From NCBI GenBank assembly GCA_038227875.1, contig JBBRPR010000024.1, positions 32,001 through 96,000 of the forward strand: a stretch of 64,000 nucleotides of DNA, in the 5' to 3' direction. The DNA is from Planctomycetota bacterium. GTDB taxonomy: Bacteria > Planctomycetota > SZUA-567 > H5-PLA8. Below are positions 1 to 64,000 of this stretch, one piece after another (within the stretch, counting starts at the first letter, position 1; the number at the start of each line of letters is the position of its first letter). The translations under genes and the position numbers were made by a program. Under the pieces are notes generated by a model, which had not been told where the DNA came from, searched no databases, and saw only the letters and a program-made list of their open reading frames with translations.

Positions 1-8
1 ATTTACCT

Positions 9-1256
9 ATGTCGAACTTGCTTCTCTTCGATGACGTGCAGTGGGTTACCGAGGAGGCGCTTTCGCAGTTGGGGACACCCGTAGAACAAGCGGGGGATGT
101 GGTCACCTTCCGAGCGCAAATGGACGAGTCGACGACAAAATTCATGAAGGAACAATTGGAAAAGGTAAGCGTCTTAAATTCCAAGTTTGGAACCTCAAAG
201 AACCGTTCGGAAGAAGTTGATGGATTGAGAAAGATCATGAACAATGGAGTTATTAAGAAGGCAAACATAAAGACGGGAGCAATTATTGAATACGGTACAT
301 ACAAGAGAATGGCAACGTTTCGTAATTTCAAATTTCTGACCGAACGCAATGACGAATTGTTTAAAGTGGATGGACAGAATTGGGAGGATCATACGTCCGC
401 TCTGACGGCCGAAGATCTCTCCAATAGTATTTTAGTTAGCCGTTACAATCAGGTGCATGCGAGCGTTGATAAAGGCAGTCTTGCCGAACTTGATATTTGG
501 AATTTGAAGACGTCCGAAGTGCGACGCATTCCCGCAAGTGCGATGACATGCCCATGGGGTACATTCCAGCGAGACCGAAGCAAGATTATTGCACTCGGAA
601 TTTCGTTGGAAATGGGGGGAATGTGTGTACGCGAAGTCGATCTTCAGAACGGTTCCAATCGATTTCTCGGCGATTTTTCTCGAGGTTCAATGGTTTTTAG
701 CCCAGTGGTGTCCCACGATGGGAAGACTCTTGCGCTCGTTCAAATGCTACAGGGTCCCTTGTTGATGGACACGCAGGCCATCCTCATTGACATCAAGTCC
801 AACGTCGCCACGAAGCTTGGCGAACCACAGGGACTTTTTGGACTCTCGTGGTTGCCTGATGATAAAGGTCTGATCGTTGGCAGACGAATTACTCGCGGAA
901 AGACCGAGCCGTCGATTGAAACACTTTGCAAAATGGACCTGGATGGCAAGTTGACCGAAATTCGCGACGGCAAGAACCCGCTGGTGCTGAGCGATGGAAA
1001 CTCCATCCTGTTTGAAGACAAAAGCCGAGCGTGGCACATCTGTGATATGGACGGGAAAATTCTGAAAGATATCACCTCTGGAAAATTGCACTACGAGTTT
1101 CAATCGCTGAATCCAAAGGGCGACAAAGTGCTCGGCGTTCGGCGTGGAAAATCGGACGAACTCAGCGAGCCCGTCCAGCTCGATCCCAAGACCGGAGCGA
1201 TTCAACCCCTCACGCCTTTGCCAGCGGGCCTGATCACCCGCGTCATCGGCCAGTAA
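9..1256 (+). CDS. TolB-like/PD40 beta-propeller protein (may extend beyond the window 5' edge)
   Basis: Repeated propeller-type motifs (SPVVSHDGKTLA, LSWLPDDKGLI, LSDGNSILF, LNPKGDKV). Visibly more AT-rich than its neighbours. The frame is open to the window start. Confidence 0.6.
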   Translation: MSNLLLFDDVQWVTEEALSQLGTPVEQAGDVVTFRAQMDESTTKFMKEQLEKVSVLNSKFGTSKNRSEEVDGLRKIMNNGVIKKANIKTGAIIEYGTYKRMATFRNFKFLTERNDELFKVDGQNWEDHTSALTAEDLSNSILVSRYNQVHASVDKGSLAELDIWNLKTSEVRRIPASAMTCPWGTFQRDRSKIIALGISLEMGGMCVREVDLQNGSNRFLGDFSRGSMVFSPVVSHDGKTLALVQMLQGPLLMDTQAILIDIKSNVATKLGEPQGLFGLSWLPDDKGLIVGRRITRGKTEPSIETLCKMDLDGKLTEIRDGKNPLVLSDGNSILFEDKSRAWHICDMDGKILKDITSGKLHYEFQSLNPKGDKVLGVRRGKSDELSEPVQLDPKTGAIQPLTPLPAGLITRVIGQ

Positions 1257-1316
1257 TCCACGCTCCAACCGCTGCGCAATGTGCCGCGCGCAATTCATTT
1301 TACCTGAACAGAATCA

Positions 1317-1344
1317 TTGACTTATAATTTCCCAGAGGTAAGGT
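1317..1344 (+). promoter_or_regulatory. putative sigma70 promoter for rnc
   Basis: TTGACT-N16-TAAGGT about 60 nt upstream of the rnc ATG. Confidence 0.35.
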
Positions 1345-1404
1345 GACTCGGTCACATCGCGGATAGAAACCACGGTTGTTTTACACGGAGCACAGCTATC
1401 GCGC

Positions 1405-2166
1405 ATGCCACCTGAAATCGGATCGGCCTTCCAGACTTCGAACGCAACTTTCCTGAAACTTCAAGACCGCATCGGGTACCTGTTCCAAGATCCGTCCCTG
1501 CTCGAACGCGCGCTGACCCATCCCTCCAGCACGTCGGAAGACAACCGCGACAACGAACGCATGGAGTTCCTCGGCGATTCGGTCGTCAATCTCTGCGTCG
1601 CCCAGGCGCTCTACGAACGCCACCCCGACTGGACGGAAGGCGATCTGACCAAGGTCAAGTCGACGGTCGTCAGCACCACCGGACTGGCCCGGGCAGCCGA
1701 ATCCCTGGGCCTGCGCGATGTCGGGCGCTTCGGCAAAGGTCTGCCGCAGCACGAACCACTGCCGCCCAGCGTCCTGGCCAATCTTTTCGAAGCGGTGACG
1801 GCGGCCGTGTATCTCGACAACGGACTCGACGCGGCGCGCTCGTTTGTGCTCCGCGTGCTTGGGCCGGAGATGCGCGCGGTTGCGGACATCGGAGGCGAAC
1901 CGAATCCCAAATCGATGCTGCAGCACGTGGCTCAGAAAAATTGCGGCATCACGCCCCACTACCGCGTGATCGGCGCGAAGGGCCCCGACCACGACAAGAT
2001 GTTTGAAGTCTCCGCGCAGATCGGCCACCGCACGTTCCCGGCGGGAACGGGGCGGAGCAAGAAGGAAGCCGAGCAGGCCGCCGCGCGCCTGGCGCTCGAA
2101 GCGCTGGAAGCCGAAAGCGCGCTGAGCGCCACGACCCCGGCGCGGATCACGAACGAAGAAGAGTAA
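1405..2166 (+). CDS. rnc: ribonuclease III
   Basis: Signature NERMEFLGDSV, ANLFEA, and a C-terminal dsRBD (PKSMLQ...GPDH...G.G.SKKEAEQAAA). Confidence 0.97.
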   Translation: MPPEIGSAFQTSNATFLKLQDRIGYLFQDPSLLERALTHPSSTSEDNRDNERMEFLGDSVVNLCVAQALYERHPDWTEGDLTKVKSTVVSTTGLARAAESLGLRDVGRFGKGLPQHEPLPPSVLANLFEAVTAAVYLDNGLDAARSFVLRVLGPEMRAVADIGGEPNPKSMLQHVAQKNCGITPHYRVIGAKGPDHDKMFEVSAQIGHRTFPAGTGRSKKEAEQAAARLALEALEAESALSATTPARITNEEE

Positions 2167-2170
2167 CGTT

Positions 2171-2244
2171 TGCAGGCGGGACGCCTGCACCACAATTTAA
2201 AAGCAGCGCCGCCGCATGATTGTGGTGCAGGCGTCCCGCCTGCA
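2171..2244. repeat. REP doublet family A (TGCAGGCGGGACGCCTGCACCACAAT inverted pair)
   Basis: Perfect 26-bp inverted arms at 2171-2196 and 2219-2244, each arm itself palindromic. A second copy lies at 62331-62406. Confidence 0.9.
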
Positions 2245-2262
2245 TGAATCCGGTTGCCAATC

Positions 2263-3033
2263 ATGCCCACTGAAAAAACCATCCTCGTCACCGGCGCCGG
2301 CAGCGGATTGGGCCGCGCGCTCTGTCTGCATTTCGCCGCCGCGGGAATGACGGCCGTCTGCGCCGATCTGAACGGCTCCGCCGCAACGGAGACCGCGCAA
2401 CTCATCACCGCCGCCAAGGGCAAAGCCCGCGCGGTGGAACTGGATGTCACTCGCGAGCCGGACGTCGCGAAAGCGATCCAGGCCCTGCCCGGCGGGCGCG
2501 TCGATGTGCTGATCAATAACGCCGGCATCCAGCACGTCGCGGCGCTCGAAGAATTCCCGCCGGAAAAATGGAGCCTGATGATCGACATCATGCTCAAAGG
2601 CGCCTGCTGGGCCACGCGCGCCGTGCTGCCGGGGATGCGCGAACGGAATTTCGGGCGCATCATCAACATCGGCTCGATCCACAGCCTGATCGCGTCGCCG
2701 TACAAATCCGCGTACACGGCCGCCAAGCACGGGCTGCTCGGTTTTTCGAAAGTGATCGCGCTGGAAACGGGCGACAACGACATCACCATCAACACGATCT
2801 GTCCCAGTTACATTCACACGCCGCTGGTCGACAAGCAGATCAAAGCTCAGGCGGAGAAGCACGGCATCAGCGAAGCGGACGTGATCGACACGATCATGCT
2901 CAAACCGATGCCCAAGCGCGCCTTCATCAGCATGGAAGAGATCACTGGCACCGTCGAATTTCTGATCAGCCCAGCCGCGCGGAACATCACCGGACAGACG
3001 ATCACGCTCGACGGCGGATGGACGGCGCAGTAA
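2263..3033 (+). CDS. bdhA: 3-hydroxybutyrate dehydrogenase (SDR family)
   Basis: TGAGSGLG, NNAGIQHVA, SIHSLIASPYKSAYTAAKHG, DGGWTAQ. Confidence 0.88.
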   Translation: MPTEKTILVTGAGSGLGRALCLHFAAAGMTAVCADLNGSAATETAQLITAAKGKARAVELDVTREPDVAKAIQALPGGRVDVLINNAGIQHVAALEEFPPEKWSLMIDIMLKGACWATRAVLPGMRERNFGRIINIGSIHSLIASPYKSAYTAAKHGLLGFSKVIALETGDNDITINTICPSYIHTPLVDKQIKAQAEKHGISEADVIDTIMLKPMPKRAFISMEEITGTVEFLISPAARNITGQTITLDGGWTAQ

Positions 3034-3057
3034 CGGCTAATTATGAACGATAAATGA

Positions 3058-3097
3058 AACACAGATGCGCGATTCGTTTGAATCGCGCATCTGTGTT
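3058..3097. terminator. bidirectional hairpin between convergent genes
   Basis: AACACAGATGCGCGATTC-GTTT-GAATCGCGCATCTGTGTT, a perfect 18-bp stem. Confidence 0.7.
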
Positions 3098-3154
3098 CTT
3101 GTTCACTACGCTCCACCGAATAATATTTTCGGATCCATCATTCATAGTTCATAG

Positions 3155-3697
3155 TTAGCGAGCCGAATCCGCATCGTGGTACGTCGCCAGCTGTTCCTGG
3201 CTGAGGATGGAATTCAGGCGGCGTTCAAATTCGACGCTGCCGGTGAAGTTCTTCATCGCTTCGTTGGCGCGGGCCACGTTCTGCTTTTCGTCGTCGCAGT
3301 TGCCGTAGCAGCGTGCGAGGCGGGTTTCGGCCTTGGTCACGGCGTGACGCAGATCCTGCAGATCTTCACGGACCTGTGCTTTGACGTCCTCAATGCGGTC
3401 GATCTGCTTCTGGCTCAGGTTCAAGCGCGGAGCCACGCCGTCGAAGCGCGCCGTGTTGAACGTCGGGTCATCGTTCTTCGCTGCCGGACGGGCCGTGTCG
3501 GAATTCCGCGGCGCATATCCAACCGAGGCCGAGACCACGTGCCGGTCTTCGGAGCTGCTCACGACCGGCGTCTCGCGGACTGCCGTCGAAGCACTGGATG
3601 AACTATTATGCCAGCCGCCGCCACCGCAGGCTGCCTGAGCGCTGCCGATGACTGCCGAAATCAAGAATAGGAATACTGAAGCACTGAGAAATTTCAT
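3155..3697 (-). CDS. secreted hypothetical protein with a helical, possibly Spy/CpxP-like C-terminus
   Basis: GAGGAG RBS before MKFLSASVFLFLISAVIGSAQA (signal peptide). LNLSQKQ..I and LSQEQLATY resemble LTxxQ motifs. Confidence 0.6.
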   Translation of the reverse strand: MKFLSASVFLFLISAVIGSAQAACGGGGWHNSSSSASTAVRETPVVSSSEDRHVVSASVGYAPRNSDTARPAAKNDDPTFNTARFDGVAPRLNLSQKQIDRIEDVKAQVREDLQDLRHAVTKAETRLARCYGNCDDEKQNVARANEAMKNFTGSVEFERRLNSILSQEQLATYHDADSAR

Positions 3698-3939
3698 GAC
3701 CTGTATCTCCTCGCAACGCCGGGTAAGTGAATGTCGCCAAACTTCTGTGAGGTCAGTGGCAATTGCGGGACCAATACACGTCAATAGGCGTGTTCGCATG
3801 AAGTTCGAGATATTCGGCATATTTTTGGCCGATGATATTCGCTGAATCGTCCGATATCCGGCGAGCAGGCGCGGGCGGTGCCAGAGGCAGTAGGCATTTG
3901 GCCGTGGTAGTTAGGCAGGATTGCGAATGTGCGTCATTG

Positions 3940-4098
3940 GTGCCACGGATGCGCGGTCGCTTGAGCGTAGCGAAAGCGGCTGTTCATCCGTGTGGAGACG
4001 CGCTCTACCGGATGCGCAAAAATCCACGAGTTGGTGAGCCCAACGCACGGATGAACGAATTTCTTCGCTACGCTCAGAAATCCGCGCATCCATGGCAC
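3940..4098. repeat. long imperfect inverted repeat (REPIN/MITE-like, GTGCCACGG family)
   Basis: GTGCCACGGATGCGCGG..TGAGCGTAGCGAA..TTCATCCGTG pairs with CACGGATGAA..TTCGCTACGCTCA..CCGCGCATCCATGGCAC. A related start is seen near 25585. Confidence 0.8.
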
Positions 4099-4156
4099 AG
4101 GCGCACCAGCCTTCTCTCGCCCAAAGCAATTAACGCACACGACCACTCCGAGCGCC

Positions 4157-4218
4157 CGCTCTACTCTGACCCCTGACCCCTGACCCCTGACCCCTGACCC
4201 CTCGCGCGTCAGCGCGCT
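4157..4218. repeat. (CCCCTGA)n heptamer array, solo arm of the element at 11787-12040
   Basis: CGCTCTACTCTGACCCCTGA...CCCCTCGCGCGTCAGCGCGCT matches 11975-12042. Confidence 0.85.
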
Positions 4219-4223
4219 AGCGC

Positions 4224-5000
4224 TTAGCGCGCGACGCACTTGCGGCACGGATTCTTCCCGGCTTCCTCGGCCTCGTCCATCGACGCGTACTCATGACGGT
4301 TCTCGGCGCGGATGCGTTTGGCCAGCGGGCAGGTCGCCAGGTGGTAGAGCGAACTGGAGCCGGACGCGCAGTACGGTTTTCCGTTCTTGGTGTCGGCGCG
4401 CACTTTGTCTTCCAGCGACCACAGCCCGGCCTTCTCCTTGCGCGCGGTTTCTTCGAGGTTCTTGAGTTCGCGGTAGTCGTCGGGAGCCAGACCCAGCCCG
4501 AACGAACGCGCGAGACCTTCCTTGATCAGCAGACTGCCGACATCGATCACCGCCGCGCCGGCCTCCGCCCCCGTCACCGTGGCCGGTTGCAACGTCACGC
4601 GCGCGAGAATGCGGCCGTGAATGTCGAACGGGTCTTTGGCCAGCGTCAGTTTCACCTGCTTGCCTTCGACCAGCTCCGCGTTGCGCTGCGTGGCTTCCTG
4701 AGCCATCGGCGCCGCGTCCTTGACGTAATGTCCCATCTCGGGCGCGCGGATGCCGTGGTAACAGACGCGCACGCCGTTTTCGAGAATCACCGAATCGCCA
4801 TCGAGTACTTTCCGCACGCGGTAGAGTCCGCCGTCGGCGATCTGCATGTCGAGCGTCGCGGAGGGATTTTTGGAGATTGGAACCGGGGCAGGGTGGGTGG
4901 GCGCCGTGGACGGCGCGGCCGAAACGTGTTGGTACGCCCCCGCGGCGTAGCCACCGGCAGCTCCGATCAGCACCAGAAACGCGTACAGCAGCACACGCAT
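4224..5000 (-). CDS. thermonuclease (SNase) with C-terminal Ada-like metal-binding domain
   Basis: N-terminal TM/signal; VLDGDSV, GIRAPE, DIHGRILA, EETARKEKAGLW; YH...C ... EAEEAGKNPCRKC. Confidence 0.88.
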   Translation of the reverse strand: MRVLLYAFLVLIGAAGGYAAGAYQHVSAAPSTAPTHPAPVPISKNPSATLDMQIADGGLYRVRKVLDGDSVILENGVRVCYHGIRAPEMGHYVKDAAPMAQEATQRNAELVEGKQVKLTLAKDPFDIHGRILARVTLQPATVTGAEAGAAVIDVGSLLIKEGLARSFGLGLAPDDYRELKNLEETARKEKAGLWSLEDKVRADTKNGKPYCASGSSSLYHLATCPLAKRIRAENRHEYASMDEAEEAGKNPCRKCVAR

Positions 5001-5021
5001 TTTCGGCCCTCCGATATTGGT

Positions 5022-5585
5022 TTAGAGATCAGCTTTGAACAGCGCGCGCAGCTTGTCCCAGAGGTCGTCGAGCGAAACGGGAACCGTGCTGGTCGCGCCG
5101 ACGATATGCATGAAGTTGGTGTCGCCGTGCCAGCGCGGCAGCGCGTGCATATGGAGGTGGTGTTCGACGCCCGCGCCCGCGGAGCGGCCGAGATTCATGC
5201 CGACATTGTAGCCTTCCGCATGAACAATCGCATCGATCACGCCGACGGAGCGCCGCGTAAATTCCCAGAGGTATTGGCTCTCTTCAGTCGTGAGCTTGGG
5301 CAAGTCCGCCGTGTGCCGCCGGGGTGCGACGAGCAGGTGGCCGCCGGTGTACGGATAGCGATTCATGATCACCAACCCATGCTCGCCGCGGTGGAGCAGC
5401 AGCATCGCCTTCCACGCCGCTTCATCGCCGTCCGGAAGCGCACTCGCATCGCAAAAGAAACACCCAGGCTTTTTCGGACTGAAAATATAACTGCTCCGCC
5501 ACGGAGAAATAAACGACATGCGTCCGGGAGGTTTGGGCGCCCCCGGAGCTTTCCGCGGCTTTTTAGGCGTGCGCTTGCTCATCAA
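5022..5585 (-). CDS. HIT family hydrolase (Ap4A phosphorylase-like)
   Basis: PWR..YI, CFFC, MNRYPYTGGHLLVAP, NLGRSAGAGV..HLHMH, PRWHGDTNFM. Confidence 0.92.
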   Translation of the reverse strand: MMSKRTPKKPRKAPGAPKPPGRMSFISPWRSSYIFSPKKPGCFFCDASALPDGDEAAWKAMLLLHRGEHGLVIMNRYPYTGGHLLVAPRRHTADLPKLTTEESQYLWEFTRRSVGVIDAIVHAEGYNVGMNLGRSAGAGVEHHLHMHALPRWHGDTNFMHIVGATSTVPVSLDDLWDKLRALFKADL

Positions 5586-5613
5586 TATTGTCTCGCCAAG
5601 ACCTACATCTTAT

Positions 5614-5737
5614 TCTCACGCAAAGCCGCAAAGACGCAAAGAACAGATTACGGACTGGAGTTAGGCATCGACGACAATCCGATTCCCAAGTCCCAAATCC
5701 GTTGCCGTACTTTGCGACTTAGCGGCTTTGCGTGAGA
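5614..5737. repeat. inverted pair of short CGCAAAG tandem repeats
   Basis: TCTCACGCAAAGCCGCAAAGACGCAAAG ... CTTTGCGACTTAGCGGCTTTGCGTGAGA. Confidence 0.75.
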
Positions 5738-5745
5738 ATAAAACT

Positions 5746-6963
5746 TCACCGCTTCGCGCTGAGCGCCCGGGCCAACGCGGGCGCGAGTTTCACGCCGGCG
5801 GGGGGCCAGGTCGGTTTGCCGGGGATCACGCCGACGACACGGCGGGGCAGCTTGATTTTGAAGTGCGGCTGCTGCGTCTTGGCGACGCCGCTGCGCGGCA
5901 GGTTGTCCTGCGTGTTCCAGTTCGGGCCGCCGTTGAAGACCGTGGGGCGATCGAGTTGCGGTTCGTGAACGCCGGTGGGCGCGACGATCCAGCCGAAGCC
6001 GCCCGATCCGCCAGACGCTCCGGACCCCGGCACGCGTTCGCTGGAGCCGAGCATGCTGTGCATCCAAGAGCCGGCGACGGGACGTCCGCTGAACGACGAG
6101 CCCACGAACGCCATGCTGCTGACCACGCCGAAACTCGCGGCGATGCGCGACGAGCCCAGGAAATTCGAATTGCCGCGCTTCTCGGCTTCCTGATCCTGGC
6201 CCATCAATTTGGCCAGCAGTGCGTTGAGCGCTTCTTCGTCCTCGGGGCGCATGCGCCATTCTTCGTCGATTTCGGCCGACGGTCCCAGCAGGGGCGTGAT
6301 CACGACCTGCGAGACCAGCAGCGTAATCCACTCGCCGTCGGGCGACATCAACGCCAGTTCCACCTGGTAGCGGCCGGGGCCGCCGACTTCGACGTACCAG
6401 TTGCCGATCGACGGATCGATTTCCATGTCGACAGCCACGCCTTCGTTGAGGCGGTAGCAGCGCAGCACCCAGGCGCAGGCGTCGATGAATTCCTGGCCGC
6501 GCGCGTCGCGGACTTCGTTCATGCGGTCGCCGTCGAGTTCCCAATACGTGTAGACAATGCGGGGGTCGCGGGCGAGCGCGACGAGGCGGTCAAATCCGTA
6601 GCGATCCGGCAGGGGCAGCCCGAGATCGACATGGCCGCTGGGCTGAGGCTCTGGTCCTTCATGAACAACCTGCTCATCTTTTTTGGACAGGTTCGACGAG
6701 GCGGTGGACGAGGGTGCCAGCGCGGCGGTGAGCGAAATTAACGGCGCGGCACCCGACGGCGCAGGGATGCGGCGCTTGCCATTGGTATTAATGGAGCGTT
6801 TCGATTGCGGTGCTGACCGAATTTCGGCCGCGACGTTGCGCAGCTCTTCTTCGCCAGACAAGGCCTGCTTCCGCTCGGAATTGAGCGGTTTTCGTTTGCT
6901 CACGGGTGTCCCCCTTGAACGTCCGGCTGCACTCGCGCAATTCCCGCGCCCGTGCCGCCCCAC
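5746..6963 (-). CDS. DUF4912 domain protein (start uncertain)
   Basis: LPDRYG.DRLVALARDP..VYTYWEL...WYV...Y.VEL...S..V.TP, followed by a Ser/Gly-rich tail. Confidence 0.75.
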   Translation of the reverse strand: MGRHGRGNCASAAGRSRGTPVSKRKPLNSERKQALSGEEELRNVAAEIRSAPQSKRSINTNGKRRIPAPSGAAPLISLTAALAPSSTASSNLSKKDEQVVHEGPEPQPSGHVDLGLPLPDRYGFDRLVALARDPRIVYTYWELDGDRMNEVRDARGQEFIDACAWVLRCYRLNEGVAVDMEIDPSIGNWYVEVGGPGRYQVELALMSPDGEWITLLVSQVVITPLLGPSAEIDEEWRMRPEDEEALNALLAKLMGQDQEAEKRGNSNFLGSSRIAASFGVVSSMAFVGSSFSGRPVAGSWMHSMLGSSERVPGSGASGGSGGFGWIVAPTGVHEPQLDRPTVFNGGPNWNTQDNLPRSGVAKTQQPHFKIKLPRRVVGVIPGKPTWPPAGVKLAPALARALSAKR

Positions 6964-7040
6964 ACTCTAAAGAATGCCGTAAGTGGGCGGCACTGTCGAG
7001 ACGCAATCCATAGATTAATGAGAGCTTTACAGAGTGTGCA

Positions 7041-8318
7041 TTATTTCGACGGCAGTTCCGAAATCTCGCGCGCGTGCGCTTTGAAATACTCCGTGTCGGC
7101 GTACTGCAGCGAAAGCTGATTGAGCTTTTCGTTCAGCGTCGCGCGATCCTTCTTCGCGTGCGCGGCTTCCGCGGCTTCGAAGAGTTCCTTCGCGAGGTCC
7201 TCGCGCGTCGGCGGACCTTTCACCGGTTCAACCGGCGCGATCGACGGGGTAAGGGGGGTGGGGGAGGGCGAAGTGGTGATGGATGCCGACGTGCCCGTGG
7301 ATGTCGTCACATCGCTCCGCGTTGACGTTTCTGGCGTGTTCTGCTGCTGCTGTTGCTGCTGCCGCCGTCGGCTCGCGTTGCCCAGGAAGATCAGCATCGC
7401 AATCGCGGCGACCGCGCCGAGGATCATGAACTTCACCTGCAGTCGCGCCGGCGCGGGGTTGGCAAGCGCCGCCGCCGCTTTCGCGCGATCGGTCTTGCAG
7501 TGTTCGATGGCGCGCAGCGCGTCCGCGGCGTTGGCGAAGCGCGCCTTGGGCTCCCGCGCCATCAGCTTCTCGACCAGCGCCACGAACGCCGGCGATAGCG
7601 CGGGGTTGGCCTGGCGCAAGGGGATTGGTTTTTCGGTGAGGACCTTCGCGATCACCGCGCCGGGGCCTGGACCGTCGAACGGCGCTTTGCCCGTGCTCAT
7701 CAGGTACAGCGACGCGCCGAGACTGTATAAATCGCTGCGTGCGTCGACGCCGACGCCTTTGCATTGTTCCGGCGACATATACTGCGGCGTGCCGAGCGTG
7801 GAGCCTTCCTGCGTCAGCTCCGTGACGTCTTCGTTGCCGACGAACCGCGCGAGGCCCAGGTCCGCGAGGCGCACGTGGCCGCGGCGGTCGATCAGGAAGT
7901 TGTCGGGCTTCACATCGCGGTGGAGCACCCCGCGGTCGTGTGCGAAGCGCAGCGCTTCGGCCATCTGCGCGGCGATGGTCAGCGCTTCGTCTTCGCTCAG
8001 CGCGCCCTGGTCGCGGATCTTCTGGCGGACCGATGAGCCGTCGACCAGCTCCATCGCGATGTAATGAAAACCTTCGGCGAAACCGGCATCGTAAACGGAG
8101 ACGACGTTGGGGTGCGCGAGCTTGCCGGCGGCCTTCGCTTCACGCATGAAGCGTGCGATGACGCGCTCGTCGTCGGCGACGCGCGAGGAGAGAAACTTGA
8201 GCGCCACGGGGCGGTCGACGGACAGCTGCCGCGCCTTGAAGACCACGCCCATGCCGCCGCGGCCGATCTCTTCCTGGATCAAGTAACCGTTGATGATCCG
8301 TCCGCTCAGCGTCTTCAT
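7041..8318 (-). CDS. membrane-anchored Hanks-type Ser/Thr protein kinase
   Basis: GRGGMG, VALK, HRDVKPDN, DLGLA, GTPQYMSPEQ; a TM helix then a Q7/Thr-Pro linker. Confidence 0.95.
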   Translation of the reverse strand: MKTLSGRIINGYLIQEEIGRGGMGVVFKARQLSVDRPVALKFLSSRVADDERVIARFMREAKAAGKLAHPNVVSVYDAGFAEGFHYIAMELVDGSSVRQKIRDQGALSEDEALTIAAQMAEALRFAHDRGVLHRDVKPDNFLIDRRGHVRLADLGLARFVGNEDVTELTQEGSTLGTPQYMSPEQCKGVGVDARSDLYSLGASLYLMSTGKAPFDGPGPGAVIAKVLTEKPIPLRQANPALSPAFVALVEKLMAREPKARFANAADALRAIEHCKTDRAKAAAALANPAPARLQVKFMILGAVAAIAMLIFLGNASRRRQQQQQQQNTPETSTRSDVTTSTGTSASITTSPSPTPLTPSIAPVEPVKGPPTREDLAKELFEAAEAAHAKKDRATLNEKLNQLSLQYADTEYFKAHAREISELPSK

Positions 8319-8506
8319 GGTTTTCCATCGCCATTGTACCGCAGGCGTCCAACCTGCGGCACACCAGTATACCTTTGACGGTGGTCCGGGGTTGTATACC
8401 TTCTGTAACGCAGCCGTGTCACTGGACGTGCTGAAATTGCCTCGGGTTTGCCCGGCGCGAAACGGTTGATTTACGAAATGTAGTCTTTCTGCGGAGTTGA
8501 TGCAAC

Positions 8507-9718
<1,212 letters not shown>

Positions 9719-10016
9719 GGCGGCTCTTGGCTCCTAGCTCTTGGCTCTTGGGAGTGGAACAAGGCGGAGAAGAAGACAAGGCTGAAGAGCCTGTGGGTCA
9801 AGGAGCAGCGGCTGTTTGCTGCTCCTTGCTGTTGCGTTCCCGACTTTTGCGCAAGCGCTGAGTGTGCAACCCGGTTGACGTGTGATTTCAGGATTGGCCG
9901 CGCCGAGGCAAGGAGCAAGCAAACGGCCGCTTGCTCCTTGACACACCCAGCCATCAACTCGGCGCGCGCTTAACCCGACAGGCCCAAGAGCCAAAGGCTA
10001 ACAGCCAAGAGCCGCC
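9719..10016. mobile_element. composite non-autonomous element (empty form): CTCTTGG-heptamer ends enclosing an inverted AAGGAGCAAGC REP pair
   Basis: 14-bp terminal IR GGCGGCTCTTGGCT/AGCCAAGAGCCGCC. Internal REP-B copies at about 9794-9830 and 9908-9946. Confidence 0.7.
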
Positions 10017-10033
10017 CTTCTGGAGCATCATTC

Positions 10034-10375
10034 ATGGCATGGACCGTTGGACTTCTCCTGCTCAGCAACATCTTCATGACGGCTGCGTGGTACGGGCATC
10101 TCAAATGGTTTCCGAAAACGGCGCTGTGGGCGACGATCCTGATCAGCTGGGGCATCGCGTTTTTCGAATACTGCCTGCAGGTTCCCGCCAATCGCTTCGG
10201 TAACGAAGCCAACGTGAGCAAGTATCAGCTGAAGATCGTGCAGGAAGTCATCTCGATCGCAGTCTTCATGGTTTTTGCGCTGTTCGTCTTTGGCGAGACG
10301 CCGAAGTGGAACCACTGGGTCGCGTTCGCGCTGATTATGGGCGCGGTCTATTTCGGCGTGATGCCGACGACGTGA
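10034..10375 (+). CDS. small DMT-superfamily membrane protein (DUF486 type)
   Basis: SNIFMT.AWYGHLK, ISWGIAFFEYCLQVPANR.G, QLKIVQEVI. Confidence 0.9.
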   Translation: MAWTVGLLLLSNIFMTAAWYGHLKWFPKTALWATILISWGIAFFEYCLQVPANRFGNEANVSKYQLKIVQEVISIAVFMVFALFVFGETPKWNHWVAFALIMGAVYFGVMPTT

Positions 10376-10395
10376 GGTGTGACAAAAAGATGCCT

Positions 10396-10496
10396 TGTGC
10401 CAATTGGCACACGCAATATTCGACCAAGTCTATCGACGTAACCTTGTATTAAATTTAATACCTGGTCAAAAGCCAACATAAGGAAAATTTTCCTTA
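10396..10496. repeat. three perfect AATT-centred palindromes
   Basis: TGTGCCAATTGGCACA (10396-10411), GTATTAAATTTAATAC (10446-10461), TAAGGAAAATTTTCCTTA (10479-10496). Confidence 0.9.
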
Positions 10497-10524
10497 ACTG
10501 CGTACGGAGTGCGGTACTAAGATC

Positions 10525-11727
10525 TCACGCCGCTTCACTCGGCGCACTGCGCTTGCGCGCGCGGCCTTTCAACACCAGCGATCCGCAGAGCAGATCGTGC
10601 AGGCTGCGTTCGTTCGGGTCAATCGCGGCGATGAACCAGCCGGGAATCAGCAGCCATTTGCAGACGGCGCGTAACATCACGCGGCCGGGTTTCAGCTCCG
10701 CGCCCAGGTAATTGCGGATCACCACGACCACCAGTTTCTTGCCGATGCTCGCGCCGATCAATAGATGCAAAAAGCCATCGTTGAAAATTCCGGTCAGAAT
10801 AAAAATCGCCAGGATCGTGCCGAAACCGACCAGCGACCGCGGCAGAATTCCCTGCAGCGCGGCGACGACTAACAGCGCCGTGACGGTGATTGCAAACGTG
10901 AGGTCGATGAAGCCGGCCAGGCCCCGGCGCAGAATTCCCGCCAGCGGCCACGCCGCGATGTGCCCGCCGCTGCCGACTTGAATCCGCGGCGTCTCCGGGC
11001 GCTGCGGACGCAGGCGGTCGGCGGCCGTCATCGCCGCCGTCGTCGCGGCCATGATCGGATCGTTCGACGACATGGGCACTTCCGGCACCAGCAGCGCCAG
11101 CTCGGTGACGATGTCGTCCTGCTGCAGCACCAGGTCCAGTGCCTTGTCCAGATCGGCTTTGGTGAACGTCGCCGATTTTTTGCGCTCCGGCAATTCCGTG
11201 CTCCCCGGCGCGCTGCCGGGCACAACGCCGAAGTCCAGCGTCTTCAACAACGCGTCGTGGCCGGGCAGCCGGATGCGCCGCCCGCATTTCGGGCAGCGAC
11301 CGTACGCATTTTCGCTGCGCGTGGGCGTCAGCAGCCGCTTGCCGCAAAAGCACGTCACCTTCCAATGCTCTTTGCCGTTCAGTTCGGTGACCAGCTCGTA
11401 TTCCGGCGCCTGATCGTAAGACCCCGACGGCGCCTTGATGTTCTTCGTCTCCAGCATCGGATCGGTGTGCGAGGTGAGATTGGGACTTGGCGCGCGCCGC
11501 ACGGTCTGAGCGTTGGGGTCGGACGCCGGACTGTCGTCGCTTTGCATCGGCACGCTGATCGTCGTGTCTTCCGGCCGCGAATTCGCGCCCTCGCCGCGCC
11601 CTTGATCGCGCTTGGGCACCGGCACATCGACGCTCTTCTGGCACTTCAAACAATACGCCTTCCGCCCCGCAAACGTCTCGGGAACCTCCAGCACCTCGCC
11701 GCAGGAACATTGGAACGAAATTACCAT
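10525..11727 (-). CDS. RDD family membrane protein with two N-terminal Zn-ribbons
   Basis: CSCG..CLKC and CFCG..CPKC; LAGILRRGLAGFID, SIGK, RSLHDLLCGSLV. Confidence 0.85.
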   Translation of the reverse strand: MVISFQCSCGEVLEVPETFAGRKAYCLKCQKSVDVPVPKRDQGRGEGANSRPEDTTISVPMQSDDSPASDPNAQTVRRAPSPNLTSHTDPMLETKNIKAPSGSYDQAPEYELVTELNGKEHWKVTCFCGKRLLTPTRSENAYGRCPKCGRRIRLPGHDALLKTLDFGVVPGSAPGSTELPERKKSATFTKADLDKALDLVLQQDDIVTELALLVPEVPMSSNDPIMAATTAAMTAADRLRPQRPETPRIQVGSGGHIAAWPLAGILRRGLAGFIDLTFAITVTALLVVAALQGILPRSLVGFGTILAIFILTGIFNDGFLHLLIGASIGKKLVVVVIRNYLGAELKPGRVMLRAVCKWLLIPGWFIAAIDPNERSLHDLLCGSLVLKGRARKRSAPSEAA

Positions 11728-11786
11728 AGATGGGTTATCGTCGGCCGAATTGCGAGAGGCGTCAATGGATAAACGGCGCTTCGCGC

Positions 11787-12040
11787 AGGGGTCAGGGGCC
11801 AGGGGCCAGGGGTCAGAAATAGAGCGCGCGCAGGGGAGGTATAATGCGCGTTCGTTCCGGGGGGCAGAGTTGGCTTGAGGGCGTCACGTATCGCCGCTCG
11901 CAACACTTCCTACTGCTCCTGCCTTCTGCTTCTTTCACCCAGAAGTAAACCTGGCGCACGACCACCCCTGCGCGCGCTCTATTCTGACCCCTGCCCCTGC
12001 CCCCTGACCCCTGACCCCTGGCCCCTCGCGCGTTAGCGCG
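11787..12040. mobile_element. MITE-like element with inverted heptamer arms (AGGGGTC)n...(GACCCCT)n
   Basis: The arms continue into an inner IR, ATAGAGCGCGCGCAGGGG / CCCCTGCGCGCGCTCTAT. No credible internal ORF. Confidence 0.7.
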
Positions 12041-12126
12041 CTCCCCCTTGCCACCTGCCAATGCTCGCGCTAACATGTCTGACGTAGCGGCCCTTCGGCC
12101 CGCGCTTCTCGGGGGTTTACTGATTC

Positions 12127-13101
12127 ATGCGACGCATCGATGCTCATTGTCATTTCAACGGCAATCATCCGGCTTCAGCAAAATTCTGCGACGATCTCAA
12201 CGTCAAGATCTTGAGCATTTGCATCGGCACCGATACCAACGGCGCGTGGCGCACGCAGGCCGACCGTTACGGCGCGATGACCCAGAAATATCCCGAGCAG
12301 TACGCGTGGATCACCAGCTTCGATCTGCCGCGCTTCGATGACCGGGGCTACGTCGACAAGGTGATCAACCAGCTCGACCGTGATTTCGCGGCCGGCGCGA
12401 TCGCCTGCAAAGTCTGGAAGAATCTGGGCATGGAAGTAAAGCACCCCGACGGGCGCTGGTTCCAGGTCGACGATCCGCTGCTCTCGCCGATCTTCGATTA
12501 CCTGGCAAAGTCGAACAAGACGCTGGCGATGCATATCGGCGAACCGATGGCCTGCTGGCGTCCGCTCGACAAGACCAGCCCGCACTACGGCTACTACAGC
12601 GTCAATCCGCAGTGGCACATGTACGGCAAATCCGAATGGCTTTCGCACGCCGATCACATCAAGGCGCGCGACAACGTCGCCGCTCAGCACCCCACGCTGC
12701 GCATCGTCGGCTGCCACTTTGGCAGTCTGGAATACGATACCGACGAAGTCGCCAAGCGTCTCGACCAGTACCCCAACTTTGCCGTCGATACGTCCGCGCG
12801 GCTGGGCGACATGATGATCCAGGACCGCGAGAAGGTGCGGAACTTCTTCCTGAAGTACCAGGACCGCATTCTCTTCGGCACCGACCTGTTCACTCACGCC
12901 GACGTACCCAGCCCCACCGACGAACAGCGCGCGCAGATTCACAAAGACGTCAAGGAATGCGCGCTGGCGTGGTTCGATTTCCTCGGCACCGACAAGGTTG
13001 TCAGCTACTGGGACCACTCCGCCAAGGGCCTGGCCCTACCCCCGGACGTCTGCGAAAAGATCTGGCTGCACAACGCCAAGCACTGGTACCCGGGGATCTG
13101 A
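12127..13101 (+). CDS. amidohydrolase family (amidohydro_2-like) protein
   Basis: IDAHCH, KVWK, MHIGEP, VGCHFG, DRILFGTD. Confidence 0.88.
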   Translation: MRRIDAHCHFNGNHPASAKFCDDLNVKILSICIGTDTNGAWRTQADRYGAMTQKYPEQYAWITSFDLPRFDDRGYVDKVINQLDRDFAAGAIACKVWKNLGMEVKHPDGRWFQVDDPLLSPIFDYLAKSNKTLAMHIGEPMACWRPLDKTSPHYGYYSVNPQWHMYGKSEWLSHADHIKARDNVAAQHPTLRIVGCHFGSLEYDTDEVAKRLDQYPNFAVDTSARLGDMMIQDREKVRNFFLKYQDRILFGTDLFTHADVPSPTDEQRAQIHKDVKECALAWFDFLGTDKVVSYWDHSAKGLALPPDVCEKIWLHNAKHWYPGI

Positions 13102-13103
13102 GT

Positions 13104-13642
13104 GGCGGCTCCTGGCTCTTGGGAGTGGGGCAGGGGGTTGACGCGAAGCACGGCGAGATGGTTGTGTGTCAAGGAGCAAGCGGCCGTATGCTTGCTCCTT
13201 GCTCAGCGCCTGTCGCTTTAAAAAACATGCTTCTTTCCAGTGAGTGACGCGTGCGCGGGAATCGCAGCCCCTATGGAAATCCATCCCAACCACGCCGCCG
13301 CGCTCAAAACGCTCAGCCCCGCGTTGCGTCCCATTCTCGATCTCGAACTCGCGCTCGGCAACGCGGTCCACGCGGCGGATCTCGGCGCCTGGTCGGATTC
13401 CCCGCTGGTCGTCACACTGCGCAACCCGCTCCACCTCGACGACATCCGCACGAAACTCGCGCTGCCGTCCGATCGCGTGACGTTCTGGGAAAACACCGAC
13501 ACGCACTATCCACTCGAACGCGGCTTCTCCTGCAAAGAGACGAAGCACTCGATCTCAGGACCGACGGGCATTTAGCTCTTGGCACCAACTCTTCCCGACA
13601 GGCCCAAGAGCCGAGAGCCAAGAGCCAGCAGCCAGGAGCCGC
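13104..13642. mobile_element. composite element (filled form) with the same ends as 9719-10016, enclosing one ORF
   Basis: 13-bp IR GCGGCTCCTGGCT/AGCCAGGAGCCGC. Shares CTCTTGGGAGTGG, the REP-B left copy (13162-13209) and CCCGACAGGCCCAAGAGCC with the empty form. Confidence 0.65.
13273..13575 (+). CDS. hypothetical protein (cargo of the composite element)
   Basis: About 100-aa ORF with host-like GC3 codon usage (PILDLELALGN...DTHYP...FSCKETKHSISGP). Confidence 0.65.
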   Translation: MEIHPNHAAALKTLSPALRPILDLELALGNAVHAADLGAWSDSPLVVTLRNPLHLDDIRTKLALPSDRVTFWENTDTHYPLERGFSCKETKHSISGPTGI

Positions 13643-13749
13643 TTATAATCTCGCCCCGAAATTCTAATGGCTAACTTCATCCCTTCGGGCAAAATCGCTG
13701 CTCCCGCGGACACAGTTTGCCCACGGAAAGAAGCCCCCAAGGAGAAATC

Positions 13750-15483
13750 ATGAATCGAGCTAGCGTCCGTACGCTGCTGAAGCCGTGTATTGTGTTCGCC
13801 GTCGTGGTCTTGAGTTCCTTCACGCTCCGCGCCGAAGATGTGCCTCAGCCCATTGATCTGGGCACCAAGGACGTCTCGGTCTATGTGGCCGTGCCCAACT
13901 TGAATTCCTTGCTCGACAACGCCGAAGCGGTGGCCAAGCAGTTCAATCCGCAGCAGCCGCCTGGACAGTTGAAGATGACGCTGGGCTTCATGCTCGGCGA
14001 TCCGGCGCTGGCCAATCTCGATGCCTCCAAGCCGATCGTCGCAATGCTCTTCAAGACGCCGCCGACGGATACGCCCGCCGGTCCGCCGCCGTTCGCGCTC
14101 TTCATTCCCGCCAAGGCCGCCGCGCCGTTCGACGGAGCCTTCACGCGCATGAAGATGGTAACGTCATTCTCCGGCGGCGTGCTCGTCGTCGCGCAGACCG
14201 CTGACGCCCTGACTCTGGGCCAGACACAACTGGCCGCTTATCAGAAGATCGCCGACGCCAAGATCAAGGGCGACGTGCGCGTGTATCTGGGCGCCGCCAA
14301 CCTGATGGAAAGCTTTGGTCCGCTGGTGCAGAAGGGCATGGACCTGGTCAAGCAGCAGTTGGCCGTGGCCACGGCCGCCAATCCCGCTGCCGCCGGCATG
14401 GACCCCCAGGCGCTGGGAAAGATTCTGGGCATCGAAATGAAGGTGCTCGCCGAAATGCTCAACGAACTCGATTCAGTCCAGTACGACATCTCGATCAAAG
14501 CCGACCAGATCAACGTGGAACATCTCGTCTGCGCCAAGAAGGAAAGCCCGCTGGCCGCGCTCTTCGGCACGCCGCCTCCCGGCATCAACAAGACGCTGAT
14601 GCTGCTGTCCAAGAGCGGGTCGATGACCGGCGCGTTCCGCATCAGCCCCGCTGGCTACAAGGTCTTCATCAACAAAATGATCTCGCTGGTGACCAAGGAT
14701 CCGGAATTCGCGGACGTCGGCGGTAAGGACGTGCAGGAAATGTTCAGTGGCATGGCCGACTACATGGGCGGCGACATGGCCATGTCGATGGATCTGCTGC
14801 CCACCGGCGGCATGGCGATGGAAATGGCTGTAACCATCACCGACGATAAAAAATACCTGACCTTCGTGGAGAACATGGTCAAGCTGATGGGTCCGGACGG
14901 CTCCCTGGGGAAGATGTACGCGGACATGGGCATGAAGATGACTGCCGAGCTGCAGAAAGCTGTGCGTCAGCACGGTGGCGTGGATGTTCATCGCATGAAG
15001 ATCGACTTCGACACCACCAAGATGGCGCCTGCGCAAGCCGCGCAGATCAAGAATATGCCCAAGGAAACAGACGTGGCGATCGTCAAAGGACTCTACCTCG
15101 GGTCGTATGATCCGGCGGAACTCGACAAGCTGATCGACAAGGCCCTCGCCGGCAACGTCAAGCCTGACGTCTCCCTGGAATCGATCTCCGCGTTTGGCGA
15201 CGGCAAGCAGGTCTACATGGACCTTGACGCCATCGGCTTTATGCAGAATGCCATGGCCGCCATGCCCGGCAATCCTGCTTCGGCGATGTTCAGCCAGCTG
15301 AAATCCAAAGCGCCGATGCTGATGGCCGGCAGCTACAACGGCGGTCGCTTCTTTGGCCAGATCCGCGTTCCGCTGGCGCCGTTCATCGAAATGTCGACGA
15401 TCGCCCGCAAAGGCGCCGGCAAAGCTCCCGCACCCGCCCCGGGCCCAGGCGACGGCGACGAGAAGAAGGACGAGAAGTTTTGA
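13750..15483 (+). CDS. secreted Met-rich hypothetical protein (possibly DUF3352-like)
   Basis: AGGAG RBS, signal peptide ending TLRA-ED, strong codon bias, followed by a terminator. Confidence 0.75.
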   Translation: MNRASVRTLLKPCIVFAVVVLSSFTLRAEDVPQPIDLGTKDVSVYVAVPNLNSLLDNAEAVAKQFNPQQPPGQLKMTLGFMLGDPALANLDASKPIVAMLFKTPPTDTPAGPPPFALFIPAKAAAPFDGAFTRMKMVTSFSGGVLVVAQTADALTLGQTQLAAYQKIADAKIKGDVRVYLGAANLMESFGPLVQKGMDLVKQQLAVATAANPAAAGMDPQALGKILGIEMKVLAEMLNELDSVQYDISIKADQINVEHLVCAKKESPLAALFGTPPPGINKTLMLLSKSGSMTGAFRISPAGYKVFINKMISLVTKDPEFADVGGKDVQEMFSGMADYMGGDMAMSMDLLPTGGMAMEMAVTITDDKKYLTFVENMVKLMGPDGSLGKMYADMGMKMTAELQKAVRQHGGVDVHRMKIDFDTTKMAPAQAAQIKNMPKETDVAIVKGLYLGSYDPAELDKLIDKALAGNVKPDVSLESISAFGDGKQVYMDLDAIGFMQNAMAAMPGNPASAMFSQLKSKAPMLMAGSYNGGRFFGQIRVPLAPFIEMSTIARKGAGKAPAPAPGPGDGDEKKDEKF

Positions 15484-15485
15484 TC

Positions 15486-15515
15486 GAATGACGAATGTCG
15501 AATGTCGAATGTCGA
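15486..15515. repeat. (CGAATGT)n heptamer array
   Basis: CGAATGACGAATGTCGAATGTCGAATGTCGAA immediately after the stop codon. Confidence 0.85.
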
Positions 15516-15518
15516 AAA

Positions 15519-15550
15519 AGCGCGCCGCATGTAGCGGCGCGTTTTTTTTT
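15519..15550 (+). terminator. rho-independent terminator
   Basis: GCGCCGC-ATGTA-GCGGCGC followed by G and T9. Confidence 0.9.
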
Positions 15551-15840
15551 CGAAAGAGTAGCGCTTGAGTCTGTAAAAAATCGAGCCATAACCCGCGAGG
15601 GGTGGCCCGGCCCCTCGGGCCGGGTTGCGTCAGCAACAAGAGGCTCCAGGACGGACGTTCCCCTGCCGGAATTTCATACGACTTCGTAGCGATCTGTACT
15701 GTCGTTGCCTCTAAAGCCACCCTCGCGCGTTGGTCGCTGAGTGAAGGCTCGGATAGCAGATTCTCCACGCCTCCCCGCACGGTTCTGCCGATACCTCATC
15801 ACCGCTGCTCTTCCACTTTTCGGAAAAGTACGAAGGCGGT

Positions 15841-15869
15841 TTGAATTTGGTGTCCCCCAATCCTAAAAT
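15841..15869 (+). promoter_or_regulatory. putative sigma70 promoter giving a (near-)leaderless lspA-pyrD mRNA
   Basis: TTGAAT-N17-TAAAAT ending 9 nt before the lspA ATG; no SD sequence. Confidence 0.55.
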
Positions 15870-15878
15870 CGTGCAAAG

Positions 15879-16448
15879 ATGCGCAAACCTCAGAATTTCA
15901 CATTGCTGGTGCTGATTGGGATTGTCCTCGATCATGCTTCCAAATTCCTGGTCTTCACCAAGCTGGCACCCGGACAGTTCGTGGTGGTGGCCGACAACTG
16001 GCTGGAAATCCGCCCCGAGAAAAACTTCGGCGTCGCCTTCAGCATGTTCCGCAATCACCCGTCCTTCATTCTCATCGTCTCGCTCATCGCGCTCGCGCTG
16101 ATTACCCTGCTCTATATCCGCGTCTGGCGCACCGCGCATCCGCTCCTGGTCTGTTCGCTGGGCTTGCTCCTCGTCGGCGCGATCGGCAACCTGATCGACC
16201 GGCTCGTCTTCGGCTTCGTCCGCGACTTCATCGACTTCGTCCACCCGCTGCCGATCGTCGAACACTGGGCCGTCTTCAACGTCGCCGACATCTGCATCAC
16301 CGTCGGCGTCTTCCTCTTTCTGATCACCGAGATTTTCTTCAAAGACCCCGCGCACGCGAAACCCACTCCGGCTGTGGAAGTTACGCCTGCCGCGCCCGCG
16401 AGCGCGCCGCCCGCGTCGACTTCATCGAGTTCAGGAAACACGCCATGA
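15879..16448 (+). CDS. lspA: lipoprotein signal peptidase II
   Basis: DHASK, NFGVAFS, GAIGNLIDR, VRDFI, FNVADICI. Confidence 0.97.
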   Translation: MRKPQNFTLLVLIGIVLDHASKFLVFTKLAPGQFVVVADNWLEIRPEKNFGVAFSMFRNHPSFILIVSLIALALITLLYIRVWRTAHPLLVCSLGLLLVGAIGNLIDRLVFGFVRDFIDFVHPLPIVEHWAVFNVADICITVGVFLFLITEIFFKDPAHAKPTPAVEVTPAAPASAPPASTSSSSGNTP

Positions 16449-17356
16449 GCGACCTGTCTGTCAAACTCGGGCCCCTGACGCTCAATGGCCCGCTGATCGC
16501 CGCATCGGGAACGTTCGGTTACGGCAGCGAGTACGCACCGATCGTCGATCTGTCGAAACTCGGCGCGGTCGTGACCAAATCCTTAAGCGTCCTGCCGCGC
16601 GAAGGCAATCCCGCACCGCGCATCTGGGAAACGCCGGCGGGGATGCTCAACGCCATCGGCCTGGAAAATTGTGGCCTGGAAAGTTTCATCGCGCACCGCG
16701 TACCAGAACTGGCCACGCTCCCCACGAAAGTGCTGGTCAACGTCGTCGGCAATTCGATTGAAGACTACGCGACGATCTGCTCGCGCCTGGATTCCGTGGA
16801 AGCCGTCGACGGCTTTGAAATCAACATCTCCTGTCCCAACGTGAAGCACGGTTGCGCGTTCTCGTCGCGCGCCGACGACTGCCTGCGCCTGATCAAAGCG
16901 CTGCGACCGACGACGAAGAAGCTGCTGATGATCAAGCTCTCGCCCAACGTCACCGACATCGCCGAAATCGCGCGCGCCGCGGTGGAAGGCGGCGGCGACG
17001 CGCTCTCGCTGATCAACACCGTACTGGGCATGGCCATCGACCCGAAGACGCGCAAGCCGCGCATCGCCAACACGACCGGCGGACTTTCCGGCCCGGCCAT
17101 CCGCCCCGTCGCCGTGCGCTGCGTCTACCAGGTCGCCAGGGCCTGCCCGAACGTGCCGATCGTCGGTATCGGCGGCATCCGCACTGTCGCCGACGCGCTG
17201 GAATTTTTCATCGCCGGCGCCTGCGCCGTCCAAGCCGGCACCGTCAACTATATCGACCCCGATTTCTCCAACCGCTTCAACGCCGAACTGAACACGTGGC
17301 TCGATGCTGAGAAGCTCTCCTCACTCAAGCAACTCGTCGGCACCGTTCAGATCTAA
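16445..17356 (+). CDS. pyrD: dihydroorotate dehydrogenase family 1 (1B-type catalytic subunit)
   Basis: ASGTFGYG, GNPAPRI.ETPAGMLNAIGLEN, EINISCPNV, KLSPN, GGLSGPAI; ATGA overlap with lspA. Confidence 0.96.
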   Translation: MSDLSVKLGPLTLNGPLIAASGTFGYGSEYAPIVDLSKLGAVVTKSLSVLPREGNPAPRIWETPAGMLNAIGLENCGLESFIAHRVPELATLPTKVLVNVVGNSIEDYATICSRLDSVEAVDGFEINISCPNVKHGCAFSSRADDCLRLIKALRPTTKKLLMIKLSPNVTDIAEIARAAVEGGGDALSLINTVLGMAIDPKTRKPRIANTTGGLSGPAIRPVAVRCVYQVARACPNVPIVGIGGIRTVADALEFFIAGACAVQAGTVNYIDPDFSNRFNAELNTWLDAEKLSSLKQLVGTVQI

Positions 17357-17535
17357 ACCGCACGTCGTATCTCAATATCGAAAATCGGTGCCCGGCGCGT
17401 CGATCCACTTCAGGCATTTATGTCTTTGCGCACGCACGTGCTGGGCGGGAAATCGCCCATGCGCGGTGGCTCCATAGTTGCGCCGATTCTCCCAGAGAAC
17501 GATTTTCTGCAATGCGACTCAAAGGAGATTCAATC

Positions 17536-17865
17536 GTGAGAAAAACGAAAGAGAACCTGGCCCACCCCGCTCGTGGCAATGCGCAGATGCGTGACGCTGC
17601 CGAGACGGCGAACGAAGAACGCGCCGAAGCCACCGGCGGCGCGTTGTCCACCGACGGTGTCGGCTCCGGCTTCGATGCCGAAGACGCGGAAGACGCCGAA
17701 GTGGAGACCGACGAAGCCACCGGCGATGGACCGATGTCCGGCGAAATGACCGACCCGCCCACCACCAAGCGAGCGGAAGGCACGAAGAAGAACCGCAAGC
17801 ACGGCTTGAAGCCGCCACACGGCAAGAGCAACCACGCTGCCGCAAACTCGTCGAAGAAAATCTGA
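17536..17865 (+). CDS. small disordered acidic/basic hypothetical protein
   Basis: AAAGGAG RBS before a GTG start; acidic core with a basic C-terminus. Confidence 0.55.
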   Translation: MRKTKENLAHPARGNAQMRDAAETANEERAEATGGALSTDGVGSGFDAEDAEDAEVETDEATGDGPMSGEMTDPPTTKRAEGTKKNRKHGLKPPHGKSNHAAANSSKKI

Positions 17866-17875
17866 GCCGCGCGGG

Positions 17876-18802
17876 TTAATTCACCCGCACGACAATCTTC
17901 CCACGCATCCCGCCCTGCTCAGCGCGCGCGAACGCAGCGCGCGCTTCCGAAAGCGGATACTCGCCCGCGATCAACACCTTCAACTCGCCTGCATCGATTT
18001 TTTGCGCGATCTCCGCCAGTTCCGAGCCGCGCGCTTCGACCAGCATAAACGCATCCTTCACGCGCGGATCGCTCACGCCTTCGCTCTGCGCCGCGATCGT
18101 AACCAGCGTTCCGCCGGGCTTTAAAACCGTCCACGAACGCGCCAGCGTCTCCCCACCGATGCTGTCGAAGACGGCGTCCACATCGCGCACGGTTTCATCG
18201 AATCGCGTCGTCTTGTAGTCCAGCACCTCCGCCGCGCCGAGTGAGCGCACAAACTCGATCGTGCTGGCCGAGGCCGTCGCGATCACGTGAGCTCCCGCGC
18301 GTGCCGCCAGTTGCACCGCGAAAATTCCCACGCCGCCGGCCGCACCGTGAATCAGCACGCGCTGTCCGCGCTTCAAGTTCGCCCGGCCGAACAGGCCCTG
18401 CCACGCCGTTAGCGCGGAAATCGGCACCGCCGCCGCATGGACATGGTCCAGCGACGCAGGCTTGGCCGCGATCCCTGATGCCGCCACGACGCAGAATTCT
18501 GCCAGCGCTCCGTTCACGAACCAATCGTTGAGCCCGTACACGACCGCGCCCGCCGCCCAACCGGAAACCTTCGCGCCGACTGCTTCGATCACGCCGGAGA
18601 ACTCATGGCTGAGCACCAGCGGAAACGTACGCGGTTGGCCATCGCGCTGAGTAAACGTGGGGAACCATTGCAATTCCGTCGGCGTCACCGCCGTCGCGTG
18701 CACACGGACGAGCACCTCGCCCGCGCCGGGCTGCGGCCGCGGAATCTCCCGCGGAACGAGCGCTTCATGACCGGCTTTCCGTTCCAGCACCATGGCTTTC
18801 AT
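17876..18802 (-). CDS. NADP-dependent quinone oxidoreductase-like (MDR family)
   Basis: EVLVRVHA, HEFSGVIEAVG, LTAWQGL, VLIHGAAGGVG, GKIVV. Confidence 0.92.
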   Translation of the reverse strand: MKAMVLERKAGHEALVPREIPRPQPGAGEVLVRVHATAVTPTELQWFPTFTQRDGQPRTFPLVLSHEFSGVIEAVGAKVSGWAAGAVVYGLNDWFVNGALAEFCVVAASGIAAKPASLDHVHAAAVPISALTAWQGLFGRANLKRGQRVLIHGAAGGVGIFAVQLAARAGAHVIATASASTIEFVRSLGAAEVLDYKTTRFDETVRDVDAVFDSIGGETLARSWTVLKPGGTLVTIAAQSEGVSDPRVKDAFMLVEARGSELAEIAQKIDAGELKVLIAGEYPLSEARAAFARAEQGGMRGKIVVRVN

Positions 18803-18887
18803 CGTGGCTCTCCCGGCAATCTCCAAACGAATTCGCCCGCGCAAACTACCGCGGGCGAAAAAGCGTGACAAAGGGAAATGGCGGATG

Positions 18888-19829
18888 TTACTCGTCTTCC
18901 GGCCCCGACAACTTCCGCTGAGCCAGCGGCGTCTGCGCCGGCGGCTTTCCGTCTTTGGCCACGGGCGGCGGATTCTTCAGCAGCATGTCGCGCAAGGTCG
19001 CGTCCGGGCGGATGTCATCGGCACGAATCTCGGCCACATCCTTGAACTTCACTTCCTGCGCTTTCGCCTGCGTCTTCGCGCGCAGCTGGCGATCGTAATC
19101 GAGCCACAGGTCGCCCTTGCGTTCCCACCATTTCACAATTTCCTGATCGATGCGCGGCCGCGATTCCATCTGCGTGCCGGCGATGCCATTGATCGTCTTG
19201 GTGACCAGCCCGATCAACTCTTCTTCGCTCCGCCAGCGCAGCGGCTCGCGGTTCTGCCATTCCGGATACCCGCTCTTGGGCGGCGCCGGCTTGGAAGGAG
19301 TTTCGCCCGGCGACGGCGGATCGCCCGCCGCGATGTAACCGCCGTTGGAGCTGTACGAATTCCACTGCCACGGATTCCAGCGCAATGAATGCAGGAAGCC
19401 GACCAGCTCGTTCAACGCCGCCCACTTGTAGCGCAGCGCGCCCAGGCGCACGGCTTTTTCCACCTTCACGCCTTCTTCGGTCTCCTTCTTGAAACTGTCC
19501 GCTGCCAGGTACGCCGTGTAGCCGTACTCATCGTCGCAGTGAACCAGCGCGAAAAACGCACGCGAACGCACTTCCGGATCCGGGTCGCGCAGGCTGACCG
19601 AATACAGCGTCTCGATCGAACGCTGATCCTTGGCGCGATCCAGTTTCGTGATCGCCGCGATCCGCTTCTTCGCGGGCTGTTCATTGTAGGCCGCGAGGAA
19701 ATCGAGATGCTTCTGCTCTTCCGACGTATCCACGGAAAACCCGAACGACGACGACGTCAAACTCACCGCCAGAATTAGTGTGAAGATTCGATGTGAAAAA
19801 AACATGGGCGAACTTCCTTTCGAGGTCAT
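18888..19829 (-). CDS. secreted HEAT-repeat-containing hypothetical protein
   Basis: Signal-like N-terminus; LRDPDPEVRSRAFFAL; WWE motif. Confidence 0.65.
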   Translation of the reverse strand: MTSKGSSPMFFSHRIFTLILAVSLTSSSFGFSVDTSEEQKHLDFLAAYNEQPAKKRIAAITKLDRAKDQRSIETLYSVSLRDPDPEVRSRAFFALVHCDDEYGYTAYLAADSFKKETEEGVKVEKAVRLGALRYKWAALNELVGFLHSLRWNPWQWNSYSSNGGYIAAGDPPSPGETPSKPAPPKSGYPEWQNREPLRWRSEEELIGLVTKTINGIAGTQMESRPRIDQEIVKWWERKGDLWLDYDRQLRAKTQAKAQEVKFKDVAEIRADDIRPDATLRDMLLKNPPPVAKDGKPPAQTPLAQRKLSGPEDE

Positions 19830-20118
19830 GCCGGCTCACCGGCATCCAACAGTTACCTGTTACACATGTGCACTTCCCGCGCCTCTATGCCGGAATTGGA
19901 AAAGATAATTTGTGCGCGTTGCGCGCTGGAATTTTTCGCCGATTTCTGCCCGATAATCACCACTGCACGCTATATGGAACGCTATGCCCCTACAAAGTGC
20001 GCCACTCACGTTCGACGAATATCGACACGCCCTACTCCGAATTTCTCATTCTGTTGAAGGTGATGGCAGCGCGCTTTCTCACCAGTAAGATCATTTTTTC
20101 ACACTTCGAGAACGCTCC

Positions 20119-21504
20119 ATGCCCCAGCTCCGTCTGGCTCACCTCTCCGATCTTCACCTTCGTCACGCGCAGCCCGGCTCGGCCCACGTCGTCGAACGCC
20201 GCAGCCGCGTCATGCTGGAACTTCTCTCTCGAGCGTTGGAAGAAATTGCACAGCGCTATGTCGATTTTCTCGCCATCACCGGCGACCTGATCGACGTCCC
20301 GCATCACCTGCTCTATCCCAACGATTACTACGCGTGGCAGCAGCAGCAGGAACTGCAACGCAGCGAAGCCATCGACGATTACCGCGCCATCAAGCAACTG
20401 CTCGACGCCACCGGCATGCCGTTCCTCGTGCTGCCAGGCAATCACGATTACGAACCGGCGTTCTGGGAAGTCTTCGATCGCGGGCCGCATCTGGTCAGCG
20501 CCGGCGGATATGCCATCGCGCGCTTTTGCGACCGCGAATGGGAAGGCCACGTCCCCCGGCGCCTGGACCGCGAACGGAAATTCTGGGCGCGTCTTCTCAG
20601 CGACCCCAACGCGCCGCCGCAGATTCATCTCCAGCACTACGTGATCACGCCGGAACTCAACCAGGGCTACCCGCACACGTACTTCGAACACGAGGAACTC
20701 AAGCGGCGCATGGTCGCCAGTGGCACCGTGGCGCTCTCGCTCTCCGGCCATTACCATTCCGGCACAGATCTGATCCGCGAAGGCGCCTGCACGTTCACGA
20801 CCGCGCCGGCCTTCTGCGATTTCCCGCACCGCTACCGCATCTACGAACTCCACGACCACGACGTCGCCAGCCAGACGCACGCGCTGCTGCAGCAGCCGCA
20901 CGGCGCCGGCCGCCGCGCCGTCTTTCTCGATCGCGACGGCGTGATCAACACGCTGGCCGCCTACAGCAGCGGACCCGATGAGATGAAACTCATTCCCGGA
21001 GCCGCCGCCGCGATTCGCCGTCTGCGCGAAGCCGGATTTGCCTGCGTGGTCGTCAGCAACCAGTCCGCCATTGGCATGGGTTACGTCACGCCGGAGACCG
21101 TCCAAGGCGTCAACGAACGCATGTGCCGCCTGCTGCGCGACGAAGCCGGAAGTCCCGCCGCCGAACCCGATGCCATCTTCTTCAGCCGCGGCGCCGAACA
21201 TCCCTGCCACCCCGCATTCGGTGGCATGCGCGATTCCAAACCCGAACCCCACTACATCCACCGCGCCGCCGAACTGCTCGGCCTGAACCTGAGCGGCTCG
21301 TACATGATCGGCGACCGCGCCAGCGACATGGAATTCGGCCACCGCGCCGGCTTGACCGCGATCCTCGTCCGCACCGGCGCCGGCGCCGAATCCGAGCACG
21401 ACGCCTACATCAAAGCGCACCCCAATTGCCAGATCAGCGCCGACCTCGCCGCCGCGGCAGACGCGATTCTGAGCCAAAGAGAACGGAATCAGATCAATGG
21501 CTAA
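20119..21504 (+). CDS. fusion of an Icc/CpdA-like metallophosphoesterase and a GmhB/HisB-type HAD IIIA phosphatase
   Basis: HLSDLH, TGDL, PGNHD, LSGHYH; then AVFLDRDGVIN, VSNQS, SKPEP, SYMIGDRASD. Confidence 0.9.
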   Translation: MPQLRLAHLSDLHLRHAQPGSAHVVERRSRVMLELLSRALEEIAQRYVDFLAITGDLIDVPHHLLYPNDYYAWQQQQELQRSEAIDDYRAIKQLLDATGMPFLVLPGNHDYEPAFWEVFDRGPHLVSAGGYAIARFCDREWEGHVPRRLDRERKFWARLLSDPNAPPQIHLQHYVITPELNQGYPHTYFEHEELKRRMVASGTVALSLSGHYHSGTDLIREGACTFTTAPAFCDFPHRYRIYELHDHDVASQTHALLQQPHGAGRRAVFLDRDGVINTLAAYSSGPDEMKLIPGAAAAIRRLREAGFACVVVSNQSAIGMGYVTPETVQGVNERMCRLLRDEAGSPAAEPDAIFFSRGAEHPCHPAFGGMRDSKPEPHYIHRAAELLGLNLSGSYMIGDRASDMEFGHRAGLTAILVRTGAGAESEHDAYIKAHPNCQISADLAAAADAILSQRERNQING

Positions 21505-21575
21505 TTTTTCCCTGAAAAGAGATTTGCTCTCGTCCGATCACTGTTAAAGTAGGATGACCAACGGAGTGAATACAC

Positions 21576-22259
21576 GTGTCAGTAGCGATTAGGGCAGCCA
21601 ACTCAAACACAATCTACCGCGGTCGTCAACCGTGGGAGTTGCCGCTTTACTCTACCTATGAAGCTGCACACTACGTCGGTTTACCGGTCAGCACTGCGTA
21701 CGCTTGGCTGGAAGGAGAGGCCAAGCTCGTACGCCTTAAGCGCGAATCGTCGTTGCTGAATTTTAAGAATCTGGTCGAGCTTTATGTGTTAAACACGTTG
21801 CGCCGCCATCATCGCATTCCGTTGGCGCAAGTGCGTCGCGCCGTAACGTACCTGAAAGAAAAGATGAACCTGGAGTATCCGTTGGCAGATTGCCCGCTGG
21901 ACACCTACGGTACCAGCGTCTTCATGGAACGGGTTGGTTCATTGATCAATCTTTCCGAAGCGGGCCAGTTGGAATTTCAGCAACTTATCGCTCCGTACCT
22001 GAAGCGTGTAGAGCGCGGCCCGCACAACGAACCGTTGCGCGTTTTCCCCATCACCAGCAAAAACGCCACCGCCCATTTTGTTTCCATCGACCCTGCGGTC
22101 CAATTTGGACGTCCGTGCATTGCGGGGACCCGCATCAAAACAGAAATTTTGCTCGAGCGTCGTAAAGCCGGCGATTCCATCGCGGCGCTCGCAAAAGATT
22201 ATGGACTTACCCCGCGCCAGATTACGGAAGCTATTAGCTACGAACAGGGAGCGGCTTAG
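21576..22259 (+). CDS. DUF433-containing antitoxin (VapB45-like)
   Basis: PLYS..EAAHY HTH, LNFKNLVELYVL, IDPAVQFGRPCIAGTRI...AGDSIAALAKDYGL. Confidence 0.9.
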   Translation: MSVAIRAANSNTIYRGRQPWELPLYSTYEAAHYVGLPVSTAYAWLEGEAKLVRLKRESSLLNFKNLVELYVLNTLRRHHRIPLAQVRRAVTYLKEKMNLEYPLADCPLDTYGTSVFMERVGSLINLSEAGQLEFQQLIAPYLKRVERGPHNEPLRVFPITSKNATAHFVSIDPAVQFGRPCIAGTRIKTEILLERRKAGDSIAALAKDYGLTPRQITEAISYEQGAA

Positions 22260-22674
22260 CCGTTACACTTTCCTGGTGGATGTTTCACTGGGCAGAGGTG
22301 TGACCGATGCGCTCAAAAAGCATCATTTTTCTGTCGTTGACCACAAAGAAAACTTTTCTGCATCTGCGGATGACGTCACATGGTTGACACGCGCTGGAAA
22401 GCTTCAACGTTCAGACAGAAAACTTTTTTACATTGTCATCACCAAGGACAAGCGAATGCATAGCGATAGCGAAGAATGCGCTGCAATTCGAGAAGCAGGG
22501 CTACGGCACTTTGCGATCACCTCCGGAAATATGACCGGAGAGGAACTACAGCATTTGATTCTCGAAAGTGTCGGTCAAATTGCAGATATTGTATTGTCCA
22601 ACGAACCGCCCTACATAGCGCGCATTACAAAATCGGGTGTTGAAATCAATCCATGGCCAAATACAGCGGGCTGA
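22201..22674 (+). CDS. PIN-like domain toxin (VapC45-like); start uncertain
   Basis: FLVDVSLGR, ADDVTWL, ITKDKRM, E..AI; directly downstream of the DUF433 gene. Confidence 0.8.
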   Translation: MDLPRARLRKLLATNRERLSRYTFLVDVSLGRGVTDALKKHHFSVVDHKENFSASADDVTWLTRAGKLQRSDRKLFYIVITKDKRMHSDSEECAAIREAGLRHFAITSGNMTGEELQHLILESVGQIADIVLSNEPPYIARITKSGVEINPWPNTAG

Positions 22675-22752
22675 TGTAAGAGCTTTTCTCCTCTCGTGCT
22701 ATAAACTTCATCTCTCGTCCCAACTCTTTACTGCGTTTCGAGGTCCCCCCAA

Positions 22753-25447
22753 ATGCGCCCGTTCTCTGTGCTTGTGCTCTGCGCCTGTCTGGCAACGCTC
22801 GCCGCGTCCGCTGCGGACGTCACCCCGTGGATCGACACCGACTTCGCCACCGCCACCGCCGGCGAGCCGATCGTCGACAAGGACGCCCGCGTCAGCGGAG
22901 TGCTCCCTGTCGGCTGGAACGAAAATTCCATGGGCTGGGCGAAAGTATGGATCAACTACGAACGCGCCGAAGCCGCCGGACGCGCCGGCCTCCACGTCAA
23001 CGTCTCGAAAATCGAATCCGGCCGCTGCCAGTTTTACCACCCGCTGCCAACCATCGACGGCGAATCGTACTTCCGCCTCACCTTCAACGCCCGCAGCACC
23101 AAGCACAGCGTCATCGCCGTCGGCATCCGCATGGTCGACGCGCCCTATGAATACCTCTGGAACCACGGCGCGACCCTGACCGAAACATGGAAAACCTTCA
23201 CGTATGATTTTCAGGCCGGCGCGACCACGCATCCGGTCGGCCTCTTCGTCATCGCCGATGGCGTGGCCGACTTCAATCTCGCCAGTCTTCAATTGATCAA
23301 GCGCTCGCGCGCCGAACTCATCGAGTCCCTCAAGGCGCAGTTCCCGGAAGCCTCCACGCGCAATCTGCTGAACGTCACGCGCTTCCCGCTCGGCCTGCAA
23401 TCCGGCAACGCCATCGGGCGCGATTTCTCCGACGGCGACAACGTCATCGTTGAACCCTCTACAGCGATGGGACCCAGCGGCGTTCCGGCGCTGAAAGTCC
23501 ACGCCGTCACCGGCCCGGTCTCGCTCACCTTCGGCCCGTTCGGCATCGCGCGCAGTTTCGAAACGCACACCGTCAGCATGTATCTCTCCGGCGAATTCAA
23601 AGGCCGCTTGCTCGTGATGTGCGACAGCCGCGAAATTGCGTCGACGCCGATCAACCCCGGGGCGGTGGTGGACCCGCGTGGAACTTCCCTTCTCGCCGCA
23701 TCTGCTCGGCCGCGCGTACGGCGTCCGCATCGAAGGCGCGCAGGAATTCCTCGTCAGCGATCTCCAGGTCAACGAAGGCAAAACCGCCACGCCCTTCAAA
23801 CCGTCCATGCCTTGCGAAGTCGCGCTCTCCGCCAATTCCAGCACGCGCGTCCACTTCGACGACCAGCCCGCCACTTTCGACTACTGCGTGATGGGCAACC
23901 CCGCCGGCGCGAAACTGGAAGTCCGCGTCGTCACGCTCTACGGCGAAAAACGCATCGACGCGCCGCTTAAGGAAACACCGCCCGGAGATGCCGCGCTGCA
24001 AAAAGGCTCGCTGAGCTACGACGTCTTTCCCACCAGGCCGTACGGTCCGTGGCGCATCGAAGCGCGCGTCGTCAAGGACGGCGTCGCGCTCAGCCCGTTC
24101 AACGAGCTCGTGCTCTACCGCCTGCACCGCCCCCATTATTGGGAGAAGGACGCGCCCGATTCGCCTTTCGGCACGCACACGCTCTCCACCACGCGCCACA
24201 TCCTCATGGCCAAATCCGCCGGCGTAAACTGGACCCGCCTGCACGACGCCGGGACGGAATACATCGGCTGGTATTACCTCGAACCCCAGCCCGGAAAGTG
24301 GGCCTTCCGCGACGCCGACATCGCCCGCTACCGCGCGCACGGCATGAAAATTCTCGGCGCCATCTCCACCGCGCCGCCGTGGGCCAGCCTGCTCGACAGC
24401 CCCACGCACGGCTACTTCGACAAATTTTTTCAGCCGAAAGATTACGACGCCTGGGCCAACTACGCGAAAGTCGTCGTCCAGCATTACGCCAAACAGATCG
24501 ACACGTACGAAATCTGGAACGAGCCGTGGGGCAACGAATTCTGGATCGCGCGATTCGATCCCACGAAAAAAGAGGGCCACGACGGACTCGTCACCAGCAA
24601 AGATCCGTCCGCCGATTACGCGCATCTGATGCAGGTCGCGTACACCGCCGTCAAAGCCGCGCAGCCGGAGATCAAGATCGTCGGCATCAACACCTCGACG
24701 GAAGAGAACGGCAGCAACTGGACGCGCGGCGTGCTCAAGCACGACGGCCTGAACAACTGCGACATCATCAGCTACCACGATTACACCAACGGCTTCGCCG
24801 GCGGCCCCAAGGACGTCGCCGAACAAGGCTACCAGGCCGCGATCGGCCCGATCCTCGCGCAAGCACCCGGCGGCAAGCTGCCCAAACCCGTCTGGATGAG
24901 CGAAGGCTCGTCGACCGCCAGCTCCATCGGCTCGGGCTTCTACCACTACACTGTCCCGTACCTCAACGAAGAGGACGTGACGTCGACCTCCGACCGGCTC
25001 TGCCGTTTCGTGATTGCCATCCTCGCGCAGGGCCCCGAAAAAGTGTTTTTGTACTCGATGCACAGCCACGATTATTTCGGCGCGCGCGATGAATGGCGCA
25101 CGCTGGTCACCGAAGACGGCTACCTTCACCCCTGCGCCGCCGCGCATTCCGCGATGGCCTGGTACCTGGAAGACACCAAATTCAAGCAACAACAAACGCT
25201 CGCCCGCGGCGTCACCGCCTACATCTTCGAAGGCAAAGACCGTGCCGTGCTCGTGCTCTCACCGGCCGCCGACCACGACAACTATTTCCTCCCGACCAGC
25301 AAAGAGGTGGAAACCGTCGACCTCTTCGGCAACCCCCTGACCGCCGGCACGCCGCTCGGATCGACGCTGATCTACATCACCGCCAAATCCGCCGCCGACC
25401 TGCAAACCGCGCTGAAGCTCGTCCCGTCCGACGCCCCGCGGAAATGA
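22753..25447 (+). pseudogene. secreted CBM4/9-like plus clan GH-A (GH39/GH5-like) glycoside hydrolase, split by a +1 frameshift near 23655-23662
   Basis: Signal peptide and CBM-like region in ORF 22753. The coding signal switches frame at AACCCCGGGGCGG into ORF 23636-25447, which carries EIWNEPW, ISYHDY and VWMSEG. Confidence 0.8.
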
Positions 25448-25748
25448 CGTCGCACGGAATGAACCGATCAGGAGCGCATCCGTCCCACACCCGCTCACAC
25501 CGAACTCAAATCGCCAGCCTGAAACGCAACGCGTTTGCAATTAAGGCCCGTCACGCCCGTCTTGGAATTTTGGCCTCGCTGTTGTGTGCCACGGGTGGCT
25601 CGTCCACCAGTGCCGACCTCGCGAACAAATTCGCCCGTCCATGATCCCACGATCACGACTAAATGGTACGACCTCGCGAGAGAAGACGGATCGCTCCTAC
25701 GGAGTGAACTCGCGGGAGCGCACGCCGCTGCCGTTCGCGCCGTTGCTC

Positions 25749-25836
25749 GGCCTGAAAGGCCGACCGTAAATAGCCATGGGCGGCAGCCCTTGGTACAGGT
25801 GTGGCCTTGGTTCTCCTGAGCCCTGCCAGGGCGACC
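25749..25836. repeat. palindromic REP-like elements (GGCCTGAAAGGCC..TAGCC; AGCCCTGCCAGGGCGAC)
   Basis: Same palindrome-GAC / TAGCC / palindrome-GCGAC organisation as 26439 and 29201. Confidence 0.55.
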
Positions 25837-25893
25837 GAGGCAGCGCCGAACACCGGCATTGCAGAAGCCTCGCCCGCGAAATAAAATCACCGC

Positions 25894-26412
25894 ATGACGA
25901 TTCGAACGCTGCTCTCCGAACTCCAATCCGCCTACGTCGACAACGGCTACACGCATAACGCGGGACTGTTGCCGCCCGCAACCAAGACCGAGATCGACGC
26001 GATCACGACTGCGCTGAAATTCCCCGTGCCCAAACAACTCCGAGAGGTCTTAAAAATTCACGGCGGCCAGCGGTCGTTGAGCAAAGGAGGCACTGAAGGC
26101 CTGTTCGGATCCCATCGCCTGCACACGCCAGCCCAGGTGATTCGAAACCATAAAATGTTTTTCGAACACTGTCTGCTCGACCCAGTCCCCGACTACCCGC
26201 CCGCAAAAGGCGAGCAGGGATATTGGGTGCCGGAACTCCTGCCGTTTGCCTCGTGGGACTCCTATAACTTATGTGTGCATTGCATCACCGGCGATGTATG
26301 GGATTTCGATCCCCACCGCGGCTTGATGCGGCCTCGCAAAAACATCGCCGCAGTGCTCTCCGAATTTCTGGAAGCCCTCCGCGCCGGAAAAGAACCCGAG
26401 ATGGCGTGGTGA
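25894..26412 (+). CDS. SMI1/KNR4 family protein (immunity-like)
   Basis: LLPPATKTEI...L..PVPKQLREVLKIHGGQ, WVPELLPFA...LCV...TG.V. Confidence 0.82.
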   Translation: MTIRTLLSELQSAYVDNGYTHNAGLLPPATKTEIDAITTALKFPVPKQLREVLKIHGGQRSLSKGGTEGLFGSHRLHTPAQVIRNHKMFFEHCLLDPVPDYPPAKGEQGYWVPELLPFASWDSYNLCVHCITGDVWDFDPHRGLMRPRKNIAAVLSEFLEALRAGKEPEMAW

Positions 26413-26438
26413 GTCAGTTCGCCGTGCCGCACCGGCCG

Positions 26439-26529
26439 TCAGCCGCGGAGCGGCGACATAAAGTAGCCCACGGCGTAAGCCGTGGGTCCCTGACGCCCGC
26501 AGACTCAAAGCCCCGGCAGGGGCGACATC
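26439..26529 (+). repeat. REP family C unit
   Basis: TCAGCCGCGGAGCGGCGACATA..GTAGCCCACGGCGTAAGCCGTGGG..AAAGCCCCGGCAGGGGCGACATC; direct copy at 29201-29290. Confidence 0.9.
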
Positions 26530-26603
26530 GCGATTCCCGTTGACCTCCCAGCGTCCGCCCCGCTATCATTATTTTCTGCTCCCAGCGCGCGGAGGCCGAT
26601 TTT

Positions 26604-26957
26604 ATGTTCGCCTGGTTAAAGCGTTGGGTGAAGAAGCCCTCCCCGGATACCGATGGCATAGCTTGTATCGCGACACCCGGTGAGATTTTCCCCTGGCCGA
26701 AGGGCGGCGTGATCACCGCCGTCGAAGAACTCGTAATCGCTTTGCCGTTAGCGCTCTTCGACAAGGATCGTCCGATGGGCGAGTACGTATTCGGACCGAA
26801 CGACATGCAAATCAACATCCCTCCGGATGGCGATAAATTTTTCATTCGCATGCTGCCCGGAATGTCGGTCAGTCTCGCAAAATCGTGCGACGCCTACGTC
26901 GTTGCGGATGACAAATCTCCGAGGCGAATGAAGGTCAGGCGCCCGCAGGCAAAGTGA
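26604..26957 (+). CDS. hypothetical protein
   Basis: GGAGG RBS; MFAWLKRWVKK amphipathic start; 117 aa. Confidence 0.7.
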   Translation: MFAWLKRWVKKPSPDTDGIACIATPGEIFPWPKGGVITAVEELVIALPLALFDKDRPMGEYVFGPNDMQINIPPDGDKFFIRMLPGMSVSLAKSCDAYVVADDKSPRRMKVRRPQAK

Positions 26958-27056
26958 ATGATGAGCTCGAGGCCTGAAAGCCCGAACTATCGATCCGCAG
27001 GTGCTCCTTCAAATAGGGTATAATGTCCCCGGCGATCACCGACGAAAGGACCCCGC

Positions 27057-29198
27057 GTGCCGGCCGATATTAATACGCTGATCCAGCGACTCTCGCACCG
27101 CGACTGTCGATTTCGCAGTAACATTGCGCAACAGCTCGTGGAGTTGGGAGCCGACGCGGAGCCCGCTTACGATACGATTGTCGCGATGCTCGAAGGCAAG
27201 CATCCGGACAATTTCTACGACTGGCACGAACTTACTTTCGTCCTCAAAAACGTCGACACCGCCAAGAAGCGGCCTGCGCCGCCGCGAACCCGCGCCGCCC
27301 TGGTTCACGCTATGAAGGAACTCAGCACGTGGATTAAGTTGAAGGACCTGGTTCACGAGATATCAACGTTGGGCTCCTATATTCTTCCGGCGGTGCTCGA
27401 CGCGTTGCCTGGCAATCCGTATTACTACCTGACTGTATTGTTCGTCATGGGCCCCGACGCCATTCCGGCCCTTCCGGTCCTGTTGGAATACAGCCGAAGC
27501 CAAGGTAAAAATCGCCTTCAGGGGTTGGCCTGTCTGACAATGCTGGGCATTTACACGCCCGAGGTCGAAAGCGCTTTTCGACAGGCTTTTGCAGAAATAC
27601 CGGATCCGGAAAACCTGATCAACGGTGTTGGGCGCATGGGACCCTTGGCCGGCAATCTCGTCCCGCTGCTGCATCACTATCTCAAGGACGCCAATCCCGG
27701 CGGCATTGCATCCACCGAAACCATCAGCGAAATGCGGTTCCGGCTGAGAATTTCCACCGAACGCAAAACGGCCGCGGCCCGGTCACTTGCCTCGATGGGT
27801 CCGCGCGCCCGGATTGCAGTTCCGGAGTTGATGACCTGCGCCAGGAGTAGCGACAAGGACTTGCGCCAGGCCGCGATGAACGCGTTCGCTCTTATGGGCG
27901 TCGAAGCGCGGAGCGCCGTGCCTTTATTGGAAGCACTCGGCAAACGCGAACGCTTTCCAGAAGTGCTCGCGTCGCTGCGCAGTACATTGAACCTTCTGAA
28001 ATGGACGGCTCCCATCGGGCGTTCTGCAGGGTCTCCGGTTGAGCTGGGAGAATTCATAGATGCCAAGCCTGACCCGGAAGCGTTGAAGTTGGCGCTTCAG
28101 CGGTGCCCCGACTTGATTTCCGAAAACCATGATACGCGAGTCTTCGCCGCACGAGACCTGCTAAGTTTCATCGGTCAACAAAAGCCGTTCGCGGACGCGA
28201 TCGTTCCAGCCGTGGTTAAGGCTCTCGAAAGTCCCATTTGGGAGAATGACCGTTGGCCGCTGCCCATTGAAATTTTGCATGAACTGGGTCCGCATGCCGT
28301 CGGTGCCGCACCGGCCGTCCTGCGCTGGCTGGCACAGAACCCGCAGACAGATAAGTTCTGGATCTTGCGAGATCTACAATTCAATTGCCAGGAGGTGCTG
28401 CCGGACTTGATTCGCATACTCGAATCCAAAGACCGCAGTCAAGTCGGCTGGATATTTTCAATCCTCGAAATCCTCGGCTCGCGCGCGCAGGCTGCAGTTC
28501 CTGAGGTCAGCACGTGGCTGGACGACGCCGTTCTGGGTCTGGCCGCCGCCAATACGCTGGCCAGTCTGGATCCGAATCAGGAACACGCTGACCGCGCGCT
28601 CCGCGTCGCTCACTCGTGGCCCGCTGAATACGATGGCGAGAGGGCCTTGCGCGTGGCTCGCATCGCCGCGCGGCTGGGCCCGAAGGCCGCCGCCGCCGTG
28701 CCCGAACTTACCGGCTACGTCTCCGCCGAATACTTGATCTTCAATCCCTTTAAAAACTACAAGCACTGGAATCTCACCTCCGCTTCCATCACCGCGCTGG
28801 GAAGCATCGGTCCCGCCGCGTCCGCCGCCGTGCCCAATCTCATCGGCGCGCTGGTTGCCGAGGTGGGTTCAGCTTTCGACGCATTGGTTCTCATCGGTCC
28901 CGCCGCCGCCCCGCACCTCCTACCCATGTTCGATCACCCCAACAGCCAGATGCGCATGAACAGCATCTGGATCTGCGCCCTGATCCAGCCCGACTCCACC
29001 GCATACGTCAGCGCCTTGCGCGCGGCCTTAAACGATGTCGAACCGGTAGTCCGCTGGTTCGCCGCCTGGGCGCTCAAATGCGCCGGCCCAAAAGCTCAGA
29101 GCACCGCCGCAGCCCTGCACGCCCTCTCAACCCGCGACACAGACAGCGAAGTCCGCGCCATCGCCGCGGAAGCGCACGCTGTCGTCACTCGCAACTGA
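27057..29198 (+). CDS. HEAT/PBS-lyase repeat protein
   Basis: Recurrent LG.MGP.A..AVPEL units; LNDVEPVVRWFAAWAL, DTDSEVRAIA; AAAGGA RBS before a GTG start. Confidence 0.88.
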   Translation: MPADINTLIQRLSHRDCRFRSNIAQQLVELGADAEPAYDTIVAMLEGKHPDNFYDWHELTFVLKNVDTAKKRPAPPRTRAALVHAMKELSTWIKLKDLVHEISTLGSYILPAVLDALPGNPYYYLTVLFVMGPDAIPALPVLLEYSRSQGKNRLQGLACLTMLGIYTPEVESAFRQAFAEIPDPENLINGVGRMGPLAGNLVPLLHHYLKDANPGGIASTETISEMRFRLRISTERKTAAARSLASMGPRARIAVPELMTCARSSDKDLRQAAMNAFALMGVEARSAVPLLEALGKRERFPEVLASLRSTLNLLKWTAPIGRSAGSPVELGEFIDAKPDPEALKLALQRCPDLISENHDTRVFAARDLLSFIGQQKPFADAIVPAVVKALESPIWENDRWPLPIEILHELGPHAVGAAPAVLRWLAQNPQTDKFWILRDLQFNCQEVLPDLIRILESKDRSQVGWIFSILEILGSRAQAAVPEVSTWLDDAVLGLAAANTLASLDPNQEHADRALRVAHSWPAEYDGERALRVARIAARLGPKAAAAVPELTGYVSAEYLIFNPFKNYKHWNLTSASITALGSIGPAASAAVPNLIGALVAEVGSAFDALVLIGPAAAPHLLPMFDHPNSQMRMNSIWICALIQPDSTAYVSALRAALNDVEPVVRWFAAWALKCAGPKAQSTAAALHALSTRDTDSEVRAIAAEAHAVVTRN

Positions 29199-29200
29199 TT

Positions 29201-29408
29201 TCAGCCACGGAGTGGCGACATATAGTAGCCCACGGCGTAAGCCGTGGGTTATCGACGCGCGAATCCAAAAGCCCCGGCAGGGGCGACATCCAACGTTTGC
29301 CGCCCCGCTGGGGCTCCTCAATTTTCACGGTCCGCGCACCCATGGCCCATTCGATTTACTCAGGGCAAGCTCACGCCATGGGCTACTGCATGCCGCCACT
29401 CCGTGGCT
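29201..29408. repeat. REP family C inverted doublet (REPIN-like)
   Basis: Unit 29201-29290 followed by an inverted partner TGCCGCCCCGCTGGGGCT..CCCATGGC..GCCATGGGCTAC..TGCCGCCACTCCGTGGCT. Confidence 0.85.
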
Positions 29409-29477
29409 AACGGCGAGCGCCGGGCCTTCGGCCCTTAAATAACGCCATGATGGCGCGAAAAATGGATTGCCAAGCCG

Positions 29478-29595
29478 TCGGACCCAACGGGTCCATTTAT
29501 GTCAGCGAAGGGCAAGGAGCATGGACGCGCATGCGTCCACGCTCCGCAGCCCTGGAAAAATGCGCGCCGTTTCAAAATTGTCCTGAAGGGACAAC
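29478..29595. repeat. related palindromic element (GGACCCAACGGGTCC...GTCCTGAAGGGAC)
   Basis: Terminal short hairpins and a central GGAGC.TGGACGC-GCAT-GCGTCCACGCTCC stem. Confidence 0.6.
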
Positions 29596-29652
29596 TTAGA
29601 ACGCGCCGCCAATCCGCGAAAACGCCGCGCGCGCAATCATGAAACGAAAAAA

Positions 29653-30778
29653 CTACGGCGTACCGCCCGCAGGCATTACCACCCGAAAACCGACGTAGCT
29701 GCCGCGGGCAAGGGGAAAAAAGAGCCACTCGCGGCCAGCCGACCGACAGTCCACGGAGGGATTGCCGCTCCACCCACCGCCACGCAACAAACGTCCGGTA
29801 CCTTGATCCGGACCTTGCGGATTCTCTACCGGAGATTTGGAGTAATAGTCTTCACCGTACCAGTCCTGACACCATTGCCACACATTGCCATGCATATCGT
29901 AAAGCCCAAAGGCATTCGCTTCCTTCTGGCCAACAGGATGCGTTGTATTTGTACTGTTCACGCCATACCAGGCCACGCGTCCGAGATCGGCTTCAGCATC
30001 GCCGGAATAGTATGTCGTCGTCGTTCCGGCCCGGCAGGAATATTCCCATTCCGCTTCGGTGGGCAGGCGAACCGACTGCCTTGTCCGCTCTGTTAACGTC
30101 TTGCAGAATTCCTGCGCATCGTCCGATGAAACCGTCTCAACCGGGTTGTCCTTACCCTTGAACTTGCTGGGATTCGTCCCGATCAATTGCTGATATTGCT
30201 CCTGCGTCACATCGTATTTCCCCATGTAAAACGGCTGAGCCAGCGACACCGGGTGCGCCGGCTTCTCGTTCTTGAATGCACATTTGAAACGCGCTTCCGC
30301 AGCCGCATATTCTAACCGCGCCACCCGTAGCCCATCCATCGATCGCCGCCAATGCAACCCGCTCAGCACACCCGCCCGTCGCGAGCGTAACCAACAGCAG
30401 CAGCCCCAGCGATACCTGCGGTCGGCGGCGCCCGCGGATCCCTTGCACAAGCACGAACCCCAGCAAAATCCCCAACGCACCCCCGCTCGCCGCCAGACAC
30501 GCTATCCCCGTGACGATCTTCCGATTGAATCCGGCCTCATCCACCGGCGTGGGCGAAGGCGTCCCCATCACAAATTTTCCAGCGGGGATCAGCACGAGTT
30601 CCAGCTTGACGTTGTCGCCCAACTCGAGCGTCTTCATGGCCGGAAGGTTGGCGCGCTTGGCGTAATCGGCGACCGACTCCACGCCATCCCAAAGCGGCCA
30701 AAGCGGATAGTCGCGCGCGGATTCAGCCGCCGCCAGCGAGCTCGCGAGCAGAAGGAGAAGTAACATCAACAGACGCAT
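29653..30778 (-). pseudogene. FGE/SUMF1-like (CLec fold) protein with inserted TM hairpin, frameshifted near 30370-30377
   Basis: Signal peptide and LVLIPAGKFVMG in ORF 30152-30880. EKPAH.V, RLPTEAEWEYSCRAG, NAFGLYDMHGNVWQWC, RGGGW and GFRVV in ORF 29653-30480. Confidence 0.85.
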
Positions 30779-30887
30779 GCGTGAAGCGTAGTAAATTGGC
30801 CGCGCGCATGCCATGTAGTTGTCCCGATCTCCACCGCGTGCTACCCCATAAAGAATTCGTGCCACGCGCCCATCCAGCACAAAAGCT

Positions 30888-30997
30888 GCTCATTCACGCT
30901 CATTCGTGCTCGTTTACGCTCATTCCTGCTCAAACACGCTCATTTAAGCTCATTTGCTATCATTCGCTCTCATTTCAGCTCAAATGTGCTCATTCAC
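30888..30997. repeat. strict 10-bp-period tandem repeat, 11 units (consensus GCTCATTYNN)
   Basis: GCTCATTCAC GCTCATTCGT GCTCGTTTAC GCTCATTCCT GCTCAAACAC GCTCATTTAA ...; register kept without indels. Confidence 0.85.
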
Positions 30998-31693
30998 CAG
31001 ATTTCCCTTGATTTTCGGGGTCGAGAGTTGCTTATTATATATGGACATTCTTCATTGCCGCAACGCACGCCACCCCCATGGGAAATCGAAAATTGAAAAT
31101 CAAAAATCGAAAATGGAAATAGACCTGCACCATGAAAACCCCGCCACACTCACTTCTACAACTCCTTAACCGTCGAAATATAGTTAAGATTTATACATGA
31201 ATTTTAAAGATTTTACTTGACTTTTGCGTTTCTCGACCGCATGGATATTATAGGAAATCCACGTATTGCACCGCGCTGGGTCGCCAGATGCGTCTTCACC
31301 GTGCAAAATCTAACCGGACCGCGACCGTACGCTGCTTTCAGGACTGCCCATAAATCGCGCCCCAGAAGCCTGTGCGAGCCTCCGCAACCCATACCTGATG
31401 AAATGCCCAGATGATTGCCAGACCGTTTCACAGGCGCCTGGAACGTAAAAGAAAGGACACGCCAATCACCACGAAGTCCGCATACCCACCCACTATAAGG
31501 AGACCCCAATACAGCGCCCAGCGCCCACCATTCTAATCCGCAATCCGCAATGACGTTCCCCCACCTCGGGCACCTGCGCCAGAGACCCCATACCCTGTAA
31601 CATTTTGTAACATTCGGTCACATCCACCTTGTGCACGACCCGGAATTTGACCCATGAATCCCGTACAATGCCCCATGACCAATGACTCTGTTC

Positions 31694-31721
31694 TTGACGC
31701 ACCCCGCACACTCTTTATAAC
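31694..31721 (+). promoter_or_regulatory. putative sigma70 promoter for tig-clpP-clpX
   Basis: TTGACG-N16-TATAAC. Confidence 0.5.
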
Positions 31722-31851
31722 CACTTCGGACGTAAGATGCCCCGTGGTTTGCGGGGCTTCGTTTTTCTAGTGGATGGTCATACAGCCGCGCGGCGTTGGC
31801 CGCATCCTGGCTCACGATCCCATTTACGCTTTCAGAGAAGGAACACGACTG

Positions 31852-33312
31852 GTGAGTAAACTGATGCCGGACACCGACCGGGCCGACGAGCCCATCGCAG
31901 TAAACACCAACGTCAAGGACTCGGGCACCTGGGCCAAGTCGCTGGGCGTCACCATCACCAAGGACCTCGTGGACAAGGAGTTCGGCGCCGTCGCCGGTGA
32001 GCTCGCCGGCGCCGTCAACCTGCCCGGCTTCCGCCCCGGCAAGGTCCCCCGCAACGTGATCGAAAAGAAGTACGGGGACGACATCAAGAAACAGGTCACC
32101 TCCAACCTGATCACCCGCGGCCTCCGCTCCGCCATCGAGAAGGAAAAGCTCGACGTCGTCGGCGAACCCCGCATCGATGTCGAGAAGTACAAGGCCACCC
32201 GCGGCGAAGACCTCGTCTTCGATATCGAAGTCGAAATCAAGCCGACCTTCGAACTGGGTGCCTACAAGGGCATCTCCATCGAACAGGAAGAGATTGAACT
32301 CCTCCCCGACGAAATCGACAAGGCTCTCGACCGCGTCCGCGACCGCTTCGCCGAACAAGTCGACGCCCCGGCCGACCACGTCGTCAAGGAAGGCGACACC
32401 GCTCACGGCGTCCTGCGCGTCCTCGTCGACGGCGCGGAAGTCCACAAGGAAGAAGACGCCGCCCTGCTGATCATGAACGGCCACGTCCTGGGCGCCTACG
32501 CGCACCTCGGCTCGCCCTTCCTCGAAGGCATGAAGTTCGGCGAAAAGCGCACGGTCGAAGAGACCCTCGCCGGCAACTTCCCGGTCGAAGCGCACCGCAA
32601 CAAGAAAGCCACGCTGGAATTCGAAGCGAAATCCGCCAAGTCGCGCGTCCTTCCTCCAGTGGACGACAAGCTGGCCGAAAAGGTCGGCATGAAGAACATC
32701 GATGAGCTGAAAGAGAAGATCCGCTCCTCGCTGCTCGAGCAGGTCCGCACGGAAATCGAGAAGCACACCCGCGAGACGCTGATGGACAAGATCGTCGCGG
32801 CGACGCCCTTCGAACTGCCCGTGCGCCTGGCCGAACTGATGACCGCCCGCATGACCGAAGGCAAGCTCCAGGAACTGGCCCGCATGGGCATGACGCCGGA
32901 GATGCTGGGCAACAACGTCCAGGAACTGATGGGCGGAGCCAAAGAGTCGTCGATGCAGGAAATGCGCCGCTACTTCATCCTCGACTCCATCGCCGCCAAG
33001 GAGAACATCGGCGTCGATGAAGACGACGTCGACCAGGAAATCGTCAAGGAAGCCCGCCAGCGCGGCATGAAGGCTTCGGAGCTCTACGACAAGCTGGTGG
33101 AATCCGAACAGCTCCGCGATCTGGAACACCAGATCAAGACCCGAAAGGTGTTGGATTATCTGGTTGAGAACGCGGATATTAAGATCGTGCCGCGCAAGCC
33201 GGTGGAAGAGGCCAAGCACGACCACTCCGCGCACGCGCCCAAGGCAGAGGCAGGCCACGACCACGGGCATGAACATGGCCACGAACACGGTCATGAGCAC
33301 GGCCATCAGTAA
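31852..33312 (+). CDS. tig: trigger factor with His-rich C-terminal tail
   Basis: LPGFRPGKVP ribosome-binding motif, FKBP-like middle region, position before clpP-clpX; AAGGA RBS before GTG 31852. Confidence 0.95.
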   Translation: MSKLMPDTDRADEPIAVNTNVKDSGTWAKSLGVTITKDLVDKEFGAVAGELAGAVNLPGFRPGKVPRNVIEKKYGDDIKKQVTSNLITRGLRSAIEKEKLDVVGEPRIDVEKYKATRGEDLVFDIEVEIKPTFELGAYKGISIEQEEIELLPDEIDKALDRVRDRFAEQVDAPADHVVKEGDTAHGVLRVLVDGAEVHKEEDAALLIMNGHVLGAYAHLGSPFLEGMKFGEKRTVEETLAGNFPVEAHRNKKATLEFEAKSAKSRVLPPVDDKLAEKVGMKNIDELKEKIRSSLLEQVRTEIEKHTRETLMDKIVAATPFELPVRLAELMTARMTEGKLQELARMGMTPEMLGNNVQELMGGAKESSMQEMRRYFILDSIAAKENIGVDEDDVDQEIVKEARQRGMKASELYDKLVESEQLRDLEHQIKTRKVLDYLVENADIKIVPRKPVEEAKHDHSAHAPKAEAGHDHGHEHGHEHGHEHGHQ

Positions 33313-33336
33313 TCCGGCAACCCACAACCGAGGACG

Positions 33337-34023
33337 ATGGACATGGAACTCAACGATCTCATTCAACGCGCGGAAGACCAGGCGGGGAACATCACCGGCA
33401 TCCATCCCAGCCTGACACCCCGCATCCCGACTCAAAACACGATCATTCCGTCGGTCGTGGAACGGACCGGCCGCGGCGAAAAAAGCTGGGACATCTACAG
33501 CCGTCTGCTCAACGACCGCATCATTTTCCTGGGCAGCGCCATTGACGATTTCACCGCCGCGACCATCGTCGCCCAGATGCTCTTCCTGCAGCTGGTCAAC
33601 AAGGAAGCGGACATCGAAATGTACATCATGTCGCCGGGAGGCTCGGTCAACGCCGGCTTCGCGATCTACGACACGATGCAGCACGTCAGTAACGACGTGG
33701 CGACTTACTGCATCGGGCAGGCGGCGAGCATGGGTGCGTTCCTGCTCACAGCCGGCTCGAAGGGCAAGCGCTACGCGCTCAGCAACTCGCGCATCATGAT
33801 CCATCAGCCCTGGGGCGGCGCGCAGGGCACGGCGGCGGACATCGTCATCCAGGCCGAGGAAATCCTGCGGCTGAAGAAGACGCTCAACGTCCTCTACGCC
33901 AAGCACACCGGCCAGACCGAAGAACGCATCGCCAAGGACAGCGACCGCGACTTCTTCATGTCCGCCGATCAGGCCAAGGCCTACGGCATCATCGACGACA
34001 TCCTGGGACCGCACGGCGAGTAA
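33337..34023 (+). CDS. clpP: ATP-dependent Clp protease proteolytic subunit
   Basis: [43 protein letters not shown]. Confidence 0.98.
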
Positions 34024-34036
34024 TCAAAAGCACTCT

Positions 34037-34068
34037 CGCTCCCGGGCCAGCCATCAGGCCCGGGAGCA
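34037..34068. terminator. intergenic hairpin between clpP and clpX
   Basis: GCTCCCGGGCC-N-GGCCCGGGAGC stem with no U-tract. Confidence 0.4.
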
Positions 34069-34128
34069 CCTAAAAATAGCGACACCTGTGAATGTAGTTT
34101 GAGTTGGGTACTGGCAGAGGCATTAATC

Positions 34129-35448
34129 ATGGCGCGGCGAACGAGTGGCGCGGGTTCCTCGGGTGGAATGAGCAGGGTGCCCGAGCTGTGCAGTTTCTGC
34201 AACCGCTCCGCCGACCAGGTGGAACGGCTAATCCAGGGCCCGCCCGAAATCTACATCTGCAACGAATGCGTTGAACTCTGCAACTCCATCCTGCAGCGCG
34301 ATGCCCCCGAACGCGGTCGCAACCCGCTCAAACTCAAGCGCGTCCCGACCCCGCAGGAACTCAAAGCGGACCTGGACCTCCACGTCATCGGCCAGGAACG
34401 CAGCAAGAAGATCCTCTCCGTCGCCGTCCACAATCACTACCAGCGCATTTTAAGCCGCGAGAAGAACCGCGGCGACGACGTCGAGCTCGAAAAGAGCAAC
34501 GTCCTCATGATCGGACCGACCGGCTGCGGCAAAACGCTGATGGCCCGCACGCTCGCGCGCACGCTGCAGGTGCCCTTCGCCATCGGCGACGCCACGACTC
34601 TGACGGAAGCCGGCTACGTCGGCGAAGACGTCGAAAACATTCTCCTCCGCCTGCTCCAGGCCGCCGACCACGATCTCGACGCCGCCGAACGCGGCATCAT
34701 CTACATCGATGAAATCGACAAGATCGGCCGCAAGAGCGAGAATCCGTCGATCACCCGCGACGTCTCCGGCGAAGGCGTGCAGCAGGCGCTGCTTAAGATT
34801 CTCGAAGGCACCACCGCCAACATCCCCCCGCAGGGCGGCCGCAAGCATCCCGAACAGAAATACATTCAGATGGACACCAGCAACATCCTGTTCATCGCCG
34901 GCGGCACGTTCGAAGGGATCGAAGAACACATCGCCAGCCGCATTGGCAAGAAGCGCCTTGGTTTCGGCGGCGAAGGCCGCGACGAGAACTACATGAAGGA
35001 TCGCGCCAAGCTCCTGAAGTTCGTCGAGACCGACGACATCCTGAAGTTCGGCATGATTCCCGAACTGATCGGCCGCTTCCCCATCTGCGCGCCGCTGGAG
35101 CCGCTCGACGAAGCCGCGTACATCAACATCCTGACGCAGCCCAAGAACGCGCTGACCAAGCAGTACAAGAAGTTCCTCGAGCTGGCCGGCGCGCGCCTGG
35201 AATTCGAACCCGATGCGCTGAAAGCGATCGCCAAAAAAGCCGCCTCCAAAGGCACCGGCGCCCGCGGCCTGCGCAGCGTGATCGAAGAAGTGATGCTGGA
35301 GATCATGTACGAAATCCCGTCGCGCAAGGACATCACCGAAGTGGTGATCACGCGCGAGATGGTAGAGAAGGGCGCGCGAGCCTTCGAAAAAAGCACCCCC
35401 GACATGATCCCCGCCAGAACCGAAAACCCCAAACGCGAAAGCGCGTGA
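34129..35448 (+). CDS. clpX: ATP-dependent Clp protease ATP-binding subunit
   Basis: [13 protein letters not shown] Zn finger, [33 protein letters not shown] loop, TGARGLR. Confidence 0.99.
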
Positions 35449-35546
35449 GCCCTTTGTAGTCCGGGCGGCTCGCCCGGAAATTTTAAACAGAACTCAATAC
35501 GAACACGATATTTCGCAGCGACAAATCTATCGCGACAGCAAGAACC

Positions 35547-36497
35547 CTACTGCTGCTTCTTCGGATCCAACGCATCCCGCAATCCATCACCGAGGAGATT
35601 GAACGCTAGCACGGTCAGCACGATCGCCAGCCCCGGAAAGACAGCCAGCCACCACGCCTCACGGTAATTCTCTCGCGCTTCCGCCAGCATCGCGCCCCAA
35701 CTCGGATAAGGCTCCTGAACTCCCAGCCCGAGGAACGACAGCCCCGCTTCGCCAAGAATATTTCCGCCCACAGACAGAGTCGCGACAATAATCACAGGAC
35801 CCAGGCAATTCGGAAGGATATGACGAAACAGGATGCGCACCGTTCCCGTGCCCAGCGCCCGTGCCGCTGAGATGTAATCGCGCGTTTTCAGCGATAAGAC
35901 CTGCGACCGCACGACGCGCGCCATGCCGGTCCAACCCACCAAACCCAACGCGAGGAACACCACCCAAAGACTCGGCTTGTCGAAAATCGCCGTGATCGCC
36001 ACCGCCAGTAGCACGCTCGGAAACGCAAATACCGTATCGGTGAAACGCATGCAGACGGAATCGATCCATCCGCCGTAGAAACCGCTGACCAACCCCATGC
36101 CCACGCCGACAAGGAGTCCAATGAACGTGGCCGAGATACCCACGGCCAGACTAACGCGCGTTCCATATATAATTCTGGAGAGCGTGTCGCGGGCGTTGGA
36201 GTCTGTTCCCAGGGGGAAAAATTGCAACCCGGCTTGCGACTCATTCTCGGGGTATTCAATGGTCATCCGCGTCCACGGCGGCTGATTTTCCGCGCCGCGA
36301 AATTGCTCGTCGTAGCCGTGCGGCGCCAGCCACGGCCCAAAGGCCACAACCAACATCAGGAAAGCAATGAAAATCACCGCGACCAATGCAGCTCGATTGG
36401 CGGCCACCCGGCCCAGCAATGCCCACCAAGGACCCGCGGCGGTGCGGGGTTGGAGCGCATTTTCGGCGGTGGCAAGTACATCGGCAGTGTTACTCAT
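35547..36497 (-). CDS. peptide ABC transporter permease (OppC/DppC family)
   Basis: PLGTDSNARD, YGTRVSL, AARALG....ILFRHILPN, EAGLSFLGLG, NLLGDGLRDALDP. Confidence 0.95.
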   Translation of the reverse strand: MSNTADVLATAENALQPRTAAGPWWALLGRVAANRAALVAVIFIAFLMLVVAFGPWLAPHGYDEQFRGAENQPPWTRMTIEYPENESQAGLQFFPLGTDSNARDTLSRIIYGTRVSLAVGISATFIGLLVGVGMGLVSGFYGGWIDSVCMRFTDTVFAFPSVLLAVAITAIFDKPSLWVVFLALGLVGWTGMARVVRSQVLSLKTRDYISAARALGTGTVRILFRHILPNCLGPVIIVATLSVGGNILGEAGLSFLGLGVQEPYPSWGAMLAEARENYREAWWLAVFPGLAIVLTVLAFNLLGDGLRDALDPKKQQ

Positions 36498-37401
36498 TGT
36501 GCCGGATCCGAGGGTCGAGAACGCCGTAGAACAAATCGACGACGAGATTGGCGGTGACGAAGATCACGGCGAAGAACAGGCAGCCGCCAATGATTACGGG
36601 ATGGTCACGTTCGCTGATGGCCTGAAACACCACTCGCCCAAGACCCGGAATGGAGCAGGCAGTTTCAGTCAGCACCGCGCCCCCCAGCAGCGCGGCCAGA
36701 TCGGTTCCGATGACCGTGGTGATCGGCACCAGCACATTGGGGAACGCATGGGTCAGCATCGTGCGCAGTGGTCCCCGGCCCTTCGCTCGCGCGGTGCGCA
36801 CGTAGCCTTCGGACATTTCGGCCAGCATGCAGTTGCGCGTGAGGCGCGCGAGCATCGCGGTGTTCAACAGGCCCAGCGTGGCAATGGGAATGATCAGGTA
36901 TTTCCAGTCGGCATCGGGCCGCGGAATCGGCAGCCAGTTCAGGTGGACCGCGAAGATCAGGGTCAGGATCATGGCCAGAAAAAATGCGGGGACCGATACG
37001 CCGAAGCTGGAAATTGCCGCAGACGAATAGTCAATCATCGTGCGGGGGCGGTAGGCGGAAAGGAGTCCTGAAAACAAGCCGAGACACACGGCGATGCACA
37101 TGGCCGATACGGCCACGCGCGCGGTGACTGCCGCGCCTTCCATGATCATGGAAAAGACAGGGCGGTGATGACGGTAGCTGTCACCGAGGTCGCCGCGAAA
37201 ATAGCGGCCCAGCTGCTCGTACCAGGGCCTGTTGAGCCCCAGGCTTTCGCGGATTTTCGCGCGCTCCGCGGCCGTGGCGCGTGGACTGGCGATGATGTTC
37301 GTCGGATCGCCCGACAATTTCAGCAGCGCGAAACAGATGAGAATGATGCCGATGAACACCGGAATCGATTGCAACAGCCGCCGCAGAAGAAATGTCGCCA
37401 T
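36490..37401 (-). CDS. peptide ABC transporter permease (OppB/DppB family)
   Basis: FLLRRLL, GDLGDS, YVRTARAKG, GAVLTE...PGLG, DLFYGVLDPRIR. Confidence 0.95.
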   Translation of the reverse strand: MATFLLRRLLQSIPVFIGIILICFALLKLSGDPTNIIASPRATAAERAKIRESLGLNRPWYEQLGRYFRGDLGDSYRHHRPVFSMIMEGAAVTARVAVSAMCIAVCLGLFSGLLSAYRPRTMIDYSSAAISSFGVSVPAFFLAMILTLIFAVHLNWLPIPRPDADWKYLIIPIATLGLLNTAMLARLTRNCMLAEMSEGYVRTARAKGRGPLRTMLTHAFPNVLVPITTVIGTDLAALLGGAVLTETACSIPGLGRVVFQAISERDHPVIIGGCLFFAVIFVTANLVVDLFYGVLDPRIRHNE

Positions 37402-37423
37402 GGATCTGTCGCCTGAGCAGCCC

Positions 37424-39040
37424 CTACTTTTCCAGATCGACCGTCGAGAACTCGATCTGGTTCAGGTAGTGACCGACATCGAGCGGACAGAGTTTTCCCT
37501 TCACGTTTTTGACGTAGGGCTGGAGCAGGATCACATTGATGCGATTGTCCATGAGAGCCCACGGCAGTTCGCCGAGAATGATTTTTTCGGCCTTCTGGTA
37601 GAGCTCTATGCGCTTGGCCTGATCCATCGTCTTGCGCGCATTGTCAAGGAGCGTGTCGACTTCCGGGTTCTTATAGCGCGTCTCGTTACCAGCTTCGCCC
37701 CACTGGCGGGAATGGAAAAGATAGTACAGGAAGTTGTCAGGATCGTTGTAGTCCGCAACCCACCCCAGGTAGAACATGTCCGGCGGTTCCTTGCCAACGC
37801 GTTCCAGAAACGCGCCCCAGTCGAGCGCCTGAAGATCGACCTTCAACCCAATGGCCTGCAGATCGTGGTGAATCGATACGACGATCTTCTTGATGTCGGG
37901 ATCGTTCTTGTAGAGAAACGTCAGCGGCCGCAGACCTTCGCCCTTCGGATACCCAGCCTCCGCCAGCAACGTGCGCGCTTTGGCCGGATCGTATTTCGAA
38001 GCGATGAGGTCGTTGCTGTGTGCCATCATGCCTTCAGGCAGAATGCTGTTGGCGGGTTTGCCGCGGCCTTCGAGAATGACTTCGCAGATGTATTTGCGGT
38101 TCACGGCCAGATTGATGGCCTCGCGCAGTTTCGGGTTGGTACCGACCGGATCGGCGGGAATCGATTTTCCGTCCGCGATTGTGTTCATCGCCATGCCGAG
38201 GTAATTGGTGCGGAAGGTCGAGTTCTCCGAAATCCATTCCGGATGGCCTTCTCGCATTTTCTTCACGCTACCCAGCGGAATGTCGCAGACTTCGAATTCG
38301 CCCTGCTGAAACAAGTCGAGGCGGGCCTGCGGCGCGGGAATCACTTCAAACGTTACGCCGTCAAGCTTCGGCGCTCCAAGGAAGTAGTCGGCGTTCCGTT
38401 CGAGCACAATTTTGGCGTTCTCTTTCCATTCCACCAGTTTGAACGGTCCCGTGCCGCACGGTTTTCGGGAGAACGCGCCAGCGGCTTTGTCCACTTCCTC
38501 TTTCGGAATGATCGAGGCGTTCACCATGCCGATTTCGAGCAAGAAAGTCGGCGACGGTCCGGTCAGCGTGATTTTGACGGTGTAGTCGTCGACGATTGCG
38601 ATTCCCGGCACGTCCTTGGCCTTGCCGTCGATCTTGTCTTTCGCGCCAACGACCGGTTCCAGAATCTGCGTGCGCTGCGAGACATTCGGATCGAGCAGAC
38701 GTTCCCACGAGTATTTCACATCGGCGGCTTTGACTTCGCGGCCGTTGTGGAACTTCACCCCTTTGCGCAATTTGAACGTATAGCTGTTGTCCGCCGTGTT
38801 CCATTCCGGGACGGCTTCGGCCAGATCTGGCGCCGGCTTCATTTCTGCATTAAAGCGGACCAGACCATTGAAGATCTTTCGGGCGACGCCATCGGAAGTC
38901 ACATCTTGAATTTGTACCGGGTCGAGGGAAGGAGGATTCTCGGAGAGCGGAATGCGGAAGATCTTCTTGCCTTCGGCGGCCCGGGTAACGGAGCTCACCG
39001 CGAGGACAACCACCAGTGCCGCGAAAATGCGTCGTGTCAT
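37424..39040 (-). CDS. peptide ABC transporter substrate-binding protein (family 5)
   Basis: Signal peptide; SLDP, PDLAE, YTFKLRKGVKFHNG, GTGPFKL, YDPAKARTLLAEAG, GWVADYNDPDNFL. Confidence 0.95.
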   Translation of the reverse strand: MTRRIFAALVVVLAVSSVTRAAEGKKIFRIPLSENPPSLDPVQIQDVTSDGVARKIFNGLVRFNAEMKPAPDLAEAVPEWNTADNSYTFKLRKGVKFHNGREVKAADVKYSWERLLDPNVSQRTQILEPVVGAKDKIDGKAKDVPGIAIVDDYTVKITLTGPSPTFLLEIGMVNASIIPKEEVDKAAGAFSRKPCGTGPFKLVEWKENAKIVLERNADYFLGAPKLDGVTFEVIPAPQARLDLFQQGEFEVCDIPLGSVKKMREGHPEWISENSTFRTNYLGMAMNTIADGKSIPADPVGTNPKLREAINLAVNRKYICEVILEGRGKPANSILPEGMMAHSNDLIASKYDPAKARTLLAEAGYPKGEGLRPLTFLYKNDPDIKKIVVSIHHDLQAIGLKVDLQALDWGAFLERVGKEPPDMFYLGWVADYNDPDNFLYYLFHSRQWGEAGNETRYKNPEVDTLLDNARKTMDQAKRIELYQKAEKIILGELPWALMDNRINVILLQPYVKNVKGKLCPLDVGHYLNQIEFSTVDLEK

Positions 39041-39163
39041 TGAAAGTCCTTCTCCTGTGAAATGGACGATGTATCCGAGAGAAGATTCAATTCTTTTGGA
39101 TCTGCGGTGGGCAGTATAACCACCGGTTTGCAGTTTGCTTCGCCAGAACGGGAACGAACAGCC

Positions 39164-39398
39164 GAACGGATGGCATCGGAGACCGGGGACCGGGCATCAG
39201 GCATCGGTCTGCGGGTAAGTGCGAAGAAGGGTCGTGAACGTTTCGCAATGGTTGTAGTTCTTTGACAACTCATATAGAAGGTGGTCGGCGGGGTAAGGGG
39301 GGCTGGGCCGTGCGCCTGCACCCATTGACCGATGCCCGGTGCCCGATCCCCGATGCCATTTGTTCGGCCGTTCGCCCGATCCCCGGTGCCATCCGTTC
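39164..39398. repeat. inverted GGCATCG/CGATGCC heptamer arrays
   Basis: GAACGGATGGCATCGG..GGGCATCAGGCATCGGTC versus GACCGATGCCCGGTGCCCGATCCCCGATGCC..TGCCATCCGTTC. Confidence 0.7.
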
Positions 39399-39558
39399 GT
39401 TCGCCTCGGGCGAATAAAACTTGACGACGCCCCATCCCTCTATAAGCTTTACGTCCCTCATGGATTGGCGGCCGTTTGGCCGCCGCTTTTGTTGGAAGTC
39501 TGTTCGTCTTCCGGCCTTGCGCCGGACGTACGGGTGTAAAGAAAAGGTAGAGAACGTC

Positions 39559-39774
39559 ATGGCAAATCCGAAACGAAGGCATTCAGTCTCCCGCAAGCGC
39601 ATGCGCCGCGCGCATGATGCGCTGGTTTCCCCGCGTCTGGGCGTCTGTTCCAAGTGTGGCCAGCAGAACCGTTCGCACCAGATCTGCGGCTACTGCGGCT
39701 ACTACCGTGGCGTGGAAGTGATCAAGGTCGATGCCGGCGAACCGGAAGCTCCGGCCGCTGACAAGAAGGCTTAG
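39559..39774 (+). CDS. rpmF: 50S ribosomal protein bL32 (Zn-binding)
   Basis: MANPKRRHSVSRKRMRRAH, CSKC, HQICGYCGYYRG. Confidence 0.97.
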   Translation: MANPKRRHSVSRKRMRRAHDALVSPRLGVCSKCGQQNRSHQICGYCGYYRGVEVIKVDAGEPEAPAADKKA

Positions 39775-39978
39775 CAGCCCGTGATAAACCCTAGGCCGAC
39801 GCCGCGAAACGCCTTTACTGCCAGGCGTTTCACTGTGAAACTCGGTGGAATTGACCTTTTTCAACGGGCTGTCGCTGTTCGCGTCGTCACTTCCATTTTC
39901 TATCCGTCCTGTAAAATGTGAGGGGTCGGGCGGCCGAATGCGGTCGCCCGCGAAAACGCGCAACCGGGCTTTCGTGGT

Positions 39979-40998
39979 ATGACTGCACCGCAATCACAGT
40001 CCCTGCTGACGTCCGCCATCTACGGCACCGGTTCCTACGCGCCGCCGAAGGTGATGACCAATCACGACTTCAGCAAGATGATCGACACCAGTGACGAGTG
40101 GATCACGTCCCGCACCGGAATCAAAGAACGCCGCATCGCCGCGGCCGGCGAAGTCACCAGCGACATCTGCCTTCATTCGGCCCGCGCCGCGCTTGAAAAC
40201 GCCGGCGTCAAAGCCGAAGAACTCGACCTGATCATGGTCGCGACCGTCACCCCCGATTACCAGATGCCGTCCACGGCCTGTATCCTGCAGCAGAAGCTGG
40301 GCATCGCCGCGCTGAATGTTCCGGCGTTTGATCTTTCGGCAGCCTGCTCGGGATTTGTGTACGGAATGTCGATTGCCGACGCGTACATTCGCTGCGGCAC
40401 CTACAAGCGCATCCTGGTTGTCGGCGCGGAAGTGCTGTCGCGCATCATGGATTACAAAGACCGCACGTCCTGCATTTTGTTCGGCGACGGTGGCGGCGCG
40501 GTGGTCATGGGTCCGGCCCGCGAGAACGGACCGAGCCACGAATTGATGTCCACGCGGATGCTGGCTGACGGAAGCGGCGCGATGTCGCTGTTGATTCCCG
40601 GCGGCGGCAATCAGAATCCCGCGTCCCCGGCAACCGTCTCGGAAAATTCCCATGTCGTGCGGCTGGATGGCAAGGAAGTCTTTCGCTTCGGAATTACCGT
40701 CGCGGTGGAATTGATCAAAGACGCGATGACGCGGCACAATCTCAAGGCTGAAGACATCGGCTGTATCATTCCGCATCAGGCCAACATCCGGATCATCGAA
40801 TCGGCCGCCGAACGGCTGAATCTTCCGCTGAGCCTCTTCTTCACCAATCTCGACCGCTACGGCAACACCTCCGCCGGATCCGTCCCTCTCGCGCTCGACG
40901 AAGCCAACCGCTCCAACCGTATGCCCAAAGGCAAGCCGGTGATCATGGTGGCATTTGGCGCGGGGTTGACGTGGACCAGCGCGGTGGTTCAGTGGTAA
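39979..40998 (+). CDS. fabH: beta-ketoacyl-ACP synthase III
   Basis: DTSDEWITSRTGIKERR, AACSGF, LFGDG, PHQANIRII, GNTSAGS, FGAGLTW. Confidence 0.97.
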   Translation: MTAPQSQSLLTSAIYGTGSYAPPKVMTNHDFSKMIDTSDEWITSRTGIKERRIAAAGEVTSDICLHSARAALENAGVKAEELDLIMVATVTPDYQMPSTACILQQKLGIAALNVPAFDLSAACSGFVYGMSIADAYIRCGTYKRILVVGAEVLSRIMDYKDRTSCILFGDGGGAVVMGPARENGPSHELMSTRMLADGSGAMSLLIPGGGNQNPASPATVSENSHVVRLDGKEVFRFGITVAVELIKDAMTRHNLKAEDIGCIIPHQANIRIIESAAERLNLPLSLFFTNLDRYGNTSAGSVPLALDEANRSNRMPKGKPVIMVAFGAGLTWTSAVVQW

Positions 40999-41006
40999 AG
41001 AACGGA

Positions 41007-41129
41007 TCATTTTCCATTTTCCATTTGTGATTTTCCATTTTCCATCGGAACGACCAGCGCGTGTCCTTGCGCGATGTTTCCGCTTGCGAAATGGAAAATG
41101 GAATATGACCGATGGAAAATGGAAAATGA
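41007..41129. repeat. inverted (TTTCCAT)n/(ATGGAAA)n heptamer arrays within the fab operon
   Basis: CATTTTCCATTTTCCAT...TTGCGCGATGTTTCCGCTTGCG...ATGGAAAATGGAAAATG. Confidence 0.85.
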
Positions 41130-41150
41130 AAAACGAAAGAGGACTCTGCC

Positions 41151-42098
41151 ATGCCTGACACCCAACCTCTCGTTCTCGTCTTCCCCGGCCAGGGCGCGCA
41201 AGTCGTCGGGATGGGCAAGGATCTCGCGGCGGCGTTGCCTGAGGTCCGCGCGATGTTTGAGCAGGCGGATGCGCTGCTGGGAATTCCGCTCTCGAAGACG
41301 ATGTTCGACGGGCCTGACACGGCGCTGGTCGATACGGCGGTGCAGCAGCCGGCGCTGGTGCTGATCGGGCTGGCGATCAAGAAGGCGCTGGAAATTCGGC
41401 ACGGCATCACGCTGCCGGTTGTCGCGGCGGCGGGGTTGTCGCTGGGTGAATACGCGGCGCTCTCCGCGGTCGGCGCGCTGAAGTTTGAAGACGCGCTGAT
41501 GCTGGTCCGCAAGCGTGGCGAACTGATGCGCATGGCGTCAGAGAAAGTGCCCTGCGGCATGGCGGTGGTGATGAACCTCGCGCCGGAAAAAGTCCAGGCG
41601 GCGTGCGAGCAGGCGGCGAAAGAAACCGGCGGCATAGTCTCCGCGTCGAATTTCAACGGCGGCGGCCAGATCGTGATCGGCGGCGCGCTTGATCCGCTCG
41701 CGAAAGCCAGTGAGCTCTGCAAAGCGGCGGGCGCAAAGCGCGTCTTGAAACTCGCGGTGGCCGGCGCGTTTCACACGGCGCTGATGCAGCCGGCGTCGGA
41801 TGGCTTCAACCCGGTGCTCGACGCGGCGGCCATTCAGCCCGCGGGAGCGCCGGTCTACGCGAATGTCTCGGCCTCGCCGGTGCGAACGCCCGATGAAATC
41901 CGCGACGCGCTGAAGCGCCAGATCACCAGCCCGGTGCGCTGGGAGCAGACGATCCAGAATATCGTCGCGGCCGGCCACACGAAGTTTTTGGAGCTCGGAC
42001 CGGGCAGCACCGTCAGCAACATGATCAAGCGCATCGCACCGAACGCGGAATGCGCCGCGGTGTCGACGTGGGAACAGGTCGAGCAGTTTAAGTTGTAA
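41151..42098 (+). CDS. fabD: malonyl-CoA:ACP transacylase
   Basis: VFPGQGAQ, AGLSLGEY, VAGAFHT.LM, SPVRWEQT, ELGPG. Confidence 0.97.
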   Translation: MPDTQPLVLVFPGQGAQVVGMGKDLAAALPEVRAMFEQADALLGIPLSKTMFDGPDTALVDTAVQQPALVLIGLAIKKALEIRHGITLPVVAAAGLSLGEYAALSAVGALKFEDALMLVRKRGELMRMASEKVPCGMAVVMNLAPEKVQAACEQAAKETGGIVSASNFNGGGQIVIGGALDPLAKASELCKAAGAKRVLKLAVAGAFHTALMQPASDGFNPVLDAAAIQPAGAPVYANVSASPVRTPDEIRDALKRQITSPVRWEQTIQNIVAAGHTKFLELGPGSTVSNMIKRIAPNAECAAVSTWEQVEQFKL

Positions 42099-42115
42099 GA
42101 GGCTGTTGCGATAAA

Positions 42116-42636
42116 CTAGCGCGTGAGGAAACCCCAGCCGCCTTTCTTCAACTTGAAGGCGCTGATCGCGCTGTCCAAGTCGTCCTTGATCTCGATCATC
42201 TTATCCAACTGCGTGATTTTAAAGACGTCGCGCACGGCCGGGCAGACTTTGCAGAGCTTCAGGTCGCCCTTTTCTTCCTTGATCGCCTTGTAGAGCGCAA
42301 TGAACTGCCGCAGCACGGCCGACGACAAATATTGGACGTTGCCCATGTCGATGACCATCTGATCATGTACTGCTTCTTCACCAGGTCCATCAGCTGGCGG
42401 CCGAGCTCGTTGATGTTGGTTTCGTCGAGGATCCGGCTTTCCAGCAAGGTCACGACCGCGACATTGTCCGGCCCGACGATGGCCGAAAGCTTCGGCGGCG
42501 CTTTGCCGGGAATGAATTTCGAAGCCGGCTTCAACAGTGGCGGATGCAACGCGGGTTGTGCCGGCTGAGCCGGTTGACCGGGCTGAGGATTGGATCCCGG
42601 CGCTGGCGACGACGGTGGCACTGGATTGGTCGACAT
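42116..42636 (-). pseudogene. STAS-domain anti-sigma factor antagonist, split by a 1-nt deletion near 42360
   Basis: SRILDETNINELGRQL..KQYMI (ORF 42259-42636) continues as MVIDMGNVQYLSSAVL..GDLKLC..VFKITQLDK (ORF 42116-42358); restored by ATC A[A]G ATG. Confidence 0.85.
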
Positions 42637-42754
42637 AATTCTCCCTCGCGTGCGTGCTATTCTGGACTAACCGTTATACTAATTGACAACAACCTTGCAT
42701 CTCCACTTTAATCCAACATAATCCACAACGTTTCCAGTTTATAAGGGAGTGTGC

Positions 42755-44368
42755 GTGCGAACCCCTTCTTCCTGCAGCGAATCTAAATCATGGGTTACAC
42801 CGGTGCTGGTCTCAGCGCTGCTGTTTTCCATGGCTGGATGCAGCAGCGAAGACGACCGCCGCTACGAGCCGCCGCCGACCGTACCGCCTGTCACCCACAC
42901 GCCGATCACCGCGCCGGGCGTTGCCGGAGCGGCGTCGGCCTCCGCGGCGCAACTGGTTCCGCCGCTGCGCCGCACCGCGCAAACATCCGTCGGGGAGAAC
43001 GAGGGCTTCGGCGGACTTGAACTCGACGCGAAGCAGGACGTGATCGGTTTTCAGGCCACGAAGACGCCGGCCGGCACCGTCGTTCACGCCCACGGGCTGG
43101 TCGCTTCCGATGAACAATTGAAACCGGCGCTGGCGAAGCTGGCGGATCTCGGCTTCAAGGCCGATGGCGCGGCCGGTTCGCCGATTTGGACGATGACGAT
43201 TACAGCTGACGGCCGGCCTGCGTTCGACGTGCGGCTGGGCACCGAACTGCAGGCGAACGCCGGCCGCATCGACGCGACCGCCAACCGACTGCGCCGCAAC
43301 CAGCCGGGACGGCTGCTGAAGAACGATGACGCCACGGGTGGATTTCTGCCGCGCCGGCTCGTCTACACCGGCCAGTCCCTGGACATCGCCTTCGCTGACA
43401 CCACCGGCGATCCGCATTGGTTCATCGCCGTCAAGGGCGGCTATCTACGCGGCGGGCGTTTGTTCGTGGGAGAAGACGGCGCGTTGCGCATCGAAAAGTA
43501 CGAACTTGCGGCGCAACTTCCGGCGATTCCGAAGAACACCGAGCAGCTCAAAGTGAGCGCCGACGGCCGCGTGATCGCGCTGCGCACCGATGGCATCGCC
43601 GAAGCGCTGGGCCGGCTGCCGCTGATCAATATTCAGAACGAAAAGCTGACGCTTAACGAAGACGGCTTGGCGGTGCTCGACGGCGAACGCGCGCTCTCCT
43701 CCGATCTGGCGGCCAGCGAAGCGCCGGTGCGTGCCGGGCATCTCGAGTACCCCGCGCCCGATCGCAGCCTGGAACTAAAGAAACTCGGCGCGGAGCTCAG
43801 CGTCCGCCGCGCGCTCGAAGCGCTCTCGGTGACGCTGGCGAACCCGGCTGCCTCCGCCAAAGCCGGCGATGAACCGGTCGTGATCTACGCCGACCTGCCG
43901 TGGTCGGAACGCCATCTCAAAGCGCTGGGCATCCCCGTCGAACACAGCACGGGCCACACCACGCTGATGATGGACGGCGACCCGCGCAAACTCGCCGCCG
44001 CTCTGGCCAAGGTGCTGCAGGTCCTGCGCGTGCGCATGTCCCTCCACGATCAGAACCTGCGCAACGCCGATCGTCTCCGCGACGCCGACAACCGTCTCAA
44101 TCCCTACCGGCGCAAGACGCTGACCATCGACGCGCAGGGCGAAGCCGTCGAAGGCGACGACCCCGCGCCGTTTCCGAAAACGTTCAAGCCCGGCGATCCC
44201 AACGCCGACGGCGAAGGATTCATCAGCCTGCCCAACGTCAACCGCGCCGTCGAGACCGCCGAATTCCAGGCCGCGCGCGAAGAATATAAACTCGTCCGCG
44301 CCGCCGCCGAACGCCTTGAGCCCCACAGCATTTTCCCGGACCCGCCAGCGATACCGCAGAAGGAATAG
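42755..44368 (+). CDS. putative lipoprotein with tandem FlgG/F-like and FlgC-like flagellar rod modules
   Basis: LLFSMAG-C lipobox; YTGQSLDIAF..YLRGG..IP....LKVSADGRV..GHLE; NPYRRK..PGDPNADGEGFISLPNVN; GGGAG RBS. Confidence 0.75.
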   Translation: MRTPSSCSESKSWVTPVLVSALLFSMAGCSSEDDRRYEPPPTVPPVTHTPITAPGVAGAASASAAQLVPPLRRTAQTSVGENEGFGGLELDAKQDVIGFQATKTPAGTVVHAHGLVASDEQLKPALAKLADLGFKADGAAGSPIWTMTITADGRPAFDVRLGTELQANAGRIDATANRLRRNQPGRLLKNDDATGGFLPRRLVYTGQSLDIAFADTTGDPHWFIAVKGGYLRGGRLFVGEDGALRIEKYELAAQLPAIPKNTEQLKVSADGRVIALRTDGIAEALGRLPLINIQNEKLTLNEDGLAVLDGERALSSDLAASEAPVRAGHLEYPAPDRSLELKKLGAELSVRRALEALSVTLANPAASAKAGDEPVVIYADLPWSERHLKALGIPVEHSTGHTTLMMDGDPRKLAAALAKVLQVLRVRMSLHDQNLRNADRLRDADNRLNPYRRKTLTIDAQGEAVEGDDPAPFPKTFKPGDPNADGEGFISLPNVNRAVETAEFQAAREEYKLVRAAAERLEPHSIFPDPPAIPQKE

Positions 44369-44632
44369 CGGCCTTGCGGCCGAGGGGTCAGGGGTCAGAG
44401 GTGGGCGGGAGCAGGCGACATTCAGGCAGTTGCAGCGCGGTCGTGAAAAGTAGGCAGACGGCACCAGGCACCAGTCAGAAAGCAGAACGACCCTTAACTC
44501 ACACAGTACTCAACCGGGCGGAACGCATATTCATCAGGAGGACATCCCCACGTCTGACCCCTGGCCCCTGACCCCTGACCCCTCGGCCGTCAGGCCGCGC
44601 CACCTGCCCCCTGGCCTCTGGGCCGCAAGGCC
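44369..44632. repeat. inverted (AGGGGTC)n/(GACCCCT)n element
   Basis: GGCCTTGCGGCCGAGGGGTCAGGGGTCAGA ... TCTGACCCCTGGCCCCTGACCCCTGACCCCTCGGCCG ... GGCCGCAAGGCC. Confidence 0.8.
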
Positions 44633-46051
44633 ATGAGTCTACGCACGCAGATCTTCGTCTACGTCGTCGCGGTCATGGCCATTGTCTTCACGCTGGTCAC
44701 CGCGACGCTGTTGCCGGATCGCGTGCTGGCGCAGAAATTCAACATGGCGTTGGGGCGTGAGGCGGCTGTTTCGCTGCAATCGACGCTGGAGCAACTCAGC
44801 GCCGAACAGCGCGATGCGATGATCCGCCTGCATCCGCAACTGTTCCTCAAGGAAAACATTCTTGAAGGCTGGGTGCTGGCGAAAGAGACCGGGGAAGTGC
44901 GCGTCTGGTTTTTCCCGCAGGAAATCCGCGACCGCATCAGCGACGATTTTCTAAAAAATGCGAATGTCGACTACATCGGCCACTTCACCGCCAAGGATGG
45001 TGAAGCGCTGGTGCTCTACGCGCGGATCAACAGCCATCTGCTCGGGCCGTCGGTGGATCTCTGGCGCATTTTTCTGGTCATGACAGTGGGGACGATCCTG
45101 ATGCTGGTCGTGCTCTACTCGCTGCTGCTGCGGTTGATCGTCAAGCCCGTCGAACGGCTGGCGGCGGTCAGCAACTCACCGGCGGTCGCGCGCGGCTTGA
45201 TCCTGCAGGTGCCGCACACCGATCGCCGCGATGAAATCGGCGCGCTGGTCCGCGCGTACAACAAGATGGCGGGCGAAGTCAACGACCTGCGCCTGAACCT
45301 GGAGAAGCGCGTCACCGAAGCGACCAACAAGCTCGAAGCCGCGCAGCAGCAGATCGTCGTCAGCGAACGGCTCTCAGCCGCCGGGCGCATTGCGGCGGGC
45401 GTCGCGCACGAAGTCAACAACCCACTCGGCGGCATGATCAACGCGGCGCGCGCGCTCCGTGCCCGCGCCGCGCCGGGGCGGGACAGCGAGTACCTCGACC
45501 TGATCGTCGAAGGCCTCTCGCGCGTGCAGGCGATCGTGGCCTCGATGCTCCAGTTCTCGCGGCCGGTGCAGCAGTCCGGATCGGTGGACATCCGCGAAGT
45601 GCTCGACGGCGCATTGATGTTCTGCCGCTACCGAGTGACCGACATGAGCGTGACCGTGGTCAAAAATTACGATGCGCCGGGCACGCCAAGCTTCACTGTC
45701 GTCGCCAACCGCACCGAACTCGGCCAGGTCTTCCTGAACCTGATGGTCAACGCGCTCGATGCGATGGACGCCAAGGGAAAAGGCGCGGACGCGCACACGC
45801 TGACCTTGAACCTCAGCCGCGCGGACAAATCGATCGTCGTGAGCGTCTCCGACACCGGCATCGGTATGAAGCCTGAAGTAAAAGAGCGCGCGGGCGAATT
45901 CTTCTACACGACGAAGGGAGAAGGGAAGGGGACGGGGCTGGGGCTGGCGGTGGTGCAGCATATTGTGCTGCGACACAGCGGCACGCTGTCGATTGAGTCG
46001 ACGGAAGGCCAGGGGACGAAGGTGGTGGTGACGCTGCCGGCGGAGTTGTAA
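44633..46051 (+). CDS. HAMP-domain sensor histidine kinase (NtrB-like), no adjacent response regulator
   Basis: Two TMs, DEIGAL..AYNKM, AGVAHEVNNPL, QVFLNL..NA.DA, DTGIGM, FYTTK..GKGTGLGL. Confidence 0.95.
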   Translation: MSLRTQIFVYVVAVMAIVFTLVTATLLPDRVLAQKFNMALGREAAVSLQSTLEQLSAEQRDAMIRLHPQLFLKENILEGWVLAKETGEVRVWFFPQEIRDRISDDFLKNANVDYIGHFTAKDGEALVLYARINSHLLGPSVDLWRIFLVMTVGTILMLVVLYSLLLRLIVKPVERLAAVSNSPAVARGLILQVPHTDRRDEIGALVRAYNKMAGEVNDLRLNLEKRVTEATNKLEAAQQQIVVSERLSAAGRIAAGVAHEVNNPLGGMINAARALRARAAPGRDSEYLDLIVEGLSRVQAIVASMLQFSRPVQQSGSVDIREVLDGALMFCRYRVTDMSVTVVKNYDAPGTPSFTVVANRTELGQVFLNLMVNALDAMDAKGKGADAHTLTLNLSRADKSIVVSVSDTGIGMKPEVKERAGEFFYTTKGEGKGTGLGLAVVQHIVLRHSGTLSIESTEGQGTKVVVTLPAEL

Positions 46052-46098
46052 CGGGTAGTTTTGAATTGCGCTTTAATCCTTCTCGACAAGGTCCACCT

Positions 46099-46527
46099 AT
46101 GTCAACAAACGCATGGGTTTGCTATGAGTGCTCGGTTGGTGGTAAGCCAGCGTCGGTCCTGATCGATACATCCCTAAGATATAAAAACCCTGTTAGAGAA
46201 CTTCCCTGGCTATTGTGGCTTGGCATTTGGTGTAATCTGCCGTCGCCAAATTCATGGTGGCATCCGGATGAAAGTACGCGGTTGGACGGTATCGAGGACG
46301 ATCTAATCGCAAGCGTTAAGACTCTTAAGCCGGGTTTGGCGGTATATGTTTTGCGCATTTGTACGCCGGGTATGAGAGAACTTTACACCTACGTTGATTC
46401 TGCAAAAGGCCAGCAGGAAATTCTCGCAGCACTGAAACGTAAGTATGCTAACTATCGGATCGAAATTGATAGTACGGAAGACCCTGCCTGGAAGATATAC
46501 GACACCTATCTCCCGCCGAAGTACTAG
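46099..46527 (+). CDS. DUF695 family protein
   Basis: W..Y...GGKPASVLID, P.E...LD.IEDDL, G.RELY.YV, EDPAW..Y..YL; AT-rich. Confidence 0.7.
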   Translation: MSTNAWVCYECSVGGKPASVLIDTSLRYKNPVRELPWLLWLGIWCNLPSPNSWWHPDESTRLDGIEDDLIASVKTLKPGLAVYVLRICTPGMRELYTYVDSAKGQQEILAALKRKYANYRIEIDSTEDPAWKIYDTYLPPKY

Positions 46528-46611
46528 TAATCGACGAAAATTTATAGTTGGATACGTTCGCTCTATCACGCCACAAGGTTTGTGCTTGAAATATTACAGC
46601 TAAAGAAATGC

Positions 46612-47391
46612 TCAGGTTCCGGTCAAAAGCCGCTCGGCAAACCGTTTCTCCAACTGCGGAATAGCGAGGATCTTGTTCTTCGTCGTTTCCACGTCGTAGG
46701 GGACGCGGCGGTAGCGGATCTTTTCGCCGTCGAAGAGGACGTAACAGGAATCCTTGATGCGGTCGCGGGGCTGGCCGACGGCGCCGATGTTGATCAGCGT
46801 CTTTTTGTCCTTGGGGAGAACGTAGCTCATGTTCTCCAGCTCGGCGGGCTTGATCCATTTGAAATCGTGCGTGGCGACGCCTGGGCGGTGGGAATGCCCG
46901 ACGAAGCAGAGCCAGTCGAAGCGCTCAAAGATTTCCACGGCCTTCTGGGAGGGGCCAAAACCGATGTCCTGGAAGTCTTCCTCCAGCACGTATTCCATGA
47001 TCGGATCGCGCGGCGAGGCGTGAACGTACATCACACCGTCTTCGGTGCGCTGAGCGGGGAGGTTCTCCAGCCAGCACCAGCGGGCGACGGTGCCGGGCCA
47101 ACTCCAGAACTTCGGCCGCATCAGGTTGCGTTGCCAGGCGACGGCAGCAGCGGCGGATTCGCGGAATCCGACGGCGTGAGTCATGAAGATCGCCGCGTCG
47201 TGGTTGCCGCAGAGACTCCAGCGGCAGACGCGGCGGATGATTTTGACACAGGGGACCGGGTCCGGGCCATAACCCACGACGTCGCCGAGGCACACAATTT
47301 CGTCCGCGCCCTGGCTCTTGATGTCCGCCAGGACGGCACGGAGCGCCTCAAGGTTGCCGTGGATATCGCTGATGATGGCCCGTAAAGCCAT
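46612..47391 (-). CDS. calcineurin-like metallophosphoesterase (YfcE/PrpE-like)
   Basis: ISDIHGNLEAL, LGDVVGYGP, GNHD, VHASP, VGHSH, NIGAVGQPRD. Confidence 0.93.
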   Translation of the reverse strand: MALRAIISDIHGNLEALRAVLADIKSQGADEIVCLGDVVGYGPDPVPCVKIIRRVCRWSLCGNHDAAIFMTHAVGFRESAAAAVAWQRNLMRPKFWSWPGTVARWCWLENLPAQRTEDGVMYVHASPRDPIMEYVLEEDFQDIGFGPSQKAVEIFERFDWLCFVGHSHRPGVATHDFKWIKPAELENMSYVLPKDKKTLINIGAVGQPRDRIKDSCYVLFDGEKIRYRRVPYDVETTKNKILAIPQLEKRFAERLLTGT

Positions 47392-47406
47392 TGTCTGGGT
47401 TCCGCG

Positions 47407-47550
47407 TTATTGAGCGGCTTTGACGAAGCGGACCTTCCGGCGGCCGCCTTCGCGTACGATGACCTTCTTGAAACCCTGTTCCACCTTCCGCTTCGCGCGC
47501 TTCTTGCGCTTGATGCGGATTTCCATGCGGCGTTTTCTCTTATCGGCCAA
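47407..47550 (-). CDS. 47-aa very basic small protein
   Basis: TAAGGAG RBS then a TTG start: MADKRKRRMEIRIKRKKRAKRKVEQGFKKVIVREGGRRKVRFVKAAQ; host-like codons. Confidence 0.75.
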   Translation of the reverse strand: MADKRKRRMEIRIKRKKRAKRKVEQGFKKVIVREGGRRKVRFVKAAQ

Positions 47551-47614
47551 GTTCCACTCCTTATTTAACTGTGAGCTGAAAAACTCTTTCAGCTTTTTGC
47601 TTTTCGAACGCGTT

Positions 47615-47980
47615 TCAACCGCCCAGAGCGTGGGTGATGGCCTTGACGGCCGCTTCCCGCGCGACGCGCAGACGCGCATCCACTTCCCGCCGGACGATCG
47701 CTTCAATCTCGCTCAAGCCCGCCGCGGCAACAGTGCGCGGTCCGGTCTTGCCCTTCTTCTTACCCTTGCTCTTACCTTTGCTCGCACCCGCGGCCTTTTT
47801 CGTTTTGTTGCTCGAACCCTTCGGCCGTCCGCGCTTGCCCTTCTTTTTCTTCGGTTCACCTGCATGAAACTCGCCGGCTTCGTCGAGATAACCGTTTTCG
47901 AATTCCGGATGAGGCCGTCCGCGCTTGCGCGCTTCCACGTCACCGGACTTCACATTACGGCGGACCAGTTTCAAGGCCAC
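47615..47980 (-). CDS. Lys-rich AT-hook protein (putative nucleoid-associated protein)
   Basis: AGGAGG RBS before a GTG start; RKRGRP and KRGRPKGS motifs; K/G-rich tract; C-terminal amphipathic helix. Confidence 0.8.
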   Translation of the reverse strand: MALKLVRRNVKSGDVEARKRGRPHPEFENGYLDEAGEFHAGEPKKKKGKRGRPKGSSNKTKKAAGASKGKSKGKKKGKTGPRTVAAAGLSEIEAIVRREVDARLRVAREAAVKAITHALGG

Positions 47981-48336
47981 GGTTCCCCTCCTGTGTTTCC
48001 CGTTGAAGCCATCCCGAAACGGCAGAAAACATCATTCTGCTGCCGCTCCAAATTAGATCAACAGGACAAGGGGTTAGATTATTTCCGAGAGGTGACGATT
48101 ATTCAACCTTCTTTTCATCTAACAGCCCGTAGAAAAACACAATTCCGCGGCGCTTCTCCGTAAAACGCCGGGCAGTTACGGCGTTTTGCGGCGTCGGAAA
48201 AGGGTATATCAACGGGCTGCGAAGCCGGAGTTCATCAATTCCAGTTGCACCCGCCGGAGGTGTCTGATAAGACTTGGCCCTTTCCCTGTGGTCCAAATTG
48301 AGACCGCATCTGTAGTGAGACGAAAGGATTTGAGTC

Positions 48337-48630
48337 ATGCCGGGTCGTTGCGAATACTGTGATAAGTCGCCGCAAACAGGTTTCAAGTATGTGACCAGCG
48401 GTGTTCCCAAGTACAAGGGTGGAATCGGCGTCAAGATCCGCGGCAAGACGCGCCGCTGGTTCAAACCCAACCTGCAGCACATGAAGGTCGTGGAAAAGAA
48501 CGGCCACGTCCACCGCGTGTGGGTCTGCAGCAAGTGCCTGAAGAACGGTGCGGTCACCAAGGCGCCCAACCAGAAGCAGATGGCTGCGTTGCGTGCTGAA
48601 AAGAAGGTCGCCGCCGCCGCTGCCAAATAA
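48337..48630 (+). CDS. rpmB: 50S ribosomal protein bL28 (Zn-binding)
   Basis: RCEYCDK, GGIG insertion, TRRWFKPNLQ, VCSKCLK. Confidence 0.95.
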   Translation: MPGRCEYCDKSPQTGFKYVTSGVPKYKGGIGVKIRGKTRRWFKPNLQHMKVVEKNGHVHRVWVCSKCLKNGAVTKAPNQKQMAALRAEKKVAAAAAK

Positions 48631-48654
48631 ACGCGGTGCGTCTGAAATGGCCTC

Positions 48655-50721
48655 ATGAAAAAAGATTCAGTCGATGCCTCGCGGGAAATCCTCCCGCGCC
48701 ACGGTCCGTCGTCCGTGCCGGCTGACTCCAATCTGATCCCGGCCGAATCCGAGTTCTCGCATACGCTCTACCATAACGACCTCAGTGCGCTGGCCGCCGG
48801 CCCGCTCACGGGGTCGGATTTGCATTTGCCCGTGCTTCATCCCTCCTGGGGAGCCGGCACCTTTCGCGTGATCGAACGCGGCATGGGCAAGTACATCGAG
48901 ACCGTCGGCGGCAGCTCGCAATGCACCGACCGCCTGCTGGTCACCGGCGATACGGCCTGGCGCGATTACCGCCTGCGCGCCGTGATTACGCCCATCTCAT
49001 TCGAAGAAGGCAGTCCCGGCGGAAGCCTCTGCGGGATCGTCGCACGCTACAAAAATCCCCACGATTACATCGCGCTGATTCTCGATGCCGACGGCCAGGT
49101 GAAATTGCTGCTGCGCCGCCGCCACGGGTTTGATGTACTCGACGCCCGGCCGCTGGAATTCTGCCTCGGCCAGTCGCTTTCGCTGACCTTGCGCGTCCAC
49201 GGCGGGCGCGTGCACGGCACGGCCGGTCCGTACACGGGCGCGACGCATGTGTACGGCAACATTAATCACGGTTCAGTGAGTGGCTGCGGCCGGGTCGGCA
49301 TGATCGCCGATGTGCCCGCGCGCTTTGGTCCGTTCACGGTCGAATGCACGCCTGCTGAAGCCGAGCGGATAGCCGAAGAGAAGAAGCAAGCGGCCGCCGC
49401 GATCGTGATCAAGCGCAAACGCGTTCCCGGCATGAAGCTGGAACGCACCGTACCGTTGCAGGGCCTGGTGAGCGGAAAAAATCTGCGCATCGCCGATGTC
49501 AACGGCGACGGCAAGCCCGAGATCATTCTCGGCCAGCATTCCGATTCAGTAGCGTCGCGCTACAGCATGACGCGGCTGACCTGCCTGTCCGTGCTGGATC
49601 TGGAGGGCAAGCTGCTCTGGCAATCGGGGATTCCCGATGCGGCCGCGCCGCGCCACAAGTCTGATCTCCCGTTTCAGATTCACGATCTGTTCGGCGACGG
49701 CGGCAACGTGGTCGTCTGCGTACACGGCTACGATGTCCAGATCCGCGACGGGCGCAGCGGTAAACTGCTCTTCAGCGGTGAGACACCGGAGACGGCGGCC
49801 GTCGGATTGGACTTCCGCGAACTGACCTCGAACTTCGGCAAGCCGTGGGGCGATGAGACGCTGAACATGGACGTCGCGTCGCTGGCCTTCTGCAACACGC
49901 TGGGAAATTCAGGCGCTCGGGAAATCCTGGTGAAGGACGATTTTCACCATCTCGCCGTGCTCGATCTCGGCTTTCAGCAGCTCTTCAAGCACCGCGGCAA
50001 TCACGGCCACACGGTCTGGGCCTGCGATCTCGACGGCGACGGCAAGGACGAAATCGCCGCCGGCTTCTCGCTGCTCGACGACGACGGCAAGCGCCTCTGG
50101 TCGCTGCCGCGCGGCGGTTTTCCGGCGTGCGTCGCGATCGCCGATCTGCTCAACCCGAGCGGTGAAAAGCGCCGCCTGTTTGCTGCCGCCGGCGACGCGG
50201 GACTCTACGCCGTCTATGCCACGCCGCAGCGCCCAGCCGGCGATGATCCGGCGCGCATCGGCAACAGTCCGGCGTCGCACATCAGTATCGCCAAATTCCG
50301 CGCCGATCTTCCCGGCCTGCAACTGGCGACCGTCGGCGAAGGCGGCTTGGTCGCCCTTTACGACGCGACGCTCAAGCGGCTCTGGTCGAAGGACATCGCG
50401 GGAATCGACACGTCCAGCGTGCCGGTCAATTGGGTGGGCGGCAGTGAAGAACTGCTCCATTGCGACGGCGCCTTGTTCGACGGTCACGGCGATCGCGTGG
50501 GGGAAATTCCCGGCGCGTCGGCGACGCCGTTCACAGACGTGACGCCGGCGTTCGGCACCGATGGCCGCGACGCCATCGCGGCATGGAACGAACAGACGCT
50601 CTCGATATATGTGCCTGACGACACGCTGGCTGCAGCCGCATATAAACCATCGCGACCGACGATCCGTTGTAGCTCGCACCACGCCGCGCGCATCAGTTTG
50701 CCGCCGGAATGGACCTCGTAA
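48655..50721 (+). CDS. beta-sandwich plus FG-GAP/PL11 rhamnogalacturonan-lyase-like beta-propeller protein
   Basis: GDTAWRDY..GIVARY; DVNGDGKPEI, DLPFQIHD, GHTVWACDLDGDGKDEI, FRADLPGLQ; no signal peptide. Confidence 0.65.
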   Translation: MKKDSVDASREILPRHGPSSVPADSNLIPAESEFSHTLYHNDLSALAAGPLTGSDLHLPVLHPSWGAGTFRVIERGMGKYIETVGGSSQCTDRLLVTGDTAWRDYRLRAVITPISFEEGSPGGSLCGIVARYKNPHDYIALILDADGQVKLLLRRRHGFDVLDARPLEFCLGQSLSLTLRVHGGRVHGTAGPYTGATHVYGNINHGSVSGCGRVGMIADVPARFGPFTVECTPAEAERIAEEKKQAAAAIVIKRKRVPGMKLERTVPLQGLVSGKNLRIADVNGDGKPEIILGQHSDSVASRYSMTRLTCLSVLDLEGKLLWQSGIPDAAAPRHKSDLPFQIHDLFGDGGNVVVCVHGYDVQIRDGRSGKLLFSGETPETAAVGLDFRELTSNFGKPWGDETLNMDVASLAFCNTLGNSGAREILVKDDFHHLAVLDLGFQQLFKHRGNHGHTVWACDLDGDGKDEIAAGFSLLDDDGKRLWSLPRGGFPACVAIADLLNPSGEKRRLFAAAGDAGLYAVYATPQRPAGDDPARIGNSPASHISIAKFRADLPGLQLATVGEGGLVALYDATLKRLWSKDIAGIDTSSVPVNWVGGSEELLHCDGALFDGHGDRVGEIPGASATPFTDVTPAFGTDGRDAIAAWNEQTLSIYVPDDTLAAAAYKPSRPTIRCSSHHAARISLPPEWTS

Positions 50722-51099
50722 AAAATCACACCGGTGCGTCGTCGCACCCTATGAAAATGCGATAAAACCCGCCGCTTGAAATTCCCAGAAGTGACACGCG
50801 AACGCTTTCGCGTCGCACGGTTTTTCGTGCGCTAAAAACAATCTGCTTTGGCCCGTGTTTCGTATCGTGTTTATTCGTCGAAAACAGACTCGCATCGTTT
50901 CAGCAAGAGCTTCCCAACCTTCACGAGTGCAACTGCAGATGAGTGACAAAACAGAGTACTCCTGCCGTGAATTGGAAGCACCAACTGATACGTCTGTTCG
51001 AAAAACGAACGCAACCTTTTTCCGCAGCTCCGCGGAGATGAATAGCGGAGCACTCCGTTCCGTCCGTGTTGGACCCGCAGTCACAAATATGGAATTTGA

Positions 51100-53421
<2,322 letters not shown>

Positions 53422-53458
53422 GAACGTTCGATGAATTAGGAGTGATGAATACCGACGT

Positions 53459-53492
53459 GCGAAAGTCCTGAGCGTGTGCTCAGGACTTTCGC
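53459..53492. terminator. bidirectional hairpin between convergent genes
   Basis: GCGAAAGTCCTGAGC-GTGT-GCTCAGGACTTTCGC. Confidence 0.75.
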
Positions 53493-53555
53493 GTTAGTAA
53501 CACAATTTCGTGTGTCTCTCGCACTCCCAAGAGCTAACAGCCAAGAGCCCCGCCA

Positions 53556-54380
53556 TTATCTTCCGATGGCTTGTTCGGCGAAGGCCAGCAGGTTGCGGTA
53601 AATCTGATTCGTGTGTTCCCAGCCGTGCAGGGACGCGTCGCGCACCGCGGCCCAACTGGCCTGCGGATGGCCATCCCAGAGGAATCCGGCCATGGCCATG
53701 AAGACCGCGACATTCGCCAGGTAAATCAGGACCAGCGAGAAGAGCCAGCCATCGGGTTTCAGGTCCGGCTGATCGCGGCGCAGACTCCAGAGCGTAAAGC
53801 CGAGGTGGAAAGCGTAGAAGAATCCCAGTACCGCACCGAGAATGTGAAAGTAGCTTCGCAACGGAAACCACCACGCGTCGACGGCCAGGTACGCGCCCGC
53901 GGCGATCAGCACGTAGAACGGCACGCAGTACGGCGCGAGCCGGATGAAGGTGTTTGATTTGGTCGTGGTGACCTGGCCACCCGAGGCCGATGCGGAAAGA
54001 TTCGAGACTTTGCCCAGGCACATCCAGGTCGCGAAGGCGTGGATCAGTTCGTGGCCGAAAACGTAGAGTACCACGGGCCGCCAGAGCAGAATGGCGAACG
54101 CGGCGAAAGCGATGATGCCGCCGCTGAACCATTTCAGCATTGTACCGGGGCCGAAGACCGCGAAGTTCACGCGCGTCCACATGGTTGAAAAATGGTCGTG
54201 AGCGCCGAGCGTAAACCCGATGCAGGCGGGAATGAGCGCCAGCGCGAGCACAAACTTGATCACGCGCAGGATCAGGCTGCTGCTGCCGGCCGACGCGGCG
54301 GCGGGTGCTCCGGCGTTCGGACGTTGAGCTGGCGCACCCGCATTGAGCGGACGCATGGCTGTTTCGGTGGCTGCCCCCAT
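53556..54380 (-). CDS. M50B-like intramembrane metallopeptidase
   Basis: YVFGHELIHA, GGQV, FIRLAPY, Q.DL; multiple TMs. Confidence 0.75.
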   Translation of the reverse strand: MGAATETAMRPLNAGAPAQRPNAGAPAAASAGSSSLILRVIKFVLALALIPACIGFTLGAHDHFSTMWTRVNFAVFGPGTMLKWFSGGIIAFAAFAILLWRPVVLYVFGHELIHAFATWMCLGKVSNLSASASGGQVTTTKSNTFIRLAPYCVPFYVLIAAGAYLAVDAWWFPLRSYFHILGAVLGFFYAFHLGFTLWSLRRDQPDLKPDGWLFSLVLIYLANVAVFMAMAGFLWDGHPQASWAAVRDASLHGWEHTNQIYRNLLAFAEQAIGR

Positions 54381-54491
54381 GTTACGGGTATCGGCTATTT
54401 GCCGCTTGCGCTTGAGGCGAACAGAGTATTGTAAGCAATCATTTTGCCGCGTACCGACATCGTTGATAGATGCCTGGAGCTAAATCATCCT

Positions 54492-55691
54492 ATGCGCGTC
54501 CTGATCTATTCTGTCTCCGCCGGCGCTGGCCACATTCGAGCCGCTGAAGCCATCGCCACCGCCTTCAAACGCTTTCATCCGGATGTCGAAGTCGAGCACG
54601 TCGACGTGATGAAGCTGGTCCCCGACGCGTTCAAAAAGGCGTACGCCGATACCTACCTTAAAGTGGTGAACTCGCTGCCGAACGTCTGGGGCTGGCTCTA
54701 CGCCAAGGCCGACAAAGTCCCGCCGACGTCGGCGCTGGTCAGCGTCCGCAAGTACGTGCAGCGGCTGAACACGAGGGACATTCTGGCGCACGCTGCCGAA
54801 CGCCAGCCCGACGTGATTCTGGCGACGCATTTTCTGCCCGCAGAGATTTTCTCCGACCTGACCAAGCGCAAGCGTGCCTTCAAAGCCGAATCCGTGCCAC
54901 CGCCGAAGCTCGCCGTCGTCATCACCGACCACGACGTCCACCAGCTCTGGATTCATCCCAACGTCGACCGTTACTACACGGCCTCCGACGAGATCACTCA
55001 TCTTCTCGCCGAACGGACCGAGCCCGGACAGCCGATCCTCACGACCGGAATTCCGTGCAGCCCGGAATTCGGAGAACTGATCGACCAGCCCGCACGCGAA
55101 CGGCTGCGCAAGATGATGGGCCTGGCCGATGCGCCGTCCCCGACACTGCTGTTGAACGCGCACGGTTGCGGCGTCAACGGCGCCGGAGCCGCCAAGTCAC
55201 TGGGCGGCGTCGTCTCCAGCGTGCTGAAACAGGGCGGCCCCAAGACGGTCCTGGTGATCTGCGGCCGCAACGCGAATATTCAAGAAGCGCTCACCGCCGC
55301 GATCCAGGTTCCGCCCGGCTGCGTGGTGAAGATGTATGGCTTCGTCAACAACATGCATGAGCTGATGGGCATCGCCGATCTCATCACGACCAAGCCCGGT
55401 GGACTGACGACCAGCGAATGCCTGGCGCGCTGCCTGCCGATGGTGCTGGTCTCGCCGATTCCCGGACAGGAAGAACGGAACGCGGAAATGCTGCTCGAAC
55501 AGGGCTGCGCGGTCCTCGCGCGCACGCCCTCGGCGCTGGCCTACAAGCTCGGCGCGCTGCTCAACGATCCTACGCGCCTCAACCGCATGCGCGAAAACTG
55601 CCGCCGCACCGGCCACCCCACGGCCGCCGCGGACATCGCCGCGGATGTCGTCCATTTCTTCAAGAAAAACGGGACTGCGGTGAAGGTGTAA
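54492..55691 (+). CDS. MGDG synthase/UgtP-like diacylglycerol glycosyltransferase (GT28)
   Basis: SAGAGHIRAAEA, THFLP, VITDHDVH..W, TGIP, TKPGGLTTSE, PIPGQEERNA. Confidence 0.92.
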   Translation: MRVLIYSVSAGAGHIRAAEAIATAFKRFHPDVEVEHVDVMKLVPDAFKKAYADTYLKVVNSLPNVWGWLYAKADKVPPTSALVSVRKYVQRLNTRDILAHAAERQPDVILATHFLPAEIFSDLTKRKRAFKAESVPPPKLAVVITDHDVHQLWIHPNVDRYYTASDEITHLLAERTEPGQPILTTGIPCSPEFGELIDQPARERLRKMMGLADAPSPTLLLNAHGCGVNGAGAAKSLGGVVSSVLKQGGPKTVLVICGRNANIQEALTAAIQVPPGCVVKMYGFVNNMHELMGIADLITTKPGGLTTSECLARCLPMVLVSPIPGQEERNAEMLLEQGCAVLARTPSALAYKLGALLNDPTRLNRMRENCRRTGHPTAAADIAADVVHFFKKNGTAVKV

Positions 55692-55698
55692 AACGCGA

Positions 55699-55858
55699 TT
55701 GTGTGTCAAGGAGCAAGCGGCCGTATGCTTGCTCCTTGCTCAGCGCTTGTCCTTGCAAGAAACCATGATGGTTCGATTAACAATTCAAGCCGCTTGCGCG
55801 TGAGTGGCGATCGTCTCAGCAAGGAGCAAGCATACAGCCGCTTGCTCCTTGACACACA
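55699..55858. repeat. REP family B inverted doublet
   Basis: TTGTGTGTCAAGGAGCAAGCGGCCGTATGCTTGCTCCTTGCTCAGCGC (identical over 48 nt to 13162-13209) plus an inverted copy at 55818-55858. Confidence 0.92.
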
Positions 55859-55890
55859 GACACGCAAACGGGACGCGCGCGATTCGGCGT

Positions 55891-57915
55891 CTATCGATTA
55901 TTAAACGCGGGAATCGCGAGCGTCGTCAGCGTGGTCATCGACTGTGCGGGCAGATCGAGTTCGACTTTGCCGTCGTGAACCTCCAGCGGCGTCAGCTCCT
56001 TGAATAAATCCTCGCGCGTGGTGTGCACGATATTCAGCTTTTGAATCTGCGCCGGAATTCCCGTGATCACAAGTTTTCGCGCCCAGAGCTGGTTGCCGAG
56101 ATGGAGCGTGTAACCGCGCGCATCGTCGCCGTGCTTCGGATGCCGGAAGGCGCTGACGGCGATGCCCTGCCGATCGCTGGAAAACGAAACCGCATCGCTG
56201 CCCGCTGGAGTCAGGTCGCAGAACTGCTTCTGAAAACAGAGCCGAGGCGTGATCAGCCAGCGGCCGCCTTTTTCCGGCTCGCGTTCCTTGTCGTGGATCA
56301 ACAGTGAGTAATCGTCGGTGAACTCCCAGAATAAAATCGCCTGCGGCTTGGCGTACTGGAGCAGCCGCTGATACTGCACCATCTCGCGGACGCCGTAGTC
56401 GAAATTCTGAAAGCGCCCGTCCTTCCACGCGAACGGATCGACGCCGGCTTCGGTGACGTAAAGCGGCAGCTTCAGTTTATCGGCGAGCGCCGGCCAGGCG
56501 CTGTAATCGGCCGGTGACGCGTTGCCCCACGAATGAACCGCCAGCGCGGCCGTGGCCTTCACGGCGTCGGATTCATGCGCGACGGAGTCGGCAAAATCGA
56601 GCGTCTGCTGCCGCGGGTTGGAGAGATCGCCGAGCAGTAACTTCGTCTTTAGACCCAGGCGGTGAATTTCATCGTTGAGTTTTTTGAGCAGCGTCGCGTG
56701 CTCGCTGGGACTGAATTTCACTTTGATGCCGAGGTCCGGCTCGTTGAACGAAAAGTAATCCGGTTCCGCCTGGTACTTCTCTTTCGCGTAGAGCAGGTAG
56801 GTTGTGATGCACTCCAGCACCTCCGGCAGCATCTCCGGCTTGAAGTGATTGCCATCGCCATCGGCGTTCTTCTTCGGCGCGTCGTACATCCACCCGGGCA
56901 GCGACCAGACTGAGGCCACATACGGAATCTTGCGCTGAGACAGCTCCCGCATCAGCGCGAACTCGCGGCGCAGGCGGGTCTCGGGTTGGTCGCGGTCCAT
57001 CAACGCTTTCCAATCGGTCTTGGCCGGATCGTCGTTGTCGTTCACCGGCTCCCATTCGTTGAGCGACGCGCAGGTGCGGGCCATGGCGAGGTTCAGATTC
57101 TCCAGCGTGTAGCGCGCCACGGGCGATTCGATCTGGAACGCATAGTTGCCACCGAAGCCGATGAACGGGTAGCGGACATCGTCGGCCTTCAACGCGGCGT
57201 GCGCGGTATCGTCGGTGACGCCGGCGGGCTCAATCGTGATCTGCATGCTGGTGCTGTCGGTTTTGTCGAGCGTCCCGGGATGGAGCATCACGAACGCCGA
57301 AAAGTTTTCGCCATACTGGCGCTGATCCTTGATCAGGATCCACGTGGGCCGGCTGAGCGTCACGGTGGCCCACATTTTCGAGGCGCTGTCGACGAACATG
57401 AAATGGCTGGAGTAAACCTGCGCCAGTTGCGTGTTCAACGGCGTTCCCACGGGCAGTTCGCCCTCGCGCCGTCCGACGGTGTAGGCTCCGCCGGCGAACT
57501 GATCTTCGGGGACGTCGATCCAGAAAAAGACACCTTCAATATCGGTGAGCGTCCGCGACGTGACCTTCACGTCGAACGTGAGCTTGTCCTTGGCCGAGGT
57601 GATTTTCTGTTCGACGTCGTAATTCAAACCGGTGGCATTGGATAAACTGGGTTTCCACGTGCGCTCACCGGTCGACAGTTTTTCGCCGAGTTTCGAGCTG
57701 TTGGCGAGCGAGACGTAATCCTTCCAATCGACGCTGGGGATGCGCAGGTCGGTCTGGATATCCAGCCAACCCTGGCCCAGGCCAATGCGCTTGAGGCGGC
57801 CGTAGGCGTCGATATCGGTCTCTTCCGCGCGACTGGAGACAGAGGAGGCGGCGAGCAACCCGAGAACGATCAGCGCCTGGAATCCGAGATGTGAGAATCG
57901 ATAATGTGGTGCCAT
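55891..57915 (-). CDS. secreted clan GH-A glycoside hydrolase (GH30-like)
   Basis: Signal peptide; GFGG, ASVWSLPGWM, FNEPD, AVHSW, YVTEAG; C-terminal LPAQSMTTL. Confidence 0.8.
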   Translation of the reverse strand: MAPHYRFSHLGFQALIVLGLLAASSVSSRAEETDIDAYGRLKRIGLGQGWLDIQTDLRIPSVDWKDYVSLANSSKLGEKLSTGERTWKPSLSNATGLNYDVEQKITSAKDKLTFDVKVTSRTLTDIEGVFFWIDVPEDQFAGGAYTVGRREGELPVGTPLNTQLAQVYSSHFMFVDSASKMWATVTLSRPTWILIKDQRQYGENFSAFVMLHPGTLDKTDSTSMQITIEPAGVTDDTAHAALKADDVRYPFIGFGGNYAFQIESPVARYTLENLNLAMARTCASLNEWEPVNDNDDPAKTDWKALMDRDQPETRLRREFALMRELSQRKIPYVASVWSLPGWMYDAPKKNADGDGNHFKPEMLPEVLECITTYLLYAKEKYQAEPDYFSFNEPDLGIKVKFSPSEHATLLKKLNDEIHRLGLKTKLLLGDLSNPRQQTLDFADSVAHESDAVKATAALAVHSWGNASPADYSAWPALADKLKLPLYVTEAGVDPFAWKDGRFQNFDYGVREMVQYQRLLQYAKPQAILFWEFTDDYSLLIHDKEREPEKGGRWLITPRLCFQKQFCDLTPAGSDAVSFSSDRQGIAVSAFRHPKHGDDARGYTLHLGNQLWARKLVITGIPAQIQKLNIVHTTREDLFKELTPLEVHDGKVELDLPAQSMTTLTTLAIPAFNNR

Positions 57916-58096
57916 GAGTTCCGCGCGAGTCCGAGCTCCCTCTATTGAATACTAACCGTTAGCTGCACGGTGAGGCGTAGAGATTTCAGCAAAATTCGGC
58001 CAAAATGGAGCTCTTCTCCGTAGAATTCGAGAAGCAGCGGCGTCCTTATGGTATAACGGTGACGTGGATTGCTGTTGAGTGAAGTGCTGACGAGGC

Positions 58097-59605
58097 ATGG
58101 ACATGCGGCGGTTTGGACTGGGGATCTTGATACTCGCGGCGCTCTGCGCGCGGATGGCGCCAGCCCACGCGATGCTCGCGATGTCCGATCCCGATGACGA
58201 AACGTTGAAGAAGCCCGCGCCGCTGCCGGAAGGCGCGTCGTTCGAGACCGGCCCCGATCCGAAACTCGTCCGCGTTGTCGTCTCGCCCGACGCCAAAACC
58301 ATCGCGACGCTGACGATCCTGGGCAAAGTCACGCTCTGGAATGCGGCCAGCGGCAAGGAAGTCTCGAACTTCAACGCCGCCGATATTGAAACCCACGGCA
58401 TCGACTTCGCCCCCGACGGCAAAACGCTGTTCACGGGAAGTTCGGACCTGATCATCAAGCAATGGGATGTTGAGACCGGCAAGTCGATCAAGGAATTCAA
58501 AGGCCACGACGGCGAAATCAAAACCGTCGTCGCCTCACCCGACGGCGCGCACATTGCCAGCGCCGACAACGCGGGCACGATCAAGATCTGGGACATCAAG
58601 ACCGGTGACATCGTTCACTCGATGACCGGCCACGGCGACAATCTTCCCGCGGGTATGGCAACGCCGACGATCGACTGCATGAACTGGTCGCCCGACGGCC
58701 GCGTGCTGGTGACGGAAGCCAACGACGAAACCGCGCGACTGTGGGATGCCATCGGCGGGAAGGAACTCCACGTGCTGCCGCAGCACGACGGATCCGTGGC
58801 GGCCGTCGCGATATCGCCGAACAACCGCGTCGGCGTGTCGACGCGCGGGCGGCAGACTTCCGGAACCTCGCACTTGAGAGTCTGGGACGTGGCGACAGGA
58901 AAAATCCTGCGCATCATCAACGGACATCAGGACGACATCACCTGCCTTGGCTTCGCGCCCGACGGCCGGACGGTCTTCTCCGGCGCGCGCGATCGCACGG
59001 TGCGGCAGTGGGATGTCGATTCCGGCGTCGAAATCCGCCGCTTCCGCCTGACCAGCATTCCCGCGAATCTCGCCGCGTCGGCCGACGGCCAGTACCTGGC
59101 CGTGGTTGCGCCGCGCGAAGGCCTGATGAGTTTCAGTCTCTCCGTGGCGCCGGTGACACAGAGCAAGGATCCCTGCAAGACCACCGACGAAGCGTGGAAC
59201 AAACTCGCCAATCCGGATTACGACGTGCGCAGTGTGGGATTCAATTATTTTCTGAAAGCGCTGCCGCCGCAGCAGGCCGTGACGGAACTCCTGCGTCGCG
59301 CGCATGCCATTCCGGCGGCCAATGGCGTCGACGAAAATGCTCAACATAGGGAACTGATCGCGCGCCTGGATGACGATAACTATTCCGTACGCCTGAACGC
59401 GTTTGACGAATTGCGGGAGCTCGGCGGTGCGGTGCGCGCGGAGCTCTCCGAAGCGGTCAAGAGCCCCTCGACGGAAGTCCGGGCGCGCGCGGCGGAACTG
59501 CTGAGCGCCATCGGCGGTCCGTTTGATGCGCGGGAAGTGCTGGTGACGGAGTTGCTCCGCACGCTGGGCACGCCGGAAGCCAGAGCGGCGCTGGAAAAGA
59601 GATAA
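58097..59605 (+). CDS. secreted WD40-repeat protein with C-terminal HEAT repeats
   Basis: GH...SPDG..IAS...IKIWD repeats; LDDDNYSVR, SPSTEVRARA. Confidence 0.92.
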   Translation: MDMRRFGLGILILAALCARMAPAHAMLAMSDPDDETLKKPAPLPEGASFETGPDPKLVRVVVSPDAKTIATLTILGKVTLWNAASGKEVSNFNAADIETHGIDFAPDGKTLFTGSSDLIIKQWDVETGKSIKEFKGHDGEIKTVVASPDGAHIASADNAGTIKIWDIKTGDIVHSMTGHGDNLPAGMATPTIDCMNWSPDGRVLVTEANDETARLWDAIGGKELHVLPQHDGSVAAVAISPNNRVGVSTRGRQTSGTSHLRVWDVATGKILRIINGHQDDITCLGFAPDGRTVFSGARDRTVRQWDVDSGVEIRRFRLTSIPANLAASADGQYLAVVAPREGLMSFSLSVAPVTQSKDPCKTTDEAWNKLANPDYDVRSVGFNYFLKALPPQQAVTELLRRAHAIPAANGVDENAQHRELIARLDDDNYSVRLNAFDELRELGGAVRAELSEAVKSPSTEVRARAAELLSAIGGPFDAREVLVTELLRTLGTPEARAALEKR

Positions 59606-59613
59606 CCTTCAAC

Positions 59614-60522
59614 ATGCCGCGCAAGCTCAGCATTCTGATTCCCGTCTTCAACGAAGAGAGCAATCTCCCGGCCTGCCTGGAATCGGTCCGCGAGATCGCC
59701 GACGAGATTTTCGTCGTCGACAGTTTCTCCACCGACAAGACCGTGGAGATTGCGAAGCAGGCCGGCGCGCGGGTGGTTCAGCACGAGTACGTGAATTCCG
59801 CCGCTCAGAAAAATTGGGCGATCCCGCAGTGCGTCAACGAGTGGGTCTTCATCATCGACGCCGACGAACGGATGCGCGATGACCTGCGCGCGGAAATCCG
59901 CGCGCTGCTGGCGCTCCCCGACGGTCCGCCGCTCGACGGTTACTTCGTAGTGCGCCGAAATTTCTTCCTCGGCGGCGAGATCAAGCACGGCGGTTGGGAG
60001 ACCAACGACGTCCAGCGCCTCTTCCGCCGCGACATGGGTCGCTATGCCGAGCGCGATGTCCATGCCGACGTCGCCGTCCGCAACGCCGATGGCTCGCCCG
60101 CGCGCTCTGGACGTTTGAAGACCAAGCTCGATCACATCACCTGCGCGCCGGACGGCTTGAACCGCTACTTCCAGCGCTTCAACCGCTACACGACGCAGGC
60201 GGCCGAACGTTACCACCGCGAAGGGCGCAAGCCGTACCTCTGGAATTTCTTCCTCCATCCCGGCTGGGAATTTTTCAAGATGTACATTCTCAAGCTCGGC
60301 TTTCTCGACGGCATTCCGGGCCTCGCCGTCTGCAGCTTCTGCGCTTTCACGCGCTTCGTCCGCTACATGAAATTGTTTGCGCGACTGCAACAGGGTCTGC
60401 CGCCGCCGAAGGCGTTCGATCAAGGCACCACGACGTCCCGCGAGATTGATGGTGAAAAAGACACGCGCAACCGCAAGGACGACAGCGGCACGTCCCGCTC
60501 AAGCATGGGAGCGACGATTTGA
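59614..60522 (+). CDS. GT2 glycosyltransferase (WaaE/KdtX-like LPS core glucosyltransferase)
   Basis: NEESNLPACLESV, VVDSFSTDKT, AQKNWA, EWVFIIDADER, GFLDG..GL. Confidence 0.88.
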   Translation: MPRKLSILIPVFNEESNLPACLESVREIADEIFVVDSFSTDKTVEIAKQAGARVVQHEYVNSAAQKNWAIPQCVNEWVFIIDADERMRDDLRAEIRALLALPDGPPLDGYFVVRRNFFLGGEIKHGGWETNDVQRLFRRDMGRYAERDVHADVAVRNADGSPARSGRLKTKLDHITCAPDGLNRYFQRFNRYTTQAAERYHREGRKPYLWNFFLHPGWEFFKMYILKLGFLDGIPGLAVCSFCAFTRFVRYMKLFARLQQGLPPPKAFDQGTTTSREIDGEKDTRNRKDDSGTSRSSMGATI

Positions 60523-62327
60523 AGAACCTGTGGCGTGCCTTCAAGCTCGTCCTGCCCCATAAAGGGATGCTGGCGCTGTACCTGTTTTCGGCCGTTGGGC
60601 TGGCGGTCTTCAACAGCTCGTACATCGTGGTCGTAAAAACCTATCTCGACATGCTCGGCGGAAAAATCTCCGAGCACGACAAGATGGGCACGGCCATGCA
60701 CACGGCGCTGGCCTACTTTTTCGGCGGCGATCTGCGCGACAACGTCCGCGGACTGTGCATTCTTTTCTTCGTGCTGATGTTGATGAACGCGATCTTCGAT
60801 TTCGTCAACACCTACGTCGCTTCGTGGCTGGCGCAGCGCCTGCGCATGGAAGCGATGGAACGCATGATGAGCAAGCTGCTCACGCTCGATCATCCGTATT
60901 TCGACAAGCAGAACACCGGCGATCTCGTCAGCCGCATGGTCAGCGACGGCGACAACATGCGCAAGACGATCAAGATCTTCCTCGACTTTCTGCAGCAGCC
61001 GTTCATGGTAATTGGCCTCGTCGCCGTGGCGCTCTACTACGATAGTTTCCTCTTCTGCGTCGGCGCCGTCGGTGTGCCGCTGGTGATCTGGCCGCTGCAG
61101 AAGATCATCCGCAACATCACGCGCCAGACGAAAAAGTATCAGGAGAAGACCGGCGACCTCGCGCAGGCGATGCTGCAGAATCTCGCAGGCATCCGCATCA
61201 TCCACGCGTACGAAGCTTCCGAGGAAGCGTCGCAGAGTTTCTCCGAGATGGCGATGAGCCTTTTCAAGACCGGCATGCGCCGCAACCGCAGCCGCTCGCT
61301 TCAGGATCCGATGACGAAAGTAATGCTCGGCGTCGGGCTGCTGGCGGTGATGCTCGTCGGCGCGGCGCGTTACGCCAACAACCCGACCGCGGATGCGACC
61401 TCGTTTCTTGCCTTCGCCGGAGCGCTCGGCATGCTCTACAACCCCGTGCGCTCGATGATCGGCACAATGGGTGAGCTCGCGGAATTCCTGCCGTCGGCGC
61501 AGCGTACGTTTGAGATTCTTGACATCGTTCCGTCGATTCAAGACGCGCCCAACGCCGTCGCCTGCCCTAAGTTCTCGCGCGAAATTGTCTTTGAGAACGT
61601 CGACTTCGACTACGGCCGCGGCAGCGTGCTCAAAAATCTCAATCTCACCATCAAGGCCGGTGAGAAGATCGGCATCGTCGGCCGCACCGGCGTGGGCAAG
61701 TCGACGCTGCTGTCGTTGTTGCTACGTTTTTACGATCCGACCGGCGGACGTATTTTGATCGACGGCGTCGAATTACGTTCCGCGAAGATGGCCAGCATCC
61801 GCTCGCAGATGGCGCTGGTGACTCAGAAGACGTTCCTCTTTCACACCACCGTCGCCGAGAATATCCGCCTGGGCCGGCCGGGAGCTTCCGATGAAGAAGT
61901 GATCAACGCTGCGAAGACGGCGATGGTTCACGACGAGATCATGCGGCAACCGCTGGGCTACCAGACGCTCTGCGGAGAACGCGGCGGCGAGTTGTTCTCC
62001 GGCGGCCAGGGGCAGCGCATCACGGTGGCGCGCGCGATCCTGCGCAACCCGACGATCCTGCTGCTCGACGAAGCCACCAGCAATCTCGATTCGTTCAGCG
62101 AGCGGCGGGTACAGGAAGCGATCGACAAGCTGCTGAGCAACCGCACGAGCATCATCGTGGCCCATCGGCTCGCCACGCTGCGCAACGTCGACCGCATCCT
62201 GGTCTTCGCGGAGAGCGGCGGCGTGGAAGCGATTGGCACGCACGACGAACTGCTCAAGCAGTCGGCGACGTACCGCCGATTGTGGAGCAACGAACAGAGC
62301 GGCGCGGCGCAGGTGGCCGGAGAGTAA
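60519..62327 (+). CDS. ABC exporter, fused TMD-NBD (MsbA-like)
   Basis: TGDLVSR, GRTGVGKST, LLLRFYDP, GERG..FSGGQGQR, LLLDEATSNLD, VAHRL. Confidence 0.92.
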   Translation: MKNLWRAFKLVLPHKGMLALYLFSAVGLAVFNSSYIVVVKTYLDMLGGKISEHDKMGTAMHTALAYFFGGDLRDNVRGLCILFFVLMLMNAIFDFVNTYVASWLAQRLRMEAMERMMSKLLTLDHPYFDKQNTGDLVSRMVSDGDNMRKTIKIFLDFLQQPFMVIGLVAVALYYDSFLFCVGAVGVPLVIWPLQKIIRNITRQTKKYQEKTGDLAQAMLQNLAGIRIIHAYEASEEASQSFSEMAMSLFKTGMRRNRSRSLQDPMTKVMLGVGLLAVMLVGAARYANNPTADATSFLAFAGALGMLYNPVRSMIGTMGELAEFLPSAQRTFEILDIVPSIQDAPNAVACPKFSREIVFENVDFDYGRGSVLKNLNLTIKAGEKIGIVGRTGVGKSTLLSLLLRFYDPTGGRILIDGVELRSAKMASIRSQMALVTQKTFLFHTTVAENIRLGRPGASDEEVINAAKTAMVHDEIMRQPLGYQTLCGERGGELFSGGQGQRITVARAILRNPTILLLDEATSNLDSFSERRVQEAIDKLLSNRTSIIVAHRLATLRNVDRILVFAESGGVEAIGTHDELLKQSATYRRLWSNEQSGAAQVAGE

Positions 62328-62330
62328 CGT

Positions 62331-62406
62331 TGCAGGCGGGACGCCTGCTCCACAATAACCGCGACGCGCGGCGTCGAAAAATTGTGGTGCGGGCGTCCCG
62401 CCTGCA
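62331..62406. repeat. REP doublet family A, second copy
   Basis: TGCAGGCGGGACGCCTGCTCCACAAT ... ATTGTGGTGCGGGCGTCCCGCCTGCA. Confidence 0.9.
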
Positions 62407-62489
62407 TTCCTCGGTGTTGAATTTTTGAAAGAAATTGGCACTCTATCACGCTGATTTCAGCGGGCAGTGAAAGACAGGGAGGTTGTGGC

Positions 62490-63614
62490 GTGGCGGAAGA
62501 CGAAGTCAAGGATCAGCGGTTCTGGGCGCGCGTGGCGCACCGGTTCTCCGGGCGCGGGCGTATCCGTTCGGTCTTCTTTCTCGCTTCCATGATCTTCGCG
62601 AAGTGGAACCCGATCTGCGCCGGCATCGGCCTGGGCGTCTTCATCGTCGGCATGATCATCCACGGCGTCTCGAAGGGCAATCTCGTCCGCAACAAGCAGC
62701 TCTGCACACAGGGCCCGTACCTGTGGGTGCGCCATCCGTTTTACGTCGCGAATTTCATCATCGATATCTCGCTGTGCCTGATGGCCGGCGTGCCGATTCT
62801 CGCCGCGATCTACGCCATCGCTTTCCCGCTCGCCTACCTGCCGCGCATCTTCGCCGAAGAAGAGGCGCTGCGCGGTTACTTCGGGACCGCGTTCGATGAG
62901 TACTGCAAGACCACGCCGCGGCTCTTTCCGCGCTCGATTCCGCGCCTGATCTCCTGGTCGCGGAGTTCCACGTTTGAACTGCTGCGCTTGGAAAACGAGC
63001 TTTCGCGCCTGATGCGCCTGGCCGCGTACCCATTCTTTATCGCCGCCGTGATCATCGGCAAACGGTACTGGGTCGACCGCAACGAACACAACGAATCGCT
63101 TTTCGCGTTCTGCCTGGCCGTCGCGCTGGCGCAGTGGGCCGCGGGGCAGCTCGTGCATCGCTACCTGGAAGACGGCGATCCGGTGCGCCACCCGGGACTG
63201 TGCCGCGCCTTGATATACGGCTGGATCGTCGTGCCGTTTCTCCCGCTGCTGCAGGACCGTGTGCCCTACGCACGGCTGCCGCAACTGCAGAGCGCAGAGC
63301 AGATCGCCGGGTTGGTGCTGCTGGTGCTGGGCGCGATTCTCGTGTTGAGTTCCCGCGGCTTGAAATTTTCGGGTCGCGAAGGATTTGCGCTGACGATCCT
63401 GGCGCTGAGCTGCGGGCTGATCTCCGGCCAGATCGTACTGGCGCCGCTGGTTGCGCTGCTGATCTGGTCGGGCTGGTTCCTCTCCGCACAGGCCGCGCGC
63501 CCCACGGAAGCCGTCGCCACCACGCCGACCGGCTACCCGCGCGTGATCGCGGGGTTGGCGGTGATGGCGTGCGTGGTTTCAGCGGTTGTGATTGAGAAGC
63601 ACCTGCTGCCGTGA
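62490..63614 (+). CDS. ICMT/PEMT-family membrane methyltransferase with extra C-terminal TMs
   Basis: LCTQGPY.WVRHPFYVAN, EEEALRGYFG..FDEYC..TPR..P; AGGGAGG RBS. Confidence 0.85.
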   Translation: MAEDEVKDQRFWARVAHRFSGRGRIRSVFFLASMIFAKWNPICAGIGLGVFIVGMIIHGVSKGNLVRNKQLCTQGPYLWVRHPFYVANFIIDISLCLMAGVPILAAIYAIAFPLAYLPRIFAEEEALRGYFGTAFDEYCKTTPRLFPRSIPRLISWSRSSTFELLRLENELSRLMRLAAYPFFIAAVIIGKRYWVDRNEHNESLFAFCLAVALAQWAAGQLVHRYLEDGDPVRHPGLCRALIYGWIVVPFLPLLQDRVPYARLPQLQSAEQIAGLVLLVLGAILVLSSRGLKFSGREGFALTILALSCGLISGQIVLAPLVALLIWSGWFLSAQAARPTEAVATTPTGYPRVIAGLAVMACVVSAVVIEKHLLP

Positions 63615-63647
63615 TTTGCAAAATCCGCGCGGGCGGCAGTTAAAGAT

Positions 63648-63732
63648 AATTTTGAATTCTTAATTCTTAATTTTGAATTGTTGTCGCCGCGAAGCACTCA
63701 ATTCAAAATTAAGAATTCAAAATTAAAAATTG
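63648..63732. repeat. inverted AT-rich heptamer arrays (AATTYTK)n
   Basis: AATTTTGAATTCTTAATTCTTAATTTTGAATTG ... CAATTCAAAATTAAGAATTCAAAATT. Confidence 0.85.
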
Positions 63733-63738
63733 CAATAC

Positions 63739-64000
63739 TTATTCCCACTCAATGGTCGCGGGCGGTTTCTGCGAGATGTCGTAGACGACGCGGTTGACGC
63801 CGCGGACTTCGTTGACCACGCGGCTGGAAATTTTGCCCAGCACTTCATAGGGCAGATGCGCCCAGTCGGCGGTCATGCCGTCCTTGGATTCCACCGCGCG
63901 CAGGCAGATCGTTTCGCCATAGGCGCGTTCGTCGCCGAGCACGCCGACGCTGCGCACCGGCAGCAGCACCGCGAACGATTGCCAGAGCTCGCGGCTCAAG
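63739..64000 (-). CDS. guaA: GMP synthase, C-terminal part (runs off the window)
   Basis: [43 protein letters not shown]. Confidence 0.97.

Follow-up and report, generated by a model that had tools for sequence, protein, structure and literature searches.

Paired FlgF/FlgG-like and FlgC-like rod folds in a predicted Sec-exported lipoprotein family of Planctomycetota

Flagellar rod proteins carry no Sec signal and leave as free subunits via the flagellar type III system. Together with the hook and filament proteins, they are type III substrates that fold only during assembly at the tip of the growing flagellum. A locus in a draft Planctomycetota genome, within a stretch of 64,000 nucleotides analyzed as a whole (hereinafter the window), raises the question of what two modules resembling such proteins might be doing in a single chain that begins with a lipobox. 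An earlier note, made from the sequence alone, had suggested that rod folds are repurposed here in a Sec-exported, lipid-anchored protein. Full-text literature searches found no publication describing rod homologs that are lipoproteins or are exported via Sec. The gene and its parts are listed below; residues are numbered as in P0001, which runs two ahead of the 537-aa lipoprotein.

42743..42749, plus strand: Shine-Dalgarno-like AAGGGAG, five bases 5' of the GTG start (read from the sequence)
42755..44368, plus strand: rod-tandem lipoprotein gene (coding sequence), 537 aa counted from the GTG at 42755 (open reading frame list and translation)
42755..42841, plus strand: signal peptide and lipobox (…LLFSMAG-C), with the Cys codon at 42839-42841
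42842..43006, plus strand: low-complexity, Pro-rich tether (residues 32-86) with a conserved PPLRR motif at its end
43007..43213, plus strand: small N-terminal alpha/beta domain, residues 87-155 (secondary structure from models)
43214..43870, plus strand: FlgF/FlgG-like module, residues 156-374, with N-terminal helix, beta-rich D1 core, and C-terminal helix
43871..43978, plus strand: conserved insert or "pre-domain" (ADLPW..HLKALG), residues 375-410, preceding the FlgC-like N-terminal helix
43979..44329, plus strand: FlgC-like module, residues 411-527, with both terminal helices present

The reading frame extends from the GTG at 42755 to the stop codon at 44366-44368, and the N terminus that follows from this start (MRTPSS...) aligns with that of the homolog P0003 (MRSPFN...). 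A simple sigma-70 scan found no sites, and terminator-like sites numbered 6 against 4.7 expected. The regions 5' of seven family genes, scanned for the sigma-54 promoter TGGCAC-N5-TTGCW, yielded a single 9-of-11 match, which belongs to one locus; the window has none. Among 12 sequencing runs looked up for expression, none was listed as holding RNA.

Export signal, tether, and domain architecture

The N-terminal sequence, ...VTPVLVSALLFSMAG-C-SSEDD, is followed by a Pro-rich stretch, just as the earlier note had described, and the lipobox Cys is invariant in all 25 aligned homologs. The lipobox pattern itself (of the PROSITE type) is satisfied in 21 of these 25, and three of the four that miss it are gene calls starting no more than 10 residues from the Cys. 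Nine further genomic copies were read through, of which seven have the lipobox; the genomic copy in G091 has a signal peptide in which the Cys is absent. The alignment and the AlphaFold2 model together show a Pro-rich, predicted disordered tether of about 55 residues after this Cys, with pLDDT below 50 at residues 29-41 and 43-87 and with P72, R74, and R75 invariant or nearly so. Going by these features, the protein is likely to be exported via Sec, lipidated, and held on a membrane facing the periplasm.

The AlphaFold2 model of the lipoprotein has a mean pLDDT of 79 and a pTM of 0.52, so that the packing of the modules against each other is uncertain. In the prediction, a small alpha/beta domain comes first and is followed by a complete FlgF/G fold; after the conserved insert comes a complete FlgC fold. 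The N- and C-terminal helices are predicted to be kept in each rod fold. The N-terminal alpha/beta domain is the least conserved folded part (26% mean pairwise identity), and its comparison with 48,161 chains gave a best Z of 4.4, with no match standing out. The idea that it is a ring-building motif was set aside on this score and on the pLDDT of 68.6 that it attained when folded alone. The pre-domain, modeled as strand-helix-strand-strand, displays 57% mean pairwise identity and is also found in short relatives without the FlgF-like module. An origin of these two regions by internal duplication is unsupported (hhalign probability of 4.5%). As a separate observation, and as a lead only, the best score in the ESM Atlas (0.86) pointed to a planctomycete D1-domain cluster.

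Relationship to FlgF, FlgG, and FlgC

When the family profile was compared with PDB sequences, all eight matches at E ≤ 0.001 were to FlgF, FlgG, FlgC, or FlgE, and both rod similarities are greater than chance. In the first module, residues 156-374 cover whole chains: VIA aligned them with residues 1-248 of 8z5s_m (Z 14.8, rmsd 5.3, 211/248 aligned) and gave Z 14.2 against 6jf2_A, while Foldseek matched 7cbm_b with an E value of 2.6e-9. The modeled fold comprises the helix, D1 beta core, and helix of a complete FlgF/FlgG chain. At the sequence level, Salmonella FlgF is recovered from the PDB sequences with E values of 1.7e-5 (single sequence) and 1.7e-13 (family profile), and the NCBIfam FlgF model NF009280 with 6.7e-8 (residues 199-319 against profile positions 66-191 of 246). 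The motifs YTG..D, RGGR, and GHLE, counterparts of rod motifs, are invariant in this module; its N-terminal helix is poorly conserved in the homolog alignment.

The FlgC-like module is the most conserved part of the protein, with 68% mean pairwise identity and 29 of 117 columns invariant. Here, residues 411-527 were aligned by VIA with residues 2-126 of 7cg0_j (Z 9.5, rmsd 3.7, 115/127 aligned), Foldseek matched 7cg0_i (E value of 6.4e-5), and the modeled FlgC fold has both terminal helices. Salmonella FlgC is likewise recovered from the PDB sequences (E values of 8.4e-5 for the single sequence and 5.4e-7 for the family profile), as is the NCBIfam FlgC model TIGR01395 (E value of 2.7e-9, residues 422-514 against profile positions 10-116 of 137). 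The profile alignment with FlgC (TIGR01395; Salmonella 7bin_V and 7cg0_j) shares QNL.NA, PYR.K, and G.P.AD..G.V..PNV, and the signature motifs NPYRRK and GDPNAD..G...PNVN are invariant in the family and kept even in the short relatives without the FlgF-like module. The two rod-like modules that the earlier note had placed at 43238-43830 and 44010-44300 fall within 43214-43870 and 43979-44329, and profile and fold matches extend over both complete rod folds.

The lipoprotein nevertheless scores far under the curated NCBIfam cut-offs: it attains 32.4 bits on NF009280 (cut-off of 210), 17.0 on TIGR02490 (178.5), 14.2 on TIGR02488 (252.75), 15.6 on TIGR03506 (70.25), and 37.4 on the equivalog TIGR01395 (102.1), with the short relatives reaching 52 to 70 bits on the last. 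A Pfam search of the lipoprotein gave no family even at an E value of 10, including PF00460 (Flg_bb_rod), PF06429 (Flg_bbr_C), and D1, whereas canonical rod genes of the same genome match both Flg_bb_rod and Flg_bbr_C. This silence is in line with the degenerate terminal motifs that had been noticed in the sequence. Further, in a quick tree of 123 FlgC-type modules (138 columns), a single branch of length 0.75 (SH-aLRT 100) divides 73 canonical FlgC modules from 50 of the lipoprotein type. Because of these low scores, the lack of a Pfam match, and the tree position outside canonical FlgC, the lipoprotein is, by sequence comparison, outside the curated FlgC, FlgF, and FlgG families and may be regarded as belonging to a family of its own. 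A recent duplication of the genome's own rod genes was also rejected: its FlgC and the FlgC-like module share only 28% identity, BLASTP of the lipoprotein against its FlgF and FlgG gave no significant similarity, and the tree separates the two groups.

Distribution of the family and of the flagellum

We collected 26 homologs with lengths of 328 to 570 aa. Homologs 39 to 83% identical to the window lipoprotein have 50 invariant columns and uninterrupted reading frames, and the gene occurs with the same architecture in 16 of the 17 genomes of the taxonomic family, so that what had been called an orphan is instead a conserved family. Relatives of about 1,000 aa have the same tandem fused to HEAT repeats. 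A profile of the short form, searched against 401 genomes of the phylum, matched mostly canonical FlgC, and its matches with the pre-domain are confined to two families plus two unclear open reading frames. Automatic names such as "FlgC" or "FlgC/FlgF" have been attached to 11 of the 26 homologs and could suggest, wrongly, that flagellar genes are kept in aflagellate genomes.

The markers FlhA, FliP, and Flg_bbr_C are each found in the same seven of the 17 family genomes, and nine of the 16 carriers of the lipoprotein gene are without all three. These nine have a completeness of 79 to 95%, and one of them is a six-contig assembly; the copies read through in G237, G404, G403, and G328 are all uninterrupted. 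Because the flagellar genes sit together on no more than two contigs, any one incomplete genome might appear to lack them through the loss of a contig, but lost contigs are not a plausible cause of 10 marker-less genomes out of 17. The genome of the window has a full canonical flagellar cluster on contig C22, with its own FlgB, FlgC, FlgF, and FlgG; hence, the lipoprotein gene is an extra paralog and not a replacement. On the contig of the window, profiles for FlhA, FlgC, Flg_bbr_C, Flg_bb_rod, and D1 found nothing besides the lipoprotein gene, in line with the claim that the window has no other flagellar gene, and in none of the 15 loci compared does the gene adjoin flagellar genes.

Taking these findings together, we infer that the lipoprotein is independent of the flagellum and of type III export. 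As it is kept in relatives that lost flagella, it looks as if rod proteins were taken over for a new task in the periplasm. The suggestion of repurposed rod folds in a Sec-exported, lipid-anchored protein is supported by the folds, the invariant Cys, and the nine marker-less carriers.

A neighboring kinase and the possible function of the tandem

Two features lie downstream of the lipoprotein gene.

44383..44593, no strand given: dispersed repeat, with inverted runs GGGGTCA and TGACCCC bracketing about 150 bases (read from the sequence)
44633..46051, plus strand: histidine kinase with HAMP, HisKA, and HATPase_c domains (Pfam), directly downstream of the lipoprotein gene

The repeat is situated in the 265-base spacer between the two genes. 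A 68-base probe from it (44538-44605) has 125 blastn matches in the genome; at 44538-44678 the read depth is about 400 as opposed to 14, and sample contigs break there. The neighbors are as earlier described, with a STAS gene upstream on the minus strand and the HAMP/HisKA/HATPase kinase downstream. By eye, the kinase has hydrophobic spans near residues 6-27 and 144-166, with a loop of about 115 residues between them. Four other genomes have full-length orthologs, with 45 to 57% identity, directly 3' of their lipoprotein genes; the arrangement is thus seen in five of the 13 testable genomes, and in the other eight the kinase is absent beside the gene. In four of the five, a sigma-54 response regulator comes next, and this triad is present in three marker-less genomes (G298, G402, and G091). 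Its flanks vary: one group has genes for a Ser/Thr kinase and a PD40/PDZ protein there, and another has LexA. Here, the regulator is off the locus, on another contig, and is 70% identical to the adjacent regulator of the relatives (next best, 44%). Hence, the description of the kinase as an orphan fits this genome but fails in the relatives. The STAS gene is frameshifted here and conserved at none of five loci.

Other observations complicate a simple pairing. In four carriers without an adjacent kinase that were searched whole (G328, G154, G066, and G237), no ortholog of the sensor half of the kinase was found, and G283 keeps the kinase and regulator with the lipoprotein absent. The periplasmic loop of the kinase is poorly conserved, with five invariant columns in residues 28-143 among six orthologs. 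No gene is a universal partner across the 15 loci, where only the kinase (five), the regulator (four), and the housekeeping LexA, RlmN, and Ser/Thr kinase genes recur.

We tentatively favor, at a little short of an even chance, a Sec-exported FlgF/G-FlgC tandem lipoprotein that has a flagellum-independent periplasmic role and is a partner of the adjacent kinase in this genome. Here and in at least four relatives, the gene immediately 3' would encode the kinase with which the lipoprotein pairs on the periplasmic side, and this kinase would in turn act via an NtrC-type sigma-54 activator, in this genome encoded on another contig. The strongly conserved FlgC-like module is the likely site of a key contact. 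A link to the kinase, which the earlier note had raised, is consistent with the gene order in five of 13 genomes with varied flanks, and the eight without an adjacent kinase speak against it. As some carriers are without such a kinase, the tandem must also have a kinase-independent role, which would probably be structural or self-associating.

That latter role might even be the primary one. In this less probable alternative, copies of the protein would self-assemble, packing head to tail or closing into a ring, to give a rod, strut, or scaffold that is anchored by lipid and distinct from the flagellum, and the link to the kinase would be secondary. The modeled alignment of both modules to whole rod subunits, including the terminal helices that are rod polymerization surfaces, points in this direction, as do the invariant FlgC signatures shared with the short relatives, the retention of the gene where the kinase is absent, and the HEAT-repeat fusions. 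However, the PF00460 and PF06429 rod motifs are undetected even at an E value of 10, the FlgF-like N-terminal helix is poorly conserved, and a lone gene whose neighborhood offers no conserved partners for assembly makes a slender basis for a machine.

It is unlikely that the protein is instead a flagellar accessory that imitates the rod in the periplasm of flagellate cells and serves the basal body as a cap, chaperone, plug, or docking protein. Its homology is to two proteins adjacent within the rod, this genome has a full flagellar cluster, and a sigma-54 two-component system, of the class by which polar flagellates regulate their rod and hook genes (PMC7064773), follows the gene in four relatives. 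Yet the markers are missing from nine of 16 carriers, the triad itself occurs in marker-less genomes, and the gene is never beside flagellar genes. One version, a plug or cap for relics left after flagellar ejection, was set aside because of those same nine carriers.

A further idea, which we rate lower still, is that the tandem still polymerizes via its terminal helices into a small periplasmic rod or ring, the assembly state of which is read by the kinase and sigma-54 system. If true, that state could be a measure of envelope geometry or integrity, and axial proteins would, for the first time, have been found to build a structure independently of every type III machine, in bacteria that had given up the flagellum. 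Finally, a chimeric assembly or a pseudogene from duplicated rod genes, to which the draft state of the genome (176 contigs, 88% completeness) and the frameshifted STAS gene might lend some color, is highly improbable, being contradicted by the shared architecture, open frames, and invariant columns of the family and by one contig from the probable source sample that spans 42000-44582, the whole lipoprotein gene included, with no differences.

Returning to the favored flagellum-independent lipoprotein, the presence of two whole rod folds in a Sec lipoprotein and its survival through repeated flagellum loss suggest that the axial fold is reusable elsewhere. The family offers a tractable case for how an axial protein folds without its machine, for the binding partner of the conserved FlgC motifs where the rod is absent, and for the origin of new periplasmic parts in planctomycete envelopes, with the link to the kinase and sigma-54 regulator providing a testable handle on function.

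Several known systems offer parallels. Unlike the rod proteins FlgB, FlgC, FlgF, and FlgG, the lipoprotein has a hydrophobic N terminus and a lipobox, unites both rod modules in one chain, and is not restricted to genomes with the flagellar export apparatus. FlgC, in particular, is a free type III-exported subunit, whereas its counterpart here is internal to a lipoprotein, falls outside all 73 canonical FlgC modules, and is encoded also where flagellar markers are missing. NlpE, with CpxA, and RcsF, with the Rcs phosphorelay, are lipoproteins that pass signals to envelope kinases. By analogy, we propose here a Sec/lipobox lipoprotein that acts with a membrane kinase bearing a periplasmic loop, but the sequence and fold are unrelated, and the link is one of gene order in five of 13 genomes. 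With FlgSR, FlrBC, and FleSR, as described in PMC7064773, the present system shares a kinase and an NtrC-type sigma-54 activator genetically tied to rod-type proteins; it differs in the two membrane spans and HAMP domain of its kinase and in its presence also in genomes without fT3SS markers, and no sigma-54 promoter consensus was found 5' of the seven lipoprotein genes scanned. A further parallel is offered by the non-flagellar FlgE/F/G D1 proteins (Pfam code PF22692), in which the rod/hook D1 domain is also reused outside the flagellum, as in P0075, with three D1 copies alongside RCC1, PKD, and Lcl_C domains, and P0077, with three D1 copies and a fimbrillin-like domain. Those proteins reuse the D1 core only, whereas the lipoprotein family, as modeled, retains each rod subunit complete with its two terminal helices and, unlike them, pairs a FlgF/G-like with a FlgC-like module.

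The precursor and its two rod-like modules

The gene of the rod-tandem lipoprotein, which carries a FlgF/G-like module followed by a FlgC-like one, lies among these features of the window:

42116-42636, - strand: STAS-domain gene in two overlapping frames (one-base difference near 42359-42360)
42749-44368, + strand: rod-tandem lipoprotein, open frame of 539 codons in the ORF list
42755, + strand: its likely GTG start, five bases 3' of AAGGGAG
44383-44593: dispersed repeat, GGGGTCA/TGACCCC inverted runs on either side of about 150 bases, between the lipoprotein and kinase genes
44633-46051, + strand: HAMP/HisKA/HATPase_c histidine kinase

Two further small parts of the protein lie outside the modules:

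Residues 87-155: N-terminal alpha/beta domain, from the structural model
Residues 375-410: conserved insert before the FlgC-like helix, from the model and alignment

With GTG 42755 as the start, the N terminus can be aligned to that of the closest full-length homologue; residue numbers follow the protein P0001 and are offset by +2 relative to this start. The hydrophobic N-terminal segment ends in LLFSMAG-C31, and the following proline-rich stretch is disordered in the AlphaFold2 model (pLDDT <50 at residues 29-41 and 43-87), in keeping with the lipobox and linker that the earlier note had read there.

In the probable source run, a 4779-base contig spans 42000-44582 with zero differences, making the whole gene contiguous, and a second covers 44559-46200. 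This contig and the conserved architecture elsewhere exclude a chimeric assembly. The break between the two contigs falls in the repeat of TGACCCC heptamers in inverted runs, which accounts for the 265-base spacer before the kinase. A 68-base probe from it gave 125 blastn matches across the genome, depth is about 400 there versus 14, and metagenome contigs end there; the repeat is perhaps a small element, mobile or REP-like. In the STAS gene, contigs of a related strain (runs X2 and X4) show one more T after 42359, and with it the reading frame would stay intact; the probable source sample's contig matches the window.

The earlier note had read the modules as FlgG/F-like and FlgC-like, and several lines of evidence bear this out. 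No Pfam family, those of the rod included, is matched even at E 10; NCBIfam models are matched below their cut-offs, namely FlgC TIGR01395 (residues 422-514; E 2.7e-9; 37.4 bits versus 102.1) and FlgF NF009280 (residues 199-319; E 6.7e-8; 32.4 bits versus 210). Against PDB sequences, the single protein recovers Salmonella FlgF (E 1.7e-5) and FlgC (E 8.4e-5), and a 25-member family profile recovers them at 1.7e-13 and 5.4e-7, with all eight of its matches at E <= 0.001 being FlgF, FlgG, FlgC or FlgE. The top Foldseek matches of the AlphaFold2 model, built from the family alignment (mean pLDDT 79; pTM 0.52), are FlgF/FlgG and FlgC chains, the best being 7cbm_b (E 2.6e-9; 240 columns, chain of 248 residues) and 7cg0_i (E 6.4e-5), respectively. 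VIA places model residues 156-374 on residues 1-248 of 8z5s_m (Z 14.8; rmsd 5.3; 211 aligned) and 411-527 on residues 2-126 of FlgC 7cg0_j (Z 9.5; rmsd 3.7; 115 aligned). Since these alignments run across entire chains, the modules as modeled are two complete rod folds that include both terminal helices, beyond the core domains. The N-terminal domain, folded alone (pLDDT 68.6), has no clear structural relative (best Z 4.4) and no detectable relationship to the insert.

Relatives and canonical rod proteins

What had been described as an orphan belongs instead to a conserved family, present in 16 of the 17 genomes of the window's planctomycete family. A word-indexed search yielded 26 proteins, one of which is the protein of the window itself, predicted from an ATG inside the frame, whereas the others are 39-81% identical to it and mostly 512-570 aa long. 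Three have NCBI names, all from Planctomycetota metagenome-assembled genomes, and 11 of the 26 were named automatically by JGI, for instance as "FlgC" or "FlgC/FlgF." The lipobox cysteine is invariant in the 25-sequence alignment; 21 of the 25 sequences fit a PROSITE-type lipobox pattern, and of the four that do not, three are gene calls that start <=10 residues from the cysteine. Mean pairwise identity climbs along the chain, from 26% in the N-terminal domain through 35% in the FlgF/G-like module and 57% in the insert to 68% in the FlgC-like module (29 of 117 columns invariant).

An exhaustive representative search (1.84 billion) gave 39 representatives at E <= 1e-30 and brought up relatives built in other ways. 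Short relatives of about 190-250 aa are lipoproteins with the insert and FlgC-like module only, and all 12 aligned have the lipobox "GC" (P0055, P0058, P0065, P0068, P0069, P0078, P0081, P0088, P0089, P0093, L118:1414-2091 and L119:1405-2172). They score 52-70 bits on TIGR01395, under its cut-off, and belong to no family in Pfam or NCBIfam; the two genomic copies inspected have no kinase gene next to them. Relatives of about 1000 aa (P0092, P0107, P0120 and P0166) show the order N-terminal domain, FlgF-like, insert and FlgC-like, followed by long C-terminal HEAT repeats, with a lipobox-like N terminus in three of the four. The order is reversed in P0064 (382 aa), where a signal, insert and FlgC-like module precede a FlgG-like part (202.9 bits on TIGR02488). 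Further, the D1 core is reused repeatedly in large non-flagellar proteins: three stretches match the Pfam FlgE/F/G D1 model in P0075 (1246 aa), beside RCC1, PKD and Lcl_C, and in P0077 (859 aa), beside a fimbrillin-like domain, and the family profile matches eight in P0079 (3219 aa).

The window's genome, a 9.3-Mb draft in 176 contigs at 88% completeness, has a canonical flagellar set on contig C22, comprising FlhA, FlgC (143.8 bits, above cut-off) and four more proteins with the rod C-terminal domain, separate from the window on C24; hence, the tandem is a paralogue beyond that set. Between its FlgC-like module and this canonical FlgC, identity is 28%, and BLASTP found no significant similarity of the lipoprotein to the genome's own FlgF and FlgG. 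In a quick, unrooted maximum-likelihood tree of 123 FlgC-type modules (138 columns), one branch (SH-aLRT 100; length 0.75) parts the 73 canonical FlgC from public loci from all 50 lipoprotein-type modules, hand-picked from both protein searches. By this comparison the latter form a lineage of their own, which argues for, and with so short an alignment and no root does not prove, one old origin of the exported FlgC-type module.

Distribution relative to the flagellum

In a 401-genome sample of the phylum, the family profile found 10 genomes at E <= 1e-25, namely the window's, seven of the eight others of its family and both of a sister family, which have the short form. The earlier note had asked whether carriers encode a flagellum: FlhA, FliP and the rod C-terminal domain each occur in the identical seven of the 17 family genomes. 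Nine have the lipoprotein gene without any of these markers (completeness 95, 93, 89, 89, 88 [a 6-contig assembly], 86, 86, 83 and 79%), and one has neither. Flagellar genes, where found, are clustered on one or two contigs, so a single lost contig could mask the markers in one draft, though hardly in 10 of 17. The split runs inside genera (markers in 2/3, 1/2, 1/4 and 1/2 genomes of the G000-G408 set); this and the all-or-none occurrence suggest repeated recent loss of the whole cluster.

Eight of nine further genomic copies read uninterrupted from signal peptide to conserved C terminus, including that of G091, whose signal peptide has no cysteine; in the ninth (G066) the N-terminal half is out of frame. 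An internal stop flagged in three copies actually lies upstream of the true start.

Kinase, regulator and possible role

The earlier note had pointed to both neighbors. The upstream STAS gene is kept in none of five public loci. The kinase fared better, with full-length orthologues (45-57% identity) directly downstream in five of 13 testable genomes, the window's and four relatives; in each relative, the next gene encodes an NtrC-type regulator with a receiver, a sigma-54 interaction domain and a Fis-type HTH. The other eight have no kinase in the flank examined, and four of these, searched whole, have no orthologue of its sensor half; outside the 13, two genomes have a contig end just past the gene, and one has the gene divided between two contigs. 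Carriers without the kinase have housekeeping genes (LexA, RlmN) on either side of the lipoprotein gene. The flanks of the lipoprotein-kinase-regulator triad vary, one group having Ser/Thr kinase and PD40/PDZ genes there and another LexA, which speaks for a functional unit over an inherited neighborhood. In the window's genome, the regulator orthologue is on contig C4 (70% identity; next best 44%). G283 (91% complete) encodes the kinase (47% identity over its full length) and regulator (64%) at C84:124845-129248 (L130), with no rod-tandem lipoprotein upstream of the kinase or elsewhere in the assembly. Within the C22 flagellar cluster, a sigma-54 activator-type gene (62940-64016, - strand) adjoins canonical FlgC (64402-64809); it shares 40% identity with the regulator of the triad across residues 14-372 and probably serves the flagellum itself, as a regulator separate from the lipoprotein-linked one.

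Thus, a lipoprotein-type precursor with two complete rod folds is conserved and kept with or without flagellar genes. These folds, the lipobox cysteine and the carriers without flagellar markers support the central idea of the earlier note, that rod folds were repurposed in a Sec-exported protein, which would be lipid anchored and periplasmic. We tentatively propose that the tandem has been exapted as a module of the periplasm; in the window's genome, it might cooperate with the kinase encoded next to it and thereby with the sigma-54 activator, and, because relatives retain it without the kinase, it might also serve a kinase-independent role. The main alternative, a self-assembling periplasmic structure, is compatible with this reading and appears somewhat unlikely. 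An accessory role in the flagellum would be consistent with the rod homology, but it is at odds with the distribution and quite improbable. Full-text literature searches found nothing on Sec-exported rod homologues. The rod-tandem lipoprotein belongs to the known flagellar axial-protein superfamily, within which it is unusual in how it is exported, how it is built and where it occurs.
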